Source: Clostridiales bacterium | Lineage (GTDB): Bacteria > Bacillota > Clostridia > Oscillospirales > CAG-382 | Direction of reading: 5' to 3' | Length of the DNA stretch: 64,000 nt | Assembly (NCBI GenBank): GCA_016286245.1 | Contig: JAEESG010000001.1 | Location: forward strand, 460 to 64,459 | Part shown: in pieces, positions 1-64,000 of the stretch | Layout of the letters: the number at the start of each line of letters is the position of its first letter | Numbering within the stretch: position 1 is the stretch's first letter | Program-made: the position numbers and the translations under genes | Notes under the pieces: model-generated | What the model was told of the DNA's origin: nothing | Seen by the model: only the letters and a program-made list of their open reading frames with translations | Database searches by the model: none

Positions 1-150
1 AAAGAGGGAGTACTTTTGGTACTTTTTCGCGAAAAAGTACAAGAAAAACGACTTTTTTGTTCCTTTCTCTCAGGGGAGAGAAAGGAACCCAAAGAGAGCT
101 GAAACATAAAAAGGTTTATGGCTGCATTTGTGCGGAAAACCGCACGAAAA
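1..150. repeat. Hairpin repeat cluster A (REP/BIME-like). It holds a truncated inverted H2-type arm (1-18) and the 22-bp perfect palindrome GTACTTTTTCGCGAAAAAGTAC (19-40). It also holds a 13-bp-stem hairpin GTTCCTTTCTCTC-aggg-GAGAGAAAGGAAC (59-88) with a CCAAAGAGAG tail, and a GTGCGG-aaaa-CCGCAC hairpin (130-145).
   Basis: Palindromes were read directly. Bases 55-107 are identical to 9045-9097. Bases 18-40 are identical to 63648-63671. Bases 1-18 are the reverse complement of 63811-63828 with 1 mismatch. Confidence 0.85.
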
Positions 151-275
151 ATCAAAAAAACGTCAAATATCATTCTTTTGGCTGATGTGAAAAGAAAAAA
201 TTTCCTTTATAATGAGTATGGGTTACTGTAATTAATAAAAAAGATATATTTTATTTCGGAGGTGCATTTTTCCAC

Positions 276-3200
276 ATGAAAAAGCGGCTATTTTACAGTA
301 TAATAGGTATTTTTGTTTTTATTTTCATGTTTTTCGGCGTAGCAAGCAGGACGCCGCTCGACCTCTCCACCCCGGCGGACGCCTTTATGGAGATTACGGA
401 ATTTGAATTTGAAAAGACAGGATTTCTTCAAGGCGAGTACCATTTGACGTACGAATGCGACGTCTGCGGCACGACGTGGGTTCTCGGAGGAACTTTTGAC
501 GGCTACAAAATGCCGGATTCGACGAAGGAGCAGCTCGTGTGGAACAACATGACCGACCGCGAAAAAAGCGATTTCCCGGGCTACTGCGAATACTGCTATT
601 TCGAGCATCTGTGCACCGGCTGTTATAAAGAAATCGATGACTGCGAAAAGTACTGCAAGGAGTGCATGAAGTGCAACGACTGCTGGGACCAGAGCAAGCA
701 CTGCAACGAATGCTGCGAGGAAAACACGCTTTGCGACGGCTGTCTCGGCATCGGCGAATACCGTTGTATTGACTGCCACAGTTCCGACGATTTCTGCTTT
801 GCCTGCGAAACCTGTCTTATTGCGGCGGGAGCGGACGGAAACGTGTGCGAAAGCGACGACCCGAAACCGCACTGCCTTGAATGCTGCGAGGACTATCGCT
901 GCGACGGATGCGCGGAATGCTTTCTCGGACGTCAGGACGATTACTGCTTAAACTGCTTTGAGTGCCTCAGCTGTGCGGCGGCGGCAAGCGACCACTGCAA
1001 AGAGTGTTACATCTGCTTTGACGTGCAGGAAGCGTGCGAGGGAACCGACGACTTCTGCCGTCCCTGCTGCGTTGCGGCCGGCAACCACTGCGATGAATGC
1101 GACGAGCACATAGACGACAACTGGTGCGAGGGCGGCATGGACGGAAGACACTGCCGCGACTGCGCCGAGGCCAACGACTGGATATGCGAACAGTGCGACA
1201 GATGCGCCGTCTGCAATGACTTCTCATTTTGCGACGAATGCGGACTGTGCTTTGAATGCTGCAGTGAAAATGCCGCGAACGAGGGCTGCGAGTGCCTTGA
1301 ATACTGCATCGAATCGGCTGATTTCACCGACGAAGCCCATCTGTGTCAGCAGTGCTTCTACGCCTTCTCGTGCGCCGAGGAATTCTGCGACACCTGCGGA
1401 CTGTGTAAGGAATGCTGTGAGATGAACGCCGACGAATACGGCTGTACGTGCGGCCTTTGCGTCGAGGACAGCGAATTTGAGGAGCATCTGTGCGAGCAGT
1501 GCGGACTCCCGACTTGCGAAAGAGGCGACTTCTGCGACGAATGCGGACTGTGCGAGGAGTGCTGTCTTGAAAACTCAGAAGCAGAGGGCTGTTCCTGCGG
1601 TATCTGCATAGAAAACAGCGATTTTGAAGACCCCGACCATAAGTGCGCGGACTGCGGACAGTTCTCGTGTAATATAGATTTCTGCGAATACTGCGGACTG
1701 TGCCTTGACTGCTGCGAGAGCAACTCCTCTACCGAATACGGCTGTTCGCACGGCGTCTGCACGGATGACCCCGAATGGAACGACCACTACTGCGATACCT
1801 GCGGAAAATGTAAGGAAGACTGCGACTGCGGACAGGAGTGCTGCGCCGACCCGTGGGCGGGAAAATCGCTTCACGGCACCGACGTGCAGATAGGCGAAAT
1901 ACTGATACAGCCTTTCAATAAGAAAAAACACGTTACGCACGACAACATGTCTGCGCCCCAGGCAAGCCTTGCCACTTTCCGCACGAAGGTTTACGACCCG
2001 AACGGAAACCTGAATTATCAGTGGTATCAGAAGAAAAACGGCGGCGCGCCCGAGGCGCTCGTCGACAATACGCGCTACGTAGAATACAGGGACGAGACGT
2101 TCATAATCGTTGACGGCGCGGCGACGCCGAGACTTACGGTTGCGACTCCGTCCGACGCCTGCCACGTAAATTACACCTACTACTGCGTAATATCCGATTC
2201 GCACGGAAACGTGCTTTCCACAACGGATGAAGCGCGCCTCATAGGAAAACATACCTACGAGTGGAAATGGGAAGACGACCATTTTCACCGTCAGGTCTGC
2301 ATAGGAAGCGGATGCGGAGACACAAAGTCCGGCATGAGAAAAGTACACGACATAGGTCCGTGGCGCTTCCTGTCGTATGCGACGGCGACGACCGGCGCAA
2401 CGCTTGCGCGCACCTGCAACGTCTGCGGAGGTATCAGCGAATCGATTAAAACCGAGCCTTTGGGAGCAAACCATACGGCTCACAACTACATATACATTCC
2501 CGTAACGCAGACAGACAAAAACGGCAAAGAGGTAAGCTATACGCACATTAAGGTCTGCCGCTGCGGAAAGAACGACGGACTCGAGGAGTATCACGACTGG
2601 AATCAGTGGATAGTAACCGAAGCCGCCGACGACCACCACAAGGGCTCGAAATATCACGAGTGTCTGAAATGCAACTACCGCGAGACGGTTGAAATACCCA
2701 TTCAGACGCACGAGCATATATTCAACCTTCACGAATACGACGCCGCGTTTTACAGGGTGGGCGCCGACAGAAAGTATCACTGGCAGTACTGCGGAGACCC
2801 CGACTGCGAGGCTGTTGCTTTCAAGGAAGAACACACTTACGGAGGCTGGATGTGGCAGTTAAACGTACCGCTGGCGCTTTATGACGCGACGATATACAGA
2901 GAATGCCAGGTTTGCGGATACATTGACGTAAGGACGATAAGGGCCGGATTCCATCCGCTCGCGTTTATAAACGCCTCCAAATCGGTGCTTTCCGCCGATA
3001 ACTGGGATTCGGAGGAAAAATATACCTGCGAGGTTACGGCAAAGCCTCCGAAGGGATATACCTTCTACCGCTGGAGAGATACCGGAGAATGCGGAATAAT
3101 TTTTGAAGAGTATTACGAAACATATCCAAACGGAGACCCTAAAAGGGATTCCAACGGCAATATAATATGGAAGCGGTATAACGTTTACGACGAGACGGTC

Positions 3201-6200
3201 GTAATATCCCTCGACCGCTACGACAAAGACGGCAATTTCCACGACCTCAACACGCTTTACGAGCTTACGGCGGAAATCAGCAGAATAGATAACGACGTAA
3301 CGGTTTACTACCCTGACGGCTTCTCATATACGCTGACCGAAGGCGAAGCTCTCGACGCCGAGGAATTCGGTATCGACGGCACGGGAGACGTTATATGGTA
3401 CGAATCGCAGGTAGAAGACGAATACGGCTACCGCACGGTAACGATTCACCTTGACGGCTACGACGGCGGTCCGCTCGTGCTTGAAAACACGGGGCTGCCC
3501 TGCGACTTTAACATAGTCGTCGACGGCGACTCCACGATTACCGCAAACGGTAAAAACTTTGCGATTTTAGGATGCGCTGCCGGCGGAAACATAAAGATTT
3601 CCTCGCCGAACGGCGCAGAGCTGAGACTCAACGTAAGAAGCGGCAAAGGAGCCGAGGTTTACGGCATAAAGGCGCGCCGCGCAAAGAAGTGGTATGGAGA
3701 CAAAATCACGATATGCGGAAATATACTCGTACAGCTTGACGTTACCAACACGAGATCCGACGGCGAGGCGTTCGGTCTTTACTCCTCGTCGTGGGTTGAG
3801 ATACTTGACCAAGCGTCCGTCGAAATGACAATAAGAAGCTACGCAGATTACCTCGGCGACGACAGAACCATTGCGGCGACCGGCGTTTATGCGAAAAAAG
3901 AGCTTCAGATAGATACGACGGGCTATATAGACATAGTCGTATACGACGTTGACGTCTCAAACGGCATGAAGGGCAGAGGCATCAACGCAAAAGACGTGAT
4001 AATCGACAATATCGGCAGCATGACCGTCGTATATCCCGCAAATTCCAAAAACGCATACAAGAGAAAGGTTTCTTACGACCACAAGGCGTACATTTTCTAC
4101 GCATACGACGACGGAAAGAGACATTACTACAGGAACGGCGCGCTTGCGGATGTAAACGACGTAAAGAAGCTCGTAATCGAGCCGGGTTATCCCGTAACCT
4201 TCGACGTCGCAAGCGGTTCTACGCTCAACGTTGACTACCTTTACACAAACGACCTCGGCGATTACATGATAAAGCCGGGCGACGACCTGATATTCTACAC
4301 GGCTCCCGCGTCGGGACACTACAAGGAGAACGTAAGAGAGGGCGCGAAAGTGCTCAAGCCGAGCTCCTCCGACGACGGCGTAAGAACGAAATATGTGCTT
4401 GAGAACATAACCGCTCCGCATACGTTCACCGTTGACACGGGATACCTGTTCAGACCGTTCGACTCACAGCCGGCGCTCTCGCAGACGGACGTGTTCTTCG
4501 GAAGCGAAGCGATAGTAACGTTTACCATGAACAACGTATTTTCGGCGCTTGAAGGACACGCAAAGTTCGACGGAGACAAGCCGACAACCCCGAAATTCGC
4601 GCTTAAGAAGCTTTCGGGAGGCGCAGCTTCAAGCGGAGACCTTATTTCCCACGGTCAGACCGCAAACGAGGTGTTCTTACAGCGCTACAACGAGGAGACC
4701 GAATTCTTTGAGAACACGGGAATCTCGTTTGAGCCGACTGCTCTCGGAAACGTATCCTTCAACGACGAGGAATACTCGTCGCGGCTCGCAACCGTAAGGT
4801 ACCGCCTCATGGTGCTGTACGACGGCATGGAATACTGCTCCGACGAGTTCACGGTTCACTGGACCGACAACGAAAACGACAGGACGACGCCGGTTGCGTC
4901 CGCTGTCGAAATATACATCAAAAAAGCGCTCAGAGGCTATCCGCTCGGGGTATACGAGGACGGAGGCGCCTGGGAGAGACTCGGAAGCGAATACGAACTG
5001 CTCGTATACGACGTTGACCAAGGAAAAGGCTACGTCGAGACGAAAAACGAGTACAACAAGGCGGTAAACGTAAAGAAAAACCGCAAACTGCTCAAGGTTG
5101 CCGAATTTGACTACCACACCGGTCTGCTTACGCTTTACGGCGACCTTCAGGGAGCCGATTTTGACGGCGACGGCAACACGGAATGGTACAACCTTTCCGA
5201 TTTTCTCGTTGCAATACGCGTTCCGTCGACCGTAAACGGCGGAATTACGATAGACGTAAGAGAAGAAACGAATATTTCGGGACATTACGAAGATTTCGGA
5301 AACGAAGGCTGGTACGGCAGCGGCGGACTTGAAAACGTAACGCATACCGGCGCGATTCCGGCGGTTATACAAAACGAGAGCGAATACGGCTCCGTTCACA
5401 TAACCTCAACCACGGAAAGCGATGCGTTTTTAATCCTCGAACGCACCGGAACCGAGTATTTCGAGGGCATAACCTACTACGGAATCAAGGCGAACGGCGA
5501 CGTTACGATTGACGGCGACGTAAACGTACAGATTTTCTCCGACGCGAAGTCCGGTTACGAGGACGCGTACGGCAAGCTTGCGTACCGCATCGGCGTATAT
5601 GCCGAGGGAGACGTCAACGTAATCCAAGACGCGAATTTGGACGTAGTTTTTGAAGCAAACACCAACGGTACGGCGTTCCTTAAAGGAAAAGCGCTCGGAG
5701 TCAAGGCGCAAGGCAGCGTAAACATCCTTGATTACGGCTGGATATACCTGTACTGCGAGGCAAAGAAGTCAAATCTCGCCGGCACGTACTACATGCTCGA
5801 AGCAAGCGGCTTGAATATAGCAGGACACGGACAGCTGTCGGCATTCGGCGAAAAGGAAATTGATATTCCCGTTTATATTGACGGCGACGCGTTCATTTCG
5901 ACGACAGGAAAGATAGAACTCAGCTCGAAGAGCAGCAACGGCGCATATTCAAACTGCATCAAGACCACCGGCGACCTTGTTATCAAGGAGCCCACGACGA
6001 TTTTGTTCGAGTATCTGGGAAGACCGGCGGGCGGCAGTCCCGTATATGAAGGCGACGTTGAATATGACGGCGACGTAGTATGCTATCTGACAGACGGCGC
6101 GGCGTCCACCAAAGAAGAATATTACCCCGGAGTTCCCTACACCGTTGCGGTTGAAACCGATTACGGCGCGGCTGACTTCGGCAACCACGAAATAATCATA

Positions 6201-8990
6201 AAACGTAACGGCGTCGAGATTTCACAGCAGGTCGACGCGGGTTATCTTAATGTATGCAAGGGCGACTTTGTAACGTACACGGCGGTCGACGCTCTTGACG
6301 GATACAGCTTTGACGGCTGGGTTGTCGAATCGAGCATTGCGCCCGAGGACCTTGTGATAAACGGACGTGAAATTTCGTTTACGATGCCCGACAAAGACTT
6401 AAAGCTGCACGCGGTTTACTCCAGCTACGCGTTTGAAGAGGAGCCCCCGTACTTCATCATCACGAACAAGGCTTCGACGGAAGGCAAGATTCACTGGAGA
6501 ATCGACACGGGCGAGTCGACCCTGTACGGGGTAGACCTTGAGTACCTGCACACCTCCGTAAGCGGCGAAACCGAGTGGCGCTCCTTCAGCAGCGGAGCTA
6601 ACGGATGGAGGCTGAGTCAGGATATTCAGGCGTTTATGAACCCGAGCAACGGCGAATATATCTATAAAGGAGCGTCGCTTGTAGGACTTGCGGGAAGCAG
6701 CACGCTTGAAAGAGTAATCGACACAAACGAGTACAAGACCTTCCGCATACATGCGTGGGGCATCAATGACTATTACAGTAAACCCTTCACGATAGATTTC
6801 GCAAAGGGCATACACGTTCTTCTGTCGGAAGACAGAGAAAATCCCGGTCTTGCAATTCCCGCGGACTACATGGGAACGGAATATCTCGTAAACTTTGCAA
6901 AATACGTTTACTCGGACATCGGACCCATGAGCTATTCGCTGAACTTTGCCGACCTGTTCGGCCCGATAAGCCCGAGCGTATGCCAGGCGAACATGTTTGA
7001 AAACGGAATGCTGCGCTTCATAAGAAACGGCGCGCACTCGGCGGTTTACGGCATAGAAGGCTCGCTTTACGTTACGGCAACCGACGAAACGAGCGGCAGA
7101 TCCTTCAATATTCCGTTCGATTTCGGCGAAATATACGAATGCGAAGTATATCCGCTCATAGTTGCGGGTAAGAAGGTAACCGAACGCAATAAAGATAACG
7201 TATTCGGCGACGGAACGGTTTCGTACGACCCCGAAACCAAGACGCTGACGCTGCACGACGCGACGATAGACGAAATTTATCCGATGCGTTCCGACGCCGA
7301 GCTTACAATCGCGGCATACGCGATACTGAGCGTACAGGACCTCAACATCAATCTTGTCGGCGAGAACGTCATCAACGTTTCGCGCAACTCGCTGTGCCAC
7401 ACCCAGGCGGTAGGAAGCATCTATACGGGCAACACGGTGGGTATAGGAAACGTGATAAACGACACGTGGCGTCCGTACCTGACGGAAAGCGACGATTTCC
7501 GCATAAATATCAGCGGCGAGGGCTCGCTTGAAATTTTGATTGACGGTTTCTACGGCGACGGAATCCACAGCATAGGCGACGTAACGATAGACGGCGGCAA
7601 CGTAAAGATAAAATCCGAATACTCGGGTATTTCCTCCGAAACCGGCTCGTTTGTAATGAATTACGGCACGCTTGACGTTGATACCGCGCAGAGAAGCTGC
7701 GTAGCATTGTCCGGCAGCGATGCCCGCTTCACGATAAACGGCGGAACCGTAAGCTTAAACGGCGGAACCGACAGCTACGTAGTTTCCATGGGACCCACAA
7801 ACTACCAGAATGAAAACTATATGCAGCTGAACGACGGTGAACTGAGACTTGACACAAAGTCCGCAACGTACGACCTCACAAGCCGCACGTTATACTATAC
7901 CGACTGGATGTATAAGCTTTACGGCGCAAACGGAAACAACGCGATGGCGCCTCTTGAATACGGCGAGGTTGCTTCGTCGTTCGACCACCTGAAATACGTA
8001 CGTCAGTATGCAATCTGGGTAAACGGCAAGCAGCTCACGTCGGAAAATCTTGAGGTACAGTGCGGCAGAGGATACGCGTTCTACGTTCCCGAAGTGAATA
8101 CGCTTTACCTCAACAACGCGCAGATCACAAAGGGCGTTGCATACTGGAACGGACCTCTTGCGGCGGCGGGCATCCGCTCGCAGCAGCCCGTAAACGTTTA
8201 CTTCTCGGGCAATAACTCGATAGACCTGTCCTCGAAAGAATATTACGAGATCAACGGAGATCCGTACGAGCTTCAGAGCGAGGAAACCGAAAACAGCCGC
8301 GAAATATTCGGTATAGAAGTGTCCCAGTCCCTCGGATTTGACGACTACTACCTCGGAATTTACGGCACGGGCTATTGCACAATGACCGGAATGAGCACCG
8401 GAATCAGCGCCGGCACCGGAAATATGCCGATAATCATCGACGGCCCCGGTATACAGATTACCGACAGCGACGGCGGTATCGAGGGCGAAATTGATATAAA
8501 CTCCGGTTATCTGGGAATAGAAGCCGATTACTTCAGTATCTACGGACTTATCGATACGTCCGACTACAGCCCGATTTTCGCATACGGCGGAGCGTCTAAA
8601 ACCAACTTTTCGCCCGTAGATATGTCGGTTGTCGAAAACGCGGCAAATATGGGCTGGGGTTACGATTATCCGTTCTTCAGACTGCATAACAGAGCGGGCT
8701 TGACCGAACAGACTATCGTCGGAGATATCCTTGAAATATCGGATGAAGAAACAAAGATCGGTGTAAGCACGGAAGGCCTTGCAAAAGAAGTGCCGACCGA
8801 CGTAATCGTTATCCAGTATAAGAACGGAAGAGTAACGCAGGCAAGAGTCGTTACGGTTTATCCGTCCGATTACGACGACGTAATCCTCCTTACCTTCGGT
8901 ACGGATAAAAACGCAAAATACCGCGTTTACGCACTCGATAAACAGCTGAAACCTCTTACCGACGTCTATAATATAGGAACTGAAGAATAA
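276..8990 (+). CDS. Giant (2,904 aa) membrane-anchored or secreted multidomain surface protein of unknown function. Domain order: N-terminal hydrophobic signal/anchor, CXXC-rich region, an Ig-like domain, His/Cys zinc-ribbon-like modules, GY[ST]FxxW (Listeria-Bacteroides-repeat-like) segments, and several beta-solenoid-like G-x-V/I-x-I blocks.
   Basis: An uninterrupted 8.7-kb ORF. A GGAGGTG RBS lies about 10 nt upstream of the ATG. The N-terminus MKKRLFYSIIGIFVFIFMFFGVA is hydrophobic. A rho-independent terminator follows at 9004-9031. Domain calls come from motif reading only (YQWY...YYCVISD Ig-like; GYSFDGW; repeated G-D-V-T-I-D-G strands). Confidence 0.9.
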   Translation: MKKRLFYSIIGIFVFIFMFFGVASRTPLDLSTPADAFMEITEFEFEKTGFLQGEYHLTYECDVCGTTWVLGGTFDGYKMPDSTKEQLVWNNMTDREKSDFPGYCEYCYFEHLCTGCYKEIDDCEKYCKECMKCNDCWDQSKHCNECCEENTLCDGCLGIGEYRCIDCHSSDDFCFACETCLIAAGADGNVCESDDPKPHCLECCEDYRCDGCAECFLGRQDDYCLNCFECLSCAAAASDHCKECYICFDVQEACEGTDDFCRPCCVAAGNHCDECDEHIDDNWCEGGMDGRHCRDCAEANDWICEQCDRCAVCNDFSFCDECGLCFECCSENAANEGCECLEYCIESADFTDEAHLCQQCFYAFSCAEEFCDTCGLCKECCEMNADEYGCTCGLCVEDSEFEEHLCEQCGLPTCERGDFCDECGLCEECCLENSEAEGCSCGICIENSDFEDPDHKCADCGQFSCNIDFCEYCGLCLDCCESNSSTEYGCSHGVCTDDPEWNDHYCDTCGKCKEDCDCGQECCADPWAGKSLHGTDVQIGEILIQPFNKKKHVTHDNMSAPQASLATFRTKVYDPNGNLNYQWYQKKNGGAPEALVDNTRYVEYRDETFIIVDGAATPRLTVATPSDACHVNYTYYCVISDSHGNVLSTTDEARLIGKHTYEWKWEDDHFHRQVCIGSGCGDTKSGMRKVHDIGPWRFLSYATATTGATLARTCNVCGGISESIKTEPLGANHTAHNYIYIPVTQTDKNGKEVSYTHIKVCRCGKNDGLEEYHDWNQWIVTEAADDHHKGSKYHECLKCNYRETVEIPIQTHEHIFNLHEYDAAFYRVGADRKYHWQYCGDPDCEAVAFKEEHTYGGWMWQLNVPLALYDATIYRECQVCGYIDVRTIRAGFHPLAFINASKSVLSADNWDSEEKYTCEVTAKPPKGYTFYRWRDTGECGIIFEEYYETYPNGDPKRDSNGNIIWKRYNVYDETVVISLDRYDKDGNFHDLNTLYELTAEISRIDNDVTVYYPDGFSYTLTEGEALDAEEFGIDGTGDVIWYESQVEDEYGYRTVTIHLDGYDGGPLVLENTGLPCDFNIVVDGDSTITANGKNFAILGCAAGGNIKISSPNGAELRLNVRSGKGAEVYGIKARRAKKWYGDKITICGNILVQLDVTNTRSDGEAFGLYSSSWVEILDQASVEMTIRSYADYLGDDRTIAATGVYAKKELQIDTTGYIDIVVYDVDVSNGMKGRGINAKDVIIDNIGSMTVVYPANSKNAYKRKVSYDHKAYIFYAYDDGKRHYYRNGALADVNDVKKLVIEPGYPVTFDVASGSTLNVDYLYTNDLGDYMIKPGDDLIFYTAPASGHYKENVREGAKVLKPSSSDDGVRTKYVLENITAPHTFTVDTGYLFRPFDSQPALSQTDVFFGSEAIVTFTMNNVFSALEGHAKFDGDKPTTPKFALKKLSGGAASSGDLISHGQTANEVFLQRYNEETEFFENTGISFEPTALGNVSFNDEEYSSRLATVRYRLMVLYDGMEYCSDEFTVHWTDNENDRTTPVASAVEIYIKKALRGYPLGVYEDGGAWERLGSEYELLVYDVDQGKGYVETKNEYNKAVNVKKNRKLLKVAEFDYHTGLLTLYGDLQGADFDGDGNTEWYNLSDFLVAIRVPSTVNGGITIDVREETNISGHYEDFGNEGWYGSGGLENVTHTGAIPAVIQNESEYGSVHITSTTESDAFLILERTGTEYFEGITYYGIKANGDVTIDGDVNVQIFSDAKSGYEDAYGKLAYRIGVYAEGDVNVIQDANLDVVFEANTNGTAFLKGKALGVKAQGSVNILDYGWIYLYCEAKKSNLAGTYYMLEASGLNIAGHGQLSAFGEKEIDIPVYIDGDAFISTTGKIELSSKSSNGAYSNCIKTTGDLVIKEPTTILFEYLGRPAGGSPVYEGDVEYDGDVVCYLTDGAASTKEEYYPGVPYTVAVETDYGAADFGNHEIIIKRNGVEISQQVDAGYLNVCKGDFVTYTAVDALDGYSFDGWVVESSIAPEDLVINGREISFTMPDKDLKLHAVYSSYAFEEEPPYFIITNKASTEGKIHWRIDTGESTLYGVDLEYLHTSVSGETEWRSFSSGANGWRLSQDIQAFMNPSNGEYIYKGASLVGLAGSSTLERVIDTNEYKTFRIHAWGINDYYSKPFTIDFAKGIHVLLSEDRENPGLAIPADYMGTEYLVNFAKYVYSDIGPMSYSLNFADLFGPISPSVCQANMFENGMLRFIRNGAHSAVYGIEGSLYVTATDETSGRSFNIPFDFGEIYECEVYPLIVAGKKVTERNKDNVFGDGTVSYDPETKTLTLHDATIDEIYPMRSDAELTIAAYAILSVQDLNINLVGENVINVSRNSLCHTQAVGSIYTGNTVGIGNVINDTWRPYLTESDDFRINISGEGSLEILIDGFYGDGIHSIGDVTIDGGNVKIKSEYSGISSETGSFVMNYGTLDVDTAQRSCVALSGSDARFTINGGTVSLNGGTDSYVVSMGPTNYQNENYMQLNDGELRLDTKSATYDLTSRTLYYTDWMYKLYGANGNNAMAPLEYGEVASSFDHLKYVRQYAIWVNGKQLTSENLEVQCGRGYAFYVPEVNTLYLNNAQITKGVAYWNGPLAAAGIRSQQPVNVYFSGNNSIDLSSKEYYEINGDPYELQSEETENSREIFGIEVSQSLGFDDYYLGIYGTGYCTMTGMSTGISAGTGNMPIIIDGPGIQITDSDGGIEGEIDINSGYLGIEADYFSIYGLIDTSDYSPIFAYGGASKTNFSPVDMSVVENAANMGWGYDYPFFRLHNRAGLTEQTIVGDILEISDEETKIGVSTEGLAKEVPTDVIVIQYKNGRVTQARVVTVYPSDYDDVILLTFGTDKNAKYRVYALDKQLKPLTDVYNIGTEE
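1227..1850 (+). repeat. Intragenic tandem repeat. Four ~150-bp (49-52 aa) units each start with FC(D/E)xCGLCxxCC and carry 11-14 Cys.
   Basis: Unit starts fall at 1227, 1383, 1530 and 1680, all in frame. The nucleotide core ttctgcgaNNNNtgcggactgtg recurs at each start. Confidence 0.9.
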
Positions 8991-9003
8991 AGTAAAATAA
9001 ATA

Positions 9004-9031
9004 AAAAACCTCGCGTAAGCGAGGTTTTTTG
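9004..9031 (+). terminator. Rho-independent terminator of the giant gene
   Basis: AAAAACCTCGC-gtaa-GCGAGGTTTTT stem-loop followed by a T-run, 14 nt after the stop codon. Confidence 0.85.
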
Positions 9032-9044
9032 TTTATTTTTACGG

Positions 9045-9190
9045 TTTTGTTCCTTTCTCTCAGGGGAGAGAAAGGAACCCAAAGAGAGCTGAAACATTAA
9101 AGAGATGTATAGTAGCATTTGCGCAGTAAAAATTCATCTGAAAATGTATTAAAATTGAAAGTTCTTTGCCGAGCTTTCTTTCAAGAAAGC
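9045..9190. repeat. Hairpin repeat cluster B. It has an H3 hairpin (9049-9078) plus CCAAAGAGAG at the left end, a central GCATTTGCGCAG segment, and an inverted CAAAGAACTTTC plus H2-type hairpin GCTTTCTTtcaaGAAAGC (9157-9190) at the right end.
   Basis: Bases 9045-9097 are identical to 55-107. Bases 9157-9190 are the reverse complement of a near-copy of 63683-63717. The element has an overall imperfect inverted-repeat layout. Confidence 0.8.
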
Positions 9191-9197
9191 GACCTGA

Positions 9198-9593
9198 TTA
9201 AATAAGATCCGTCAGTTTTTTTGAGTAAAAGAAGTTGTGGACAAGCTCGTCGTATTCGTGCCAGAGGGGGAGGGTGCGGCACTCCTTTGCGCGCGGGCAT
9301 TCTTTTGCGTCGGGCGCAAGGCAGGCGACGGCTGTAAGCGAATTTTCCATAAGGTCTATAATTTCTCCGACGGAATATTCCTCGGGTTTTCTGCAAAGCA
9401 TATATCCGCCGCCTTTTCCGCTCGAACCTTTTATAAGATTGCCTTTCACGAGGTCTTTTACGATTATTTCAAGATATTTTTTCGATATTTCCTGTCTTTC
9501 GGCTATATCTTTCAGCGGAACGTATCCTTTTTTGGTCTGCTCCGCAAGATCGAGCATAACCCGCAGCGCATACCGACCTTTTGTCGAAATCAT
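9198..9593 (-). CDS. Rrf2-family transcriptional regulator (IscR/CymR-like)
   Basis: The N-terminus MISTKGRYALRVMLDLA is typical of the Rrf2 HTH. Three clustered Cys are present (CLAPDAKECPRAKEC). The start was trimmed from the ORF-track 9671 to the ATG at 9593, which has an AAGGAAG RBS. Confidence 0.9.
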   Translation of the reverse strand: MISTKGRYALRVMLDLAEQTKKGYVPLKDIAERQEISKKYLEIIVKDLVKGNLIKGSSGKGGGYMLCRKPEEYSVGEIIDLMENSLTAVACLAPDAKECPRAKECRTLPLWHEYDELVHNFFYSKKLTDLI

Positions 9594-9614
9594 ACGATCT
9601 CTTCCTTTCTTTTC

Positions 9615-9647
9615 ACCTATTATACCACAGGTTAAATAGGTAATCAA
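9615..9647 (-). promoter_or_regulatory. Candidate promoter of the Rrf2 gene with an embedded inverted repeat (putative autoregulatory operator)
   Basis: On the minus strand: TTGATT (9642-9647), 17 nt spacer, TGgTATAAT (-10 at 9619-9624). The inverted repeat ACCTATT (9615-9621) / AATAGGT (9635-9641) spans the spacer. Confidence 0.55.
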
Positions 9648-9690
9648 GCATTTTATCTGATTTTTTTGCAAAACCGTATATTTTTATGTA

Positions 9691-9727
9691 ATTACCTATT
9701 GACATAGTAGGCAAAAGGCTGTATAAT
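9691..9727 (+). promoter_or_regulatory. Candidate sigmaA promoter of nifS-nifU-mnmA, overlapped by a third copy of the ATTACCTAT motif
   Basis: TTGACA (9699-9704), 17 nt spacer, TATAAT (9722-9727). ATTACCTATT (9691-9700) is the reverse complement of ATAGGTAAT at 9636-9644. Confidence 0.6.
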
Positions 9728-9755
9728 ATAAAAAAACACATGAGGAGGAAAGGAA

Positions 9756-10943
9756 ATGAATATATACGCGGATAACGCCGCGACGACAAAAATGAGCAAA
9801 AAGGCGGTTTCGGCGATGATGCCGTATTTTGAAGAACTTTACGGCAACCCGTCAAGCCTTTATTCTGCGGGACAGAGGGCGAAAGAGGCGATAGAGGAGG
9901 CGCGCGAGACGATAGCCGGGATTATCGGAGCTTCCGCGCGCGAGATTATATTTACGTCGGGCGGCACCGAGAGCGACAATCAGGCGATAATGTCGGCGGC
10001 GGCAAACGGAAAGCGGCAGGGAAAATATCACATCATTTCCGACGCAATCGAGCACCACGCGGTGCTTCACACGTTGAAAAAGCTTGAAAAAGAGGGCTTT
10101 GAAGTAACCTACGTTCCCGTTCACAAAAACGGTATAATAAACGTTTCGGCGCTTGAAAAGGCGATAAGGGACGACACCTGCCTTGTTACCGTCATGTACG
10201 CAAACAACGAGATAGGAACGGTACAGCCGATAAAGAAGATAAGCGAAATATGCCGTCGGCGCGGAGTCGTTTTCCACACCGACGCGGTGCAGGCGGTCGG
10301 ACACGTTCCGATAGACGTAAACGACCTTGGCGTTGATATGCTTTCGGCGTCGGCGCATAAATTTCACGGCGCAAAGGGCACGGGATTCTTATACGTTCGG
10401 CGCGGAGTGCGTATTTCGAGTTTTATAGAGGGCGGCGAGCAGGAAAGAGGAAGACGCGCGGGCACGGAAAACGTCGCGGGCATAGTTTCGATGGGAGCGG
10501 CTCTCAAAGAAGTTGCCGCGGATATAGACAAAAACGTACCGAGAATTACGGCTTTGCGAAACAGACTTATCGACGGGCTTTCCGAGATACCGCATTCGGC
10601 GCTCAACGGAGACAGGGAAAAGAGGCTTCCCGGAAACGTGAATTTCTGCTTTGAGGGCATTGAGGGCGAGTCGCTGCTGCTGCTCCTCGATGACAAAGGA
10701 ATAAGCGCTTCTTCGGGATCTGCGTGCGCGTCGGGCTCGCTTGACCCGAGCCACGTGCTTCTTGCGATAGGCAGGGTGCACGACGTTGCGCACGGCTCGC
10801 TCAGACTTACGCTCGGCGAGGATATAACGCAGAAGGAAATCGCGTATATTATAAAATCGGTTAAAGAAGCGGTTGAATATCTGAGAGGATTTTCTCCCGT
10901 CTGGAACGACTGCGTGTCGGGCAAATCCAAATTCATATTGTAA
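9756..10943 (+). CDS. nifS: Cysteine desulfurase (NifS/IscS, class V aminotransferase)
   Basis: 395 aa. PLP-lysine motif SAHKFHGAKG and the active-site loop SSGSACASG are present. GGAGGA RBS. Confidence 0.95.
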   Translation: MNIYADNAATTKMSKKAVSAMMPYFEELYGNPSSLYSAGQRAKEAIEEARETIAGIIGASAREIIFTSGGTESDNQAIMSAAANGKRQGKYHIISDAIEHHAVLHTLKKLEKEGFEVTYVPVHKNGIINVSALEKAIRDDTCLVTVMYANNEIGTVQPIKKISEICRRRGVVFHTDAVQAVGHVPIDVNDLGVDMLSASAHKFHGAKGTGFLYVRRGVRISSFIEGGEQERGRRAGTENVAGIVSMGAALKEVAADIDKNVPRITALRNRLIDGLSEIPHSALNGDREKRLPGNVNFCFEGIEGESLLLLLDDKGISASSGSACASGSLDPSHVLLAIGRVHDVAHGSLRLTLGEDITQKEIAYIIKSVKEAVEYLRGFSPVWNDCVSGKSKFIL

Positions 10944-10956
10944 GGAGGCAGAAAAA

Positions 10957-11340
10957 ATGGCATTATACAGCGAAAAAGTTATGGATCATTTCCGCAATCC
11001 GAGAAACGTCGGAAGAATCGAGGACGCCGACGGCGTCGGAGAAGTCGGCAACGCAAAATGCGGCGATATAATGAAAATGTATCTTAAAATAGAAAACGAC
11101 GTCGTAGTCGACGTCAAGTTCGAGACGTTCGGCTGCGCAAGCGCCGTAGCTTCCAGCTCCATGGCGACCGAGCTTATCAAAGGCCGGCCGTTAAGCGAGG
11201 TAAAAAAACTTACCAATAAGGCGGTGGCGGAAGCGCTCGACGGGCTGCCGGACTATAAAATGCACTGCTCGGTACTTGCCGAAGAAGCAATACTAAGTGC
11301 GCTTGAAGACTATCAGAAAAAAACCGGAAAGAAGATATAA
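10957..11340 (+). CDS. nifU: Fe-S cluster assembly scaffold protein (NifU/IscU N-terminal type)
   Basis: 127 aa. Conserved GNAKCGD, FGCASA and HCSVLA cysteine motifs are present. Confidence 0.95.
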   Translation: MALYSEKVMDHFRNPRNVGRIEDADGVGEVGNAKCGDIMKMYLKIENDVVVDVKFETFGCASAVASSSMATELIKGRPLSEVKKLTNKAVAEALDGLPDYKMHCSVLAEEAILSALEDYQKKTGKKI

Positions 11341-11344
11341 CCGC

Positions 11345-12427
11345 ATGGAAAAAGTCGTAGTCGGGATGTCCGGCGGAGTTGACAGCGCCGTTGCCGCATA
11401 TCTTCTGAAAAAAGAGGGATATGACGTTATCGGTATAACTCTGCGCATCTGGCAGTCCGATGACGGCAGCGAGGGACGATGCTGCGATATTGACGACGCG
11501 CGGAGCGTTGCATTTAAGCTGGGCATACCGTATTATGCAATAAACTGCACGTCGGATTTTCAAAAGCACGTTGTAGACCCGTTTGTTAAAAATTATCTTT
11601 GCGGACTTACACCGAATCCGTGCGTCGAATGCAACAGATACGTAAAATGGGAAAAACTTCTTTACTATGCAAAGATAACAGGCGCAAATTATATCGCAAC
11701 CGGGCACTATGCGTCGGTCGTAAAGGCAGACAACGGAAGATATACGTTGAAAAAGGCTTTGCACAACGAGAAAGATCAGACGTATATGCTGTATAAACTA
11801 ACGCAGGAACAGCTTGCAAAAACGCTGATGCCGCTCGGAAGCGTTTCAAAAAACGAGGTCAGAAAAATTGCCGTGGAAGCGGGCTTACCCGTTGCATCAA
11901 AGCCGGATTCTCAAGAGGTATGCTTTGTAACCGACGGCAGTTATGCGGATTACATTGAAAAGACAAAAAAGACCGGGTGCGGAGGAGAAGGTTTGTTTGT
12001 GGATGAAAAGGGAAACGTTCTCGGCAGACACAAAGGCATTATACACTATACCGTCGGTCAGCGAAAGGGACTCGGAATAGCACTCGGATATCCCGCTTAC
12101 GTAAAGGAAATACGTCCCGAAAAAAACGAAGTGGTAATCGGGAGCGAAAACTCGTTGTACAGCCATATAATTTTGTGCGGAAATCTGAATTTTATGAGTA
12201 TTCCGAAAATGGATAAAAACGAAACGGTAAACTGCACGGTTAAAGTCCGGTACGGGCATAAAGGACAACCGGCAAGACTCGTGCTTACGGAAAAAGACAA
12301 GGTAAAAATAACTTTTGACCAACCGGTAAGAGCCGCAGCTCCGGGACAGTCAGCCGTATTTTATGACGACGGGGGATATGTCATCGGAGGAGGTATTATA
12401 ACCGAAGTATTGGGACAGCGGGAGTAA
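11345..12427 (+). CDS. mnmA: tRNA 2-thiouridine(34) synthase MnmA
   Basis: The PP-loop SGGVDS follows the start MEKVVVGMSGGVDSAVAA. The start was trimmed from 11297 to the ATG at 11345, just after the nifU stop. Confidence 0.95.
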   Translation: MEKVVVGMSGGVDSAVAAYLLKKEGYDVIGITLRIWQSDDGSEGRCCDIDDARSVAFKLGIPYYAINCTSDFQKHVVDPFVKNYLCGLTPNPCVECNRYVKWEKLLYYAKITGANYIATGHYASVVKADNGRYTLKKALHNEKDQTYMLYKLTQEQLAKTLMPLGSVSKNEVRKIAVEAGLPVASKPDSQEVCFVTDGSYADYIEKTKKTGCGGEGLFVDEKGNVLGRHKGIIHYTVGQRKGLGIALGYPAYVKEIRPEKNEVVIGSENSLYSHIILCGNLNFMSIPKMDKNETVNCTVKVRYGHKGQPARLVLTEKDKVKITFDQPVRAAAPGQSAVFYDDGGYVIGGGIITEVLGQRE

Positions 12428-12431
12428 ACGA

Positions 12432-13337
12432 ATGAACGTTACACAGCTCAAATATGTTTTGGAAACGGCAAATTCATCATCAATGAGAGAGGCGTCGACA
12501 AAGCTGTACGTATCGCAGCCGGCTCTTTCGGCAAGCATACATGATCTTGAAGACGAACTCGGCATTTTGATTTTTGAAAGAACAAATAAAGGAATCTCTT
12601 TGACTGATGAAGGCAGGGAGTTTTTGATTTATGCAAAAAAAGCGGTCGGACAGTATGAAATTCTTGAAGACCGCTATTTATCACGCAACAGCGAAAAAGA
12701 GCGCTTTTCCGTATCAACTCAGCACTACAATTTTTCTATCAAGGCGTTTACCGAGGTCATAAGGAATATTAACCCGGACAAATATGTTTTTTTCATTCAC
12801 GAAACGAAAACAAAAGAGGTTCTCGACGACGTCGCAAGCCTGAAAAGCGAGGTAGGAATAATTTCTTTTTCCGGCTCAAACGAAGCCCTTATAAAAAAGC
12901 TTTTCCGCGATTACAGGCTGGAATTTACACCGCTTATGCAAAGGGAAACCTTTATATACGTCTGGAAAGGACACAAACTTGCCGGCAGAAAAGAGATTTC
13001 CATAGGAGAAATGAAAGATTATCCGTGCATTTCGTTCGATCAAAGCAGCGACGGCAATTTCTATCTTACCGAGGAGGCAATGGCGGATTATTCGTTTGAT
13101 AAAATGATTAAATCCGATGACAGAGCCACAACCATGGAGCTTATAGCTGAGCTGGGCGGGTATTCCATAGGATCCGGAATGCTGTCGAAAGAGGATTCCG
13201 TTCTGAAAGGACTCGTCGCAATAAAAATGATAGAGGAAGATCCGCTTACAATCGGATATATAACAAGAAAAGGAAGCGCCTTGTCCCGATACGGCAGGGA
13301 ATACGTAAAGGAGCTTCTTAAATACAAGGAAATTTAG
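12432..13337 (+). CDS. LysR-family transcriptional regulator, probably controlling sulfur amino-acid genes
   Basis: The N-terminal wHTH reads LKYVLETANSSSMREASTKLYVSQPALSASIHDLEDELG. At 301 aa it has the typical LTTR length. metY and cysK lie adjacent. Confidence 0.85.
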   Translation: MNVTQLKYVLETANSSSMREASTKLYVSQPALSASIHDLEDELGILIFERTNKGISLTDEGREFLIYAKKAVGQYEILEDRYLSRNSEKERFSVSTQHYNFSIKAFTEVIRNINPDKYVFFIHETKTKEVLDDVASLKSEVGIISFSGSNEALIKKLFRDYRLEFTPLMQRETFIYVWKGHKLAGRKEISIGEMKDYPCISFDQSSDGNFYLTEEAMADYSFDKMIKSDDRATTMELIAELGGYSIGSGMLSKEDSVLKGLVAIKMIEEDPLTIGYITRKGSALSRYGREYVKELLKYKEI

Positions 13338-13345
13338 ATAAAACT

Positions 13346-13417
13346 TTGCGATAGGCAATGCTTATCGCAAACGATAAACATAAACGAATTTACAAGCATT
13401 TCCGTTTGTGGTACAAT
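13346..13417 (+). promoter_or_regulatory. LTTR-box-like palindrome plus candidate metY promoter
   Basis: The palindrome TTGCGATA-N9-TATCGCAA (13346-13370) contains ATA-N9-TAT. It is followed by TTTACA (13389-13394), 17 nt spacer, and TGgTACAAT (-10 at 13412-13417). The palindrome centre is about -65 from the expected TSS. Confidence 0.5.
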
Positions 13418-13449
13418 ACTGTCAAACAAAAACAAAGGAGACGTAAATT

Positions 13450-14730
13450 ATGAGCAATTACAAATTTGAAACACTGCAGCTCCACGTCGGACAGGAGCAG
13501 GCGGACCCTGCGACAGATTCGCGCGCGGTTCCGATTTATCAGACAACTTCATACGTTTTTCATAACAGTAAGCACGCCGCAGACCGTTTCGGTCTTGCCG
13601 ACGCCGGAAACATATACGGAAGGCTTACCAACTCCACGCAGGACGCGCTTGAAAAAAGAGTAGCGGCACTTGAAGGCGGCGTCGCGGCGCTCGCGACTGC
13701 GTCGGGAGCTGCGGCGATCTCGTATACGATAGAGGCGCTGGCGCAGAAAGGCGAGCATATCGTCGCGCAAAAGACGATATACGGAGGAAGCTATAATCTG
13801 CTTGCGCATACGCTTCCGCTGTACGGCATTGAAACGACGTTTGTCGACGTTCATAACTTAAACGAAGTAAAAAGCGCGATAAGACCCGAAACAAAGGCGG
13901 TTTTCATCGAAACGCTCGGAAATCCCAACAGCGATATTCCCGATATTGACGCGCTGTCTGATATCGCGCACGAAAAAGGAATTCCGCTCGTCATAGACAA
14001 TACGTTCGGCACACCGTTCTTTATCCGCCCGATAGAACACGGCGCGGATATCGTAATCCATTCCGCGACAAAGTTCTTGGGCGGCCACGGCACGACGCTC
14101 GGCGGAATAATCGTAGATTCGGGAAACTTTGAATGGACTCCCGAAAAATATCCGAACATAGCGGCGCCGAATCCCAGTTATCACGGAGTGTCGTTTACGA
14201 AAGCGGCGGGTAAGGCGGCTTTCGTAACCTACGTGCGTGCAATTCTGCTTCGCGATACGGGCGCGTGTATCTCGCCGTTTAACGCCTTTCTGCTTTTGCA
14301 GGGCGTGGAAACGCTCTCTCTCAGACTCGAAAGACATGCGCAGAATACCAAAAAGGTTGTCGAATATCTTTCAAAGCACCCGCTTGTTGAGCGCGTAAAT
14401 CATCCGTCTCTTCCCGACCATCCGCAGAACGCGCTTTACAAAAAGTATTTTCCGAACGGCGGCGGCTCGATATTCACGTTTGACGTAAAGGGAGGAAAAG
14501 AGGAGGCGTGGAAGTTTATCGACGCGCTGAAAATCTTCTCGCTGCTCGCAAACGTCGCAGACGTAAAGAGCCTTGTCATACACCCCGCAACGACAACCCA
14601 CTCACAGCTTTCGAAAGAGGAGCTTGACGAGCAGAACATACATGACAATACAATAAGGCTTTCAATAGGCACTGAGCATATAGACGATATAATTGCCGAC
14701 CTTGAAAACGGATTTGCAGCGATAAAATAA
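13450..14730 (+). CDS. metY: O-acetylhomoserine sulfhydrylase (aminocarboxypropyltransferase)
   Basis: 426 aa Cys/Met-metabolism PLP enzyme. Motifs HSATKFLGGHG and YGRLTNSTQ are present. Confidence 0.9.
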   Translation: MSNYKFETLQLHVGQEQADPATDSRAVPIYQTTSYVFHNSKHAADRFGLADAGNIYGRLTNSTQDALEKRVAALEGGVAALATASGAAAISYTIEALAQKGEHIVAQKTIYGGSYNLLAHTLPLYGIETTFVDVHNLNEVKSAIRPETKAVFIETLGNPNSDIPDIDALSDIAHEKGIPLVIDNTFGTPFFIRPIEHGADIVIHSATKFLGGHGTTLGGIIVDSGNFEWTPEKYPNIAAPNPSYHGVSFTKAAGKAAFVTYVRAILLRDTGACISPFNAFLLLQGVETLSLRLERHAQNTKKVVEYLSKHPLVERVNHPSLPDHPQNALYKKYFPNGGGSIFTFDVKGGKEEAWKFIDALKIFSLLANVADVKSLVIHPATTTHSQLSKEELDEQNIHDNTIRLSIGTEHIDDIIADLENGFAAIK

Positions 14731-14812
14731 TTGTACGAAAAGGAATTTTAGTATTGCAAAATGCATAATAATATTGTATAATTATTTTATCAAATATTGA
14801 GGAGGCATAAAT

Positions 14813-15067
14813 ATGAACTACAGCGATCAGTCAACCTATTCCATGGCGTCCGGACAGGACCTGCCGTACGTGGTTTTACAGGTAACCCTGAAAGAGAAAT
14901 TCTTCGGAACGGGCTCGGGAAATCTCACCGAACTTGAAGCCGCCATCAACGCACAGGCAAGCAGAGGATATCGTCTGCATACCATTACTACCTCAAACGG
15001 CGGAAGCAAAGGATTTATGGGCGGAGACAGAATTCAGGCAACGCTCGTTTTCGAGAAAATCTATTAA
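14813..15067 (+). CDS. Small DUF4177-like protein
   Basis: 84 aa with a GAGGAGG RBS. The C-terminal pattern INAQASRGYRLHTITT resembles DUF4177 (GWxLVSV-type). It has its own TTGCAA-17-TGtATAAT promoter upstream and a terminator downstream. Confidence 0.5.
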   Translation: MNYSDQSTYSMASGQDLPYVVLQVTLKEKFFGTGSGNLTELEAAINAQASRGYRLHTITTSNGGSKGFMGGDRIQATLVFEKIY

Positions 15068-15093
15068 AATCATATTCGCAATAAAGTCCTCAA

Positions 15094-15126
15094 AAGCCTT
15101 GGAGTATAAAACTTCAAGGCTTTTTG
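15094..15126 (+). terminator. Rho-independent terminator
   Basis: AAGCCTTG-13 nt loop-CAAGGCTT followed by TTTTT. Confidence 0.7.
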
Positions 15127-15192
15127 AATATAAAATCACTTTTAACAATAATATTATATATAAAAATCAATAATTACGAAAGGAAATTTACA

Positions 15193-16122
15193 ATGTCAAA
15201 AATATATACGTCCGCCGATAAGCTTATCGGCAAAACACCGCTTCTTGAACTTACGCATATTGAAGAAAAATACAAACTTTTTGCAAAAATCGCCGCAAAA
15301 CTCGAATATTTCAACCCCGCCGGCTCCGTCAAGGACAGAATCGCAAAGGAAATGCTCGACGACGCCGAAAAAAGCGGAAAATTAAAGAAAAATTCCGTCA
15401 TAATCGAGCCCACCTCGGGCAATACGGGCATAGGTCTTGCGTCGGTCGCCGCCGCAAGAGGCTACCGCCTCATCCTCACCATGCCCGAAACCATGTCGGT
15501 TGAAAGACGCAGGCTGATAAACGCATACGGCGCGGAAATTGTGCTGACACAAGGCGCAAAGGGCATGAAGGGCGCGATAGAAAAGGCAAACGAGCTTGCA
15601 AAGGAAATCCCCGAAAGCTTTATTCCGGGACAGTTCGTAAATCCCGCAAATCCGAAGGCGCACAGAGAGCATACCGGACCCGAAATCTGGGAGGATACCG
15701 ACGGAAAAGTCGATATTTTCGTCGCAGGCGTCGGCACGGGCGGCACCGTAACGGGCGTCGGCGAATTTTTAAAATCAAAAAACGAAAATATAAAGATTGT
15801 CGCCGTCGAGCCGGAAACGAGCGCCGTTCTTTCGACGGGAGTTGCCGGCGCGCATAAGATTCAGGGAATCGGCGCGGGCTTTGTGCCTGACGTTCTCAAC
15901 ACGAAAATATATGATGAAATCATTCCCGTGTCAAACGAGGACGCGTTTGCAACGGCAAAGGAAATCGGAAAAAGCGAGGGAATACTCGTAGGAATTTCAT
16001 CGGGCGCCGCGGCGTTTGCGGCAATCAAGCTCGCAAAAAGAAAGGAAAACGAGGGCAAAACCATAGTCGTGCTTCTTCCCGACTCGGCTGACAGATATAT
16101 GTCAACTCCGCTTTTTGAATAA
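15193..16122 (+). CDS. cysK: Cysteine synthase A (O-acetylserine sulfhydrylase)
   Basis: PLP-lysine motif GSVKDR and the TSGNTG loop are present. The start was trimmed to [20 protein letters not shown] (ATG at 15193). Confidence 0.95.
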
Positions 16123-16123
16123 T

Positions 16124-16160
16124 AAAAAAACACCGCCGAAAAATTTTCGGCGGTGTTTTT
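16124..16160. terminator. Bidirectional rho-independent terminator between convergent cysK and the membrane operon
   Basis: CACCGCCGAAAA-a-TTTTCGGCGGTG with an A-run on the left and a T-run on the right. Confidence 0.85.
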
Positions 16161-16168
16161 GCGCTCAT

Positions 16169-16528
16169 TTAAAATATAAACGGTGAAAGAATAACTCCCG
16201 CCGTATACGAAAACGCGTTCAAAATGAGGGACAGCAAAAAAGGCGGGATTTTTTTGTACGACAAAAACCGTTTGTAGATGAAATATTCCGCAAAAAGCGC
16301 GAAAATTTCAAGCAAAACGAGCGAAATATTCCGCGAAAGAGCCCCGTATTTAAGATTGAAATACAGAGGGAGAATCGACACAAGCGGATTTGTCATGACG
16401 TTTGCCAGAACCACGTTGAAAAGGTCTTTGCCTTTTCTCACGCCGAGAATAAACGCAAGGACTGTCTCGAAAATAACGGTGAGAACGAGGCAGACGGAAA
16501 AAATATACGGCAGATAAAGGCTTTTCAT
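16169..16528 (-). CDS. Small polytopic membrane protein (about 4 TM), unknown function
   Basis: Hydrophobic segments run throughout. The start was trimmed to MKSLYL (ATG at 16528), 2 nt after the upstream gene's stop codon, which suggests translational coupling. Confidence 0.7.
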   Translation of the reverse strand: MKSLYLPYIFSVCLVLTVIFETVLAFILGVRKGKDLFNVVLANVMTNPLVSILPLYFNLKYGALSRNISLVLLEIFALFAEYFIYKRFLSYKKIPPFLLSLILNAFSYTAGVILSPFIF

Positions 16529-16529
16529 G

Positions 16530-17024
16530 CTACTTTTTCTTTGTGTTTGCAAGCACTATCGCGCTTAAAGCAAGATTTACGCAAAGAAGCGCGATTATTA
16601 CCCACGTTAGCATCTCGCCGAGTTCGGACTCATGCGTTCCCGAAGCGTCAACCGGCTTGAAATCTTCGGCGGGTTCAGGCTCGTTTTCGGGCTTTTCCTC
16701 CGGCTTTTTTTCGGAATTTTCCGTAAACAGCTCGGCAAGCGTTACGTCCTCTCTTTTAACGAGAAAAAACGTGCCGTCGCAGTAAACGTCAAGGAAATTT
16801 CCTCTTTCCTCGTGAACCGTAACGTCCGCTCCGTATTTTATAAGTACGTTTGTTGGCGAGTCGTCGTAATAGCTGTAAGCGACGGCGCCGTCGGGATTGC
16901 ATATTTTCGCTTCGTACGGGTCGATTTCGGGAACGGCGATGTCAGCACTCGCAAAAATACAAAGAGCGGCGCAAAGGAGCGCAAATATAAGTATGAAATT
17001 AACCGTCTTTTTCATTTTCTTCAT
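16530..17024 (-). CDS. Secreted protein with a signal peptide, an SH3b-like domain, an acidic P/E linker and a C-terminal TM anchor
   Basis: MKKMKKTVNFILIFALLCAALCIFASA is a signal peptide. The segment AKICNPDGAVAYSYYDD...VTVHEERGNFLDVYCDGTFFLVKREDV is SH3b-like. The C-terminus WVIIALLCVNLALSAIVLANTKKK is a TM anchor. The start could be 17024 or 17015. Confidence 0.7.
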   Translation of the reverse strand: MKKMKKTVNFILIFALLCAALCIFASADIAVPEIDPYEAKICNPDGAVAYSYYDDSPTNVLIKYGADVTVHEERGNFLDVYCDGTFFLVKREDVTLAELFTENSEKKPEEKPENEPEPAEDFKPVDASGTHESELGEMLTWVIIALLCVNLALSAIVLANTKKK

Positions 17025-17289
17025 CCTTTCTTTCCTCGGGCGTTGCCGCAGGCTTTGCCAAAAGCTCTTTTTCTTTGGGAATATTTTCGGAGCCTTTGCG
17101 GCGGAAAATGAGTATTCCTCCGAGAACAATAATTGCAATCGCAAGGACCGCGGTTATGACGGTGATGCCTTCGGGAGTTACCGTAAACCTGTCGGGAGGC
17201 TCAACGGGCGCCACGTCGGCGGATACCGCAAGAGCGGTTGAAATTGCGGCAAACAGAACGCCGCAGATAAAACGAACGGTTTTTTTCAT
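16999..17289 (-). CDS. Small (96 aa) signal-peptide plus single-TM protein; its N-terminus is paralogous to that of the downstream gene
   Basis: MKKTVRFICGVLFAAISTALAVSADVAPVEPP, then a TM segment (ITAVLAIAIIVLGGILIF), then a charged tail. The start was trimmed to the ATG at 17289. Confidence 0.65.
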   Translation of the reverse strand: MKKTVRFICGVLFAAISTALAVSADVAPVEPPDRFTVTPEGITVITAVLAIAIIVLGGILIFRRKGSENIPKEKELLAKPAATPEERKDEENEKDG

Positions 17290-17303
17290 AAAAACACCCT
17301 TTC

Positions 17304-18392
17304 TTACCGTTTTTTGTCTTTGTTTTCGGGAAGTATGAGAAGCGCGCCGATAAGGCATAAAACGCTTAAAAGAATAATCGACGTATATGACCGGAAAGAG
17401 CCCCCGAAATCAAAAAAGAAAACGGGAAGCGCGCCGAAGAACAGCCCTGCCGTGGTAATGCCGAACGCAAGGTTCGGCGTTTTCGGAAGCACCGACACCA
17501 GAACGCCGAGCGTTACCGGCATGGTCATGGAAAAAAGCATTATTCCGATAAGGGATATAATCATAACGTTGTTTCCGAAAAGCAGAAACGGGAGCGAAAA
17601 AAGTATGCTTGCAAGCGCGGTTTTCTTAATTCCGTAAGCGTCGCAGAACACGCCGCCGAGCGCTTTTCCCACGCACATAAATACGTAAAGCAGGACTGTC
17701 TGAAACGCCGTTTTGTTCCAGGAGGTCGGAATTCCGTAACCCATATAACTCCTGCACGCGACGATTAAAAATGCGATTATAACCACCGCAAAAACGGGAA
17801 ACGCGGGGTTGTTATACTTGAAATCGCGGCAGTCCGAGCCGTTTTTTTCGTGCTTTTCGCGCATTTTGCGCGCAAGAATTATAAAAGGAACGGCAGTGAG
17901 CGCAAGAATGATTAAATAATAAAACGAAACGCCCGATTTTCCGAGCAGTTTTCCCGCGATTATGCCGAGCGAGCCGCCGCTGACGAAAATCGCGCTGTGC
18001 GAAAGCTTTCCGTAAGAGGAGTGAAGCGTCGCGTCGGCGCCCGCAACGTGAAGACACGCGTTTCCGAGCGATAAAATGAAAATTTCGGTGTATTTTCCGG
18101 GCAGCGCGTCGACACAAAAGGTCCAGAAGCCCGCAATAAGAAGAATAAGTCCGATAAGTCCGAGCGGAATGCGCGAAAACGCGTCTTTAAGCCTGCCGAT
18201 TACCGCCTGCGGCAGAAAGGCGACGGCGTCGTACAAAAGGGGTATCGACCAGAGCAGAAAAACGTTTCCGGTAACGCGCGCGAGCGCAAAATAACACACC
18301 GCTTCAAGCACCGCGTGAACGTAAAAATATAAGTATCCCGTGCCGATGCCGGGCGCGCAGAGCGCTTTTGCAAACCGTCTTATTTTTTTCAC
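17304..18392 (-). CDS. Polytopic membrane protein (about 10-12 TM, two halves split by a charged loop; MFS-like topology), unknown substrate
   Basis: 362 aa with a GTG start. The hydrophobicity pattern has a central loop RKMREKHEKNGSD. It is first in a four-gene minus-strand operon. Confidence 0.7.
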   Translation of the reverse strand: MKKIRRFAKALCAPGIGTGYLYFYVHAVLEAVCYFALARVTGNVFLLWSIPLLYDAVAFLPQAVIGRLKDAFSRIPLGLIGLILLIAGFWTFCVDALPGKYTEIFILSLGNACLHVAGADATLHSSYGKLSHSAIFVSGGSLGIIAGKLLGKSGVSFYYLIILALTAVPFIILARKMREKHEKNGSDCRDFKYNNPAFPVFAVVIIAFLIVACRSYMGYGIPTSWNKTAFQTVLLYVFMCVGKALGGVFCDAYGIKKTALASILFSLPFLLFGNNVMIISLIGIMLFSMTMPVTLGVLVSVLPKTPNLAFGITTAGLFFGALPVFFFDFGGSFRSYTSIILLSVLCLIGALLILPENKDKKR

Positions 18393-18415
18393 CTCCGCGT
18401 TTTCCTTACAGTTAT

Positions 18416-18444
18416 ATTATATTTTATGCTTTGCAAAAAGTCAA
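18416..18444 (-). promoter_or_regulatory. Candidate sigmaA promoter of the 18392-16169 operon
   Basis: On the minus strand: TTGACT (18439-18444), 17 nt spacer, TATAAT (18416-18421). Confidence 0.55.
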
Positions 18445-18469
18445 ATTATCTTTTAAATGACGATTTTTC

Positions 18470-18497
18470 TTGCAATTTTCGAAATAAATGATATAAT
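18470..18497 (+). promoter_or_regulatory. Candidate sigmaA promoter of tRNA-Ala
   Basis: TTGCAA (18470-18475), 16 nt spacer, TGaTATAAT (-10 at 18492-18497). Confidence 0.6.
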
Positions 18498-18561
18498 GTT
18501 ATTGTATATCCGCTGGGAACGCCCGTGAACATAACGGAACGCCTCTTTTTATAACCTTTAA

Positions 18562-18637
18562 GGGCTCGTAGCTCAGTTGGGAGAGCGCCGCGTTCGCAAC
18601 GCGGAGGTCAAGGGTTCGAATCCCTCCGGGTCCACCA
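18562..18637 (+). tRNA. tRNA-Ala (anticodon CGC), with encoded CCA
   Basis: A 76-nt cloverleaf was folded by hand. The acceptor is GGGCTCG/CGGGTCC with the G3:U70 Ala identity pair. The anticodon loop is TTCGCAA, the T-loop is TTCGAAT, and the 3' end is ACCA. Confidence 0.92.
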
Positions 18638-18640
18638 AAT

Positions 18641-18675
18641 CAAAAATCCTGTCTTTCGACAGGATTTTTGATTTG
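18641..18675 (+). terminator. Rho-independent terminator after tRNA-Ala
   Basis: CAAAAATCCTGTC-tttc-GACAGGATTTTTG followed by a T-rich tract. Confidence 0.85.
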
Positions 18676-18685
18676 TATTATTACC

Positions 18686-18713
18686 TATTCACTATTCACT
18701 ATTCACTATTCAC
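18686..18713. repeat. Heptanucleotide microsatellite (TATTCAC) x4, plus a degenerate fifth unit
   Basis: Four perfect tandem copies were read directly. Confidence 0.9.
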
Positions 18714-18808
18714 TCACTATGACGGAATTTTTCAAATGAAAAATCGGTAATTGCATTTATTTTAATATAATGCTATAATATACTCAAATAAACCATCGGA
18801 GGGATATT

Positions 18809-19387
18809 ATGAACGCGAATATTACAAGAGAAAGCGCGCTTGAGCTTTTGAAAAAATACAATAAAGAGCCGTTTCATATAAAACACGCGCTCACGGTCGA
18901 GGGCTGCATGAAATATTTTGCGGATTTGCTCGGATACGCTTCCGACGCGGATTTCTGGGGACTCTGCGGATTGCTTCACGACGTGGATTTTGAAAACTGG
19001 CCCGACGAACACTGCAAAAAGGCGCCGGAACTGCTTTCCGAAATAAACTGCTCGGACGCGCTCGTTCGCGCAGTATGCTCGCACGGCTACGGTATCTGCT
19101 CGGACGTAAAGCCCGAACACGAAATGGAAAAGGTGCTTTTCGCGGTTGACGAGCTTACGGGCCTTATCGGCGCCGCCGCAAGAATGCGCCCGTCGGGAAG
19201 CTGCTCGGATATGGAGCTGTCCAGCCTCAAAAAGAAATTCAAGGATAAAAAGTTTGCCGCAGGCTGCTCGAGAGACGTTATAATCGAGGGCGCGGATATG
19301 CTGGGTTGGGAGCTTGACGAGTTGCTTTCAAAGAGCATAGACGCCATGCGTTCGTGCGAAGAAAGCGTAAATAATCAGATGAAATAA
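18809..19387 (+). CDS. HD-domain phosphohydrolase (HDIG-type)
   Basis: 192 aa. It contains H...HDVD and later SHGYG motifs, with a GGAGGG RBS. Confidence 0.8.
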   Translation: MNANITRESALELLKKYNKEPFHIKHALTVEGCMKYFADLLGYASDADFWGLCGLLHDVDFENWPDEHCKKAPELLSEINCSDALVRAVCSHGYGICSDVKPEHEMEKVLFAVDELTGLIGAAARMRPSGSCSDMELSSLKKKFKDKKFAAGCSRDVIIEGADMLGWELDELLSKSIDAMRSCEESVNNQMK

Positions 19388-19403
19388 AAGAAAAAGAGAG
19401 TTT

Positions 19404-20075
19404 TTAACTCTCTTTTTCTTTTTCATTGCCGTCTTTACATTCGTTTTTGTGCTTTTTGTAGTAAACGTACGAATAAATAATCGGAATTGCCGCGGCAAGC
19501 GCCGTCAAAATTATAAAGATTATAAAGTTTCTCAAAAACGACGTCATTATTATGAGAATTCCCGAAATTACCATGCAAAACCCCGCAACCCTGTGCGTCC
19601 TGTTCCAGTTTTCCTCGTCCGCAAGCGTCCACGGAAGCCTTACTCCGAACGTGTAGTTCTGCTTCGCTTTGGGCAGAAAGTTTCCGAGAACGAGATACAG
19701 CACGCCGATAAACAAAATGCATATCATTCCCACGTCGAGCTTTACTCCGAGTGCGTTTGCGTATATCGCCGTAAAGACGACGACCGACGTTAAGGGAATT
19801 ATCCAGAATATTATCTTTTTTGATTTGTCCCCGATGTTTTTGGACTTTGGGTCCGCCGAGGTGATAAAAAGGCAGAGCAGGTGAAGAGCCGCAAGAAAAA
19901 GCGGAATCGCAAACACCGTAAAGGGCCTGCTGCTCCAGCCGTTCGCCTCGTTGTTTACGCCGAAATGCGTCGCGACGGTTTCGGGCAGACGGTTCCAGAT
20001 AATAATTCCCACAAGGCAGGGAAGAAGCGTAATAAGCGTCGTGATTACGGTCTTTAATTTGTTTTCTTTAATCAT
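19404..20075 (-). CDS. SdpI/YhfL-family membrane protein (DUF1648 plus SdpI immunity-type domain)
   Basis: 223 aa. The N-terminal pattern WNRLPETVATHFGVNNEANGWSSR matches DUF1648. It has multiple TMs. It overlaps the upstream ArsR/SdpR gene by 8 nt. Confidence 0.8.
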   Translation of the reverse strand: MIKENKLKTVITTLITLLPCLVGIIIWNRLPETVATHFGVNNEANGWSSRPFTVFAIPLFLAALHLLCLFITSADPKSKNIGDKSKKIIFWIIPLTSVVVFTAIYANALGVKLDVGMICILFIGVLYLVLGNFLPKAKQNYTFGVRLPWTLADEENWNRTHRVAGFCMVISGILIIMTSFLRNFIIFIILTALAAAIPIIYSYVYYKKHKNECKDGNEKEKES

Positions 20076-20343
20076 CGTTTTTCTCTCCTTTTAACTGCGA
20101 AAGCCAAAGCATTATTTCCTCAACAACCGACGCGCTCAGCGAATAATAAAGAAATTTTCCGCTTCGCGTGCAGGAAATGAGCCCCGCGTCCTTGAGTACC
20201 GATAAGTGCCGCGAGATTGCGGCGGGGGTAATCTCAAACGCGTCCGAAATCTCTCCCGCCGACAGACTTCCTTTCTTTAATTTTTCCAGAATCTGCCTGC
20301 GCACTGGGTCCGCAAGCGCCGACAGCGTTTTCTGTACTCCCAT
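20068..20343 (-). CDS. ArsR/SdpR-family autorepressor-type transcriptional regulator
   Basis: MGVQKTLSALADPVRRQILEKLKKGSLSAGEISDAFEITPAAISRHLSVLKDAGLI is a wHTH. The start was trimmed from 20463 to the ATG at 20343, which has a GGAAGTGAGG RBS. Confidence 0.88.
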   Translation of the reverse strand: MGVQKTLSALADPVRRQILEKLKKGSLSAGEISDAFEITPAAISRHLSVLKDAGLISCTRSGKFLYYSLSASVVEEIMLWLSQLKGEKNDD

Positions 20344-20369
20344 AACCTCACTTCCTTTATAACGTTTAA

Positions 20370-20421
20370 CATTTAACTTAATTGTTAAATGTATTATATA
20401 CCGAATTGATTCGTTTGTCAA
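20370..20421 (-). promoter_or_regulatory. Candidate sdpR-sdpI promoter with a perfect palindromic operator
   Basis: On the minus strand: TTGACA (20416-20421), 17 nt spacer, TATAAT (20393-20398). The palindrome CATTTAAC-ttaatt-GTTAAATG (20370-20391) lies immediately downstream of the -10. Confidence 0.6.
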
Positions 20422-20432
20422 GAGGGAAATGA

Positions 20433-20460
20433 AAAAATCCTGCCGAAAGGCAGGATTTTT
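20433..20460 (-). terminator. Rho-independent terminator of pgk-tpiA
   Basis: AAAAATCCTGCC-gaaa-GGCAGGATTTTT, with a T-run on the minus strand. Confidence 0.85.
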
Positions 20461-20474
20461 CAATTTTTATTAAT

Positions 20475-21230
20475 TTACTGGGCCGCGTTGATTATAACGC
20501 CGAAGTCGGGGGCTTTTAAGGACGCTCCGCCGATAAGGCCGCCGTCGACGTTAACGCATGCGAGAAGTTCGGACGCGTTTTTCGCGTTCATGGAGCCGCC
20601 GTACTGGATAATCGTGTTTTCGGCGGTTTCTTTGCCGTAAAGGGACGAGATAACGCCTCTTACAAGGCCGCACGCCTCGTCTGCCTGAGCGGTGGTGGCG
20701 GTTTTGCCGGTTCCTATCGCCCAGACGGGCTCGTACGCTATAATTACGTTTTTCATCTGCTCGGCGGTTACTCCGAGCAGGTCGATTTTCGTCTGCTTGC
20801 CGAGAATTTCAGCCGTGATGCCCTGTTCTCTTTCCTTTTCGAGCTCGCCGATGCAGAGAATGACTTTAAGTCCCGCTTCGAGAGCCGCTTTTACCCTTGC
20901 GTTTACCGTTTCGTCGGTTTCGCCGAAGTACTGTCTTCTCTCGCTGTGTCCGATTACGACGTATTCCACGCCGCAGTCAAGGAGCATCTGCGCGCTTATT
21001 TCGCCGGTGTATGCGCCGGACGGTGCAAAGTGAACGTTCTGCGCGCCGACCTTTATGTTCGTGCCCTTCGTGCCTTCAACGGCGCACGCTATGTCGACGA
21101 AGGGAACGCATATAACTATGTCGCAGCCGTTTTTATTTTGGGATACCGCCTTTAATTCCTCGACAAAAAGCTTTGTCTCGGTCGGCGTCTTGTTCATTTT
21201 CCAGTTGCCTGCAATTACTTTTCTTCTCAT
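20475..21230 (-). CDS. tpiA: Triose-phosphate isomerase
   Basis: 251 aa. Motifs AGNWKMN, IGHSERR and AYEPVWAIGTG are present. Confidence 0.97.
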   Translation of the reverse strand: MRRKVIAGNWKMNKTPTETKLFVEELKAVSQNKNGCDIVICVPFVDIACAVEGTKGTNIKVGAQNVHFAPSGAYTGEISAQMLLDCGVEYVVIGHSERRQYFGETDETVNARVKAALEAGLKVILCIGELEKEREQGITAEILGKQTKIDLLGVTAEQMKNVIIAYEPVWAIGTGKTATTAQADEACGLVRGVISSLYGKETAENTIIQYGGSMNAKNASELLACVNVDGGLIGGASLKAPDFGVIINAAQ

Positions 21231-21245
21231 TGTCGTTCTCCGAAA

Positions 21246-22547
21246 TTATTCTTTGTCGTTGAGGCAGGAAATGCCGGGAAGCTCTTTTCCTTCAAGGAAT
21301 TCAAGAGACGCGCCGCCGCCCGTCGAGATGTGCGTGATTTTGGGAGCAAATCCGAGTCTTTCAACCGCTTCGGCGCTGTCGCCGCCGCCGATAATGGAAA
21401 TCGCGCCGCTGTCGGCAACCGCCTGAGCAACCGCCTTTGTGCCGTTAGCGAAGTTTTTCCATTCCGAAACGCCCATAGGACCGTTCCATATAACCGTTCC
21501 CGCGCCCTTTATGGATTTTGCAAAGAGCTCCTGCGTCGTCGGACCTATATCGAGTCCCATCCAGCCGTCGGGAATCGCGTCGGAATAAATTCTCATATAT
21601 TCGGTGTCTTCCTTATATTCTCTGCCTATCATGTTGTCGACGGGGAGTATGAAGCATACGCCCTTGTCGTGAGCCTTCTGCATAAGGTCCTTTGCAAGCT
21701 CTATCTTGTCTTCCTCGAAAATGGACGTGCCCGTCGAATTTCCGAGCGCGCGCATGAAGGTATAAGCCATGCCGCCGCCGATAATGAGCGTGTCAACCTT
21801 TTCGAGCAGGTTGTTTATAACGCCTATCTTGTCGGAAACCTTGGCGCCTCCGAGGATTGCGACGAACGGACGAACGGGATTTGCAAGAGCGCCGCCCATA
21901 ACGTCGATTTCCTTGCGGATAAGATAACCGCAAACCGCGTCTTTTACGAATTCGGTAACGCCGGCGGTCGAGCAGTGCGCTCTGTGTGCCGAGCCGAACG
22001 CGTCGTTTACGTATATTTCGCAAAGGGACGCGAGCTCCTTCGAGAAGGAGGGGTCGTTTTTGGTTTCGCGCGCGTCGAAACGCACGTTTTCAAGCAGAAC
22101 GGCTTCGCCGTCCTTGAGGGCGTCTATTTTCGCTTTTGCGTCGGGGCCCGTAATGTCGCTTGCGAAAGCAACCTTGTTTCCGAGAAGCTCGTTGAGGCGA
22201 ACCGATACGGGTTTAAGCGAAAATTTTACGGCGTCGTTTTTCTTTGCCTTTTCGATTAATTCGGCTTTTGCGGAAGCCTGTTCGTTTTCGGGAAGCTCGG
22301 AAACTGCGGCGAGTTCCTTTTTGTCAAGCGCGAAATTTTCGGTAAAAATCGCGTGCGGTTTTCCGAGATGCGAGCAGAGAATAACCTTTGCGCCGTTTTC
22401 AAGCAGATATTTTATCGTCGGAAGAACTTCCACGATTCTCTTGTCGCTCGTTATGACTCCGTCTTTGAGCGGAACGTTGAAATCGCATCTTACGAGAACG
22501 CGCTTTCCTCTGACTTCAATATCTTCGATAGTCTTTTTATTAAGCAT
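21246..22547 (-). CDS. pgk: Phosphoglycerate kinase, carrying an insertion of roughly 37 aa after the SHLGKP motif
   Basis: 433 aa. Motifs RCDFNVP, SHLGKP and GGGDS are present. Confidence 0.95.
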
Positions 22548-22702
22548 GATGTTTTCCTTTCAAAATAATTTTTTAACAATCTTGATTGAGCGTCAATATA
22601 TAATATATAATATTTGTAACGGATTGTCAATTGTTTTTTTGAATATTGATGAAGAATTTAATATATTATTTACATAATCAGCCGAATTTACACAAAAAAA
22701 GG

Positions 22703-22731
22703 TTGACAAAAGAAAAAAACGGTGTTATCAT
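22703..22731 (+). promoter_or_regulatory. Candidate sigmaA promoter of asnA
   Basis: TTGACA (22703-22708), 17 nt spacer, TGtTATCAT (-10 at 22726-22731). Confidence 0.6.
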
Positions 22732-22794
22732 ATAACATAATTTTATAATAGCGGAAGAGATTTTTCCGCATAATCAGGAAAGGAAGCGCGAAAT

Positions 22795-23802
22795 ATGAAC
22801 AGAATAGTAATTCCCGAAGGGTACCGCCCCGTCCTTGACGAATACGATACCCAGAGAGCGATAGTTTACATAAAGCAGAATTTCCAGACGGAATTTGCTT
22901 CCGCGCTTAATCTGAAGCGCGTTTCCGCGCCCCTTTTCGTAGCGGAAAACTCGGGATTGAACGATAACTTAAACGGCTACGAGCGCCCCGTTTCGTTCGA
23001 CGTGCCGGCAATCGGCGCAGAAGCGCAGGTGGTTCATTCGCTTGCAAAATGGAAGAGGCTTGCGCTCAAAAAATACGATTTTGTCGTAGGCAAGGGCCTT
23101 TATACCGACATGAACGCAATACGCCGCGACGAAGAGCTCGACAACATACATTCGATTTACGTCGACCAGTGGGACTGGGAGAAAATAATAACGAGAGAAA
23201 ACAGAAATCTCGACTACTTAAAGCTTGTCGTAAAGGAAATAGTAAATTCGATATGCACCGTAAACGACAGACTGCAGGTTCATTTTCCGCAGTTAAACGT
23301 GCAGCTTGACAGAAACGTGTCCTTCGTAACGTCGCAGGAGCTTGAGGATGCGTATCCCGACCTTGAACCGTCCGAGCGCGAAAACGAGTACCTCAAAACA
23401 CATAAAACCGCGTGCGTTATGCAGATAGGCGGCGCGCTGAACTCGGGAAAACCGCACGCCATGCGCGCGCCCGACTACGACGACTGGGACCTCAACTGCG
23501 ACATCATTTTCTACAACGAAGTGCTGAAAATGGCGTTCGAGGTGTCGTCCATGGGTATAAGGGTGGACGAAAAGTCCCTTGCAAGACAGCTTGAAATATC
23601 GGGCTGCAACGACAGAAGAGAACTGCCGTTCCACAAAATGCTGCTCTCGGGCGAACTTCCGCTGACAATCGGCGGAGGAATCGGACAGTCGAGACTGTGT
23701 ATGCTCATGATGGGTTGCGCCCACATAGGCGAAGTTCAGTCGAGCCTGTGGGATGAAAAAACGGTAAAGGAATGCGAAAAAAACGGCATCCGTCTTCTTT
23801 AA
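22795..23802 (+). CDS. asnA: Aspartate--ammonia ligase (asparagine synthetase A)
   Basis: 335 aa. The AsnA-type class II synthetase-like sequence reads SAPLFV...GLNDNLNG...HSIYVDQWDWE...GGGIGQSRLCM. Confidence 0.93.
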   Translation: MNRIVIPEGYRPVLDEYDTQRAIVYIKQNFQTEFASALNLKRVSAPLFVAENSGLNDNLNGYERPVSFDVPAIGAEAQVVHSLAKWKRLALKKYDFVVGKGLYTDMNAIRRDEELDNIHSIYVDQWDWEKIITRENRNLDYLKLVVKEIVNSICTVNDRLQVHFPQLNVQLDRNVSFVTSQELEDAYPDLEPSERENEYLKTHKTACVMQIGGALNSGKPHAMRAPDYDDWDLNCDIIFYNEVLKMAFEVSSMGIRVDEKSLARQLEISGCNDRRELPFHKMLLSGELPLTIGGGIGQSRLCMLMMGCAHIGEVQSSLWDEKTVKECEKNGIRLL

Positions 23803-23816
23803 TAAAAAAACATTGG

Positions 23817-23847
23817 AAAAATCCGCGCCGAATGAGCGCGGATTTTT
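23817..23847 (+). terminator. Rho-independent terminator of asnA
   Basis: AAAAATCCGCGC-cgaatga-GCGCGGATTTTT. Confidence 0.85.
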
Positions 23848-23967
23848 GCGCCTTTTGCGGTTTTTCGGGGAACAAGTTTTAAACGCGTAAATCTTGACAA
23901 ATAATTATAATAGATTTATAATTATTATAGATAATTATGGTAAAAGCCGTAATATGATTAAACGGAG

Positions 23968-24861
23968 ATGGTAAACATTCTTAGCATGACGGGTTGCGGA
24001 TACGCGCGTATCCGCGGAGAAAAACATATTGTTACAGCAGAAATCAAGTCGGTAAACTCGAGATACCTCGATTTTTCCTGCAAAATGCCAAGGGCGTACA
24101 GCAGACTTGAAGAAAAAATAAAGGCGTATGCGGGTGAATATACCACGCGCGGAAAAATCGACGTGTATATCACCGTGGAGCCGATTCCCGGGGAAGCGGA
24201 CGCGTCTTTCTCGATAGACGAGGCGTACCTGCTCAACTACCTTTCCTGCCTTAACGAACTAAGGGAAAAATACGGTCTGAAGGACGATATTTCCGTTATG
24301 ACCGTCGCCCAGAACAGAGACGTTTTCACGTCGGTAAAGGCGGAGGACTCGGCGGACGAGCTTTGGGAAAGAATAGAGCCGTCGCTCAAGGCCGCGTTTG
24401 AAGATTTCAGAGCCATGAAAAAGGTCGAGGGCGACAGGCTTGCAAAGGACATACTTTTGAAAATTCAGGTGGTTGAGAAATACGTAAAAGAAATCGAAAA
24501 ACTCGCACCGCAGGTCATAAAGGACTACGAGGAACGGCTGAAAGCGCGGATTGAGGAGCTTCTGAACGGCGCCGAGGCGGACAGGGCGAGAATAGTAGAG
24601 GAAGTCGCGATTTTCGCCGACAGAGTGGCGATAGACGAGGAGCTCGTAAGGTTAAAGAGCCATCTTAAGCAGTTCAAGGACATGATAGAGGAAAAAAGCG
24701 ACGCGCCGTGCGGCAGAAAGCTCGATTTTCTGCTCCAGGAGATAAACAGGGAGATAAACACGACGGGCTCAAAATGCAACAGCGCGGAAATTGCGAAAAT
24801 CGTTGTCGACGCCAAAAGCGAAGCGGAAAAGATACGCGAACAGGTACAGAACATAGAATAA
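23968..24861 (+). CDS. yicC: YicC/YloC-family stress-induced endoribonuclease
   Basis: 297 aa. The N-terminus is SMTGCGYA. The C-terminal DUF1732 pattern REINTTGSK is present. A TTGACA-17-TATAAT promoter lies at 23894-23922. Confidence 0.88.
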
Positions 24862-24886
24862 ACAAGGCACTTACGGGAGAAAAAAC

Positions 24887-25156
24887 ATGAAGCTTGTAAA
24901 TATAGGATACGGGAATATGGTAAATTCCCAAAAGGTCGTGTCCGTTGTAAGCCCGGACGCAGCGCCGATAAAGAGGCTGATTCAGGATACGAGGGACGCG
25001 GGAAAGCTGATTGACGCTTCCTGCGGAAAAAAGACGAGGTCGGTAATAATTGCCGAAAGCGGACACATTATTCTCTCCGCGCTCATGCCCGAAACGATAC
25101 AGTCGAGGCTGAGCGAGGAATCCGAAAACGACAGAGGAGAAGAAGACAATGAGTAA
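24887..25156 (+). CDS. remA: DUF370 / RemA-family regulatory protein
   Basis: 89 aa. [33 protein letters not shown] matches the RemA pattern. It sits in the conserved position between yicC and gmk. Confidence 0.88.
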
Positions 25157-25778
25157 ACAGAACACTCCGAAAAAACAAAGAGGAACGCTTCTTGTCGTTT
25201 CGGGCCCGTCGGGAGTCGGTAAGGGCACGGTGCTTGAGGAGCTTTTCAAATTGAGCTCCGATTACGCGTACTCCGTGTCGGTTACGACGAGAGCCCCGAG
25301 ACAAGGCGAGGTTGAAGGCGTAAATTATTTTTTCAGAACGAAAGAAGAATTTGAAAAAATGATAGAAAACGGCGAGCTTCTCGAGTACGCGTCGTATAAC
25401 GGAAACTACTACGGAACCCCGAAAAAATACGTCGAGAAAATGCTCGATTCGGGTAAGAACGTAATTTTGGAAATCGAAGTGCAGGGCGCGATGAAGGTAA
25501 AGAAAATAAAGCCCGAGGCGGTAATGGTGTTTATCGCCCCCGAAAGCAAGGACGTCCTTGCGGAAAGACTTTCCACGCGCGCAACCGAGCCGAAAGACGT
25601 GATAATAAACCGCATTGAAATTGCGCAAAGGGAGCTTCGGGCGTGTCCGTTTTACGATTACGTAACGGTAAACACCGAAAATATGGCGAAAAAGTGCGCC
25701 GAAGACATCATCGCGGCGGTGCGCGTCGAAAAACTCAAGCCGAAGAACATGTTCGGACTTATAAGCGAATTTATATAA
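25149..25778 (+). CDS. gmk: Guanylate kinase
   Basis: P-loop GPSGVGKGT and TTRAPRQGE motifs are present. Confidence 0.96.
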
Positions 25779-25812
25779 TTTATATAAAGTTAAGGTAAAG
25801 GAGAAAAGCAAA

Positions 25813-26082
25813 ATGATCAAACCATCTCTGGCGGAACTCTCGCAGAACAACAAATATAACAGATATACACTCGTTATGGCGACGGCAAAGGGCGCAAGAT
25901 ACATCATAGACAAGGAAAACTACGAAAAGGAACATCCCGAAATAGAGCAGATGCACGCACTTTCCGCAAAAGAGGAGAAAACCGACGACAAGCCGGTAAA
26001 AGAAGCGATAGATATGCTTTATAACGGCCGGATGTTCATAAAATTCCCGGAAGACGAAAAAGAAAAAGGCGAGGGCAACTGA
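25813..26082 (+). CDS. rpoZ: DNA-directed RNA polymerase subunit omega
   Basis: 89 aa. NRYTLVMATAKGARYI is the omega signature. It lies downstream of gmk. Confidence 0.9.
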   Translation: MIKPSLAELSQNNKYNRYTLVMATAKGARYIIDKENYEKEHPEIEQMHALSAKEEKTDDKPVKEAIDMLYNGRMFIKFPEDEKEKGEGN

Positions 26083-26100
26083 TAATACCGAGATTTTTTA

Positions 26101-26130
26101 ACGGCACACATGTTTTTTGATGTGTGCCGT
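26101..26130 (+). other. Intergenic perfect stem-loop between rpoZ and priA. It has no U-tract and may be an RNA processing or attenuation element.
   Basis: ACGGCACACAT-gttttttg-ATGTGTGCCGT, an 11-bp perfect stem. Confidence 0.35.
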
Positions 26131-26160
26131 AAAGATATACTTATCAAAACGGAGGAAGAA

Positions 26161-28695
26161 ATGCGCTACGCAGCGGTAAGACTACTTGGCGTGCCGTACG
26201 GCATAGATAAAGAATACGACTATAATATTCCGCTGCACCTTGAGGGAAAGATACGAAAAGGCGGCTTTGCCGTCGTGCCTTTCGGAGGCGCAAACACCGT
26301 AAAAAACGCCGTCGTCGTAAAAATAAAGGACGAGTCGGACTATAAAAAGACAAAGCCGGTAATCGCGCTTCCTGAGAAAAACGACGGCATAAACGCGGAA
26401 ATGCTCGGACTTTGCGAGTTTATAAGCGAGAGATTTTTCTGTTCCTTCGGCGACGCGGTAAAATGCGTGCTTCCGTCGGGTTTCGGAATTGTCAGAAACA
26501 AGGTTTACAGGCTTACCGACAAAAAAATATCCGAAAATGACGAAGTGAACGGCGCGGCGCAAAATATAACCGGGTATATAAAAAGAAACGGTAAATGTTC
26601 GTCAACCGAGCTCAAAAAGGTTTTCGGGGAAAAGGGGCTTGTCTGCGTGTCGTCGCTTGAAAAACTCGGAATTATTGTCTGCGAAACGCAGTACGAGAGC
26701 ATAATAAACGAAAAAAACGAAAAATACGTAAGAGTTGTTCCCGAAAACGATAAAAATAAAGAAGTCAAACTTACGCAAAAGCAGTCCGACGCGCTTGAAG
26801 CGCTCATACTTTCCGGAGAGGACTGCCCTCTGTCCGAGATAACAGAACAGAGCGGCGTTTCCGCGTCGGTCGTAAAGGAGCTTGCAAAGAAAAACCTTGT
26901 CGAGATATACAATTTAAAGCACGACAGGGCGAAAGACGTTTTTGAAAACTATTCGACGCTCGACGAGGGGGACTTTACGCTGTCCGCCGAACAGAAAAAG
27001 GCGTATGAAACGCTGCTTTCGCTTTACGAAAAAAAGGAAGCCGCGGCGGCGTTGCTTTACGGAATCACGGGAAGCGGAAAAACCAACGTCGTAATGAAGC
27101 TCATCGAAAAGGTGATTTCGGACGGGAAAAACGTTATCGTACTCGTGCCGGAAATTGCACTCACGTCCCAGACGGTCGGCAGATTTGCCGCAAGATATAA
27201 AGATTTCGGAATCGCGCTTATCCATTCGGGGCTTTCCGCGGGCGAAAAGAGCGACGCGTGGAAGAAAATCAAGGACGGGGAGGCGAGAATCGTCATAGGC
27301 ACGAGGTCCGCGATTTTCGCGCCTCTTGAAAACATAGGACTTATCGTCATGGACGAGGAGCAGGACGCGTCCTTCAAATCGGACAGGTCGCCGAAATACC
27401 ATACGAGAGACGTCGCAAAATACAGATGCGTTTACAATAACGCGCTTTTCGTCATGGCGTCGGCAACGCCGAGCGTTGAAAGCTTTTACAACGCAAAGTG
27501 CGGAAAATATACGCTTGTCGAGCTCAAAAACAGATACGGCGGCGCAGAGCTTCCCAAGGTCGAGTTTTACGACATGAAAAACGAGCCGTATTTCGAGTCT
27601 CCCGACGACGCGTTTGCGGGCTTTGACGACGGTGAAGGCGGCGCGCAAAAGGAGCAGAAAGACAGCGCCGAGACGGAAATTCCGCTCATGCTCGGCGAAA
27701 AACTGAATGAGGAAATAAAAGACTGCCTTCAAAGAAAGGAACAGTCGATAATTTTCATAAACAGGCGCGGATACCGCGCGTTTGCGATGTGCAGAAGCTG
27801 CGGCGAGGTTGTAACCTGCCCCAACTGCTCGGTGTCGCTTACCTACCATAAATACGCAAAAGGAAACGGCAGAATGGTGTGCCATTACTGCGGATATTCC
27901 TGCGGCGTGCCGAAAACGTGCGCAAAATGCGGAAAAGACAGAATTTCCTTTGTGGGAAGCGGAACGCAGCTTCTCGAGGAAACACTGTCAAAGAAACTGC
28001 CGGGGGCGCGCGTGCTCAGAATGGACGCCGACACGACGACGGGCAAATATTCACACGAAAAGATACTTTCATCATTCAGAAACGGCAAAGCGGATATTCT
28101 CGTCGGCACGCAGATGGTGGCGAAAGGGCACGATTTCCCGAAAGTGTCGCTCGTGGGAGTGGCGCTTGCCGACACGTCGCTTTTCGTAAACGATTTCAAG
28201 GCGAACGAAAAGACCTTTTCGCTTCTCGTCCAGGTGCTGGGAAGAGCGGGACGCTCGGAGAAAAAAGGTAAAGCGGTAATCCAGACCTATTCTCCCGACA
28301 ACGACGTGCTTTTGTGCGCCGCGTCTCAGGATTACGATAAATTTTACGAAAGCGAGATAAAATTCAGAAAAGCGTCGGTTTTTCCGCCGTTCTGCGACAT
28401 AATAACGGTAGGCTTTTCGGGAAGCGTCGAGACCGACGTTGCAAACGCGGCGAAAAGCTTCGGAGAAGAACTTGACGCGGCGGCGAGAAACAAGTACCGC
28501 GACACGAAATTCATACTTTTCGGACCGTTCAAGAATGAAATATACAAAATAGCGGGAAAATACCGCGTGAGATACATAATAAAGTGCAAAAACGGCAAAA
28601 GAATAAGGCAGATGCTCTCGGAGCTCATCAAAAGCCATATTCCGAAAAACAAAAACGTTTCGGTTTACGCCGACGTAAACCCGACGAATTTATAA
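26161..28695 (+). CDS. priA: Primosomal protein N' (replication restart helicase PriA)
   Basis: Walker A GITGSGKT, DEEQD, and a Cys-rich zinc insert (CRSCGEVVTCPNCS...CHYCG...CAKCG) are present. The start was trimmed to the ATG at 26161 after a GGAGGA RBS. Confidence 0.95.
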   Translation: MRYAAVRLLGVPYGIDKEYDYNIPLHLEGKIRKGGFAVVPFGGANTVKNAVVVKIKDESDYKKTKPVIALPEKNDGINAEMLGLCEFISERFFCSFGDAVKCVLPSGFGIVRNKVYRLTDKKISENDEVNGAAQNITGYIKRNGKCSSTELKKVFGEKGLVCVSSLEKLGIIVCETQYESIINEKNEKYVRVVPENDKNKEVKLTQKQSDALEALILSGEDCPLSEITEQSGVSASVVKELAKKNLVEIYNLKHDRAKDVFENYSTLDEGDFTLSAEQKKAYETLLSLYEKKEAAAALLYGITGSGKTNVVMKLIEKVISDGKNVIVLVPEIALTSQTVGRFAARYKDFGIALIHSGLSAGEKSDAWKKIKDGEARIVIGTRSAIFAPLENIGLIVMDEEQDASFKSDRSPKYHTRDVAKYRCVYNNALFVMASATPSVESFYNAKCGKYTLVELKNRYGGAELPKVEFYDMKNEPYFESPDDAFAGFDDGEGGAQKEQKDSAETEIPLMLGEKLNEEIKDCLQRKEQSIIFINRRGYRAFAMCRSCGEVVTCPNCSVSLTYHKYAKGNGRMVCHYCGYSCGVPKTCAKCGKDRISFVGSGTQLLEETLSKKLPGARVLRMDADTTTGKYSHEKILSSFRNGKADILVGTQMVAKGHDFPKVSLVGVALADTSLFVNDFKANEKTFSLLVQVLGRAGRSEKKGKAVIQTYSPDNDVLLCAASQDYDKFYESEIKFRKASVFPPFCDIITVGFSGSVETDVANAAKSFGEELDAAARNKYRDTKFILFGPFKNEIYKIAGKYRVRYIIKCKNGKRIRQMLSELIKSHIPKNKNVSVYADVNPTNL

Positions 28696-28722
28696 AATAC
28701 GGAGAAACAGAGGTAAAGTGTT

Positions 28723-29202
28723 TTGGCAATTTTGAAAATCATAACCGAAGAGGACGAGACGTTAAGAAAAAAGAGTAAGCCCGTAACCGAAATCACGCCG
28801 AGAATACTCACGATACTCGACGATATGAAGGATACCTTGATTCAGGCGGACGGAGTGGGACTTGCCGCCGTGCAGACGGGGATTTTAAGACGGATGTTCA
28901 TAATAAACACGTCGGTGGAAGAGGGAAAAGCCGAAATCGTGGAATTCATAAATCCCGAGATAATAAAAACGTCGGGAAATCAGCAAGAGGTCGAGGGCTG
29001 CCTTTCGGTGCCCGGAAAGTACGGAATAACGTCGAGACCTCAGAAGGTAACCGTAAGGGCGACAAACAGAAACGGAGAGGAGTTCGAATTTACGGGAGAG
29101 GGGCTTTTTGCAAGATGCCTCTGCCATGAATACGAACACCTCGACGGGATTTTGTATACCGACAATGTCGTTAAAATGCTTGACCCCGAAGATTTTGAAT
29201 GA
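28723..29202 (+). CDS. def: Peptide deformylase
   Basis: GVGLAAVQ, EGCLSVPG and HEYEHLDG motifs are present. TTG start with a GAGGT RBS. Confidence 0.95.
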   Translation: MAILKIITEEDETLRKKSKPVTEITPRILTILDDMKDTLIQADGVGLAAVQTGILRRMFIINTSVEEGKAEIVEFINPEIIKTSGNQQEVEGCLSVPGKYGITSRPQKVTVRATNRNGEEFEFTGEGLFARCLCHEYEHLDGILYTDNVVKMLDPEDFE

Positions 29203-29226
29203 TAATCCTCAAGGAGATAATAATAC

Positions 29227-30171
29227 ATGAAGATACTTTTTATGGGAACGCCTGATTTTGCGTCGGTGTGTCTTTGCGCACTGCTTGCGGATAAATCCTT
29301 TGACGTCGCATGCGTAGTAACCAAACCCGATACCCGTTCGGGCAGGGGAATGAAAGTTAATTTCTGCGACGTAAAGAAAAAGGCGATAGAGGAAAATATT
29401 CCCGTATATCAGCCCGAAACGTTGAAAGACGGCGCGATAAAACCGCTTCTTGAAGAAATAAATCCAGACGTTATCGTTGTTGCGGCGTACGGAAAGATAC
29501 TTCCCGAATACGTGCTTAAATACCCGAAATACGGCTGTATCAACGTGCACGGCTCGCTGCTTCCCGAATACAGAGGAGCGTCCCCGATACAAAGGGCGGT
29601 CCTGGACGGAAAAAAAGAGACGGGAATTACGATAATGTTTATGGAAAAGGGACTCGACACGGGAGATATTCTGCTTTGCGAAAAGACGGATATTCCCGAA
29701 AACATGACGTCGGGCGAACTTTTCGATAAACTTGCGGATATCGGCGGAAAACTTCTCGTAAAGGCTCTGCATGCCCTTGAAAACGGAGAAATCAAGCCCG
29801 TAAAGCAGGACGACTCGCTTGCGACGTATGCCGAAAAGATCGAGGAAAGCGAATGTACAGTCGATTTTGCAAAGCCCGCGCGCGAGGTGCATAACAAAAT
29901 AAGAGGTCTTTCGCCGTTCCCGGGCGCGTATGCGTTTCTTGACGGAAAGGTCGTAAAATTTTACGACAGCAGAGTTGAGGACGCAGACGAAAAAGGCGCG
30001 CTTCCCGGAGAAGTGGTGCGCGCAGACAAAAGCGGGGTGCGCATAATGTGCATCGACAAATGCATAAACGTGCTGAAATTCAAGCCCGAGGGCAAGGGCG
30101 TGCTTTCGGCGCTCGATATGATAAACGGCAGAAAAATCGCCGTCGGAAATAAATTTGAAAATACAAAATGA
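29227..30171 (+). CDS. fmt: Methionyl-tRNA formyltransferase
   Basis: 314 aa. MKILFMGTPDFA and INVHGSLLPEYRGASPIQ motifs are present. Confidence 0.96.
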   Translation: MKILFMGTPDFASVCLCALLADKSFDVACVVTKPDTRSGRGMKVNFCDVKKKAIEENIPVYQPETLKDGAIKPLLEEINPDVIVVAAYGKILPEYVLKYPKYGCINVHGSLLPEYRGASPIQRAVLDGKKETGITIMFMEKGLDTGDILLCEKTDIPENMTSGELFDKLADIGGKLLVKALHALENGEIKPVKQDDSLATYAEKIEESECTVDFAKPAREVHNKIRGLSPFPGAYAFLDGKVVKFYDSRVEDADEKGALPGEVVRADKSGVRIMCIDKCINVLKFKPEGKGVLSALDMINGRKIAVGNKFENTK

Positions 30172-30186
30172 GGAAGAAGGTTTAAC

Positions 30187-30891
30187 GTGTACGATCTTTT
30201 TTATAATTCATCACTCGGAACATATCTGCTGCTGGTGCTTCCCGCCGTGTTTTTTGCGATGTGGGCGTCGGCAAACGTAAATTCGACTTTCAAAAAATAC
30301 TCGCAAATCGTGAGTACAAGCGGTTATACGGGATATGACTCTGCAAGGCGGATTCTTGACGCAAACGGACTTTACGACGTCAAAATCGAGCATATAAGCG
30401 GAAATCTTACCGACCACTACGACCCGAAAGCAAAGGTAATCAGGCTTTCCGATTCGGTATACGACAACCACAGCGCGGCTGCAATAGGCGTTGCGGCGCA
30501 CGAGGCGGGACACGCCGTGCAGCATGCAACGGGATATTTTCCGCTTACAATAAGAAACGCGATTATTCCCGTGTGCAACATAGGCTCGAATCTTGCGATG
30601 CCGCTCGTGATCCTGGGACTCGTGCTCGGACTGCTCGGGCTCTGCTATATAGGAATTGCGGCGTTTGCGCTATCGGCACTGTTTCAGCTGATTACGCTTC
30701 CCGTTGAATTCAACGCAAGCTCGCGCGCTCTTGCAGCTCTTAGGGACAGCGGAAGATTTTCACAGGACGACCTTTCAAACGCAAAAAAGACGCTTTCCGC
30801 GGCGGCGCTCACGTACGTTGCGGCGCTTGCCGTTGCGCTCGCAAACCTGCTCAGGCTGATTGCGCTTGTCAGCGGCGGCAGGAGAAGATGA
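30187..30891 (+). CDS. Membrane zinc metallopeptidase (YugP / Zn_peptidase_2 family)
   Basis: The HEAGHAVQH motif is present along with TM segments. GTG start. Confidence 0.85.
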   Translation: MYDLFYNSSLGTYLLLVLPAVFFAMWASANVNSTFKKYSQIVSTSGYTGYDSARRILDANGLYDVKIEHISGNLTDHYDPKAKVIRLSDSVYDNHSAAAIGVAAHEAGHAVQHATGYFPLTIRNAIIPVCNIGSNLAMPLVILGLVLGLLGLCYIGIAAFALSALFQLITLPVEFNASSRALAALRDSGRFSQDDLSNAKKTLSAAALTYVAALAVALANLLRLIALVSGGRRR

Positions 30892-30894
30892 TAA

Positions 30895-32214
30895 ATGACG
30901 CCGAGGCTTGCGGCGGTACTGTCGCTCAATTCGTCGGTAAAGAACGGGAAATTCATAAATCTCGAGCTTGACGGCGCGATAAAGAAATATAATTTCGAAG
31001 ACAGGGACAAAAGCTTTTTCACAAGGCTTCTGTACGGCACGGTCGAAAGGAAAATCACGCTCGACTATATTATAGAAACGCTGTCTGAGATAAAGACGGA
31101 AAAAATCGACGCGCTCGTGATGTGCGTTCTCGAAACGGGGCTTTATCAGATTTTTTATATGGACAGAGTCCCCGATTTTTCGGCGTGCGACGAGAGCGTT
31201 GAAATCGCAAGGCGGATTTGCAAAAAAGCGTCTGTCGGCTACGTCAACGCGGTTTTGAGGAACGCTGCGAGAAAAAAGGACGAAATAAAGGCGGATATTG
31301 AAAAACTTGACGGTATAAAGGGTATGAGCGTAAAATACGCGATTCCCGAATGGATTTGCTTGTCCTGGGAGAATGATTATAAGTGCGCAGGTAAAATTGC
31401 AAAAGCTTTTGCGCAAAATCCCGCGCGCCTCTCGGTGAGAATAAACACGCTCAAAATCTCGGCGGACGAGTTTATGTCAAAACTGCCCGAAGGTTTTTGC
31501 GCAAGAAAAGTAAACGATTTTATAGTTGAATTTGAAAAAAGCGTGCCGCTAAACGAAATTTACGGCTTCGACGAGGGACTGTTTTTCGTGCAGGATATTT
31601 CGAGCGCGCTTTGCGCGTCGCTCATATCCAAAGACAGCGTAAAATCGGACGAGCCGCTTGTAATAGATACCTGCGCGTGCCCCGGCGGAAAGACTTTCGC
31701 CGCGGCGATTCAGCTTGAAAACAGGGGAAAGATTTACTCGTTCGACCTGCATAAAAACAGACTGTCATTGATAGATAAGGGAACACAAAAGCTGAATATT
31801 ACGTCTGTTATAACAGACGTAAACGACGCGCGGTATCCGAAAGAGGAGCTTTTGGGAAAAGCCGACGCCGTAATGTGCGACGTGCCGTGCTCGGGACTCG
31901 GAATAATCGCAAAAAAGCCCGATATAAGATATAAGTCGGAAGAGGACGTAAAAAGGCTTCCCGAAATTCAGCTTGAAATACTCGAAAACAGCGCAAAATA
32001 CGTAAAAGACGGCGGTTTTATCGTGTATTCCACGTGTACTCTGCGGCGTGCCGAAAACGAGGACGTCGCACGCGCTTTTCTCGAAAAAAATAAGGATTTT
32101 TCGCTCGGAAAACTCGATTTTTCCGATAAAGATGAGGGAATGAAGACGTTTTTTCCGCATATCGACGGGACGGACGGCTTTTTTGCCGCAAAACTCGTAA
32201 AAAACGGCAGATGA
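30895..32214 (+). CDS. rsmB: 16S rRNA (cytosine967-C5)-methyltransferase RsmB
   Basis: It has a NusB-like N-terminal part. The SAM-MTase motifs DTCACPGGKT, DVPCSG and YSTCT are present. Confidence 0.92.
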   Translation: MTPRLAAVLSLNSSVKNGKFINLELDGAIKKYNFEDRDKSFFTRLLYGTVERKITLDYIIETLSEIKTEKIDALVMCVLETGLYQIFYMDRVPDFSACDESVEIARRICKKASVGYVNAVLRNAARKKDEIKADIEKLDGIKGMSVKYAIPEWICLSWENDYKCAGKIAKAFAQNPARLSVRINTLKISADEFMSKLPEGFCARKVNDFIVEFEKSVPLNEIYGFDEGLFFVQDISSALCASLISKDSVKSDEPLVIDTCACPGGKTFAAAIQLENRGKIYSFDLHKNRLSLIDKGTQKLNITSVITDVNDARYPKEELLGKADAVMCDVPCSGLGIIAKKPDIRYKSEEDVKRLPEIQLEILENSAKYVKDGGFIVYSTCTLRRAENEDVARAFLEKNKDFSLGKLDFSDKDEGMKTFFPHIDGTDGFFAAKLVKNGR

Positions 32215-32221
32215 GGTAAAA

Positions 32222-32599
32222 ATGTACGAACTTGAAGTAATCGACGGCGCTTTTGCCGTGTGTAAGCTTGAAAAAGAACGTAAAATCGAGGGGAAAATCT
32301 TCTTTTACGCCGTAACCGACGGCGAAATCTCGCTCGTCTGCAAAAGCGAAGACGCGCCGAAGGACGCGGTTTTGACGGAGGACGGCTGGAAGATGATGAG
32401 AATTTCGGGAAAACTCGATTTTTCGCTCACAGGCGTGCTTGCGAAGTTGTCGGGCGTGCTTGCCGACGAAAAAATCGGGATTTTCGCCGTTTCCACATAC
32501 GATACCGACTATATTCTCGTAAAGGAAAATGATTTGCGAAAAGCAGAAGACTGCCTTTCGCGCGCCGGATATAAAATAAAAACGACTAAAAAGGATTGA
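32222..32599 (+). CDS. ACT-domain (ACT_7) protein
   Basis: 125 aa. The pattern WKMMRISGKLDFSLTGVLAKLSGVLADEKIGIFAVSTYDTDYILVKE is present. Confidence 0.8.
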   Translation: MYELEVIDGAFAVCKLEKERKIEGKIFFYAVTDGEISLVCKSEDAPKDAVLTEDGWKMMRISGKLDFSLTGVLAKLSGVLADEKIGIFAVSTYDTDYILVKENDLRKAEDCLSRAGYKIKTTKKD

Positions 32600-32602
32600 A
32601 AA

Positions 32603-33667
32603 ATGCCCAAAACGGATATATCAAGCCTGCTTCCGCATGAACTCGAAGCGTATCTTGCGGAGCTTTCCGAAAAAGAAAACGTAAAAATCGAAAAATTCAG
32701 GGCGTCCCAGATTTTTTCGTGGCTTGTAAAGGGCGCACGCGATTTTTCGGAAATGAGCAATATTCCCGAAACTTTACGCGAAATTCTCGAAAAAAACGCG
32801 TATATTTCGCTTCCGAAAATAAAGACGAAGCTCGTGTCGAAAATCGACGGCACGGTAAAATATCTTTTCGAGCTTTACGACGGCGAATGCATAGAGAGCG
32901 TTTTCATGCGGTACGAGCACGGAAACACGCTTTGCATATCGACGCAGGTCGGCTGCCGTATGGGCTGTACGTTCTGCGCGTCAACCCTCGGAGGACTTGT
33001 GCGGAACCTTACGCCGTCGGAAATGACGGGACAGATAATCGCAGCTCAGAACGACACGCACGAGCGCGTTTCAAACGTCGTTATGATGGGAATAGGCGAG
33101 CCGCTCGACAATTATGATAACACGGTAAAATTTCTTGAGCTCGTAAATCTTGACAAGGGACTGAATATAGGTCAGAGGCATATTTCGCTTTCGACCTGCG
33201 GACTTTGCGAAAGGATAAAGGAGCTTGCCGACACAAAAACGCAGATAACCCTTTCGGTTTCGCTTCACGCGCCGGACGGCGAGAGAAGAAAGAAGCTTAT
33301 GCCGATAGCGAGAAAATACGGTATTGACGAGCTTATCGACGCGTGCAGGTACTATATCGAAAAGACGGGAAGGAGAATCTCGTTCGAATATTCGATGATA
33401 CATAACGAAAACGACACGAAAGAATGTGCCGAAAAACTTAAAAATATGCTTTCGGGAATGCTCTGCCACGTAAATCTGATACCGCTCAATCCCGTAAGGG
33501 AGCGCTCGTACGAAAAAAGTTCAAAACAGGCGATAGACGAATTCACAGCGGTGCTTGAAAAAGCGCATATTCCCGTTACGGTAAGGCGGAGGCTCGGAAG
33601 CGACATAAACGCGTCCTGCGGACAGCTCAGGCGGGACAGCGCGAAAAACATGCCGGAAAGGACGTGA
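32603..33667 (+). CDS. rlmN: 23S rRNA (adenine2503-C2)-methyltransferase RlmN (radical SAM)
   Basis: The CRMGCTFC radical-SAM cluster motif and a C-terminal GSDINASCGQL segment are present. Confidence 0.95.
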   Translation: MPKTDISSLLPHELEAYLAELSEKENVKIEKFRASQIFSWLVKGARDFSEMSNIPETLREILEKNAYISLPKIKTKLVSKIDGTVKYLFELYDGECIESVFMRYEHGNTLCISTQVGCRMGCTFCASTLGGLVRNLTPSEMTGQIIAAQNDTHERVSNVVMMGIGEPLDNYDNTVKFLELVNLDKGLNIGQRHISLSTCGLCERIKELADTKTQITLSVSLHAPDGERRKKLMPIARKYGIDELIDACRYYIEKTGRRISFEYSMIHNENDTKECAEKLKNMLSGMLCHVNLIPLNPVRERSYEKSSKQAIDEFTAVLEKAHIPVTVRRRLGSDINASCGQLRRDSAKNMPERT

Positions 33668-33674
33668 AAAACGT

Positions 33675-34397
33675 ATGAAAATGTTCGGAAAATCCGATAT
33701 CGGAAAGGTCAGGGGAACAAACCAGGACAGCTTCCGTATCGTAAAAATCAATAAGATGTATTTATGCGTCGTATGCGACGGAATGGGAGGCGCCGCGGGC
33801 GGAAGCACCGCATCGGACGCGGCGTGCGAGGAGTTCGTAAGCAGCATGGCGCTTAAAATAAACGAATCCGGAAGCGGAGAATACGAAAAAATGCTTATCG
33901 AAAGCATCGACGAAGCGAACAGGAAGGTTTACGAGATGTCGCAGGAGGACAAGGAGCTTTCGGGAATGGGAACGACTCTCTGCGCGATACTCACAGACGG
34001 AAAAAAAGTCTGGGCGTCAAGCGTCGGAGACAGCAGAATATACGCGTTTTCAAAAGGCGGCATTTTCCAGATTTCCCACGACCACTCCTACGTGCAGGCG
34101 CTTATCGACAGCGGCACGATAACGGTTGACGAATCGAAAAACCACCCGAACAAAAACATAATCACGCGCGCCGTCGGCACACAGCCGACGATAGAGTGCG
34201 ACACGTTTGTGCTCGACTTTGACGCGCAGGGGTATCTTATCTGCAGCGACGGACTTACGAATTACATATCCGATAATGAATTAAACGAGATTTTTTTGCA
34301 AAATAATGATGCGCAGGATATTGTAAACGAATATATCGAAAGGGCGAACGCCGCGGGCGGCGGCGACAACGTAACCGTAATCGTAATCAAAAAATAA
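33675..34397 (+). CDS. stp: PP2C-family Ser/Thr phosphatase (Stp/PrpC)
   Basis: VCDGMGG, GMGTT, GDSR and SDGL...GGGDN motifs are present. Confidence 0.93.
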   Translation: MKMFGKSDIGKVRGTNQDSFRIVKINKMYLCVVCDGMGGAAGGSTASDAACEEFVSSMALKINESGSGEYEKMLIESIDEANRKVYEMSQEDKELSGMGTTLCAILTDGKKVWASSVGDSRIYAFSKGGIFQISHDHSYVQALIDSGTITVDESKNHPNKNIITRAVGTQPTIECDTFVLDFDAQGYLICSDGLTNYISDNELNEIFLQNNDAQDIVNEYIERANAAGGGDNVTVIVIKK

Positions 34398-34424
34398 TTC
34401 TTTTTCACGAGAGGAGCGGGAAAA

Positions 34425-36485
34425 ATGGACGGCAATTCATTTGACAAGCTTATCAACAGAATTTTAGATAAAAGATACAAAATAGAAAACGTCGTGGGCG
34501 TGGGCGGCATGGCGTACGTGCTCAAGGCAAGGGATCTTGAGAACAACAGAGCCGTTGCGATTAAAATTTTAAGCGACGAGTTCAAGGACGACGAGAGGGC
34601 GGTAAAACGCTTCATCAACGAATCAAAGACCGTCGCCATGCTCAATCATCCGAATATCGTAAAGATATACGACGTCGTGATTACCGATGAAAGAAAATAT
34701 ATCGTCATGGAATTCATCGACGGAATTACGCTCAAAGACTATATAGATAAGATAGGCGTTCTTTCGTGGAGAGAGGCGTGCTACTACGTAAAGCAGATTT
34801 TGAAAGCGCTCTCGCACGCGCACGACAAACAGGTAATTCACAGGGACGTAAAGCCGCAGAACATAATGCTTTTGTCGGACGGAACGATAAAGGTTACCGA
34901 TTTCGGCATTGCGAAAATACCCAACGCCGAGTCGATTACCATGACCGATAAGGCCATAGGCACGGTAAACTATATAAGTCCCGAGCAGGCAAGCGGAACG
35001 AAGGTCGATTACAGAACCGACATATATTCGACGGGCGTAATGCTTTACGAAATGCTTACGGGAAGACTTCCGTTCATTGCGGACAGCCCCGTTGCCGTGG
35101 CGATGATGCAGGTGTCGAACGAGCCGCTTTCCCCGAGGGAGATAAATTCGCAGATACCCGAGGGACTTGAGCAGATTATTCTCAAATCCATGCAGAAAAA
35201 GCCGGACGACAGATTTTCGAGCGCGCTTGCGATGCTCAACGCCATAGAATATTTCACCGACCACCCCGACGTAGTCTTTGCCGAGACGGTGTCGTCGACG
35301 GGCGCGACGGGAGAAAAGGAAAAGAAGGGCGAATACGAGAACAAGGAAAAGAAAAAGAAAAAAATGCTCAAATATATAAGGGGCAGCAGGTCGATGTTCC
35401 CGATTATAGCGGGCATTGCGGCGGCGTTTGTGATTGTCGGAATTGTTTCCGCGATTATCTGGATATTCCCGCTGTTCAAGGGCACGTCGAGTGATAAATC
35501 CATAGAGGACAGAGTTACGACGGCTGTGGATAAGTTTCTTGGAGTTGAGGGAAACGCGACCGCAAACAGAGTGGAAGTCCCCGATTTTGTTGGAATAAAA
35601 TACGACGAAAACCTTGTTTCAAGCATGAAGGAGCAGGGATTTGAGCCTGAAAAAATAAATTACGTAAAGAACGCGAAATTTTCCGCGGGACTTGTCGTAA
35701 AGCAGGAACCCGAAGCAAAGGCGATAAGGGTAAGACCGTCCGAGGACGTGCCGGTGCCCGTAACCCTTTACGTCAATATGGGCGGCGAAGAGATGAAGAT
35801 GCCCGACTGCACGCTCATGCACGTAAACGACGCAAAGAGAATCATAAGCAGCGAAGTTAATCTGATGATGTCGAACGAGCTTGGCGCCGACGCAATAGAG
35901 GTTGTCGAGGAATATCACGACACGTATCCCGCCGAGTACGTAATAAGAACCGTTCCCGAGGGCGGAGATATAGTAAATCTTACGGGAGACGTGAAGTTTA
36001 CGGTTTACGTAAGCAAGGGACAGAAAATAACGAATACAGTCGTTCCGCTTCTTGAGGGAACGAAACTGGAGGACGCGAGAAGAAGCATCATTTCCGCGGG
36101 ACTGTCTTTGGGAAGAATAAATTACGAGGAAAGCAAGACGGTAGGACCGGGCCTTGTAATAAAGGCAAGCAAACAGGAGGGCGAAATCGCGGCAAAGGGA
36201 ATTACCATGGTTGACCTTTGGGTAAGCATCGGAAGCGACGAGTATTTCAAGAGCCAGAGCGAAGCTCAGGGCAATCCGTATATGGGCTACGACGCCGAAA
36301 GCCACTCCATAAGCACGCGTATCGAAACGCATACGCAAGAGCAGAATACGCAGACGCAGCCCGAGCCCGTAACGGGCGGTGAAAATACAGAGCAGACCAA
36401 TCCCGAAAACAATACCGGAACCGATTCGGGAGAATCGGACGTTGCAGGCCTTATCGGAATGAGAAGAGGAGAAGATAATGGCTGA
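34425..36485 (+). CDS. prkC: Ser/Thr protein kinase with extracellular PASTA repeats (PrkC/PknB-type)
   Basis: The Hanks kinase motifs AIK, HRDVKPQN, DFGIA and SPEQ are present. They are followed by a single TM segment and then three PASTA-like units. Confidence 0.93.
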   Translation: MDGNSFDKLINRILDKRYKIENVVGVGGMAYVLKARDLENNRAVAIKILSDEFKDDERAVKRFINESKTVAMLNHPNIVKIYDVVITDERKYIVMEFIDGITLKDYIDKIGVLSWREACYYVKQILKALSHAHDKQVIHRDVKPQNIMLLSDGTIKVTDFGIAKIPNAESITMTDKAIGTVNYISPEQASGTKVDYRTDIYSTGVMLYEMLTGRLPFIADSPVAVAMMQVSNEPLSPREINSQIPEGLEQIILKSMQKKPDDRFSSALAMLNAIEYFTDHPDVVFAETVSSTGATGEKEKKGEYENKEKKKKKMLKYIRGSRSMFPIIAGIAAAFVIVGIVSAIIWIFPLFKGTSSDKSIEDRVTTAVDKFLGVEGNATANRVEVPDFVGIKYDENLVSSMKEQGFEPEKINYVKNAKFSAGLVVKQEPEAKAIRVRPSEDVPVPVTLYVNMGGEEMKMPDCTLMHVNDAKRIISSEVNLMMSNELGADAIEVVEEYHDTYPAEYVIRTVPEGGDIVNLTGDVKFTVYVSKGQKITNTVVPLLEGTKLEDARRSIISAGLSLGRINYEESKTVGPGLVIKASKQEGEIAAKGITMVDLWVSIGSDEYFKSQSEAQGNPYMGYDAESHSISTRIETHTQEQNTQTQPEPVTGGENTEQTNPENNTGTDSGESDVAGLIGMRRGEDNG

Positions 36486-37383
36486 AAACACGCTTTCCGG
36501 CAGGATAATAAAAAGCACGGGCGGACTTTATACGGTTGAGGCAAAAGACGGCGGAATTTACGAATGCAGGGCAAAGGGCGCATTCAAAATCGAAAAACTC
36601 ACACCCCTTACCGGCGATAACGTAAAATTTACGGCGTTTGAGGATAAAAGCGGCTTCATTACCGATATTGAGGACAGAAAAAACGCGTTCGTAAGGCCCG
36701 CCGTCGCAAACGTCGATACGTTTATCATCGTTGCGGCGTCGGCAAAGCCCGAGCCCGACCTTTATATTCTCGATAAGCTCACGGCGGTGGCAAAATTCAA
36801 CAATACCGACGTGCTGCTGCTCATAAACAAATGCGATATAAAAAACGCGGACGCGCTTAAAAGCATATATCTTAACGCAGGTATCGACACCGTGTGCCTT
36901 TCGGCTGCAAATATTGATGAAAACAAAGAGATTTTCGAAAAAATAAGAGAAAAAATAAAGGGAAAAACGTGCTTTTTCTCGGGCGCGTCGGGAGTCGGAA
37001 AAACGAGCATATTAAACGCGCTTTACCCCGGATTTGAACTTGAAACGGGGGAGATAAGCAAAAAAATATCGCGCGGAAAACATACGACAAGAGTCAGCAC
37101 GCTTTATAAGGTGGACGAAAATACATATATCGGGGACACACCGGGATTCAGTCTTGTTGATGTGGTAAACTACAATATGCTGACGCTTGACGGACTGCTG
37201 ACGTCGTTTCCCGATATAGAAAAATACGCGAAAAACTGCCTTTATTCCGACTGCACGCATCTCTGCGAGGACGGGTGCTCTGTGATGGAGGCGCAAAAGC
37301 AGGGAAAAATAGAAAAGACGCGGCACGAAAGCTACGTCAAACTTTACGGGGAACTCAAAAAGGTAAAACCGTGGGATAAGTAA
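36478..37383 (+). CDS. rsgA: Ribosome small-subunit-dependent GTPase A
   Basis: LLLINKCD, GASGVGKTS and a C-terminal zinc knuckle (CLYSDCTHLCEDGC) are present. The ATGGCTGA overlap with prkC is seen. Confidence 0.95.
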   Translation: MAENTLSGRIIKSTGGLYTVEAKDGGIYECRAKGAFKIEKLTPLTGDNVKFTAFEDKSGFITDIEDRKNAFVRPAVANVDTFIIVAASAKPEPDLYILDKLTAVAKFNNTDVLLLINKCDIKNADALKSIYLNAGIDTVCLSAANIDENKEIFEKIREKIKGKTCFFSGASGVGKTSILNALYPGFELETGEISKKISRGKHTTRVSTLYKVDENTYIGDTPGFSLVDVVNYNMLTLDGLLTSFPDIEKYAKNCLYSDCTHLCEDGCSVMEAQKQGKIEKTRHESYVKLYGELKKVKPWDK

Positions 37384-37385
37384 AA

Positions 37386-37416
37386 AAGAATGGAACGGAG
37401 TTCCATTCTTTTTTTG
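37386..37416. terminator. Bidirectional terminator between rsgA and the convergent M23 peptidase gene
   Basis: AAGAATGGAAC-gga-GTTCCATTCTT flanked by A- and T-runs. Confidence 0.85.
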
Positions 37417-38310
37417 TTATTTTATGAGATAATCTTCGGGATTTACGGGATTTCCGTCTTTTCGCATTTCAAAATGCAGATGACTTGCCTCCGCCGATTC
37501 GCAAAGGGCGCTGTTTCCGACGCCGCCTATCGTTTCTCCCGTAATGACGTTCTTTCCGACGAAAATTTCGGCGGGCATATCCGGCGAAAGATTGCCGTAT
37601 ACCGACGTTAATCCGTCCTTGTGTGCGATGACGAGCGTCCTTCCCATAAGCGGGTCGTCGTAAATTTCAGAAATTTCACCGTTGCTTGAAGCTCGAACTA
37701 TGCTTCCGACCTCGCAGGCGATATCAATTCCCGGATGCGTTCTGTAATCGTACATCGTCGCGGAATATACGGGAAGGTCCACCGAATATTCTTTTGAAAT
37801 AAAGCCGCCGCACGGGTATATAAAGCCGTCAAAGCCGACGTACTGCACGTCGAAGACGTCCTCCGGCTCCTCGCCGCCGGCTTTTTTGTTTTCAGGCTCC
37901 GGAGATTCATCCGGAACTTCGGGTTGATCTTCAATCTTTTCGGGTTTTGCCTTTACTTCTTCGGTCTTTTCACGGAGCTCTTCTTCACCCGTCTGAATTA
38001 TGCTTTGCGTTTCTGTCTGAGGCGGGACTACCGTCGCGTCAACTCCGCTTTTCGTGTCGGAAACGGGAGTGTCGAAATTAAAATCGGTTATCGGGATTTT
38101 CACCGGGTTTTCGTAATAGGTCTTCGGCGCATCGTCTTTTGCGGACGAGGCGCCGCCCGCGTTCCTTACGGCGTTTCCAACCGATTCCGTAAAGGAAGAG
38201 GTTATGGTATTGACCGTAAAGGCAAATACTGTAACCGCAAGAGCGATGTAAACGGCTCCGCTTAAAATCTGCTTTTTGATTTTCGATTTATTATCATTTG
38301 TATTTTTCAC
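37417..38310 (-). CDS. M23-family (LytM-type) peptidoglycan endopeptidase with an N-terminal TM anchor
   Basis: HPGIDIA and SHLHFEM motifs are present. A GTG start at 38310 is preferred because a GGAGGTG RBS lies 7 nt upstream. The ORF-track ATG at 38328 sits inside that RBS. Confidence 0.88.
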   Translation of the reverse strand: MKNTNDNKSKIKKQILSGAVYIALAVTVFAFTVNTITSSFTESVGNAVRNAGGASSAKDDAPKTYYENPVKIPITDFNFDTPVSDTKSGVDATVVPPQTETQSIIQTGEEELREKTEEVKAKPEKIEDQPEVPDESPEPENKKAGGEEPEDVFDVQYVGFDGFIYPCGGFISKEYSVDLPVYSATMYDYRTHPGIDIACEVGSIVRASSNGEISEIYDDPLMGRTLVIAHKDGLTSVYGNLSPDMPAEIFVGKNVITGETIGGVGNSALCESAEASHLHFEMRKDGNPVNPEDYLIK

Positions 38311-38390
38311 AAAAAAACACCTCCGCATATATTTTTGCCTTTTGGGTGAAATATATACGGAGGTTTGGTTTTTTTAATTAAAAATGAATA

Positions 38391-39332
38391 TTATTTGTAG
38401 TTTTCAAAAAGTTTCTGGGAGCGGGTAAAATCAATGGGGTCGGTGAGGTTCAACGTTATGAATACGCTGTTGCCGGAATATTCTCCGAAATTGAGCAGGA
38501 GATTTAAGTTTGATGTTATGTCAGACACGGTAAAATTGGTTTCCGTCTGCGCAAGAATCTCAGACGCCGAGGAAAGAAGAACCGTCGGGTCGGATTTCAC
38601 TATCTGCAAAAGCGCCTCTTTTATAAAGGAAACCTGAGTTTGTGCACGGGAGTAATTGTTTCTCGACTCGTCGTTCGTGTAATAGGAAAAACGCAAAAGC
38701 TGCAGTATCTGATTTGAGTTGAGTACCTGACCTCCGGCTTTGAGGTTGATTTCGGGATTGCTTTCGGTGCCGTTTCCCACAAAATACATGTCTGTCGGGA
38801 CTTCGTAATAAAGCCCGCCCGTCTTGTCGAACATGGAAAGTGCGGTGTTTACGTCAAAAAACGCATAGTAGTCTATTTTCATACCGGTCATTGCGTAAAG
38901 CGTGTCAACCGTCTTGGAAGGAAGCTCACTTTCGCGGTAAACCTTCGGGAAATCCTTTATTCGAACGCTTGTCTTTGCGGATTTTCCCGTCGCAGGGTCC
39001 GTGCTTTTTATCGTAACCGACAGAGCGGTGGGAATCGACGCGATAATGAAGCGCTTGTTTTCCTTGTCGCATTTTATGAAAATAAGTCCGTCAAGCTCGC
39101 TGCCGTCCGAGTCGTATCCGCCGACTATAGCGGTAAACGTCTTTGAGGTGTCGAGATACGGGTTGATTTCAATGTTTTCCGTAATATCGGTTTCGCTTTT
39201 GTCGGAAGAATCGGGATTGTTTTCGACTTTCTTTTCGGGATTCATTATGCTCTTTGAAACGAAAAACGCAAATATGCCGAAAACGACAATACCTGCCGCA
39301 AGAGCAATAAAGAAATTTTTCATACTTTGCAT
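38391..39332 (-). CDS. Divergent LCP (LytR-CpsA-Psr)-like protein with an N-terminal TM segment
   Basis: The layout matches the LCP fold: TM, FTAIVGGYDSDG...DGLIFIKCD...IIASIPTAL...MKIDYYAFFDVNTALSMFDKTGGLYYEVP. The usual R-S-D and SIPRD residues are replaced. Confidence 0.5.
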   Translation of the reverse strand: MQSMKNFFIALAAGIVVFGIFAFFVSKSIMNPEKKVENNPDSSDKSETDITENIEINPYLDTSKTFTAIVGGYDSDGSELDGLIFIKCDKENKRFIIASIPTALSVTIKSTDPATGKSAKTSVRIKDFPKVYRESELPSKTVDTLYAMTGMKIDYYAFFDVNTALSMFDKTGGLYYEVPTDMYFVGNGTESNPEINLKAGGQVLNSNQILQLLRFSYYTNDESRNNYSRAQTQVSFIKEALLQIVKSDPTVLLSSASEILAQTETNFTVSDITSNLNLLLNFGEYSGNSVFITLNLTDPIDFTRSQKLFENYK

Positions 39333-39351
39333 GTTAATTCCTCCGGAAAGG

Positions 39352-39906
39352 TTATTTGTTGTATTTTTCTATTGCAATAATAAAAGAAGCGTCGGGAGAA
39401 TTTATGATATGAAAATGGGTAATGCAGTAGTCTTTTTTGTCGTATTTTGAGAGCATTTCAAGAAGCTTTTCGCCCTCGATTCTTCCTTCCTCGTGCCCGG
39501 GATAAACGCATATAACGATGTAACCGCCTTTTTTCAGCATGCCTATAGCGTCTTTTACGGCTTTGAGCGTGCTTTCGTGCATGGTGTGCACCGACTTGTC
39601 CGAGCCGGGCAGATATCCGAGGTTGAACATTCCGGCGTCAATCGGTTCTTTAATGTAATTTGCGGCGTTTTCATGGCCGTCCTTTATTAAAATCACGTTT
39701 TTGTATCCGGCCTTGTCAAGACGCGCTTTGGTGTTTATGAGCGCGTCGGTCTGGACGTCGAAGGCGTAAACTTTTCCGTTCGGGACCAAAGACGCAAGAT
39801 AAAGCGTGTCGTAACCGTTTCCCATAGTAAAGTCCGCGACAACCGAATTCGGCTTTATATCCGCCTGTTTTAAGAAATTTTTCGCAAAATCCAACAATTT
39901 TATCAT
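39352..39906 (-). CDS. mnmM: SAM-dependent methyltransferase of the YtqB/MnmM type (tRNA mnm5s2U34 methyltransferase)
   Basis: 184 aa. VADFTMGNGYDTLYLA...GKVYAFDVQ and GYLPGSDK...VYPGHEEG motifs are present. Confidence 0.75.
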   Translation of the reverse strand: MIKLLDFAKNFLKQADIKPNSVVADFTMGNGYDTLYLASLVPNGKVYAFDVQTDALINTKARLDKAGYKNVILIKDGHENAANYIKEPIDAGMFNLGYLPGSDKSVHTMHESTLKAVKDAIGMLKKGGYIVICVYPGHEEGRIEGEKLLEMLSKYDKKDYCITHFHIINSPDASFIIAIEKYNK

Positions 39907-40042
39907 AAATACCTCAAAAAAAGCAACTTAATTCTGTAATGATTATAGCACTTATAAAGAAAGTAGTCAAGAAAAACAAAAAGCGGAGTTTTTTTGAAAA
40001 ATCGGGAAAGAATAATAAAAAAACAAAAAAAGGAAACCGGAT

Positions 40043-41680
40043 ATGTATATAAGACGCGTGTACACGCTTTTTTGTGCCATGATTTTACTGTCTGGTGCGC
40101 TGATCTTGAAACTTTACGATATCGCAATGTACGACGACACCGCGGTGGGCGCTCTTTCGGGGCAGTATACGAGAAAGGTAGCCGTGCTTGAACGGACGGG
40201 CTTTGTTTTTGACAGAAACGAAAATATAATTTCCCATAAAACGGACGGCGGCGTGTGCGTTATAAATCCGCAGAGCATACGGGACGAAAACGACGTCGTG
40301 GAATACCTTGAAAAGTGCGCGAAAACCGATATAAACGAAATAATAGAAAAACTGTATAAAAACGAGCCTTTTACGCTTGCGCTTGAGAACGTTCCCGACC
40401 AAAACGCTCCCTGCGGACTGTACGTTTTCGAAAAATATGACGAAAACGACAACTTTTTCTGCCGTCATCTGCTCGGATACCGCAACGCCGACGGGAAAGG
40501 CGTTGCGGGCGTGTACCGCAGGTTCGGGGAGACGCTGTCGTTTCTTTCGGGAAGCATTGAATACACCTACGAGGCGGACCCGAAGAACAAGCCGTTTTCA
40601 GACAACGGCTTTCGCATAAGCGATAAGAACTATTCGGCAAAAAACGGCGTCGTTCTGACGATAGACGAAAGAATTCAGAGAATCTGCGACGAGGTGTGCG
40701 ACGAAAATCTTGTAAACGGCGCGGTTGTTGTCTGCGACGTTTCGGATAATTCGATTGCCGCAATTTCTTCAAGACCGCTTTACGAGAAGGACAATATTGC
40801 AAAAAGCCTCGATTCCCCGTCGGGAGATCTCATCAATAAGGCGTTTGCACTTTATACGCCGGGTTCCGTGTTCAAGACGGTCGTTGCGGCAAGCGCACTC
40901 GAAAAGAATCCCGGGCTTTTCGATTTTGAATATGAGTGCACGGGGAGCGTCAAGGTGGGAGAAAAGGTTTTCCGCTGTCATAATCTTGCGGGACACGGAA
41001 AACAGACCATGAAGGAGGCGTACGCAAATTCCTGCAACACGTATTTTTACACGCTGGCAAGTAAGGTCGGCTACGAGGAAATATGCTACACCGCAAAGGA
41101 AATGGGCTTGGGTGAGGAGACGGCGTTTTCGGGAATAAACGTAAGAAAAGCGAGCATCCCGAAAGCCGAAGAAAGCCACCCCGCTTTGTATCTTGCAAAT
41201 ATGGCGATAGGGCAGGGAGATTTGCTTTTCAGCCCCGTTGACGTGATGAAGATAATTCTTTGCGCGCTTAGCGGTGAAAAAGCAAGTTTCAGCCTTGTAA
41301 AGAGAATAATTTATCCGTCGGGAAGCGCCGAAATCGAAAACAAACGCGAAAAAAAGAGGGTGCTTTGCGAAAACACCGTTGAAAAGCTGAAAATTATGAT
41401 GAGATACTGCGTTACCGACGGGACGGGAAAGGAGGCGTATACGCCCGATATTTCGTCGGGCGCAAAGACGGCGACTGCGCAGACGGGGCAGTTTGAGGAC
41501 GGCAGGGAGATACTGCATAAATGGTTTGCGGGATACTTTCCCGAAGAAAAACCGCAGTACGCCGTCGTCGTTTTTTGCGACGGACACGCAAAAAACAACG
41601 CCTCCGCGGCAAAAATCTTTAAAGAACTCGCAAAAAGAATTTCGTTTACAAACGAAAGCATGTATGATAAAATAGAGTAG
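40043..41680 (+). CDS. Class B penicillin-binding protein (transpeptidase; FtsI/SpoVD-like)
   Basis: It has an N-terminal TM segment, SVFK (SxxK), SCN (SxN), and a KTA variant of the KTG box. Confidence 0.85.
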   Translation: MYIRRVYTLFCAMILLSGALILKLYDIAMYDDTAVGALSGQYTRKVAVLERTGFVFDRNENIISHKTDGGVCVINPQSIRDENDVVEYLEKCAKTDINEIIEKLYKNEPFTLALENVPDQNAPCGLYVFEKYDENDNFFCRHLLGYRNADGKGVAGVYRRFGETLSFLSGSIEYTYEADPKNKPFSDNGFRISDKNYSAKNGVVLTIDERIQRICDEVCDENLVNGAVVVCDVSDNSIAAISSRPLYEKDNIAKSLDSPSGDLINKAFALYTPGSVFKTVVAASALEKNPGLFDFEYECTGSVKVGEKVFRCHNLAGHGKQTMKEAYANSCNTYFYTLASKVGYEEICYTAKEMGLGEETAFSGINVRKASIPKAEESHPALYLANMAIGQGDLLFSPVDVMKIILCALSGEKASFSLVKRIIYPSGSAEIENKREKKRVLCENTVEKLKIMMRYCVTDGTGKEAYTPDISSGAKTATAQTGQFEDGREILHKWFAGYFPEEKPQYAVVVFCDGHAKNNASAAKIFKELAKRISFTNESMYDKIE

Positions 41681-41687
41681 GAAAACG

Positions 41688-41716
41688 TGCATAATTATGT
41701 AATTTTCGTCAATAAT
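41688..41716 (+). promoter_or_regulatory. Candidate sigmaF-type forespore promoter of spoIIR
   Basis: TGCATA (41688-41693), 14 nt spacer, GTCAATAAT (41708-41716). The sigmaF consensus is GCATA / GGnnAnAAT. spoIIR is sigmaF-dependent in Bacillus subtilis. Confidence 0.4.
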
Positions 41717-41748
41717 GACAGTAAAACTTCATAAAGGAGACTGTCATT

Positions 41749-42414
41749 GTGAAAAGAAATAAAATATCGAGGGCGTTTTTCGAAAATCTTCCCGCCGCAC
41801 TTGTCGCGGGAGCCGTAACTTTCATCGTCTTTTACGCCGCAGTAAGAGCAATTCCGCTCGAAAACGAAAAAATTTTCGACGTAAGGGACAATACAATACG
41901 CCTTCGCGTCGTGGCAAATTCGGACGTCGAGAGCGACCAGACGCTAAAGCTTCAGGTAAGGGACGAAATAATACAAATCGCAAAAGAGCTGTTTTCGGAA
42001 AACGAAGGTGTTGAAAAAGCGGCCTTTATTGCTTATAATAATATTGAAAGAATAAGGGAGAAGGCGCAGGACACGGTAATTGAGCGCGGGTACGACTATA
42101 ACGTTGACGTAACGCTTGAAAAGGAAAAATGCCCGTTAAGACGGTATTCCGATTTTACGTTTCCCGCCGGCGAGTATCTGACGCTGCGCGTTGATATAGG
42201 GGACGCGAAAGGTAAAAACTGGTGGTGCGTAATGTATCCGCCGCTGTGCTTCAATATCGCGTCGGAGGAATCGGAAAACGAAGCGGAAACGTTTCTTGCG
42301 TACGGATTTTCGCAAAAAGATTTGCAAAAGCTTTACGAAAATACCGAAAAAACAGGTAAAATTCAGACGAGAATCGCGGCTCTCGACCTCATTTATAATA
42401 TTTTCGGCAAATGA
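41749..42414 (+). CDS. spoIIR: Stage II sporulation protein R
   Basis: IRLRVVANSDVESDQTLKLQVRDEI and WWCVMYPPLCF motifs are present. GTG start after an AAGGAG RBS. Confidence 0.9.
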   Translation: MKRNKISRAFFENLPAALVAGAVTFIVFYAAVRAIPLENEKIFDVRDNTIRLRVVANSDVESDQTLKLQVRDEIIQIAKELFSENEGVEKAAFIAYNNIERIREKAQDTVIERGYDYNVDVTLEKEKCPLRRYSDFTFPAGEYLTLRVDIGDAKGKNWWCVMYPPLCFNIASEESENEAETFLAYGFSQKDLQKLYENTEKTGKIQTRIAALDLIYNIFGK

Positions 42415-42439
42415 CGGAAAAAAGAAAGGGAAAAAAAGC

Positions 42440-45400
42440 ATGCTTTACAGGGTATTTGGACTTCACGGAAGCGGAAAAACCGAATATTTGTTTTCGGAAC
42501 TCGAAAAGTGCGTAGAGCGTAAAAAGGACGCTTTTCTCATCGTACCCGAACAGCAGGCGCTCTTTGCCGAAAGAATGCTCATAAAACGCCTCGGAAATCC
42601 CGCGAATATGTATATCGAAGTCATAAATTTCAAACGGCTCTGCAACAGGGTTTTCAGAGAATGCGGCGGAATCGCGGGGGAGACCGGAAATAAAATCGTA
42701 AAACAGCTCTGTATGGCGCAGGTTGCGCACGAATTGAAGGACGAGCTGAGAGAGTATAAGGAAACGGCGGACGACGCGGATTTCGCTGAAAAAATGCTTT
42801 CCTTTTCCGAGGAACTCAAAAGATACAGAATTACGCCCGAAATGCTTGAAAAAGCGGCAGGCGGGATTGAAAACGCCGAGGATATACAGCTGAAAAACAA
42901 AATACACGACGCGTCGCTTCTTTGCCGCGGATACGACGCGTATATAAACGAAAAAACCGATTTTTCGGGAGATCTGCTTGATAAACTGTATGAAACGCTG
43001 AAAACTTTCGACTTTTTTTCGGGAAAAACGGTGTTCGTTGACTCGTTTTACGGCTTTACTCCGCAGGAAACGGCAATTCTCGAAAGAATAATAAGGACAG
43101 CCGAAAACACCTGCATAACGTTCCTGTGCGAAAGCGAAAAGCAGACGGATAAATGCTTTTCGAGAGGAACAGACGCCGCACTTTCGATTAAAAGAATTTG
43201 TACGAAGTACGACGTTGAATATAAAGACGTATTTTTACGCGAAAACCTGAAATATGACAAAAATTCCGGGCTTTATAAAATTTCAAAGGAATTTTCGCTC
43301 GAAGCCCTCTCGAAAAAATCCGACGGAAAAAAATATGACGACGTAAAGATAATAAAATGCGAGGATACATACGCGCAGAGCAGGTGCGCCGCAAAAATCG
43401 CGTCCGACTTGATTCTGTCCGGAGTAAAGCCCAGGGAAATCGCAATCTGCGCAAGAAACCCCGACGAGTTCGAGGGCGTAATAGATTATGCGTTTGAAAA
43501 CGCGCACATTCCCTTTTCGTTTGACAAGAAATTCGACCTTATGTCGACGGGAGCCGCGTCGCTTGTGCTCTCGGCGTTTGAGATTTATTTCTCGTGGAGC
43601 CTTCAGGCAGCGGTATCTTTTCTCAAGACGGGACTTTCGGGACTTTCCGACGAGGATACCGACACGCTCGAAATGTATATGCGGACCTGGAACGTAAACG
43701 GAAAGAAGTATTTTCACGAGAATTGGTATATGAATCCCGACGGCGTTACCGAGGAAGAACCGGACAAAGAGCGGATTGAAAAGATAAACAACGCGAAAGA
43801 AACGTTTCTGTCGGTAATCGACGCGTTCTGCGAAAGGGTGTCGGGCGCAGAGAAAACGAAGGACTTGTGCGACGCCGTATATATGCTGACGGTCGACGCG
43901 GCGCACGCGGGCGGAAAAGACGCGTTTGACGACGGAGCGGGCGGAATTTATACCGATTTGCTTTACAAGATTTTAGACGATTTCTGGCAGGCGGCGGGAG
44001 ACGAAAAAATGTCTCCGAAACGATTTTACGAGCTGTTCAGGTTCGCATCAGGCAGCGCCGATATGGGAAAAATCCCCGAGCTTCTCGACCAGGTGAGATT
44101 TTCCGACGTGAGCCTTATGAGAACGGACGGTGTGAAATACGTAATAATGCTCGACGTGTGCGACGGAATTTTTCCGGCGCCGCCGTCCGGAAACGAATTT
44201 TTTGCCGACAGGGAAAAGAAAATGTTGAAAGAACGCGGAATAGAGCTTTCGGAGCTCGATTCGGAGCGCGCGTACGACGAGATTTTCCTTGCGTATACGG
44301 CGCTGTGCTCGGCAAGGAGCGGCGCATACGTTTTGTACCGCGAAAAAGATTTTTCGGACAACAGAATGTATCCGTCGGTAATCGTAAGAATTCTTCAGAA
44401 AATGCTGTCGGTGAGCGACGAAGATATTGAAAAGAACGGTTTTGATTCGGGAGACGTCATGAATTTCGCGCTGTCGGACGAAGCTCTTTTTGAAAACTAT
44501 CTTTCGCTTGAAGAAACGAAAGAAAGGCAGACGCTGAAGGAATATTTTTCGGATATTCCCGGATTCAAAAAGAAAATCGAGCTTGACGAAAAGCCCGATT
44601 TTACGGACGAGGCGCTTGACGGCGAGTTTCTTGACGAAGCTTTCCCGAAAAAAATACAAAGCAGCTTTTCGCGGCTTGAGAAATTCAATTACTGCCCGTT
44701 TTCTTATTTCTGCAGATATACGCTTGGAGTAAATCCCGAAAAAACGGCGTCTATCGGCGACGTTGAAACGGGAAATATCGTACATAAGGCGCTGGAACTT
44801 ATTCTTCCCGTAATTTCCGAAAAGTTCGCAAAAGACGGAGACGTAACCGACGATGAAATAAACGCCGAAGCGGACAGGGTGCTCGAAAACATACTCAAAA
44901 ACATTTTCACATACAGCGGAAGCGCGTTTACAAAGAGATTCGAGTATACGTTCGGCAAGCTTTCAAAGACGATAAAGGCGATATGCGCTGAGATGGCAAA
45001 GGAATTAAAAGCGTCATTGTTTACGCCTTCGGATTTTGAACTTGAAATATCCGATTTTTCCGGCGTAAAACCCGTAAAAAAGCAGCTTGAAAACGGAAAA
45101 ACTCTGAGTATCACGGGAAAAATAGACAGAGTGGATTTGTTCTGCGACAAAAAAACCGGAAAAACGTGGGTGCGCGTTGTCGACTATAAGACGGGAAGCA
45201 GAAAATTCGAAATCGAGGACGTTAAAAACGGCTTTAATCTGCAAATGCTTCTTTATCTCTATACGCTCGTGCATAATTCTTCCGAAAAGTACAAAAACGT
45301 GTATCCCGCGGGCGTAATCTACAAAATGGTAATCCCCGACGTAAAGAAGGTTTCGCTGTCAGCCGCGGAAAAAGGCGGAGAAAGCGGGGGAATATACGGA

Positions 45401-45733
45401 AAAACAGACGGCGTCGTCGTTTCGGATATGGATATAATATTTGCGATGGACAAAACGCTTGACAAGAAATTTATTCCCGTAAAACTCTCGGAAAAGGACG
45501 GAACCGTAAAAGGCGCTCTTGATTTGGAAAAACTGTCGGAACTGCTTGAAGACGCGGTAAATAAGGCGGGCGAAATTGCGTGCGCGATGTCAGAGGGCGT
45601 AAAGAGCGCAAATCCTTATAAGGATAAAAGCCGCGACGCGTGCGAATACTGCGACGTGAGAAGCATCTGCCCGTCGGTAAAGGGAAAGAAGAATTACGTC
45701 GGGCTGTCGGACGACGGGGAAGACGGGGATTAA
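42440..45733 (+). CDS. addB: ATP-dependent helicase/deoxyribonuclease subunit B (AddB/RexB)
   Basis: The N-terminal Walker A is GLHGSGKTE. The C-terminal PD-(D/E)xK nuclease region carries Fe-S cysteines (FNYCPFSYFC ... CEYCDVRSIC). The start was trimmed from 42296 to the ATG at 42440. Confidence 0.88.
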   Translation: MLYRVFGLHGSGKTEYLFSELEKCVERKKDAFLIVPEQQALFAERMLIKRLGNPANMYIEVINFKRLCNRVFRECGGIAGETGNKIVKQLCMAQVAHELKDELREYKETADDADFAEKMLSFSEELKRYRITPEMLEKAAGGIENAEDIQLKNKIHDASLLCRGYDAYINEKTDFSGDLLDKLYETLKTFDFFSGKTVFVDSFYGFTPQETAILERIIRTAENTCITFLCESEKQTDKCFSRGTDAALSIKRICTKYDVEYKDVFLRENLKYDKNSGLYKISKEFSLEALSKKSDGKKYDDVKIIKCEDTYAQSRCAAKIASDLILSGVKPREIAICARNPDEFEGVIDYAFENAHIPFSFDKKFDLMSTGAASLVLSAFEIYFSWSLQAAVSFLKTGLSGLSDEDTDTLEMYMRTWNVNGKKYFHENWYMNPDGVTEEEPDKERIEKINNAKETFLSVIDAFCERVSGAEKTKDLCDAVYMLTVDAAHAGGKDAFDDGAGGIYTDLLYKILDDFWQAAGDEKMSPKRFYELFRFASGSADMGKIPELLDQVRFSDVSLMRTDGVKYVIMLDVCDGIFPAPPSGNEFFADREKKMLKERGIELSELDSERAYDEIFLAYTALCSARSGAYVLYREKDFSDNRMYPSVIVRILQKMLSVSDEDIEKNGFDSGDVMNFALSDEALFENYLSLEETKERQTLKEYFSDIPGFKKKIELDEKPDFTDEALDGEFLDEAFPKKIQSSFSRLEKFNYCPFSYFCRYTLGVNPEKTASIGDVETGNIVHKALELILPVISEKFAKDGDVTDDEINAEADRVLENILKNIFTYSGSAFTKRFEYTFGKLSKTIKAICAEMAKELKASLFTPSDFELEISDFSGVKPVKKQLENGKTLSITGKIDRVDLFCDKKTGKTWVRVVDYKTGSRKFEIEDVKNGFNLQMLLYLYTLVHNSSEKYKNVYPAGVIYKMVIPDVKKVSLSAAEKGGESGGIYGKTDGVVVSDMDIIFAMDKTLDKKFIPVKLSEKDGTVKGALDLEKLSELLEDAVNKAGEIACAMSEGVKSANPYKDKSRDACEYCDVRSICPSVKGKKNYVGLSDDGEDGD

Positions 45734-46350
45734 ACCCGGTTTTCCGCGTAAAAGCTTAAAACCACGCAGACGCAGAAGACGATAAGCGACAGATTGAACT
45801 GCGTAATGCGAAGTACGGCAAACGTGCCGCAGATAACGAAAAAAGACGATATATAAAAGGCGGCAAAACATATTTTGTCCGCCTTTTCGCTGTTTTTCAT
45901 CCGAAAGTGAACAAGCGCGTAAAGCATTCTTCCGCCGTCGAGATTTTTCAGCGGAATAACGTTGATAAGCGCGAGAAAAAGACTGCACACGCATGAAAAC
46001 ATCGAATAAATATCCTTTGAAAATACGTGAAAAACGTATGCGCAAAGCGAAAAGACGAGATTTGCCGCAATTCCCGAAAAGGCGACGGCAAGCTCTTTTT
46101 TGTACGGCAAAAGCGCGCAGTCAGAGTATATTACCGCGCCCGACGCGAGAATATCGACGCCGTAAATTTTAACGCCGAAAAGGCGCATTGCAAAAATATG
46201 GCCGAGCTCGTGAAACACGGCGCATAAAAGCACTATTGCGGTGAACGCGGAGAGCCCCGAAATAAAAATCGTCAGCGAAAATATGACGAAATATATGCTC
46301 ACGCGCACTTTCGTGCAGGGAATTTTAATAAATAACCGACCGTTTTTCAT
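45730..46350 (-). CDS. M50 site-2 protease family intramembrane metalloprotease (short form, no CBS domain)
   Basis: HELGH in a TM helix and NVIPLKNLDGG are present. 206 aa. Confidence 0.85.
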   Translation of the reverse strand: MKNGRLFIKIPCTKVRVSIYFVIFSLTIFISGLSAFTAIVLLCAVFHELGHIFAMRLFGVKIYGVDILASGAVIYSDCALLPYKKELAVAFSGIAANLVFSLCAYVFHVFSKDIYSMFSCVCSLFLALINVIPLKNLDGGRMLYALVHFRMKNSEKADKICFAAFYISSFFVICGTFAVLRITQFNLSLIVFCVCVVLSFYAENRV

Positions 46351-46404
46351 ATATCCGCCCCTTTTTATATCATTTTATTTTTCAAAAATGCCGGAAATGA
46401 CAAT

Positions 46405-46436
46405 AAAAAAAGGAAAGCAAAAGCTTTCCTTTTTTC
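46405..46436 (-). terminator. Rho-independent terminator of the ATPase gene
   Basis: AGGAAAGC-aaaa-GCTTTCCT with a T-run on the minus strand. Confidence 0.8.
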
Positions 46437-47552
46437 TTATCGGAACAGTTCTTTTATGAGCTTGTTTTCGTAAAGCGTTATTTTTTCGTAATCGGTGGCT
46501 TCGCCGTAGATTTTTTCAAGCTCGGCGTGAATTTCGCCTGCGGTTTTCAACTCGGAGAAAGCCTCTTTCATGAGCGATTTTTCACATTTTTCAGCAAACC
46601 GGTATTTTGCTCTGCTCTTTCTGTAAAGGGCAAGGTCGAAAAACCGCCCGAGATTTATGATTTTGTACTCTTTTCCCGCTTTTTCAAGGCCCGCGCAGTA
46701 TTCGTCTTCGTAGACGCTGACACTCAGCGACAGGGTCGGAAAATACAGACAGTTTATTCTGTCGGGATTGAGCTCGTGGACGCCCACGCACATTTCGGGC
46801 ACTCTGCCGAGCGCGTTTTCGTATAAGAGCTTGAAAAATACGTCGGCGGTCTTTTTTACGTCTTTGACGAAATAATTGTGAAGAGCGCTTTCTTCGGGGG
46901 TGAAAAAACGAACCTTTCCCGATTTTGAGCAGGCGCTCGTTACAATATGGCGGATTTTGGTGTGATGCGACGCGTTTTTGAAGTGCTTTGACGCAAATTT
47001 ATCGCTTGCGCGCCGTATTTTTTCATAATTTACGCATAAGGCGCTTATCGACATTTCCTCTTTTATGACGTTTTCGGCGGCGGCGAAAAGCAGATACGCG
47101 CGTTCGTAACAGTTTTCCTTAATTCCGGAAAGAGAGCATATTTTATCCTTTGATTCTTCAAGAAGGCGCGTGTCCCACGCTTCGCCGAGATTTAAAATTT
47201 TTCCCTTTGCGCCCGCGAATTTCGGCTCGAACGTGTGAGGCGCCGTCCCGTCTATTACGGCAAAGGAAAGCTCTTTGACAAGCACTCCGTCAAGGGAGGA
47301 CGGGTCGGAAGAGCAGTGATAGCAGACGGGGGAAAAGCCCCGCTCGATCGCGGCTTTCGCGACGTTTTTCATAATCGTGCTCTTTCCCACGCCGGGGCCG
47401 CCTTTTAACACAATGAGCTTATTTAAGGTTTCTGTATCGAAAATTTCAGAAAAAAAGCTGACAAATCCGTCGTATGTATTTGCCGCGGCAAAGAAGTGCT
47501 GCGCTTTGTCGGGCATATCACCCGAAATGTCCGAATATACCGTTTTGGTCAT
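46437..47552 (-). CDS. P-loop ATPase of the PRK06851-like family, conserved in Bacilli and Clostridia; function unknown
   Basis: 371 aa. FFAAANTYDGFVSFF, LKGGPGVGKST, HCSSDPSSLDGV and IDGTAPH match my recollection of that family. Confidence 0.6.
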   Translation of the reverse strand: MTKTVYSDISGDMPDKAQHFFAAANTYDGFVSFFSEIFDTETLNKLIVLKGGPGVGKSTIMKNVAKAAIERGFSPVCYHCSSDPSSLDGVLVKELSFAVIDGTAPHTFEPKFAGAKGKILNLGEAWDTRLLEESKDKICSLSGIKENCYERAYLLFAAAENVIKEEMSISALCVNYEKIRRASDKFASKHFKNASHHTKIRHIVTSACSKSGKVRFFTPEESALHNYFVKDVKKTADVFFKLLYENALGRVPEMCVGVHELNPDRINCLYFPTLSLSVSVYEDEYCAGLEKAGKEYKIINLGRFFDLALYRKSRAKYRFAEKCEKSLMKEAFSELKTAGEIHAELEKIYGEATDYEKITLYENKLIKELFR

Positions 47553-47648
47553 GGCAAATATCCTTTCTGAGTTTTAATTGACATCACTTTATACTATGCG
47601 AAAACGAAAAAAGAGTTACCGCGCGAAAAGCAGACGCCTTTTTGCGTA

Positions 47649-47675
47649 ACAAATTTTTTTCGTCTGCATAGAATA
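47649..47675 (+). promoter_or_regulatory. Candidate mother-cell (sigmaK/sigmaE-like) promoter of the tiny TM peptide gene
   Basis: AC (47649-47650), 16 nt spacer, CATAgaaTA (47667-47675). This fits the sigmaK pattern AC-N16/17-CATAnnnTA. No sigmaA-type promoter with correct spacing was seen. Confidence 0.3.
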
Positions 47676-47727
47676 ACAACAGGTAACGGGAAAACCGTTG
47701 CAAATAAACGTTTAAGGAGGAGTATTC

Positions 47728-47823
47728 ATGGCAGGCTGTCTTGCAAATGCTTTTGACGACAACAACAACCTTTGGCTTATAATTCTCATTGCAGTCATTA
47801 TCCTCTGTTGCTTCTGCGGCTGA
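47728..47823 (+). CDS. Unannotated 31-aa tiny transmembrane peptide (YjcZ / tiny_TM_bacill-like): MAGCLANAFDDNNNLWLIILIAVIILCCFCG
   Basis: An AAGGAGG RBS lies 7 nt upstream of the ATG. A dedicated terminator sits at 47883-47919. The ORF is too short for the ORF track. Confidence 0.6.
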   Translation: MAGCLANAFDDNNNLWLIILIAVIILCCFCG

Positions 47824-47882
47824 TATAAACATACAGTCGATGCCGCACGGAAATTTTTGCGTTTTGCGGCAAAAATTGACTT

Positions 47883-47919
47883 ACCGCCATACTTTCCGGA
47901 AAAGTATGGCGGTTTTTTT
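47883..47919 (+). terminator. Rho-independent terminator of the tiny peptide gene
   Basis: ACCGCCATACTTT-ccgga-AAAGTATGGCGGT followed by TTTTTTT. Confidence 0.85.
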
Positions 47920-47972
47920 GTTAAAATTATCCTGCGCGGGAAACAATGCGAAAAAACGGGATATATTGTGCC

Positions 47973-48001
47973 TTGATTATGCAAATGGGAGAATATATAA
48001 T
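47973..48001 (+). promoter_or_regulatory. Candidate sigmaA promoter of the CAP-domain gene
   Basis: TTGATT (47973-47978), 17 nt spacer, TATAAT (47996-48001). Confidence 0.5.
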
Positions 48002-48025
48002 TGTTTTCAGAAAGGAGAGATTTTG

Positions 48026-48934
48026 ATGAAAAAGCTGTTTGCTGTCATTATTTCCGTAATGTTTGTTGCACTTCCTTTAACTGTAAGCGCAAGAACGATA
48101 AGCGGAAGCAAAATTTCCGTAAAAGACATCCTTGATAGTGTGAAAAATTATAAGAATATTTCGGTTAACGCTGCCGAACAAAACTCCGACTGCCCGATAA
48201 AGAATATTATCGGCAAAAATCTTAAGGGCGTCGTTTTCGATATCCTCACCAAAAATGAAATACCCTGCACGGATTGCGAAAACACGAATGAAACCGAAGA
48301 CGTTCTTAAAAGCATCATTGAAAAGTTCATAAAAACTTTCCCCGAAATAAAAGAGGAGCCGAAAGAGGAAATTCCCGAACAAGCTGAAGAACCCGAAGAA
48401 CGCGAAGAACCCGAAGAACGCGAAGAACCCGAGGAACACGAGGAACCTGAAGAACACGAGGATTGGCATGAGCCCGAAATCATTCTTCAGCCCGGACGTC
48501 CCGAACAAATCGAACGTCCCGAACCCGAACACAGCGAGCCCGAAAATACTTACAAAAACGAAAACGAATACGTAAACGAGGTTTTGTCGCTTGTAAACAA
48601 GTACAGAAACGCATCTGGACTTAATTCCGTAACGCTTGACGAAAATCTGTGCGAAGCGGCGCAGATAAGAGCAAAAGAGACGAGAACGTCGTTCTCGCAC
48701 ACGCGCCCGTCGGGCAAAAGCTGCTTTACCGTGCTGTCCGACCTCGGAATAAGCTACAGAGGCGCCGGCGAGAACATAGCGTACGGACAGTCGTCGCCGG
48801 ATGAGGTTATGACTGCCTGGATGAACTCCGAGGGACACCGCGCAAACATAATGAACCCGTCCTTTACAAAACTCGGCGTGGGCGTTTATTCCGTTTCGGG
48901 CATAATCTACTGGGCGCAGATGTTCACGTATTAA
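48026..48934 (+). CDS. Secreted CAP/SCP (YkwD-like) domain protein with an acidic PEE-repeat linker
   Basis: The signal peptide is MKKLFAVIISVMFVALPLTVSA. The C-terminal CAP motifs read NKYRNASGL...GENIAYGQ...WMNSEGHRANIMNPSFTKLGVG. The start was trimmed from 47789 to the ATG at 48026, which has an AAGGAGAG RBS. Confidence 0.88.
   Translation: MKKLFAVIISVMFVALPLTVSARTISGSKISVKDILDSVKNYKNISVNAAEQNSDCPIKNIIGKNLKGVVFDILTKNEIPCTDCENTNETEDVLKSIIEKFIKTFPEIKEEPKEEIPEQAEEPEEREEPEEREEPEEHEEPEEHEDWHEPEIILQPGRPEQIERPEPEHSEPENTYKNENEYVNEVLSLVNKYRNASGLNSVTLDENLCEAAQIRAKETRTSFSHTRPSGKSCFTVLSDLGISYRGAGENIAYGQSSPDEVMTAWMNSEGHRANIMNPSFTKLGVGVYSVSGIIYWAQMFTY
48386..48457 (+). repeat. Intragenic 18-bp tandem repeat x4, encoding (EEPEE[RH])4
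   Basis: The units are GAAGAACCCGAAGAACGC x2, GAAGAACCCGAGGAACAC and GAGGAACCTGAAGAACAC, all in frame. Confidence 0.9.
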
Positions 48935-48967
48935 AATAAAATTTTTTTCACACATTGCTTTTTAAGA

Positions 48968-49045
48968 AAAAGCACTCCCGGGAGCAAAAATGCGGCTCCG
49001 AGGGGGTGCTTTTTGCCGCGCGCCAATATTGGCGCGCGCTTTAAT
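48968..49045 (+). terminator. Tandem stem-loops after the CAP gene, including the 22-bp perfect GC-rich palindrome CGCGCGCCAATATTGGCGCGCG (49017-49038)
   Basis: An imperfect hairpin AAAAGCAC...GTGCTTTTT (48968-49014) is followed by the palindrome and then cTTTAATTTTT. Confidence 0.7.
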
Positions 49046-49131
49046 TTTTGTAATAATTATGTAGACAAAAAATAAGTAATGTGTTATAATTATAATAACT
49101 ATATATATGTGTTAATAAAGGACTGATAATT

Positions 49132-49683
49132 TTGCAAAGACCTTTAAGAGAATATTTAAAAATAACGTCCGACCTTGCGAGAGGATTTTTTAAGAAATGC
49201 CGGTTTTCCTCCTGCGGCCCGCTTTTCCGCGCCGAAAAGGGAGTAAGAATCATACGCAGAAGCTGCGATATTGACGTCGGAAGAAAGGTTTATCTTCACA
49301 GGGGAGTCAAGGTAAGCGGCTGCGGTACGAAGGACAAAAAGGCGAAAATTTATTTCGGCGACGGCGTCGCAATAGGCGACAGGACCGAAATACACGCGGG
49401 TGAAAGCATTGTAATCGGCGAGGGAACGCTCGTCGCGTGGGACTGCTGTATTCTTGACAGGGACTACCATAAGTTCGGCGGAGAAAAAGAGATAATAAAG
49501 CCCGTAAACATCGGAAAACACGTGTGGATAGGCTGCCATTCGATAATACTCAAAGGCGTAAATATCGGCGACGGCGCGGTAATTGCGGCAGGCTCGGTCG
49601 TAACCAAAGACGTGCCTGAGCGTGCGCTTGTCGGCGGAAATCCCGCAAAAGTCATAAAGGAACAGGTTACCTGGAATGAATAA
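49132..49683 (+). CDS. Hexapeptide-repeat (LbH) O-acetyltransferase
   Basis: The repeats read [22 protein letters not shown]...[39 protein letters not shown] start. A TAGACA-17-TGtTATAAT promoter lies at 49062-49090. Confidence 0.85.
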
Positions 49684-51256
49684 CGAAAACGCGGGTTCTA
49701 AAATCGTTTCAAAGGGCATTGCGGGCTCGGTCAGCTTCGTAATGATAATAATGATATTTTCAAGGCTGCTTGCGCTGGTTTCGACGCAGGTTTACATGTC
49801 GTATTTCGGACTTGACAGCTTCTTGAATATATATTCCTTTGCCGTAAGCGTTCCGAACATCGTCTTCAACTGCTTCGGAACGGCGCTTGCAACTGTGGTT
49901 ATCCCGATATACGCGGGACACCTCGCAAAAGGCGAAAACGAAAAGGCGGCGCGCTTTGCAAACAACATAATTACCGTTGCAAGCACGTTTACGGCGCTGC
50001 TCGTGCTTGTCGGAATCGGAATTTCTCCGTTCCTGCCAAAGCTTACGGCGTTCAGAACGGGAGAAGAGTACTCGTTTGCGGTAAAAGCACTTATGATAAT
50101 GATGCCCGTCATGCTTTTCTACGGGCTCAACTATATTTTTCAGGGCATACTGCAGTCTCACGGAAAATACGGATTTCCCGCGTTCGTGAGCGTGCCGAGC
50201 TCGCTTGTGGTCATAGCGTACGTATTCCTGCTCGGCGATAAATACGGAATTTCTGGGCTTCTCGTCGCAACCTTTATCGGACTTTCGCTGCAGGCGCTCA
50301 TACTGATTCCGCCTGCCGTCGCCTCGGGCTTCAGATATAAATTTACGTTCTCGCTGAAAGACGAGGATATGAAGACGGCGGGAAAGATGGCGCTTCCCGT
50401 ACTCATAGGGGTCTCTGCGTATCAGCTCAACATGTTTTACAACACAACGATGATAGCGAACTTCGAGGGCATGGTAACGCTTCTGACGTACGTTCAGAAT
50501 ATAGTCGTGTATATGGTGCTTGCGTTTGTGTACTCGGTAACCGCCGTGGTTTATCCGAAACTTTCGGAAAGCGCGTCGAAAAACGATACACAAGGCTACA
50601 AATATACGCTTTCGTCGGTGCTGGGCAGCGTGATGATGCTGCTCGTGCCGGTAACCTTCGGCTTTATAACGGTGAGAAAACCGTTGCTCGAGCTCATTGC
50701 CAACTGGGGAAAAATTACGCCGGATGACATCGAAAAAGCGGGCATGCTCATGCTCATGTATTCGATAGGAATTGTCGGCATAGGCTCGAAAGAGATACTC
50801 GACAGGGCGTTTTACGCGATAAAGAACACCAAAATCCCCGCGATAAACGGGTTTGTGATTATGGGAGTGAATATAGCTCTCAGCCTTGTGCTCATAAACT
50901 TTATCGGCGCGTACGGAATACCGCTTGCGTACTCCGTTTCGTCGCTTACGGGACTGTGCGTGCTTCTGTTTATGCTTAAAAGGAAAATCGGCGCGTACGG
51001 AAAAGGTCTCGGCGCGGATTTCATAAAGTGCCTGATTTCGGGAATAATCATGGCGCTTGCGGTTACGGGAGTAAACGTGCTTCTTGAAAGCGCAATCGTC
51101 TCGACGGGAATAGTATCAAGGCTCGTAAAACTCATACTTCCGGTGCTTACGGGAATAATCGTTTACGCGCTGTGCGTACTTGTTCTTAAAGTAAGTGCGC
51201 TTGACGGAGTTATAAAGACTGTAAAGGATAAATTCATAAAAAACAAAAACGTGTAA
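49676..51256 (+). CDS. MOP-superfamily flippase (MurJ/MviN-like; possible CsaA-type polysaccharide exporter)
   Basis: 526 aa with about 14 TMs. The N-terminus is typical of MurJ-type proteins. It lies in the polysaccharide cluster. Confidence 0.8.
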
Positions 51257-51270
51257 CGGGGGAAGGCATA

Positions 51271-51819
51271 TTGAAAAGCATATCAAGAGCAATCGGATAC
51301 GTTCTCTATTATTTTTTCGCAAGGCATCTTCCGAGTTCGGGAGCGCCGTACCGCCTTTTTGCAAGGCAGATACGCAAGGTATGCGCGAAAATGATGTTCG
51401 ACAAGTGCGGAAAGCACGTAAATATCGAGCACGGAGCGTTTCTTGCCTCGGGAAAGGGAGTCGAAATCGGCGACAACTCGGGCATAGGACTTGACTGCAG
51501 GATTGCGGGCCCTCTTTCGATAGGAAACGATGTCATGATGGCGCCGAACGTTACGATAGTAACGCAGAATCACGAGGTTTCGGACCTGACGCGCCCCATG
51601 CGGCTTCAGACGGCGCCGAAAAAGAAGGTTGTCATAGGCTCGGACGTGTGGATAGGCGCAAACGCCGTCATTATGCCGGGAGTAAATATAGGAAACGGCG
51701 CGATAATAGGCGCGGGAGCCGTGGTTACGAAAGACGTGCCGGATTATGCCGTTGTGGGAGGCGTTCCCGCAAGAATAATAAAAAGCAGACTTCCCGAAAA
51801 TAAGGAAAAACAACAATAA
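51271..51819 (+). CDS. Second hexapeptide-repeat acetyltransferase
   Basis: The repeats read [13 protein letters not shown]...[39 protein letters not shown] start after GGGGGAAGG. Confidence 0.85.
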
Positions 51820-51840
51820 TCGCAAAACGGAGGTATTTTT

Positions 51841-52941
51841 TTGAGGGTTCTTTATCTTATAAACCACGCGGGCAAGGCGGGAACCGAAAAATACGTGTAC
51901 AATCTCATAAAGAGATTCAACGGAAAGGAGACGCAGTGCTTTTTCGCGTTCAACGAGGCGGGACTTCTGTCCGAGCAGCTCGACGACCTCGGAATCCCGT
52001 GCTTTCAGTTTGAAATGCGAAAGCCGTTCGATTACCGCGCAGCAAAAAAGCTTGCGGAAATATGTAAGGCGCACGATATCGACATCATCCACTCGCAGTA
52101 TCCGCGCGAAAACTATATTTCGGTGCTGTCAAAGCATTATTACAAAAAGCCGAAGACGATTTATACCTGCCACTTAACGCTCAAAACAGGCTTTTCGTGG
52201 TTTGTTACCAATAAAATCATGACGCCGCGCGACGATAAGATAATCGCCGTTTGCAACAACGCAAAGGAGCTTCTGGTGTCAAACGGCGTAAATCCTAAGA
52301 AAATCGACGTCATTTTCAACGGAATTCCGTACGACGAACAGCCGAATCCGCCGTCGACGCTCAGAGAAGAGCTCGGAATATCGGACGACACGTTCGTAAT
52401 ATCCATTCTCGCAAGGTACCACATGTCGAAAGGGCTTGATTTTCTCGTTGATTCCGTTGAAAAACTCGATAAGATGATGAAGAGGAAATACGTGCTTCTT
52501 ATTGCGGGCGAAGGGGAATTTTACGAGCAGATAAAGGAAAGAATACATAATAAAGGACTCGACGGAAAAATAATTCAGCTCGGTTTTCGCAGCGACACCG
52601 AAAACATACTGTGCGCGTCCGACGCATACGTGAACTCGTCGAAATGCTACGAGGCGCTGAGCTTTGCGATACTCGAGGCGCTCTCCAAAAGACTTCCCGT
52701 CGTCGTAACCAACGCGGGCGGAAATCCAGATATAGTAAACGAAAGGACAAACTGCGGATTTATCACCGATTACGGCGATACACAGGCATTTGCAGAGGCG
52801 CTGTTTAAGCTCAGCGAAGACGCCGAACTTGCGCGCACGCTCGGCGAAAACGGCAAAAAGGCGACTAAGGATATATTCAATCTTGAAAAAGTACTGCTCG
52901 AAACGCTCGACGTGTATAAGGGCGTGCTCGGCGAAAAATAA
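51841..52941 (+). CDS. Glycosyltransferase family 4 (GT-B fold)
   Basis: 366 aa. The C-terminal EALSFAILEALSKRLPVVVTNAGGNPDIV matches the E-x7-E region. TTG start after GGAGG. Confidence 0.85.
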   Translation: MRVLYLINHAGKAGTEKYVYNLIKRFNGKETQCFFAFNEAGLLSEQLDDLGIPCFQFEMRKPFDYRAAKKLAEICKAHDIDIIHSQYPRENYISVLSKHYYKKPKTIYTCHLTLKTGFSWFVTNKIMTPRDDKIIAVCNNAKELLVSNGVNPKKIDVIFNGIPYDEQPNPPSTLREELGISDDTFVISILARYHMSKGLDFLVDSVEKLDKMMKRKYVLLIAGEGEFYEQIKERIHNKGLDGKIIQLGFRSDTENILCASDAYVNSSKCYEALSFAILEALSKRLPVVVTNAGGNPDIVNERTNCGFITDYGDTQAFAEALFKLSEDAELARTLGENGKKATKDIFNLEKVLLETLDVYKGVLGEK

Positions 52942-52961
52942 AACGAAACGGAGAAAAGAAA

Positions 52962-53819
52962 ATGATTAAGGACGGAAAACTTTTCGGAAAAATAAACGTG
53001 ATAGATTTTTTGGTAATACTGCTCGTTGTTGCGATAATCGCGGCAGGGGTAAAATTTGTGTTCTTCAACAAGGGCAACGCCCCCGACACGCTCATAATGA
53101 AATTCAGAATAGAGGAAGTCGATAACTTCGTCGCCGAAAAGGTGCACGTCGGCGACAGCCTTTACGACGACACGGGCGAGAACGATCTCGGAAAGGTAAT
53201 CGACGTCGAAACGGACGAATCCATCTCCTACAGCGTATCCGAGGACGGACTTTACAACATGACGTCCAGAGAGGGCTATAAGTCGATGATTATAACCGGC
53301 GAGGTGCAGGGCAAAAAGACAAAGCTCGGCGCCGAAATAAAGGGCACGAAATACGGCGTCGGACACTCGATGGTGCTTCGCGCGGGCGACGCAAAGCTTT
53401 ATCTGCGCGTTTACGATATAAAACTCAAGGACAATGAAGACGACGGCGAGGGCGAAGAAGATACGGATAAGAAAATCAACGCTTCGCTTACGCTTTACTG
53501 CGAGGAGGAGTTTGACTTCGTCGCCGACAGCGTAAAGAAGGGAGATATTGCCTTCGATATGCTCAAAAACACAAAGCTCGGCAAGATAACAGACGTGGTC
53601 GTTAAACCCGCCGAAGATTTCGCAGTTACGGTCGAGGGCGCGCAGAAGTACGAAAAAGACGGCTTTTCGAGCGTGGAATTCAAGTGCGAAACCCATGCCG
53701 AAAAGGACGAAAAGGGCGTGCTCATCAACGGCAAGAGCTACCACATAGGCTCGAAAGTTACCGTAAGCGCGGGACAGACGAGGGTTTCCGCCGTTATAAA
53801 GAATATTGAAATCAAATAA
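52962..53819 (+). CDS. DUF4330-family protein (N-terminal TM anchor)
   Basis: MIKDGKLFGKINVIDFLVILLVVAIIAAG is the characteristic DUF4330 N-terminus. Confidence 0.7.
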   Translation: MIKDGKLFGKINVIDFLVILLVVAIIAAGVKFVFFNKGNAPDTLIMKFRIEEVDNFVAEKVHVGDSLYDDTGENDLGKVIDVETDESISYSVSEDGLYNMTSREGYKSMIITGEVQGKKTKLGAEIKGTKYGVGHSMVLRAGDAKLYLRVYDIKLKDNEDDGEGEEDTDKKINASLTLYCEEEFDFVADSVKKGDIAFDMLKNTKLGKITDVVVKPAEDFAVTVEGAQKYEKDGFSSVEFKCETHAEKDEKGVLINGKSYHIGSKVTVSAGQTRVSAVIKNIEIK

Positions 53820-53835
53820 ACGGAGATAGTTTTGT

Positions 53836-55410
53836 ATGACACAAAGCAGTAAAATTTGCTCTTTTGTGATTTTTCTGTGGAAAACCTTTCTTGACAGCCG
53901 CGTTTATTCGTTTCTTGAGGGAATCATATGCTTTTTCGCCGATTCCTACGGCAAGAGCAGATTAAGAAGAATTCTCGTCGGCAGAAACGACATCGAGGAT
54001 TTCGCTTATAATTCGTCCTTTTACGGCTTTCTCGGAAAAATATGGAAAAGAATTGTAAATACGCTTTCTGCGATATGCGCGCTTTTTGAAAAGGGACTTG
54101 AAGGCAGTCTTTTGCAAAAAATTTATTTTTCTTTTTTCAAAAACGACCTTCGCGAAAACGCCGTTTATATCACGTCGTTTCTGTGCGTGATAATTTTCGC
54201 CTTTCCCCATCAGCTGTGGGCAAACCCGTTCGGACTTGCGTTTGCGGTGATACTGATTGCAGTTTACGCCGCCGCCGTTTCGAAAGATAAAGGCGGAAGT
54301 TTTGCGGGAAAAGACGTCAAAGGCGTGTGGCTGTGTATGCTTGCGTTCGGCTTCTGTCTTGCCGCAAGCACGTTTATAAGTTATGATATTGCCGACAGCG
54401 CGCGCGTGCTCACGTTCTTCATAACGTCGTATACGCTTTGCTTTTCGGTTTACGCAGTCGTAAGAAGCGAAAAGGGACTCGATATAATCACGGGCTTTAT
54501 GTATGCCGTTTTACAGATAATGTCGGCGTTCGCAGTCGTGCAGAGAATACTCGGAATAGAGGCGGACGCGTCGCTTACCGACCTTGAACTCAATAAGGAT
54601 ATGCCGGGAAGAGTGTTCTCGACGCTCGGAAACCCGAACAATTTTGCGGAATTTCTCGTGCTGTTTATCCCGTTTGCGCTCGCGTTTGCGCTCAACCGCG
54701 AAAAGGGTAAAAAGAGAAACGCCGCGCTGTGCGGAATGCTTGTGCCGCTTGCGGCAATTCTTCTCACCTATTCGCGCTCGGGCTGGATTGCGCTTGCGAT
54801 TGCGGCTGTTATATTCGTATTTCTGTACGACAAAAGGCTTGTCCCGGTTCTTATCGTGCTCGTCCTTGCGGCAATTCCGATAATGCCGAGGCATATTCTT
54901 GACAGAATCCTCACGATAGGCAATATGAAGGACTCGTCAAGCTCTTACAGAGTCGATATATGGACAGGCTGCGCGCGAATGCTCAAAGACTACTGGTATA
55001 CGGGCGTGGGACTCGGAACGGGCGGCTTTGCGGAGATTTATCCCGCGTACGCCGTGGGAACGAGCGGAGTTGCGCCGCACTCGCACATGCACTTTATGGA
55101 AATGCTCGTTGAGCTCGGCGCTGCGGGCTTTATAAGCTACGTTGCGATGACCTTTACGATAATAAAGAGGTCGTTTGTCGCGTCGTCGAAAAGGGTGAGC
55201 GAAAAGACGAGAAACGTCGCCGTCGCGGCGGCGGCGGCCATGACGGGAATAGTCATGATAGGCTGTTTTGAGTACTGCTGGTTTTATCCGAGAGTTATGT
55301 TCGCGTTCTTCGTGTGCGCGGGTATAGCGATGGCGGCGGTAAGACTTGCAAAGAATGAAACCGAAAATTACCGCGGAAACGAAAATATAAGCGGAAAAAA
55401 GGAAATTTAA
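53836..55410 (+). CDS. O-antigen ligase/polymerase-family (Wzy_C) polytopic membrane protein
   Basis: 524 aa with more than 10 TMs. It has a central loop with the TYSRSGWIAL pattern and a later HSHMHFMEMLVELG segment. Confidence 0.8.
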   Translation: MTQSSKICSFVIFLWKTFLDSRVYSFLEGIICFFADSYGKSRLRRILVGRNDIEDFAYNSSFYGFLGKIWKRIVNTLSAICALFEKGLEGSLLQKIYFSFFKNDLRENAVYITSFLCVIIFAFPHQLWANPFGLAFAVILIAVYAAAVSKDKGGSFAGKDVKGVWLCMLAFGFCLAASTFISYDIADSARVLTFFITSYTLCFSVYAVVRSEKGLDIITGFMYAVLQIMSAFAVVQRILGIEADASLTDLELNKDMPGRVFSTLGNPNNFAEFLVLFIPFALAFALNREKGKKRNAALCGMLVPLAAILLTYSRSGWIALAIAAVIFVFLYDKRLVPVLIVLVLAAIPIMPRHILDRILTIGNMKDSSSSYRVDIWTGCARMLKDYWYTGVGLGTGGFAEIYPAYAVGTSGVAPHSHMHFMEMLVELGAAGFISYVAMTFTIIKRSFVASSKRVSEKTRNVAVAAAAAMTGIVMIGCFEYCWFYPRVMFAFFVCAGIAMAAVRLAKNETENYRGNENISGKKEI

Positions 55411-55423
55411 GGAGTAAAAACCG

Positions 55424-57682
55424 ATGAAGGTTCTGCATCTTATAAGCGGAGGAGACACGGGCGGCGCGAAAACGCACGTCTTTGCGCTTATGAATAAATT
55501 AAAAGACCTTGCCGACGTGAAAATCGTCTGCTTTATAAAGGGCGCCTTCTGGGATGAGCTTCAGGACGTCGGCGTAAAATGCGAGCTTATCGAGCAGAAA
55601 AACAGGCTCGATATGTCGGTAATAAAAAGACTTGTGGAAATCTGCGGCGAGGGCGTGGATATAATACACTGCCACGGCGCAAGGGCAAATTTCATAGGAG
55701 CAAGGCTCAAAAAGCGCGTGAATATTCCGATAATAACCACGATTCACAGTGATTTTCTGCTCGATTTCGACGGAATTTACAAGAAAATCGTGTATACGGG
55801 GCTCAACGTCGGCGCGCTGAAAAAATTCAAGTATTTCATCGGCGTTTCGTCGGATTTCAAGAATATGCTCATTTCGAGAAATTTTCGCCCCAACGCGATT
55901 TTCACCGTGTATAACGGCATGGACTATACCAAAACGCCGGAATACGTAAATAAAGAGGAATTTGCAAAGAGAATCGGCATAGACTACGACGAAAAATGCA
56001 CGTATATAGGAATTATCGGACGGCACGACTACGTAAAAGGGCACGACGTGTTCATAAACGCGGTAAAATACGTCTGCGAAAAATGCGAAAACGTAAAATT
56101 CATAATCGCCGGCGACGGCGGAAACAAAAAAGCGCTCGACGCGCTCTGCGAAAAAAACGGCGTATCCGATAAGGTCGTTTTCGCAGGCTTTGTAAAGGAC
56201 GTTTACAGCTTTATAAACTTTATAGATATAAATACGCTCACCTCCAGAAGCGAAAGCTTCCCGTACGTGCTGCTTGAGGGCGCCGCAATGGCAAAACCCA
56301 CGGTTTGCTCGGCGGTGGGCGGAATTCCCGACCTTGTAAGAGACGGACAGACGGGACTTCTCTTTGAGAACGAAAATTATAAGGAATTCGCCGAAAAACT
56401 CGTTTTTCTGATAAATAACAGGGATATAGCGGCGGTTTACGGAAACGCGCTCAAAACGCTTGCCGAGAACAGTTTTTCAGATTTGTCGCTTGCAAAAAAG
56501 CATATTGAAATCTATACGTCGGTCATAAACGACTATAAGGATGAAAAGCGGTACGACGCGGTGATTTCGGGCTATTACGGCTTCAAGAACAACGGCGACG
56601 AGGCGCTGCTTTCCGCGATAATCGATAATCTGAAGTTTTATAAGCCGGACGTAAGAATCTGCGTGCTTTCGGCAAAGCCGAAGGAGACGAGAATAAAGTA
56701 TTTTACCGACAGCGAGCCGAGATTCAACGCCTTTGCGCTCAAAAGGGCGATGAAAAATTCGAAAATGCTCATTTTCGGCGGAGGAAGCTTAATTCAGGAC
56801 GCAACGAGCTCAAAATCGCTTATGTATTACCTCTACGTGCTGAAAAAAGCGTTTGAGCAGAAAATAAAAGTGTTCGTTTACGCAAACGGTATAGGCCCTC
56901 TCAAAGACAAAAATCTCAAAAAGGCTAAACGCGCGCTGTCAGAAGCCGATTTTATAACGCTGCGCGACGAGCGGTCAATAGACGAGCTTGAAAGAATGGG
57001 TATCGACGTAAAGAACAGCAGAAACATAACGGTTACCGCAGACCCCGCGTTTACCATTTCGGCGTGCTCCGACGAAAAGGTAAGAGATCTGCTCGATAAG
57101 GAAAATATCCCGTTCGACGACCGCTTTTTGTGTATTTCCGTGAGAAAATGGCCGAAAAACGATGAGAAATTCAAGGAAAAAATCGCAAGCGCGGCTATTT
57201 ACGCGTATGAAAAATATTCGCTGACCCCGCTTCTTCTTCCCATGAGATTTCCGCACGACGTGGAGATTTCCGAAAGCATACTTGAAAAAATAAAAGAAAA
57301 GGGCGCGCCGTGCTTTATGATAAAGAACATGTACGACGCACCGGAGGTCATGGGTATTGTCAAAAAATGCGCGGCGGTGCTCGGAATGCGGCTTCACACG
57401 CTTATTTACGCGGCGTCTTCCGAGGTGCCGGTAATAGGACTCATTTACGACGCTAAGGTTTCGGGATTTCTCGAATACATAGGCCAGAGGCGGTATACCG
57501 ACGTTGAAAATATCGACGTTGAAAAAATTGAAAAATATATCGACGAAATAGCAACTAACAGGGAAAAAATCGCGTCCGAGCTTGCCGAAAAGAAAAATAT
57601 TCTTTTCGAAAAGGCGAGATTTAACGCAGAGCTTGCGGTGAAAATGCTTGAAAACAAGAATTTTGACGAAAGTGGAAAATGA
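55424..57682 (+). CDS. csaB: Fusion protein: N-terminal GT4 glycosyltransferase plus C-terminal polysaccharide pyruvyl transferase CsaB
   Basis: Residues 1 to about 370 are GT4-like (MKVLHLISGGDTGGAKTH...ESFPYVLLEGAAMAKP). Residues from about 375 to 752 are CsaB-like (ISGYYGFKNNGDEALLSAII...GMRLH). Confidence 0.85.
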   Translation: MKVLHLISGGDTGGAKTHVFALMNKLKDLADVKIVCFIKGAFWDELQDVGVKCELIEQKNRLDMSVIKRLVEICGEGVDIIHCHGARANFIGARLKKRVNIPIITTIHSDFLLDFDGIYKKIVYTGLNVGALKKFKYFIGVSSDFKNMLISRNFRPNAIFTVYNGMDYTKTPEYVNKEEFAKRIGIDYDEKCTYIGIIGRHDYVKGHDVFINAVKYVCEKCENVKFIIAGDGGNKKALDALCEKNGVSDKVVFAGFVKDVYSFINFIDINTLTSRSESFPYVLLEGAAMAKPTVCSAVGGIPDLVRDGQTGLLFENENYKEFAEKLVFLINNRDIAAVYGNALKTLAENSFSDLSLAKKHIEIYTSVINDYKDEKRYDAVISGYYGFKNNGDEALLSAIIDNLKFYKPDVRICVLSAKPKETRIKYFTDSEPRFNAFALKRAMKNSKMLIFGGGSLIQDATSSKSLMYYLYVLKKAFEQKIKVFVYANGIGPLKDKNLKKAKRALSEADFITLRDERSIDELERMGIDVKNSRNITVTADPAFTISACSDEKVRDLLDKENIPFDDRFLCISVRKWPKNDEKFKEKIASAAIYAYEKYSLTPLLLPMRFPHDVEISESILEKIKEKGAPCFMIKNMYDAPEVMGIVKKCAAVLGMRLHTLIYAASSEVPVIGLIYDAKVSGFLEYIGQRRYTDVENIDVEKIEKYIDEIATNREKIASELAEKKNILFEKARFNAELAVKMLENKNFDESGK

Positions 57683-57683
57683 T

Positions 57684-58592
57684 ATGACGGCATCGGAAAT
57701 TATCGTAAAAAAGAAGGCGTACGCGAAAATAAACCTCACGCTCGAAATTCTGGGAACAAGGCGCGGCGACGGCTACCACGACATATCGTCGGTCATGCAT
57801 AAAATTCCGCTCTGCGACGAGCTGGAAATAAGCGTAAATACGCTTTCGGACGAAAATAAAGTAAATCTTCGCACGCTCGGCAATAAAATCGACTGCGAAA
57901 TAAAGGATAACCTTGCATATAAGGCGGCGGACGCGTATCTTGAAAAATATTCGCAGAAGACGGGAAAGCACGTGGAAATATTTATTGAACTTACCAAAAA
58001 AATTCCGTCGGGAGCGGGACTTGCGGGCGGAAGCGCCGACGCTTCGGCGGTAATCGGGGGCTTGTATGACGCTCTCGGCACGCTTTGCGAAAAGGAGCTT
58101 TTCGATATCGCGCTTTCACTCGGAAGCGACGTGCCGTTCTGCCTTGCAAAGTCAAAATGCGCGCTGTGTACGGGCAGAGGCGAAATAATGAGCGAGCTTC
58201 CGCCTCTTGAAAACGCCTTTCTTTCGGTGATTTTTCCGTCCGAGCCGCTGATAACAAAGGGAATTTACGCGCAGTACGACGGCGAAAACGCCGACGACTA
58301 TTCAAAGGATTTGTCCGACAAAACGGCGCGCGCGTTGAAAACGGGCGCGGGCGCGCACGAAATTTTATCGTTTATGACAAACGATTTTCAAAATATCTGC
58401 GAGAAAAAATGCGCGGGTATAAAAAAAGCGCGCGAAAGCCTTTCGCAAGACGGTGCGAGGGCGATGATGACGGGAAGCGGGTCCGCCGTGTTCGGAATTT
58501 TTACGGATGAAAAAGCGTACGAAAAATCGGCGGGAAATACTTACGGGAAAAATTTTATAAGATTTGACCTCGGAAACCTTTCGGACTTTTAA
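57684..58592 (+). CDS. ispE: 4-(cytidine 5'-diphospho)-2-C-methyl-D-erythritol kinase
   Basis: AYAKINLTLEILG and the GHMP motif PSGAGLAGGSADA are present. The start was trimmed to the ATG at 57684. Confidence 0.93.
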   Translation: MTASEIIVKKKAYAKINLTLEILGTRRGDGYHDISSVMHKIPLCDELEISVNTLSDENKVNLRTLGNKIDCEIKDNLAYKAADAYLEKYSQKTGKHVEIFIELTKKIPSGAGLAGGSADASAVIGGLYDALGTLCEKELFDIALSLGSDVPFCLAKSKCALCTGRGEIMSELPPLENAFLSVIFPSEPLITKGIYAQYDGENADDYSKDLSDKTARALKTGAGAHEILSFMTNDFQNICEKKCAGIKKARESLSQDGARAMMTGSGSAVFGIFTDEKAYEKSAGNTYGKNFIRFDLGNLSDF

Positions 58593-58604
58593 GGGGAGAA
58601 ACAA

Positions 58605-59102
58605 GTGTTTAATCAGTTAACGCAAGTCGACATCAAAAAGATGAAGGACGAAATCGAATACAGAATAACGGTGTTAAGACCTCAGCTGTTAAAGGAGGTC
58701 GTGCGCACGCGCGCCTTCGGCGACCTTAGCGAAAACGCCGAATACCATATAGCAAAGCAGGAAAAGAACGCAAACGACAGAAGAATAAGGTTTTTGCAGA
58801 ATATGATAAAGACGGCGGAGGTTGTGGAGCTTACCGAAAACGAAAATATTTTAGGGCTTTTCGATACCGTAAAGGTTCTTGTAGAGGAAGACGATACAGA
58901 GGAAACGTACAGGATAGTAACGACAATGCGCGCCGACGCCATGGACGGCCGGATAAGCGGAGAATCCCCCGCAGGAAAGGCGCTTCTCGGGCACAAAAAG
59001 GGAGACAGGGTAAAAATCGAGGTAAATCCGCAGTACAGCTATTACGTAAAGATTCTTGAAATAATAAAGGGAACCGACGACGAAGACATCGAGATAAGAT
59101 AA
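58605..59102 (+). CDS. greA: Transcription elongation factor GreA
   Basis: The GDLSENAEYHIAKQE motif is present. 165 aa. GTG start after AAGGGGAG. Confidence 0.93.
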   Translation: MFNQLTQVDIKKMKDEIEYRITVLRPQLLKEVVRTRAFGDLSENAEYHIAKQEKNANDRRIRFLQNMIKTAEVVELTENENILGLFDTVKVLVEEDDTEETYRIVTTMRADAMDGRISGESPAGKALLGHKKGDRVKIEVNPQYSYYVKILEIIKGTDDEDIEIR

Positions 59103-59103
59103 T

Positions 59104-59940
59104 TTACAAAAGCACGCTTCTCGCAAAACACGAAACGGAGTCGGCAAGGGACTTTTTGTAGATAATGCTCGTCTTTTCGAGGCTTGATACGGTAACGTAT
59201 CCGCAGGAGGCGCTTGCGTGCACGAATTCCCCGTCGCCGATATAAAGTCCCATGTGCCCCTTGAAATATATAAGGTCGGCGGGAAGCAGCTCGCTTTTTC
59301 CTATTTCCGAGACATAGCGCGAGTCGGGGAAGGAATCCCTGAAAATCGTAATGCCGTTCATAAAATACGACATAAAGCACAGTCCCGAACAGTCTATGCC
59401 GCACGGCGATTTTCCGCCCCAGCGGTACGGCGTTCCGACGTAGGAAAGCGCGTCGTCGCAAATCCGTTTTCTTGCCGCGGATTTGTTTTTTATTATTCCG
59501 GAAGAACTTTTATACGTATTATACGGCCTTACGCAAGATGACGGAACGTAGCATCTGCGTTTGTTGAAGGAAACGCACAGAAATCTGTCGTTTTCGACTT
59601 TTTTGTGATTTGAAAACACGAGGCTTCCTTTGGGCAGCGTTGTTATGGGGCGCCTTTTGTATTCGGGAAAGGGGAGCACGTCGCAGGCGCATGACGACAC
59701 GACGTATGTGAAAATGCAGTCGTCGGAATCTTCGCGCGACACGCTTTTGTCCCTTATGTAGCCGGAATATCCGTAGGAGGTTTCGCAGCGGTAGAAGGAA
59801 TCGTGCGTCTTTTCGGAGATAAGCCTGAATTTCGTGCCGTAAAGAAGCTCGTCGGCGAGTTCGCTTTTTGAATCGGGATAGGTATAAAGATAGACGGACG
59901 GGTATTTTACCGTAAAATATTCGTTTTGCATAGCACGCAT
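59104..59940 (-). CDS. NlpC/P60 (C40) peptidoglycan hydrolase with N-terminal SH3-like repeats
   Basis: GTPYRWGGKSPCGIDCSGL and HMGLYIGDGEFVHAS motifs are present. The start may instead be the ATG at 59931. Confidence 0.88.
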   Translation of the reverse strand: MRAMQNEYFTVKYPSVYLYTYPDSKSELADELLYGTKFRLISEKTHDSFYRCETSYGYSGYIRDKSVSREDSDDCIFTYVVSSCACDVLPFPEYKRRPITTLPKGSLVFSNHKKVENDRFLCVSFNKRRCYVPSSCVRPYNTYKSSSGIIKNKSAARKRICDDALSYVGTPYRWGGKSPCGIDCSGLCFMSYFMNGITIFRDSFPDSRYVSEIGKSELLPADLIYFKGHMGLYIGDGEFVHASASCGYVTVSSLEKTSIIYKKSLADSVSCFARSVLL

Positions 59941-60024
59941 CCTTTTTGTTTTTTACAATATATGAAAATAACGGAAAAATAATGACGCAGCCCGCGCAAT
60001 AATAAATTTTGACCAATGAAGTTG

Positions 60025-60053
60025 TTGAAAAATAAATATATATATGATATAAT
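60025..60053 (+). promoter_or_regulatory. Candidate sigmaA promoter of the HTH-hisS-aspS unit
   Basis: TTGAAA (60025-60030), 17 nt spacer, TGaTATAAT (-10 at 60048-60053). Confidence 0.6.
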
Positions 60054-60094
60054 ATTTTGATTAAAAAGTGAGGCATCGTTTTGCGGAGGAAAAA

Positions 60095-60460
60095 ATGAAA
60101 AAAACGAAGAATTTCAATAAAAAAATATTCGCGCTGCTCATCGAAAAAGCAAAGGGCGAGCGCACGACAAAGCAATTCGCAAACGACTGTAAAATAAGCT
60201 ACGTTCAGCTTCACAAGCTCGAGCTTTCAAATCAGGAAAACGCGCCGGGAATAAAACTTATGACAAAGCTTGCCAACAACAGCGCCGGCGGAATCGAGCT
60301 TGAGGACTACCTGCTCGCGGCAGGGTACGGGAATGGCGAAAAAAGCGAAAGCGTCAAAAAGAAATCGTTTAACATACAGGAAATGTACGATAATCTTTCG
60401 TCGAGCCAGCAGAAAACGGTATACGATTTTATCGATTTTCTTTTGAACAAGAGCCTGTAA
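60095..60460 (+). CDS. XRE-family helix-turn-helix protein
   Basis: FALLIEKAKGERTTKQFANDCKISYVQLHKLE is the HTH. The start was trimmed to the ATG at 60095 after GCGGAGGA. Confidence 0.75.
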   Translation: MKKTKNFNKKIFALLIEKAKGERTTKQFANDCKISYVQLHKLELSNQENAPGIKLMTKLANNSAGGIELEDYLLAAGYGNGEKSESVKKKSFNIQEMYDNLSSSQQKTVYDFIDFLLNKSL

Positions 60461-60480
60461 TAATCGAAAAGGAGAAAAAT

Positions 60481-61749
60481 ATGTTTCAGAAACCGAAAGG
60501 AACGCTTGATATCCTTCCTGAGGAAACCGCCTTGTGGCAAAGCATGGAGGAAACAATAAGAAAGGCATGCGAAAACGCGGGCTTTAATGAAATAAGAATC
60601 CCCACGTTCGAGCTTGCGGGCGTGTATAAAAGAGGCGTGGGCGCGACGACCGACATCGTGCAGAAGGAGATGTTCACGCTGTACGACAAGGGCGACAACG
60701 TTGAAATGTGCCTTCGTCCCGAGGGAACGGCGGGCGTCGTGAGAAGCGTCGTCGAGAACGGACTTTTCAACGAGGCGCTGCCGCTCAAGCTTTATTATAT
60801 AGGCCCGTTTTTCAGATACGAAAAACCGCAGGCGGGCAGAAGCCGCGAATTTTACCAGTTCGGAACGGAGCTTTTCGGCGCGCAGAGCGCAAGCGCCGAC
60901 GCGTCGGTAATTGCGCTTGCCGCGGACGTTCTCGAAAAAATCGGCATAGATTCGGAGCTCAATATAAATTCGATAGGCTGTAAGGAATGCAGGCCGAAAT
61001 ACAGAAAAGCGCTGTGCGACTATTTTGAGAGCAGAAAAGACGAGCTTTGCGACTCGTGTAAGGAAAGACTCAAAACCAATCCGCTTCGAATACTTGACTG
61101 CAAGAGCAAGGTCTGCAAAGCCGTTGCGGAAAACGCGCCGAAAACGGTCGATTTTCTGTGCGAAGACTGCAAAACGCACTTTGAAACCCTGAAAACAGGG
61201 CTTAATCTTATGAACATAAAATACACGGTCAACCCGAAAATAGTAAGAGGCCTTGACTACTACGTGCGCACGGTGTTTGAGTTCGTGTCGGACGACATAG
61301 GCGCGCAGAGCACCGTCTGCGGAGGCGGAAGATACGACGGACTTGTTTCGGAGCTCGGAGGCCCCGACCTTTGCGGAATAGGCTTCGGAATGGGACTGAC
61401 AAGACTTGTTCTTGCGCTGAAAGCAAAGGAACGGGAAGGTAAAATTTCGCTTCCGAAGGCAAAAGCGCCGAAAATATATATCGCTTCAATGGGGGAAAGA
61501 GCGGCGCAGTTTGCACTGGGGATGACGGAAGTTCTGAGAAAAAAGGGCATATATGCCGAGTGCGACCTTTGCGAAAGAAGTCTTAAAGCGCAGATGAAAT
61601 ATGCCGACAAGACGGGTGCGAAATACGTTCTCGTGATAGGAGACAACGAGCTTGACGAAGGAAGCGCGGAGCTTAAAAACATGGCGGACAAAGAGGATCG
61701 CAGAATAATAAAACTTGACGAAATATCGGATATAATCGAAAGGATATGA
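60481..61749 (+). CDS. hisS: Histidine--tRNA ligase
   Basis: Class II motifs MFQKPKGTLDILP, LRPEGT and YYIGPFFRYEKPQAGRSREFYQ are present. Confidence 0.97.
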   Translation: MFQKPKGTLDILPEETALWQSMEETIRKACENAGFNEIRIPTFELAGVYKRGVGATTDIVQKEMFTLYDKGDNVEMCLRPEGTAGVVRSVVENGLFNEALPLKLYYIGPFFRYEKPQAGRSREFYQFGTELFGAQSASADASVIALAADVLEKIGIDSELNINSIGCKECRPKYRKALCDYFESRKDELCDSCKERLKTNPLRILDCKSKVCKAVAENAPKTVDFLCEDCKTHFETLKTGLNLMNIKYTVNPKIVRGLDYYVRTVFEFVSDDIGAQSTVCGGGRYDGLVSELGGPDLCGIGFGMGLTRLVLALKAKEREGKISLPKAKAPKIYIASMGERAAQFALGMTEVLRKKGIYAECDLCERSLKAQMKYADKTGAKYVLVIGDNELDEGSAELKNMADKEDRRIIKLDEISDIIERI

Positions 61750-61753
61750 TATT

Positions 61754-63535
61754 ATGGCGGAATTTTTGGGAAATTCAAAGAGGACCGATTACTGCGGAGA
61801 CGTTCGCGACGGACATATAGGAAAAAACGTTACCGTAATGGGCTGGGTACAGAAGACGAGAAACCTCGGCAGCCTTATTTTCACGGATTTGCGCGACAGA
61901 ACGGGAATCGTTCAGCTCGCGTACGACGAAAACACCGAAAAAGCGCTGTTTGAGAAGGCGTCGACGGTGAGAAGCGAGTACGTGCTTTGCGCAAGCGGAG
62001 TCGTTCGCGAGAGGGACAGTAAAAATGCGAATATCCCGACGGGAAACGTCGAAATATACGTAAACGAACTCAAAATCCTCGCGGAGTCCCAGACGCCGCC
62101 GTTCGACATCGTCGAAAACTGCAAGGCGAACGAGGAATTAAGGCTTAAATACCGCTATCTCGACCTGCGGCGCCCCGACCTTATGAAAAATATTCTCATG
62201 CGCCATAAGCTCGCAAAGGTTACGCGCGATTATTTCGATAAAAACGGATTTATCGAAATCGAAACGCCGATTCTCATAAAGTCCACGCCCGAGGGCGCGA
62301 GAGACTACCTCGTGCCAAGCCGCGTGCATAAGGGCTCGTTTTATGCGCTTCCGCAGTCGCCGCAGCTTTATAAGCAGCTTTCCATGGTTGCGGGATTCGA
62401 CAGATATATGCAGATTGCAAGGTGCTTCCGCGACGAAGATTTAAGGGCCGACAGACAGCCGGAATTTACGCAGATAGACCTTGAAATGTCGTTCGTGGAA
62501 ATGGAGGACGTGCTGTCTGTTGGCGAAGGCTACATGAAGACGGTGTTCAAGGAAATTCTGGATAAGGATATAACGCTGCCGCTTCCGAGACTTACCTATA
62601 AGGACGCAATGGAGAGATTCGGCAGCGACAAGCCGGATATAAGATACGGCATGGAAATCGTCGACATCGCGGACGAAGTGAAGGACTGCGGTTTCGGAGT
62701 GTTCACGTCGGCGCTTGCGCAAAACGGCGCCGTAAGGGCGATAAAGGCTGAAAACTGCGCCGAAATCTTAACGAGAAAAGAAATAGACAAGCTCACCGAA
62801 TACGTAAAGGGCATAGGCGCAAAAGGGCTTGCTTATATAAGGTGGACGAAAGAGGGAGTTTCGTCGTCGTTTGCAAAGTTCATGACGGAAGACGAAATGA
62901 AAGGAATAATCGAAAAGACGGGCGCAAAAGAGGGCGACGTCGTATTCATTATCGCCGACACCAACAAAAACAAGGCGCTGTCCCAGCTCGGCGCGCTCAG
63001 AACGGAAGTGTCAAACAGAATCGGCGTCGAAAAGAAGGGCATCGGCCTTTTGTGGATAACGGAGTTCCCGTTCTTCGAATTTGACGAGGAGGCGGGAGAA
63101 TGGGTTGCCATGCACCACCCGTTTACTTCTCCGCTCGACGAGTGCCTCGAATATCTTGAGACGGACAAATCGAAGGTCAGAGCAAAGGCGTACGACCTCG
63201 TGCTCAACGGAATCGAGCTTTCCAGCGGCTCCATAAGAATTACGAATCCCGAGCTTCAGAGCAGGATTTTCGACCTGCTCGGGCTTTCCAAAGAGGAAGC
63301 GTACGAGAAATTCGGCTACCTGCTCGACGCTTTCAAGTACGGCGCGCCGCCGCACGGAGGCATGGGAATCGGCCTTGACAGGCTTTGCATGCAGCTTTTC
63401 GAGTGCGACAGCCTGCGCGACGTCATAGCGTATCCGAAGGTACAGAACGCATCGGAACTGATGACCTCGTGTCCCGCGCCCGTTGACGAAAAAACGCTCG
63501 CGGAACTCGGAATTAAAACGGTTGAAAACAAATAA
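61754..63535 (+). CDS. aspS: Aspartate--tRNA ligase
   Basis: 593 aa. FRDEDLRADRQPEFTQID and GGMGIGLDR motifs are present. Confidence 0.97.
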   Translation: MAEFLGNSKRTDYCGDVRDGHIGKNVTVMGWVQKTRNLGSLIFTDLRDRTGIVQLAYDENTEKALFEKASTVRSEYVLCASGVVRERDSKNANIPTGNVEIYVNELKILAESQTPPFDIVENCKANEELRLKYRYLDLRRPDLMKNILMRHKLAKVTRDYFDKNGFIEIETPILIKSTPEGARDYLVPSRVHKGSFYALPQSPQLYKQLSMVAGFDRYMQIARCFRDEDLRADRQPEFTQIDLEMSFVEMEDVLSVGEGYMKTVFKEILDKDITLPLPRLTYKDAMERFGSDKPDIRYGMEIVDIADEVKDCGFGVFTSALAQNGAVRAIKAENCAEILTRKEIDKLTEYVKGIGAKGLAYIRWTKEGVSSSFAKFMTEDEMKGIIEKTGAKEGDVVFIIADTNKNKALSQLGALRTEVSNRIGVEKKGIGLLWITEFPFFEFDEEAGEWVAMHHPFTSPLDECLEYLETDKSKVRAKAYDLVLNGIELSSGSIRITNPELQSRIFDLLGLSKEEAYEKFGYLLDAFKYGAPPHGGMGIGLDRLCMQLFECDSLRDVIAYPKVQNASELMTSCPAPVDEKTLAELGIKTVENK

Positions 63536-63539
63536 TAAA

Positions 63540-63575
63540 AAAGCGCCCTTTGCGAAAGCAAAGGGCGCTTTTTCT
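63540..63575 (+). terminator. Rho-independent terminator of hisS-aspS
   Basis: GCGCCCTTTGC-gaaa-GCAAAGGGCGC followed by TTTTTCTTTT. Confidence 0.9.
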
Positions 63576-63647
63576 TTTAACATTTTATTCAAAGTTTGTC
63601 GATTATATGGTATTATAATTATATTAAATATTATATATTGATTTTAC

Positions 63648-63850
63648 TGGTACTTTTTCGCGAAAAAGTACCAAAAAGTTCCCGCTTTCTTGAAAGAAAG
63701 CGGGGCAAAGAACTTTCAAATTTTTATGTTTTAGGTGTGGTTTCTCTGCACAAGTGCGGCTGTTTGCAAAATAAATCTTTTTACGTACTTTTCTCCCGCA
63801 AGAAAAGTACCAAAAGTGCTCCCTCTTTCTTGAAAAGAAAGAGGGGTAAA
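63648..63850. repeat. Hairpin repeat cluster C, made of two tandem H1-H2 units. The first unit is GTACTTTTTCGCGAAAAAGTAC (63650-63671) followed by CCGCTTTC-ttgaaa-GAAAGCGG and CAAAGAAC (63681-63717). The second is GTACTTTTCT-cccgca-AGAAAAGTAC (63785-63810) followed by CCCTCTTTCTT-gaaa-AGAAAGAGGG and TAAAGAAT (63821-63853).
   Basis: Read directly. The units are homologous to clusters A and B. The region lies in a non-coding tail of more than 400 bp at the window end. Confidence 0.85.
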
Positions 63851-64000
63851 GAATACGCCGAAAAACCCGACGCTGTTTTTGGAAAAGAGAAAACTTTCAG
63901 CGAAAATTCCGCGCCGTGATGTTTTTCGGCGGCTGCAAAAGCACATTTTTTTCGAAGTTTCACTTTGCACCCGTCGAAAAAAATCTGCTCGGCTACACGT

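Follow-up and report, generated by a model that had tools for sequence, protein, structure and literature searches.

The closest described counterparts of the repeats studied here are the REP/REPIN sequences, mobilised by RAYT enzymes (IS200-like, Y1), and the BIMEs of Enterobacteria and Pseudomonas. They are short, imperfectly palindromic hairpins flanked on one side by conserved sequence, dispersed in intergenic DNA and often placed just past gene 3′ ends. They form inverted doublets and mosaics of hairpin types in alternating orientation, vary between strains and act as substrates of rearrangement. BOX (boxA-boxB-boxC, pneumococcal), RUP, SPRITE and Correia elements, MITE-like repeats of Firmicutes and Neisseria, are non-coding, multi-copy, modular, intergenic sequences with an inverted-repeat or foldback structure; closely related strains differ in which of them they carry, and short-read assemblies break at them. 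PATEs, derived from IS200/IS605, carry subterminal hairpins next to which the bases are conserved, and show no clear requirement for terminal inverted repeats or target duplication. In integron cassettes (attC) and composite transposons, a gene unit from promoter to terminator stands between two hairpin-containing repeats. The locus described below resembles each of these in the respects just listed, and its repeat family is REP/BIME/MITE-like.

In the 64,000-nt stretch of DNA analysed (the window), the 53-mer TTTTGTTCCTTTCTCTCAGGGGAGAGAAAGGAACCCAAAGAGAGCTGAAACAT was re-found as exact matches at 55–107 and 9045–9097, both on the + strand and 8,990 nt apart, on either side of a giant gene. The sequence-only reading that first noticed this perfect direct repeat had offered two interpretations, deletion of the gene by recombination between the repeats and insertion of the gene as a cassette. 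We found the repeat to be the core of a dispersed family rather than the signature of a cassette. The features are as follows, where L131 is one of three other assemblies 97–99.8% identical to the window segment.

1–162, + strand: element copy A, cut by the window start (nhmmer match 12–206, E = 7e-45; homology to L131 begins only at 163)
1–8 and 9–18: left end of copy A, the 3′ half of an H2-type hairpin and the tail AGTACTTTTG
19–40: H1 hairpin of copy A, GTACTTTTT/AAAAAGTAC, followed by a spacer
55–107, + strand: 53-mer of copy A, made of TTTT, a perfect 13-bp hairpin H3 (59–88, loop AGGG) and a 19-nt tail CCAAAGAGAGCTGAAACAT (89–107)
about 128–143: small hairpin GTGCGG/CCGCAC in the spacer at the right end of copy A
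163–275, + strand: leader and presumed promoter region of the giant gene, 98% shared with L131
276–8990, + strand: giant open reading frame (ORF), 2904 aa
9003–9030, no strand assigned: bidirectional intrinsic terminator, a 12-bp stem between an A-run and a T-run
9045–9197, + strand: element copy B, made of H3, tail, 61-nt spacer, AAGTTCTTTGCC and H2 (nhmmer match 9044–9195, E = 1e-41)
9045–9097, + strand: 53-mer of copy B, starting 14 nt past the terminator, with its H3 hairpin at 9049–9078
9159–9170 and 9171–9193: AAGTTCTTTGCC of copy B and its imperfect H2 hairpin GAGCTTTCTT..AAGAAAGCGAC
9198–9593, − strand: gene of an Rrf2-family regulator, running towards the giant gene and away from IscS-IscU-MnmA (convergent and divergent, respectively)
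63642–64000, − strand: third repeat-bearing gap (repeat, fold and nhmmer evidence)
63648–63673 and 63785–63810: H1 hairpins of the third gap
63681–63716 and 63821–63845: H2 hairpins of the third gap, the first with a GCAAAGAAC tail
about 63850–64000: start of the conserved "centre" of a composite foldback

The first reading had missed the perfect 13-bp hairpin inside each 53-mer, the longer elements in which the 53-mers are embedded (1–162 and 9045–9197) and the related modules at 63640–64000. The Rrf2 gene is a neighbour of the repeats and lies outside them.

No third site of the 53-mer was found in the window at up to 3 mismatches, and chance matches were absent from 100 shuffles (0 expected). 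In a repeat search of the window, the pair could be extended to 57 nt at 98% identity. Outside the core, copies A and B share 22% identity on the left; on the right they share 57% over the next 40 aligned columns and 29% after that. The similarity reported to continue for about 30 bp past the 53-mer is thus present in those 40 columns, but it is weak and soon fades. Copy A lacks the usual terminal AAGTTCTTTGCC-H2, and copy B, which adjoins the Rrf2 stop codon, lacks an H1 on its left side. Between the copies lie the promoter region, the giant ORF and its bidirectional terminator, and nothing else, as the first reading had stated; the remaining ORFs listed in the interval are all antisense overlaps of the giant ORF. 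A strong sigma-70 consensus was not found in 163–275, and the position of the giant-gene promoter there is inferred. No H3 was found in the third gap (63642–64000), and the window has only two H3 copies, in adjacent gaps. The window ends lie less than about 600 nt from the ends of the 64,591-nt source contig, in repeat DNA.

In the giant protein, a hydrophobic segment at the N-terminus is accompanied by Cys-rich repeats and by Flg_new_2 and Cthe_2159 domains; the protein is probably secreted or surface-located. The codon usage of its gene is native (RSCU r = 0.95). A foreign origin was rejected for this reason and because nothing matched among plasmids or phages. More distant homologues, with 50% identity (L132, L133), stand in yet other gene contexts.

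The repeat was found well outside this locus. The core 20-mer had 10 exact occurrences in eight contigs (L001–L008), which are metagenome contigs possibly not of the window's species; since L004 and L008 represent one locus, these are nine distinct sites. The further core copies adjoin housekeeping genes, and 7 of the 10 occurrences are within 200 nt of a contig end. A scan of 185,579 species representatives gave no match to the core 20-mer, and the H3 module of this lineage is absent from that collection. With the two window copies, there are 11 H3 units at 11 sites, besides further diverged H3-like copies and H1 or H2 modules.

Alignment of the copies gave one common unit of about 190 nt. 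Mean pairwise identity among the 11 copies is 0.93 in the core versus 0.65–0.71 in the flanks. Because the core is conserved at about 93% while the flanks are dissimilar, the 53-nt identity indicates neither a cassette boundary nor a recent duplication. The unit opens with a hairpin (H1 or H5); a spacer, H3 and its tail CCAAAGAGAGCU, about 70 nt, AAGUUCUUUGCC and hairpin H2 follow in that order. The H3 tail (AGAGAGCU) and the H2 flank (AAGUUCUU) are base-paired in 9–10 of 10 units. Being mutually inverted, tail and flank make the unit a doublet of REP-like hairpins (H3-tail ... tail′-H2). Folded as a whole, the unit has a covariation term of about 0. Conserved flanks are AAAGTTCTTTGC for H2, AGTACTTTTG for H1 and, on the opposite strand, AGCTCTCTTTGG for H3.

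A single 190-nt unit ends in inverted hairpins with tails; that is, terminal inverted repeats are present. Inverted pairs of units around a centre of about 300–450 nt form foldbacks of 0.8–1 kb. For example, the foldback at 6660–7510 in L001 (−244 kcal/mol, z = −20) has arms of about 200 nt that are 83–91% complementary, and L003 has more than 950 nt of modules. Units and half-units stack in intergenic DNA, typically 12–22 nt past a gene's terminator, and the element starts directly past terminators in the window, L001, L002, L005 and L007. An invertible promoter was considered and rejected, as the genes on either side of the foldbacks are convergent (L001) and there is no invertase. No convincing small ORFs were found inside the composite elements.

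One module is more widespread. At least 120 genome stretches carry the H2-plus-flank pattern, almost all of them with labels of Oscillospiraceae or other Clostridia. H2 and its 5′ flank AAAGTTCTTTGC are conserved in metagenome-assembled genomes (MAGs) and isolates labelled Oscillospiraceae, Acutalibacter, Pseudoflavonifractor, Gemmiger/Subdoligranulum and Faecalibacterium. The base of the H2 stem covaries (55 double-change cells vs 21 +/- 3.4 in shuffles, 0/500); there are compensatory changes, and below the invariant stem an A often faces a G. Modules are often 20–50 nt from gene 3′ ends, and the orientation of H2 relative to flanking genes is mixed. The mixed orientation and the lack of U-tracts argue against a 5′-UTR or terminator role of the modules.

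The family resembles REP/BIME sequences, with several differences. The GTAG-type 5′ motif of REPs is absent, the conserved flank being (A)AGTTCTTTGC or AGCTCTCTTTGG; the units, at about 190 nt, exceed REPs in length and make up the 0.8–1-kb foldbacks; and the H2 core is kept across many genera, which is unusual for REPs. A phmmer search for RAYT/Y1 proteins with two Y1 seeds, in the window and 134 loci, gave one match, in L059. This RAYT-like gene was rejected as a partner of the family because it is flanked by its own, different repeats of GTAG type. The family is not known to share sequence with BOX, RUP, SPRITE or Correia elements; it has no parent IS, transposase or target-site duplication that we could find, and its modules are individually perfect or near-perfect hairpins. 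PATEs have asymmetric, strand-specific ends, whereas the arms of the present element are inverted and make it symmetric, and besides the gene in L059 no Y1 gene was found in the window and 134 loci.

In Rfam 15, only one tRNA and no repeat-element family was matched in the window; L001, L003, L004 and L008 gave nothing above about 37 bits, all under the gathering score, and nothing by E-value. The literature searched held nothing relevant on REP/RAYT in these taxa or on the core sequences. With no Rfam match and the core sequences in no relevant paper searched, this is a repeat family for which we found no description.

A synteny check in related genomes revealed gene-order differences at the repeat positions (L131, L134, L135 and L136). 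Strains related to that of the window are represented by GCA_017959195.1, GCA_002308975.1, ERZ28653736 and JGI 3300041004. L131 matches the window at 98.07%, its homology starting at 163 and stopping at 9038. Homology to L134 and L135 also ends at 9038, and the terminator at 9003–9030 is the last sequence common to the window and the three assemblies. In all three, the right neighbour of the giant gene is a DUF4234 gene; Rrf2 is found there only in the window. On the left in L131, the leader directly follows the terminator of a LuxR-type response-regulator gene. No unit was matched by nhmmer in L131, L134 or L135, and no target-site duplication was recognised at the occupied versus empty junctions of the window and L131.

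L136, the one contig reaching past Rrf2 in a 99%-identical strain, is 99.1% identical over 9185–11969 and matches the window only from 9185 rightwards. Next to Rrf2 it has an inverted core, a different H2 variant and other flanks, and it ends after 142 nt. The exact Rrf2 protein was found elsewhere only on a 1,127-nt contig, and exact matching of the giant protein and of IscS yielded no recorded gene position. Among IscS homologues the closest relatives are only 76% identical; Rrf2-IscS-IscU is conserved in them while the far side of Rrf2 differs (L009, L010), and at this distance these two loci were uninformative as empty sites. Both junctions of the giant gene thus show presence/absence polymorphism among relatives at 97–99.8% identity. 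As elements are absent and gene neighbours changed in near-identical strains, both repeats sit at strain-variable junctions.

We consider it likely that the 53-mers are the conserved core (H3 and tail) of a modular, palindromic, non-coding element specific to this lineage, present here in two independent copies. In the window strain, one copy lies upstream of the giant gene's leader, where we assume a simple local insertion, and a second just past its terminator. The right-hand copy would be the breakpoint of a rearrangement that brought Rrf2 beside the giant gene. The family would spread as non-autonomous DNA, through a putative trans-acting enzyme or through recombination between modules, and the dispersed homology of its elements would be a substrate for homologous recombination, which may have caused the rearrangement. 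Neither a transposase nor another partner enzyme was found in the window, and none recurred near H2 in 120 loci, where only housekeeping genes did.

The first reading stood in part: the repeat does belong to a dispersed family, and the copies do coincide with the ends of a strain-variable segment, but their 53-nt identity is no mark of a cassette. The 8.9-kb segment of promoter, gene and terminator might have moved as a unit, one route being excision between flanking H3 units and Campbell-type re-integration into an H3 unit by Rrf2, which would leave direct hybrid copies. We regard such a relocation as unlikely, though several observations agree with it. The segment shared with L131 (163–9038) lies just inside both elements, and its surroundings in L131, L134 and L135 are different and free of elements. 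If the left portion of copy A (H2′-H1-H3) were joined to the right portion of copy B (spacer-H2), the result would be a single canonical unit of the kind seen in L007, and perfect identity is confined to the core, as expected for a crossover site. Two H3 copies in adjacent gaps would have a chance of about 2–5% among about 50 gaps if randomly placed in the 64 kb, which hints that their pairing around the giant gene may not be pure coincidence.

However, the core is nearly invariant in every copy, so its identity needs no crossover, and both elements lie just past terminators, the usual place of the family. The left neighbour in the window strain may still be the LuxR-type gene, in which case the right junction alone was rearranged. 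The native codon usage of the giant gene also speaks against relocation. No circle, no empty site on the Rrf2 side and no recombinase was found; the last agrees with the first reading, since Pfam scans of 50 window ORFs gave no recombinase, and no integrase, transposase or attC-like site was found at the locus. An integron and a composite transposon were both rejected. The 13-bp palindrome of H3, perfect and closed by a 4-nt loop, is unlike the attC bottom-strand structure with its extrahelical bases. The flanking elements are non-coding, of 150–160 nt, without an IS or transposase; the segment carries its own leader, and the repeats belong to a large intergenic family.

In principle, homologous recombination across the 53 perfectly matching bases might remove the giant gene. 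Because the repeats are in direct orientation, RecA-type recombination could delete it, as a by-product of the layout and not by a designed cassette mechanism. The single-copy product expected from such a deletion, with Rrf2 joined to DNA upstream of 55, was not found, and L136 has an inverted core.

A function for the host is quite doubtful as the reason for the arrangement, although it would be compatible with the explanation by two independent copies. The hairpins might be kept for action in cis, as a 3′-end mRNA stabiliser, auxiliary terminator, insulator or binding site of a nucleoid or regulatory protein, and the pair might insulate or regulate the giant gene. The conservation of H2 and AAAGTTCTTTGC across many MAGs and isolates with compensatory changes, the frequent position of modules 20–50 nt from gene 3′ ends, and the expected transcription of copy B in the Rrf2 3′ region, ahead of the shared terminator, are in line with such a role. 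They are countered by the mixed orientation relative to genes, the hairpins without U-tracts, the lack of an Rfam family and a whole-unit covariation term of about 0, and by strains 97–99% identical that have no elements at the same junctions and no other visible change.

A chimeric contig, joined through the repeat so that the giant gene and Rrf2 are not true neighbours, is very unlikely. The repeat is multi-copy, other assemblies break at these elements, and DUF4234 follows the giant gene in three independent assemblies, with Rrf2 only in the window. Yet the exactly repeated stretch is just 53–57 nt, and the terminator, core, copy-B spacer and Rrf2 stop all lie within about 200 nt, a read-pair range. 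The sequence of copy B on both sides differs by 14–20% from every other copy seen, and L136 confirms a family element beyond Rrf2. Even a chimera would require an H3 unit 14 nt past the giant-gene terminator, which is absent from the other three assemblies.

That both 53-mers, perfectly identical over 53 nt and in direct orientation, arose from one recent event here (a long target-site or segmental duplication) is hardly credible, as their left flanks are unrelated (22%), their right flanks show a poor relationship (57%, then 29%), and copies found elsewhere are at least as similar to A and to B as these two are to each other (L007 vs copy A, 90.6% over 127 nt; vs copy B, 86.3% over 146 nt). 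Since they are 22–57% alike outside the core, we read the two window copies as independent family members and not as a recent duplication.

A more speculative possibility, which we hold improbable at present, concerns the role of the hairpins. The invariant stem top, covarying stem base, frequent A-G mismatch and conserved 5′ flank would suit recognition sites. H1, H2 and H3 might be the sites of a candidate enzyme system, widespread in Oscillospiraceae-type Clostridia, that moves or recombines modules fast enough to differ between 99%-identical strains and maybe relocates whole promoter-to-terminator gene units, the giant surface-protein gene for instance, from one site marked by an element to another. 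If true, this would be a recombinase-independent or novel-recombinase "cassette shuffling" of surface genes in gut Clostridia.

The family is modular and hairpin-rich, with one module common to many gut Oscillospiraceae and other Clostridia genomes. It breaks metagenome assemblies and coincides with gene-order differences between 97–99%-identical strains, including the neighbourhood of the gene for the 2,904-aa surface protein. It therefore matters for the quality of MAGs and for strain-level structural variation in gut Clostridia, and possibly bears on the loss, gain or relocation of large surface-protein genes.

The sequence-only reading had reported an exact 53-bp direct repeat, and the pair is real: the 53-mer is present in exactly two copies on the same strand, with no third match in the window at up to three mismatches and 0 in 100 shuffles. 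The features at the locus are as follows.

1-162, element containing copy A of the 53-mer (55-107)
276-8990, plus strand, giant gene (2,904-aa ORF)
9003-9030, bidirectional terminator
9045-9197, element containing copy B of the 53-mer (9045-9097)
9198-9593, minus strand, Rrf2 gene, convergent with the giant gene

The interval between the copies holds the giant ORF, the terminator and no other gene, as had been claimed. The similarity said to continue past the 53-mer exists but is weak (57% in the next 40 aligned columns), and it falls to 29% thereafter; copies A and B have little in common beyond the core. The reported absence of a recombinase was borne out by Pfam scans of the 50 window ORFs, among which no transposase was found either. 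The gene content is ordinary and chromosomal: Rrf2-IscS-IscU-MnmA, PriA-Def-Fmt-RsmB-RlmN-PknB-RsgA, SpoIIR, AddB, a polysaccharide cluster and HisS-AspS. A lone tRNA gene (18562-18634; Rfam, 62.8 bits) is directly followed by a hairpin with an 18-bp stem (18636-18675). Over its N-terminal fifth (window 600-1800), the giant protein is a run of Cys-rich repeats with CxxC/CxECC motifs, covered by no Pfam family, with a DNA period of about 150 nt at 1227-1741 and units 65-74% identical.

The 53-mer consists of TTTT, a perfect 13-bp hairpin designated H3 (GTTCCTTTCTCTC-AGGG-GAGAGAAAGGAAC) and the tail CCAAAGAGAGCTGAAACAT. In a perfect-hairpin scan, all strong hairpins of the window were A/T-flanked terminators except in three gaps (1-110, 9045-9197 and 63640-63850), which hold H3 plus two more hairpin types.

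H1, GTACTTTT..AAAAGTAC
H2, CCNCTTTCTT..AAGAAAGNGG, with the flank AAGTTCTTTGCC

The core 20-mer GGAACCCAAAGAGAGCTGAA had no match in 185,579 species-representative genomes. It occurred 10 times in eight metagenome contigs (L001-L008), perhaps not from the window's species. Alignment of these copies with the two window copies gave a common unit of about 190 nt: H1 or its variant H5, then a spacer, H3 and its tail, some 70 nt, AAGTTCTTTGCC and H2. The tail of H3 and the flank of H2 pair with each other in 9-10 of the 10 units, and compensatory changes are present in H1 and H2. Mean pairwise identity is highest in the core (0.93, somewhat inflated by the 20 of 53 core positions fixed by the search pattern) and 0.65-0.71 in the flanks. 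Because the core is the best-conserved part and the two window copies are otherwise largely dissimilar, their perfect identity reflects conservation in the family, not a recent event here. A recent duplication of the 53-mer is contradicted by the dissimilar flanks and by the alignments of other loci.

The units adjoin housekeeping genes and usually start 12-22 nt past a terminator (window copy B, L001, L002, L005 and L007). A contig end lies within 200 nt of 7 of the 10 core occurrences, and L006, of 14 kb, starts midway in one composite and ends midway in another. The source contig itself is 64,591 nt long, and the window ends lie at most about 600 nt from its ends, in repeat DNA. The entire gap between two convergent genes in L001 is taken up by a pair of inverted arms with a conserved centre, which folds at -244 kcal/mol (z = -20). 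Near-identical terminator hairpins of these genes (ACACCCACGCACGAAAATCGTGCGTGGGTGT and ACACCCCGCACGAAAATCGTGCGGGGTGT, at 6646-6678 and 7503-7535) flank this 0.8-kb foldback; the composite may carry terminators of its own or take these in. The right end of the window (63640-64000) is the left arm of a composite of this kind and the beginning of its centre. In L003, the modules span more than 950 nt.

The family had no match in Rfam, and its core sequences had no relevant occurrence in the literature searched. In its workings it is closest to REP/REPIN/BIME elements or to modular MITEs such as the pneumococcal BOX. It has no GTAG motif, and no RAYT was found linked to it, so membership among REP-RAYT systems is not established. 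A classical REP-RAYT-like arrangement, unrelated to this family, is found in another locus (L059), with a RAYT-like gene at 1157-1657 on the minus strand (E = 1.7e-10 to the E. coli RAYT seed; a weak Pfam Y1_Tnp match below cut-off) followed at 990-1130 by two GTAG-containing repeats inverted relative to each other (TGTAGGGACCGACGTCC...). Integron and composite-transposon readings of the 53-mer pair fail on the features tested. We consider that the two copies are probably independent members of a dispersed modular family of the REP/BIME or MITE kind. On this reading, copy A follows the upstream terminator and copy B that of the giant gene, the usual position in the family.

In the strain comparison, a relative of the giant protein with 98% identity was found on L131 (GCA_017959195.1), where 4807-13681 matches window 163-9038 at 98.07% DNA identity; the rest of L131 has no window match. 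There, a LuxR-type response-regulator gene and its terminator immediately precede the giant-gene leader, a convergent DUF4234 gene lies within about 10 nt past the giant-gene terminator, and neither the unit nor H2 was matched. In two independent assemblies, L134 (97.0%) and L135 (98.4-99.8%), the window match also ends at 9038 and DUF4234 follows. Conversely, L136 matches window 9185-11969 (Rrf2-IscS-IscU) at 99.1%, and past the Rrf2 stop it carries a different H2 variant and an inverted H3 core, 142 nt before the contig ends. Both ends of 163-9038 and the Rrf2-proximal element are thus strain-variable at 97-99% identity. We read copy B as coinciding with a rearrangement breakpoint.

In the element-free strains, the genes directly ahead of the giant gene (L131 1068-4754) are a HisKA_7TM sensor kinase gene, one unknown gene and that of the LuxR/GerE-type response regulator; the giant gene may be under the control of this two-component system. 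In L003, a composite element of 1 kb is preceded by the end of a LuxR-type gene (79% DNA identity, paralogous or orthologous). Gene calling splits the giant gene in the close relatives: 1721 + 1117 aa in L131 (about 10085-10281) and several fragments in L135 (between 1325-1369, 2697-2753 and 5367-5461). The splits fit an indel of 1 nt or brief stretches without a match, and may reflect assembly errors, pseudogenisation or segments that vary.

These junctions also bear on relocation of 163-9038 as a cassette, which we regard as unlikely. The segment common to L131 has both its ends just inside the elements, a single canonical unit would result from joining the outer halves of copies A and B, and the chance of the only two H3 copies being adjacent among about 50 gaps is about 2-5%. 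However, the core is almost invariant across the family, the elements habitually adjoin terminators, and the left neighbour of copy A lies beyond the window start.

The H2 flank and stem (TTCTTTGC-N4-CTTTCTT-N2-AAGAAAG) matched at least 120 genome stretches, several per genome. Those listed were nearly all from gut or rumen MAGs and isolates, with labels including Oscillospiraceae, Acutalibacter, Pseudoflavonifractor, Gemmiger/Subdoligranulum, Faecalibacterium and 'Clostridia'. A few listed matches were in MAGs labelled Rikenella, Alistipes, Thermoguttaceae or Nanosyncoccus (L013, L024, L085, L087, L110, L128, L027, L054 and L090); we suspect mis-binned repeat-bearing Clostridia contigs, though real spread outside Bacillota may be involved. 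At the four unfixed pairs of the stem base, both sides had changed in 55 cells, against 21 ± 3.4 in shuffled data (0/500), and partner-slide controls were much lower too. At position 19, 82 of 123 copies have an A, and 99 of 123 have a G opposite it, which makes a recurring mismatch or bulge. Outside the window's lineage, H2 was the only part of the 190-nt unit found.

AAAG-TTCTTTGC-N4-CTTTCTTTCAAGAAAG-N4 is near-invariant in many Oscillospiraceae/Clostridia genomes (L011-L130; e.g., L025 6077-6104, L053 6764-6791 and L116). A second small hairpin, of the GCGAAACGAAGTTTCGC or GGCAAGTATTTGCC type, often stands before the motif, and an H1-like hairpin (xTACTTTT..AAAAGTAx) often follows it. In L045 (MGBC157731, 4700-5107), three head-to-tail 168-nt units, each containing an H2 hairpin with a GCAAAGAAC tail, reach the contig end; this array is a tandem form of the family.

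Conservation of H2 across genera favours a function of the hairpin elements for the host, which is compatible with independent family membership and which we find distinctly doubtful. Against a required cis role, H2 lies in either orientation with respect to the genes around it, and elements are present or absent between strains. No protein family recurs beside the motif at the 120 listed loci.

The giant gene stands beside Rrf2 in the window alone among the assemblies seen, yet a chimeric join is very improbable, since the exact repeat is only 53-57 nt, copy B has a distinctive spacer of its own, and the presence of an element beside Rrf2 is confirmed by L136.

For RecA-dependent recombination in bacteria, a few tens of identical bases suffice. 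The proposed deletion of the giant gene across the 53 perfect bases is therefore possible in principle, at low frequency, but no deletion product was seen. With the copies as independent family members, the simplest history would be gain of the elements in the window's lineage, then recombination (inversion or deletion) between dispersed copies, by which Rrf2 would have replaced DUF4234 as the neighbour of the giant gene. We infer both the mobility of the elements and the recombination.

Follow-up and report, generated by a model that had tools for sequence, protein, structure and literature searches.

The best-supported explanation for the intergenic hairpins of the window (the whole 64-kb stretch of DNA analysed, a Clostridia-type chromosome segment) is, at a probability of roughly 0.55, that they form a lineage-restricted family of small modular palindromic repeats, selfish or semi-domesticated DNA of the REP/BIME-REPIN-MITE kind. 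The family works like REP/BIME/REPIN elements and is not filed here as a member of them. Its working unit would be a triad consisting of hairpin H1, hairpin H2b, a spacer in which a core module is optional, and an inverted hairpin H2a. By analogy with the action of Y1/RAYT enzymes on REPs, the units may spread via a single-stranded intermediate that is recognised by a hairpin-recognising enzyme acting in trans. Copies settle beside terminators and stop codons, and the clusters that they form serve as breakpoints in recombination and assembly. When read in one direction, H2b together with the T-rich linker and H1 arm resembles an intrinsic terminator, so that the host probably tolerates the copies and at times makes use of them as 3'-end structures.

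Module types and their arrangement

Comparison of the window with a sister strain, a relative at 92% identity and 16 metagenome contigs gave the H1 module as GTACTTTT..AAAAGTAC followed by CAAAAG, with the general form GTACTTTTnn-loop-nnAAAAGTAC and then CAAAAG. The H2b module has a pyrimidine 5' arm (CTTTCT), a purine 3' arm (AGAAAG) and the tail (G)nAAAGA(A)C, and the H2a module has a 13-bp stem (CTTTCTCTC/GAGAGAAAG) with the tail CCAAAGAGAGCTGAAAC. A fourth module, the core, has the family consensus AGCCGCAYTTGTGCAG, and A/T linkers are a further recurring part of the set. All are intergenic, with sizes of 21-27 nt for H1, about 24 nt for H2b and about 30 nt for H2a.

The smallest recurrent unit was the triad H1> H2b> spacer <H2a, 130-370 nt in length, whose spacer may contain the core, and it was found in at least 10 further genomic contexts. 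A short form of 130-170 nt is present in L123, L124, L126 and L128-L132. A long form of about 330 nt begins at window position 63785 and is repeated in L127, L133 and L136, and L138 carries its first 160 nt, after which the contig ends. Because H1 is palindromic, two units can use one H1, as is the case at window 19-40, and units that share an H1 can chain into clusters of up to 1.24 kb. Module maps of the window, L121, L127, L134, L135, L138 and L139 displayed alternately oriented units in clusters with defined linkers, which agrees with the sequence-only reading that the units occur in both orientations and in mosaic clusters.

In L136, the inverted H2a hairpin and linker (about 48 nt) that lie between tail and H1 in both L138 (13838-13895) and L127 (6828-6885) are missing at about 9800-9835. 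If the loci are orthologous, this difference suggests that single modules may be gained or lost.

The 8-16 nt that follow each H2 hairpin resemble its 3' arm in both composition and local sequence (41 non-redundant loci, for example L008, L015, L065 and L125, and window 63704-63713 and 89-98), with purines after a purine arm and pyrimidines after a pyrimidine arm (score 4.76, versus 3.40 when permuted). An intramolecular triple helix, in which the tail is a mirror repeat of the 3' arm, was rejected as an explanation because a direct repeat, which would allow alternative pairing, fits equally (4.56 versus 4.76 for the mirror; permuted 3.40).

Module loci in the window

Within the 64 kb, regex scans, including looser ones, confined the modules to three intergenic loci (Table 1). 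Locus A lies upstream of the gene for the 2,904-aa surface protein, locus B lies between the bidirectional terminator of this giant gene (9003-9030) and the Rrf2 stop codon (9198), and locus C follows the aspS terminator (63537-63574).

Table 1 Repeat modules and neighbouring genes in the window
Feature	Position	Strand	Remark
3' part of H2b-type hairpin with linker (AAAGAGGGAG TACTTTTG)	1-18	-	Minus-strand H1>H2b unit cut by the window start; 96% complementary to 63803-63828
H1 palindrome GTACTTTTTCGCGAAAAAGTAC, 22 nt	19-40	.	Common to a leftward H2b unit and a rightward H2a unit
A/T linker AAGAAAAACGACTTTTTT, H1 to H2a	41-58	+	Linker type also in L121, L127, L135, L138
H2a hairpin (59-88, 13-bp stem) with tail CCAAAGAGAGCTGAAAC	59-105	+	Direct reading, repeat finder, alignment of copies
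Core-like module ATGGCTGCATTTGTGCGG (consensus AGCCGCAYTTGTGCAG)	118-135	+	Direct reading, comparison with related copies
Gene for 2,904-aa Cys-rich surface protein	276-8990		
147-nt composite: TTTT, H2a> (9049-9078), tail, core (9107-9126), inverted tail, <H2b (9161-9190)	9045-9191	+	
Rrf2 regulator gene	9198-9671	-	
aspS	61754-63535		Window also carries iscS, iscU, mnmA, hisS
H1 palindrome identical to 19-40	63650-63671	+	
Linker CAAAAAGTT, H2b hairpin (63681-63704), tail GGCAAAGAAC	63672-63713	+	Minus strand: hairpin then AACTTTTTGG
Core module (CTGCACAAGTGCGGCT on the plus strand)	63747-63762	-	
H1 variant GTACTTTTCT-CCCGCA-AGAAAAGTAC	63785-63810	+	First module of the ~330-nt triad
Linker CAAAAGTGCT, H2b' hairpin (63821-63845), tail GTAAAGAAT	63811-63854	+	
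Long spacer of the ~330-nt composite, inner inverted repeat CCGTCGAAAAAAA/TTTTTTCGACGG	63855-64000	+	Aligned with L127, L133, L136

Every hairpin that had been listed by coordinate was found there on direct reading. H1 occupies 19-40 and 63650-63671, with a variant at 63785-63810; H2a lies at 59-88 and 9049-9078; and H2b lies at 63682-63703 and 63821-63845, with an inverted copy at 9173-9190 and a truncated one at 1-10. An unguided repeat finder aligned 55-111 directly with 9045-9101 (98%) and reported complementary pairs at 9151-9191 and 63683-63723 (93%), 14-48 and 63642-63676 (94%), and 1-26 and 63803-63828 (96%). The inverted-repeat layout proposed for locus B is a single composite, of which the same species has another copy elsewhere at 99% identity. 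The repeat at the right end had been taken to stop at 63853; it instead extends beyond the window as a composite of about 330 nt that is present at at least four other loci, and the spacer at 63855-64000 leads past the window end to an inverted H2a and further modules.

An aspS protein listed at 100% identity is located on an NCBI contig of 64,591 nt, which would make the window nearly an entire contig and place loci A and C close to its ends. Two of the three module loci in the 64 kb would then be at contig ends, an effect that multi-copy repeats have on assemblies. Across genomes, contigs tended to end just downstream of H1.

The surface protein contains FCDECGLC-type repeats at 657-1741 as well as InlB B-repeat and Cthe_2159 domains, and its gene (276-8990) is bracketed by the direct H2a repeats at 55-111 and 9045-9101, which are 98% identical. 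A 9-nt tandem repeat (GAAGAACCC/GAAGAACGC) of about 12 units is located at 48365-48472, inside an ORF at 47789-48934, and codes an acidic E/P-rich stretch.

Stem pairing is maintained by compensatory changes

The compensatory stem changes that had been read from the window were confirmed on 17-27 distinct copies from related genomes, with stems that were 90-97% paired. For H1 (27 sequences), 97% of cells were paired; the outer three pairs are partly imposed by the search patterns, and the two inner pairs, which are free, occurred as CG16/UA6/GC2/AU1 and UA10/CG8/GC3. The H2a stem (17 sequences) was likewise 97% paired, and its regex-free outer pairs were GC9/UA7 and AU11/CG6. For H2b (20 sequences), pairing was 90.5%, with CG, GC and UA as alternative outer pairs and some decayed copies. 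For H1, H2a and H2b alike, none of the 500 shuffles and no slid register reached the observed percentage paired, number of doubly changed cells or covariation score; as the copies are related to each other, these shuffle controls overstate independence. For H2a and H2b, the shuffles were not beaten on the two measures based on counts of pairs or of pair types.

Both strands of locus C folded far more stably than shuffles (z = -5.2 and -5.5), and in the fold of locus B the two tails pair with each other. Since the stems are kept by compensatory changes, selection would appear to act on the folded single strand.

Modules are copied and reshuffled among related genomes

Three related genomes (window/L135, L121 and L123) each have their own module arrangement after aspS, distinct in both the sets of modules and their orientations. 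In the sister strain (L121, aspS protein listed at 100%), 484 nt separate aspS from a Peptidase_M50 gene. The first part of this gap matches the window and is followed by a different arrangement, in which H1 with a GTTC/GAAC outer stem is joined by an A/T linker to a forward H2a, a core motif and an inverted H2b. The relative at 92% aspS identity (L123) has one simple triad after aspS, composed of H1 (GCAC/GTGC), H2b (CGCGC/GCGCG) and an inverted H2a (TTAC/GTAA). Scanning metagenomes for the H1-H2b junction yielded 16 contigs. One of these, L135, matches window locus C with one mismatch and continues beyond the window, with 1.24 kb of modules alone between aspS and the start of purB. No modules were seen after aspS in relatives at 85-87% identity; these relatives were rejected as a clean empty site because the neighbouring genes also differ.

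A second line of evidence came from the composite at locus B. Window 9045-9191 and L135 538-690 differ by 1 mismatch in 147 nt (99%) and have unrelated flanks on both sides. A target-site duplication was not found, in that no direct duplication flanks the two 147-nt copies. On the evidence of these alignments, copies have been duplicated to new intergenic sites and clusters have been reshuffled between strains. Recombination or gene conversion, instead of transposition, may have been the route of duplication.

Chance similarity, or the decay of copies of one ordinary terminator, is a highly improbable source of the hairpins. The sequences are indeed AT-rich, of low complexity and near real terminators, but the H1 pattern matched the window 3 times against 0.03 expected from shuffles, and the H1-linker 14-mer matched it 4 times against 0.59 expected. 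Covariation is present, the 147-nt copy is 99% identical at an unlinked locus, and the same modules recur in the 16 metagenome contigs.

A synteny break lies inside the cluster after aspS, with aspS-purB in the window's strain versus aspS-Peptidase_M50 in L121 and L123 (compared over window 63536-64000, L121 5451-5934, L123 4469-4766 and L135). An AT-rich promoter-like stretch after the aspS terminator (63577-63625) is conserved, and the sequences diverge directly after it.

The layout of H1, with inverted arms of 10-12 bp and a spacer of 4-8 bp, is also that of a tyrosine-recombinase core site, and target sites (lox/dif/pdif- or attC-like) through which a site-specific recombinase reshuffles gene modules would fit with the broken synteny inside the cluster and with the direct H2a repeats around the gene for the 2,904-aa protein. 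We consider such sites improbable, as no recombinase or integrase gene recurs beside the modules and the spacers vary between copies. Furthermore, compensatory changes in both arms are predicted by base pairing and not by two half-sites of one protein. Integron attC sites have paired ends, R''(RYYYAAC)...R'(GTTRRRY), with extrahelical bases, and form arrays between cassettes that are served by an integrase. The module ends, GTTCC...GGAAC or GTAC...GTAC, do not by eye have the R''/R' polarity of attC.

Relation to known repeat families and candidate enzymes

The REP/BIME-like reading was then set against known families. Rfam had no relevant match for the modules in gathering-score and E-value scans that covered the window, L135 and 20 other loci. 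At gathering score, it returned only a tRNA for the window. Only a tRNA and a tmRNA were returned for 18 H1 loci, and E-value scans of L135, L106, L119 and L066 produced sub-threshold noise only.

The modules share several properties with the REP/BIME/REPIN elements of Enterobacteria and Pseudomonas (RAYT = TnpA-REP, Y1 HUH). Both are extragenic palindromes of 20-40 nt with many copies in both orientations. The mosaic clusters with defined linkers are like those of BIMEs, and the 147-nt H2a>core<H2b composite, an inverted hairpin doublet around a spacer, is like a REPIN. Location at gene 3' ends, beside terminators, and stem pairing kept by compensatory change are further likenesses. In contrast to the GC-rich stems of REPs, the module stems are AT-rich and strand-asymmetric, with a pyrimidine arm opposite a purine arm. 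The modules also differ from REPs in having three or four types with a fixed grammar, a Clostridia host, no GTAG/CGTC tag and no RAYT in the available sequence.

The modular repeats of other bacteria provide a second comparison. The BOX elements (boxA-boxB-boxC) and RUP of Streptococcus pneumoniae and the Correia elements of Neisseria are modular, non-coding, multi-copy intergenic repeats (BOX in a Gram-positive host) that can form stable hairpins, vary between strains and affect neighbouring transcription, and in these respects they resemble the window modules. BOX modules differ in that they are longer and are not each a perfect hairpin. RUP and Correia elements carry terminal inverted repeats together with target-site duplications linked to known IS transposases, and neither feature was seen for the window modules. 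We know of no sequence similarity of the modules to BOX, RUP or Correia elements.

Membership in REP/BIME proper is a separate matter. REP superfamilies are defined by an unpaired GTAG or CGTC tag (PMC3733652). This tag is absent from the modules, in which GTAC (variants GTTC/GAAC and GCAC/GTGC) is paired within the stem on both arms. The description of the hairpins as REP/BIME-like thus stands for their multi-copy intergenic occurrence, both orientations and mosaics, but does not support assignment to REP/BIME itself.

No Y1/RAYT homologue was detected in the window (about 64 kb of genome) or in L121-L139 by regex and phmmer searches over ORFs, and the 6,075 ORFs of the window and all collected contigs included only two, in L006 and L037. 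Both were rejected as mobilisers of the modules, as they lie in Balneola and Ignavibacteria loci, which belong to other phyla, and have their own unrelated GC-rich REPs. These IS200/RAYT-like Y1 genes, at L006 1065-1491 (-) and L037 7313-7780 (+), are flanked by the GC-rich REPs AGCGAAGACCTGAAGGACTTCGCT and GATGGGCAAAGCCCATCG, which are unrelated to H1. No transposase of any kind linked to the modules was found, nor was a parent IS with module-like ends; the composites do end in inverted hairpin modules. BLAST of the window cluster against plasmids gave no match.

All-against-all BLASTP of the ORFs within 3 kb of 130 H1 matches revealed no recurrent flanking protein family. This argues against a riboswitch or leader and against a protein-linked guide RNA, and these candidates were set aside as unlikely.

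In Proteobacteria, families of small palindromic repeats have been studied well. The REP superfamily survey did not report them in Firmicutes, a phylum that it does not list among the carriers (PMC3733652). The REP/REPIN idea would gain a new host group through a family in Clostridia with a fixed grammar, clear covariation of structure and no recognisable transposase, and the question posed by such a family is which activity copies the modules. In practice, the clusters break metagenome assemblies and mark strain-level rearrangements near housekeeping genes and the giant surface-protein gene.

Terminator-like properties of the modules

The sequence-only reading held that the hairpins are not canonical terminators because no U-tract follows them. 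This was correct for the plus strand but not for the minus strand, where CTTTTGGTACTTTT comes after each H2b hairpin of locus C and both hairpins were flagged as terminator-like. The terminator scan gave AACTTTTTGG after 63704-63681 and CACTTTTGGT after 63843-63819. The T tract lies 1-5 nt past the H2b stem and is interrupted (CTTTTGGTACTTTT), and neither strand of H1 or of H2a has a T tract. The modules are similar to intrinsic terminators in that H2b, on the strand opposite to H1>H2b, has a stable stem-loop and a T-rich tract, and in that they follow stop codons in several relatives. They are unlike intrinsic terminators in their occurrence in either orientation, their long arrays and their interrupted, offset T tract.

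The genomic context of the modules was assessed in the relatives. In L131, the triad starts about 10 nt after a stop codon in the terminator-like orientation, its H2b is flagged with the tail CTCTCTTTTG, and it is the only terminator-like structure between two co-directional genes. A triad also follows a gene in L124 and L130, in the same orientation as in L131. The terminator orientation of H2b is co-oriented with the gene in these three contigs, and not at window loci B and C. The 51 H1 loci for which both neighbours are known comprised 17 between convergent genes, 13 and 14 between co-directional genes and 7 between divergent genes, which indicated a 3'-end bias and no strand bias.

One alternative is that the modules act mainly as RNA (intrinsic terminators, attenuators, 3'-UTR stabilisers or small RNAs), whose multiplicity reflects repeated recruitment and not mobility. 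The two flagged minus-strand hairpins of locus C with their T-rich tails, and the triads of L131, L124 and L130, speak for this explanation. So do the two H1 units of phage L161, one separating the portal gene from the scaffold gene and the other behind a structural gene, with hairpin and T tract in the gene direction. A further argument is that some phage copies resemble a small RNA gene, with a TATAAT box 2-8 nt ahead of H1 and a canonical terminator some 60 nt further on. We nevertheless regard it as unlikely. Orientation relative to genes is unbiased (13 versus 14 co-directional), and locus C has no minus-strand gene to terminate, with purB and the M50 gene on the plus strand. The locus B unit that follows the Rrf2 gene has the non-terminator orientation, and this locus already possesses a normal bidirectional terminator. 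A module pile of 1.24 kb also exceeds the needs of one terminator, and the T tract begins 1-5 nt beyond the stem. Terminator or 3'-end use as a real role of the modules, secondary or rival to that of a repeat, is put at similarly low odds.

The H1 hairpin outside the lineage

Beyond the REP/BIME-like family of the window, H1 itself is not lineage-specific. A search with the pattern GTACTTTT N4-12 AAAAGTACCAAAA, using one genome per species, detected at least 120 loci in many phyla. Among the matches listed, H1 was present in Bacteroidota, Patescibacteria and related candidate phyla, Clostridia, Campylobacterota, Ignavibacteriota, Melainabacteria, Gammaproteobacteria and Thermodesulfobacteriota. 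The pattern fixes 8 bp of stem, and nearly all listed matches have 9-12 bp. In viral contigs, the H1 pattern occurred at 26 loci versus 3, 2 and 6 for three matched control palindromes, an excess of 4-13 times.

In 44 of the 135 listed copies, a stretch of at least 5 bases in the loop region is complementary to the sequence beginning 0-2 nt after CCAAAA, as in a pseudoknot or an alternative helix; about 30 different sequences are used, and the two sides covary. The longest match between loop and downstream sequence averaged 4.19, versus 3.51 when permuted (sd 0.09). Such pairs include CTTGAT/ATCAAG (Bacteroidota), GCGAG/CTCGC (Oscillospiraceae), and ACAC/GTGT and GCGT/ACGC (phages). A pseudoknot of this kind was rejected for the window's own H1 copies, in which complementarity is at most 3 bp and is not conserved in this lineage.

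Tentatively, H1 and the tail that follows it (GUACUUUUnn-loop-nnAAAAGUAC-CAAAA) may mark a structured RNA or ssDNA element that is widespread and so far uncatalogued. Such an element would be recognised by one conserved factor that has spread horizontally, and the window family would be a local offshoot in which the hairpin was kept and the pseudoknot lost. The sharing of H1 across phyla could reflect common descent, a shared recognition factor or convergence. If H1 is one conserved recognition element across phyla, it would point to an unknown and very widely distributed nucleic-acid-handling activity.

Several further structures accompany H1 in other lineages. A rod-like imperfect hairpin of about 170 nt comes after H1 in Bacteroidota, Ignavibacteriota and Campylobacterota (L106 1640-1920 (-), L021, L088, L032, L072 and L140 2540-2670). 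This rod has the conserved centre AACTCG-[small hairpin]-CTCAAACAG and TTAACG bulges, its fold z is -4.1, and it had no Rfam match. Among plasmids, the Bacteroidota-type H1 element was found only in those of Chondrinema (L140, Chondrinema litorale NZ_CP111047.1, 2501-2670), and a comparison with phage records gave no match.

A non-coding element of about 600 nt lies between two convergent H1 units at L070 5861-6452 and L119 501-1098, both from the same Eubacteriales MAG (CAKRQU01) and 87% identical. It is partly present in L011, L061, L077 and L080, and its interior starts with GTGCGAACATACTG..., like the 5' end of a group II intron. A group II intron was considered for some Clostridia loci with GTGCG... 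about 75 nt downstream of H1, and was rejected on finding neither a match to an intron model nor a reverse-transcriptase ORF.

Among the viral contigs, L161 is a genuine siphophage with terminase, portal and scaffold genes. Phage H1 copies were noted in L161, at 711-850 and 4336-4480, and also in L147. The two L161 units are antisense to structural genes, one of them between portal and scaffold, and in several phage copies a TATAAT box is located 2-8 nt upstream of H1.
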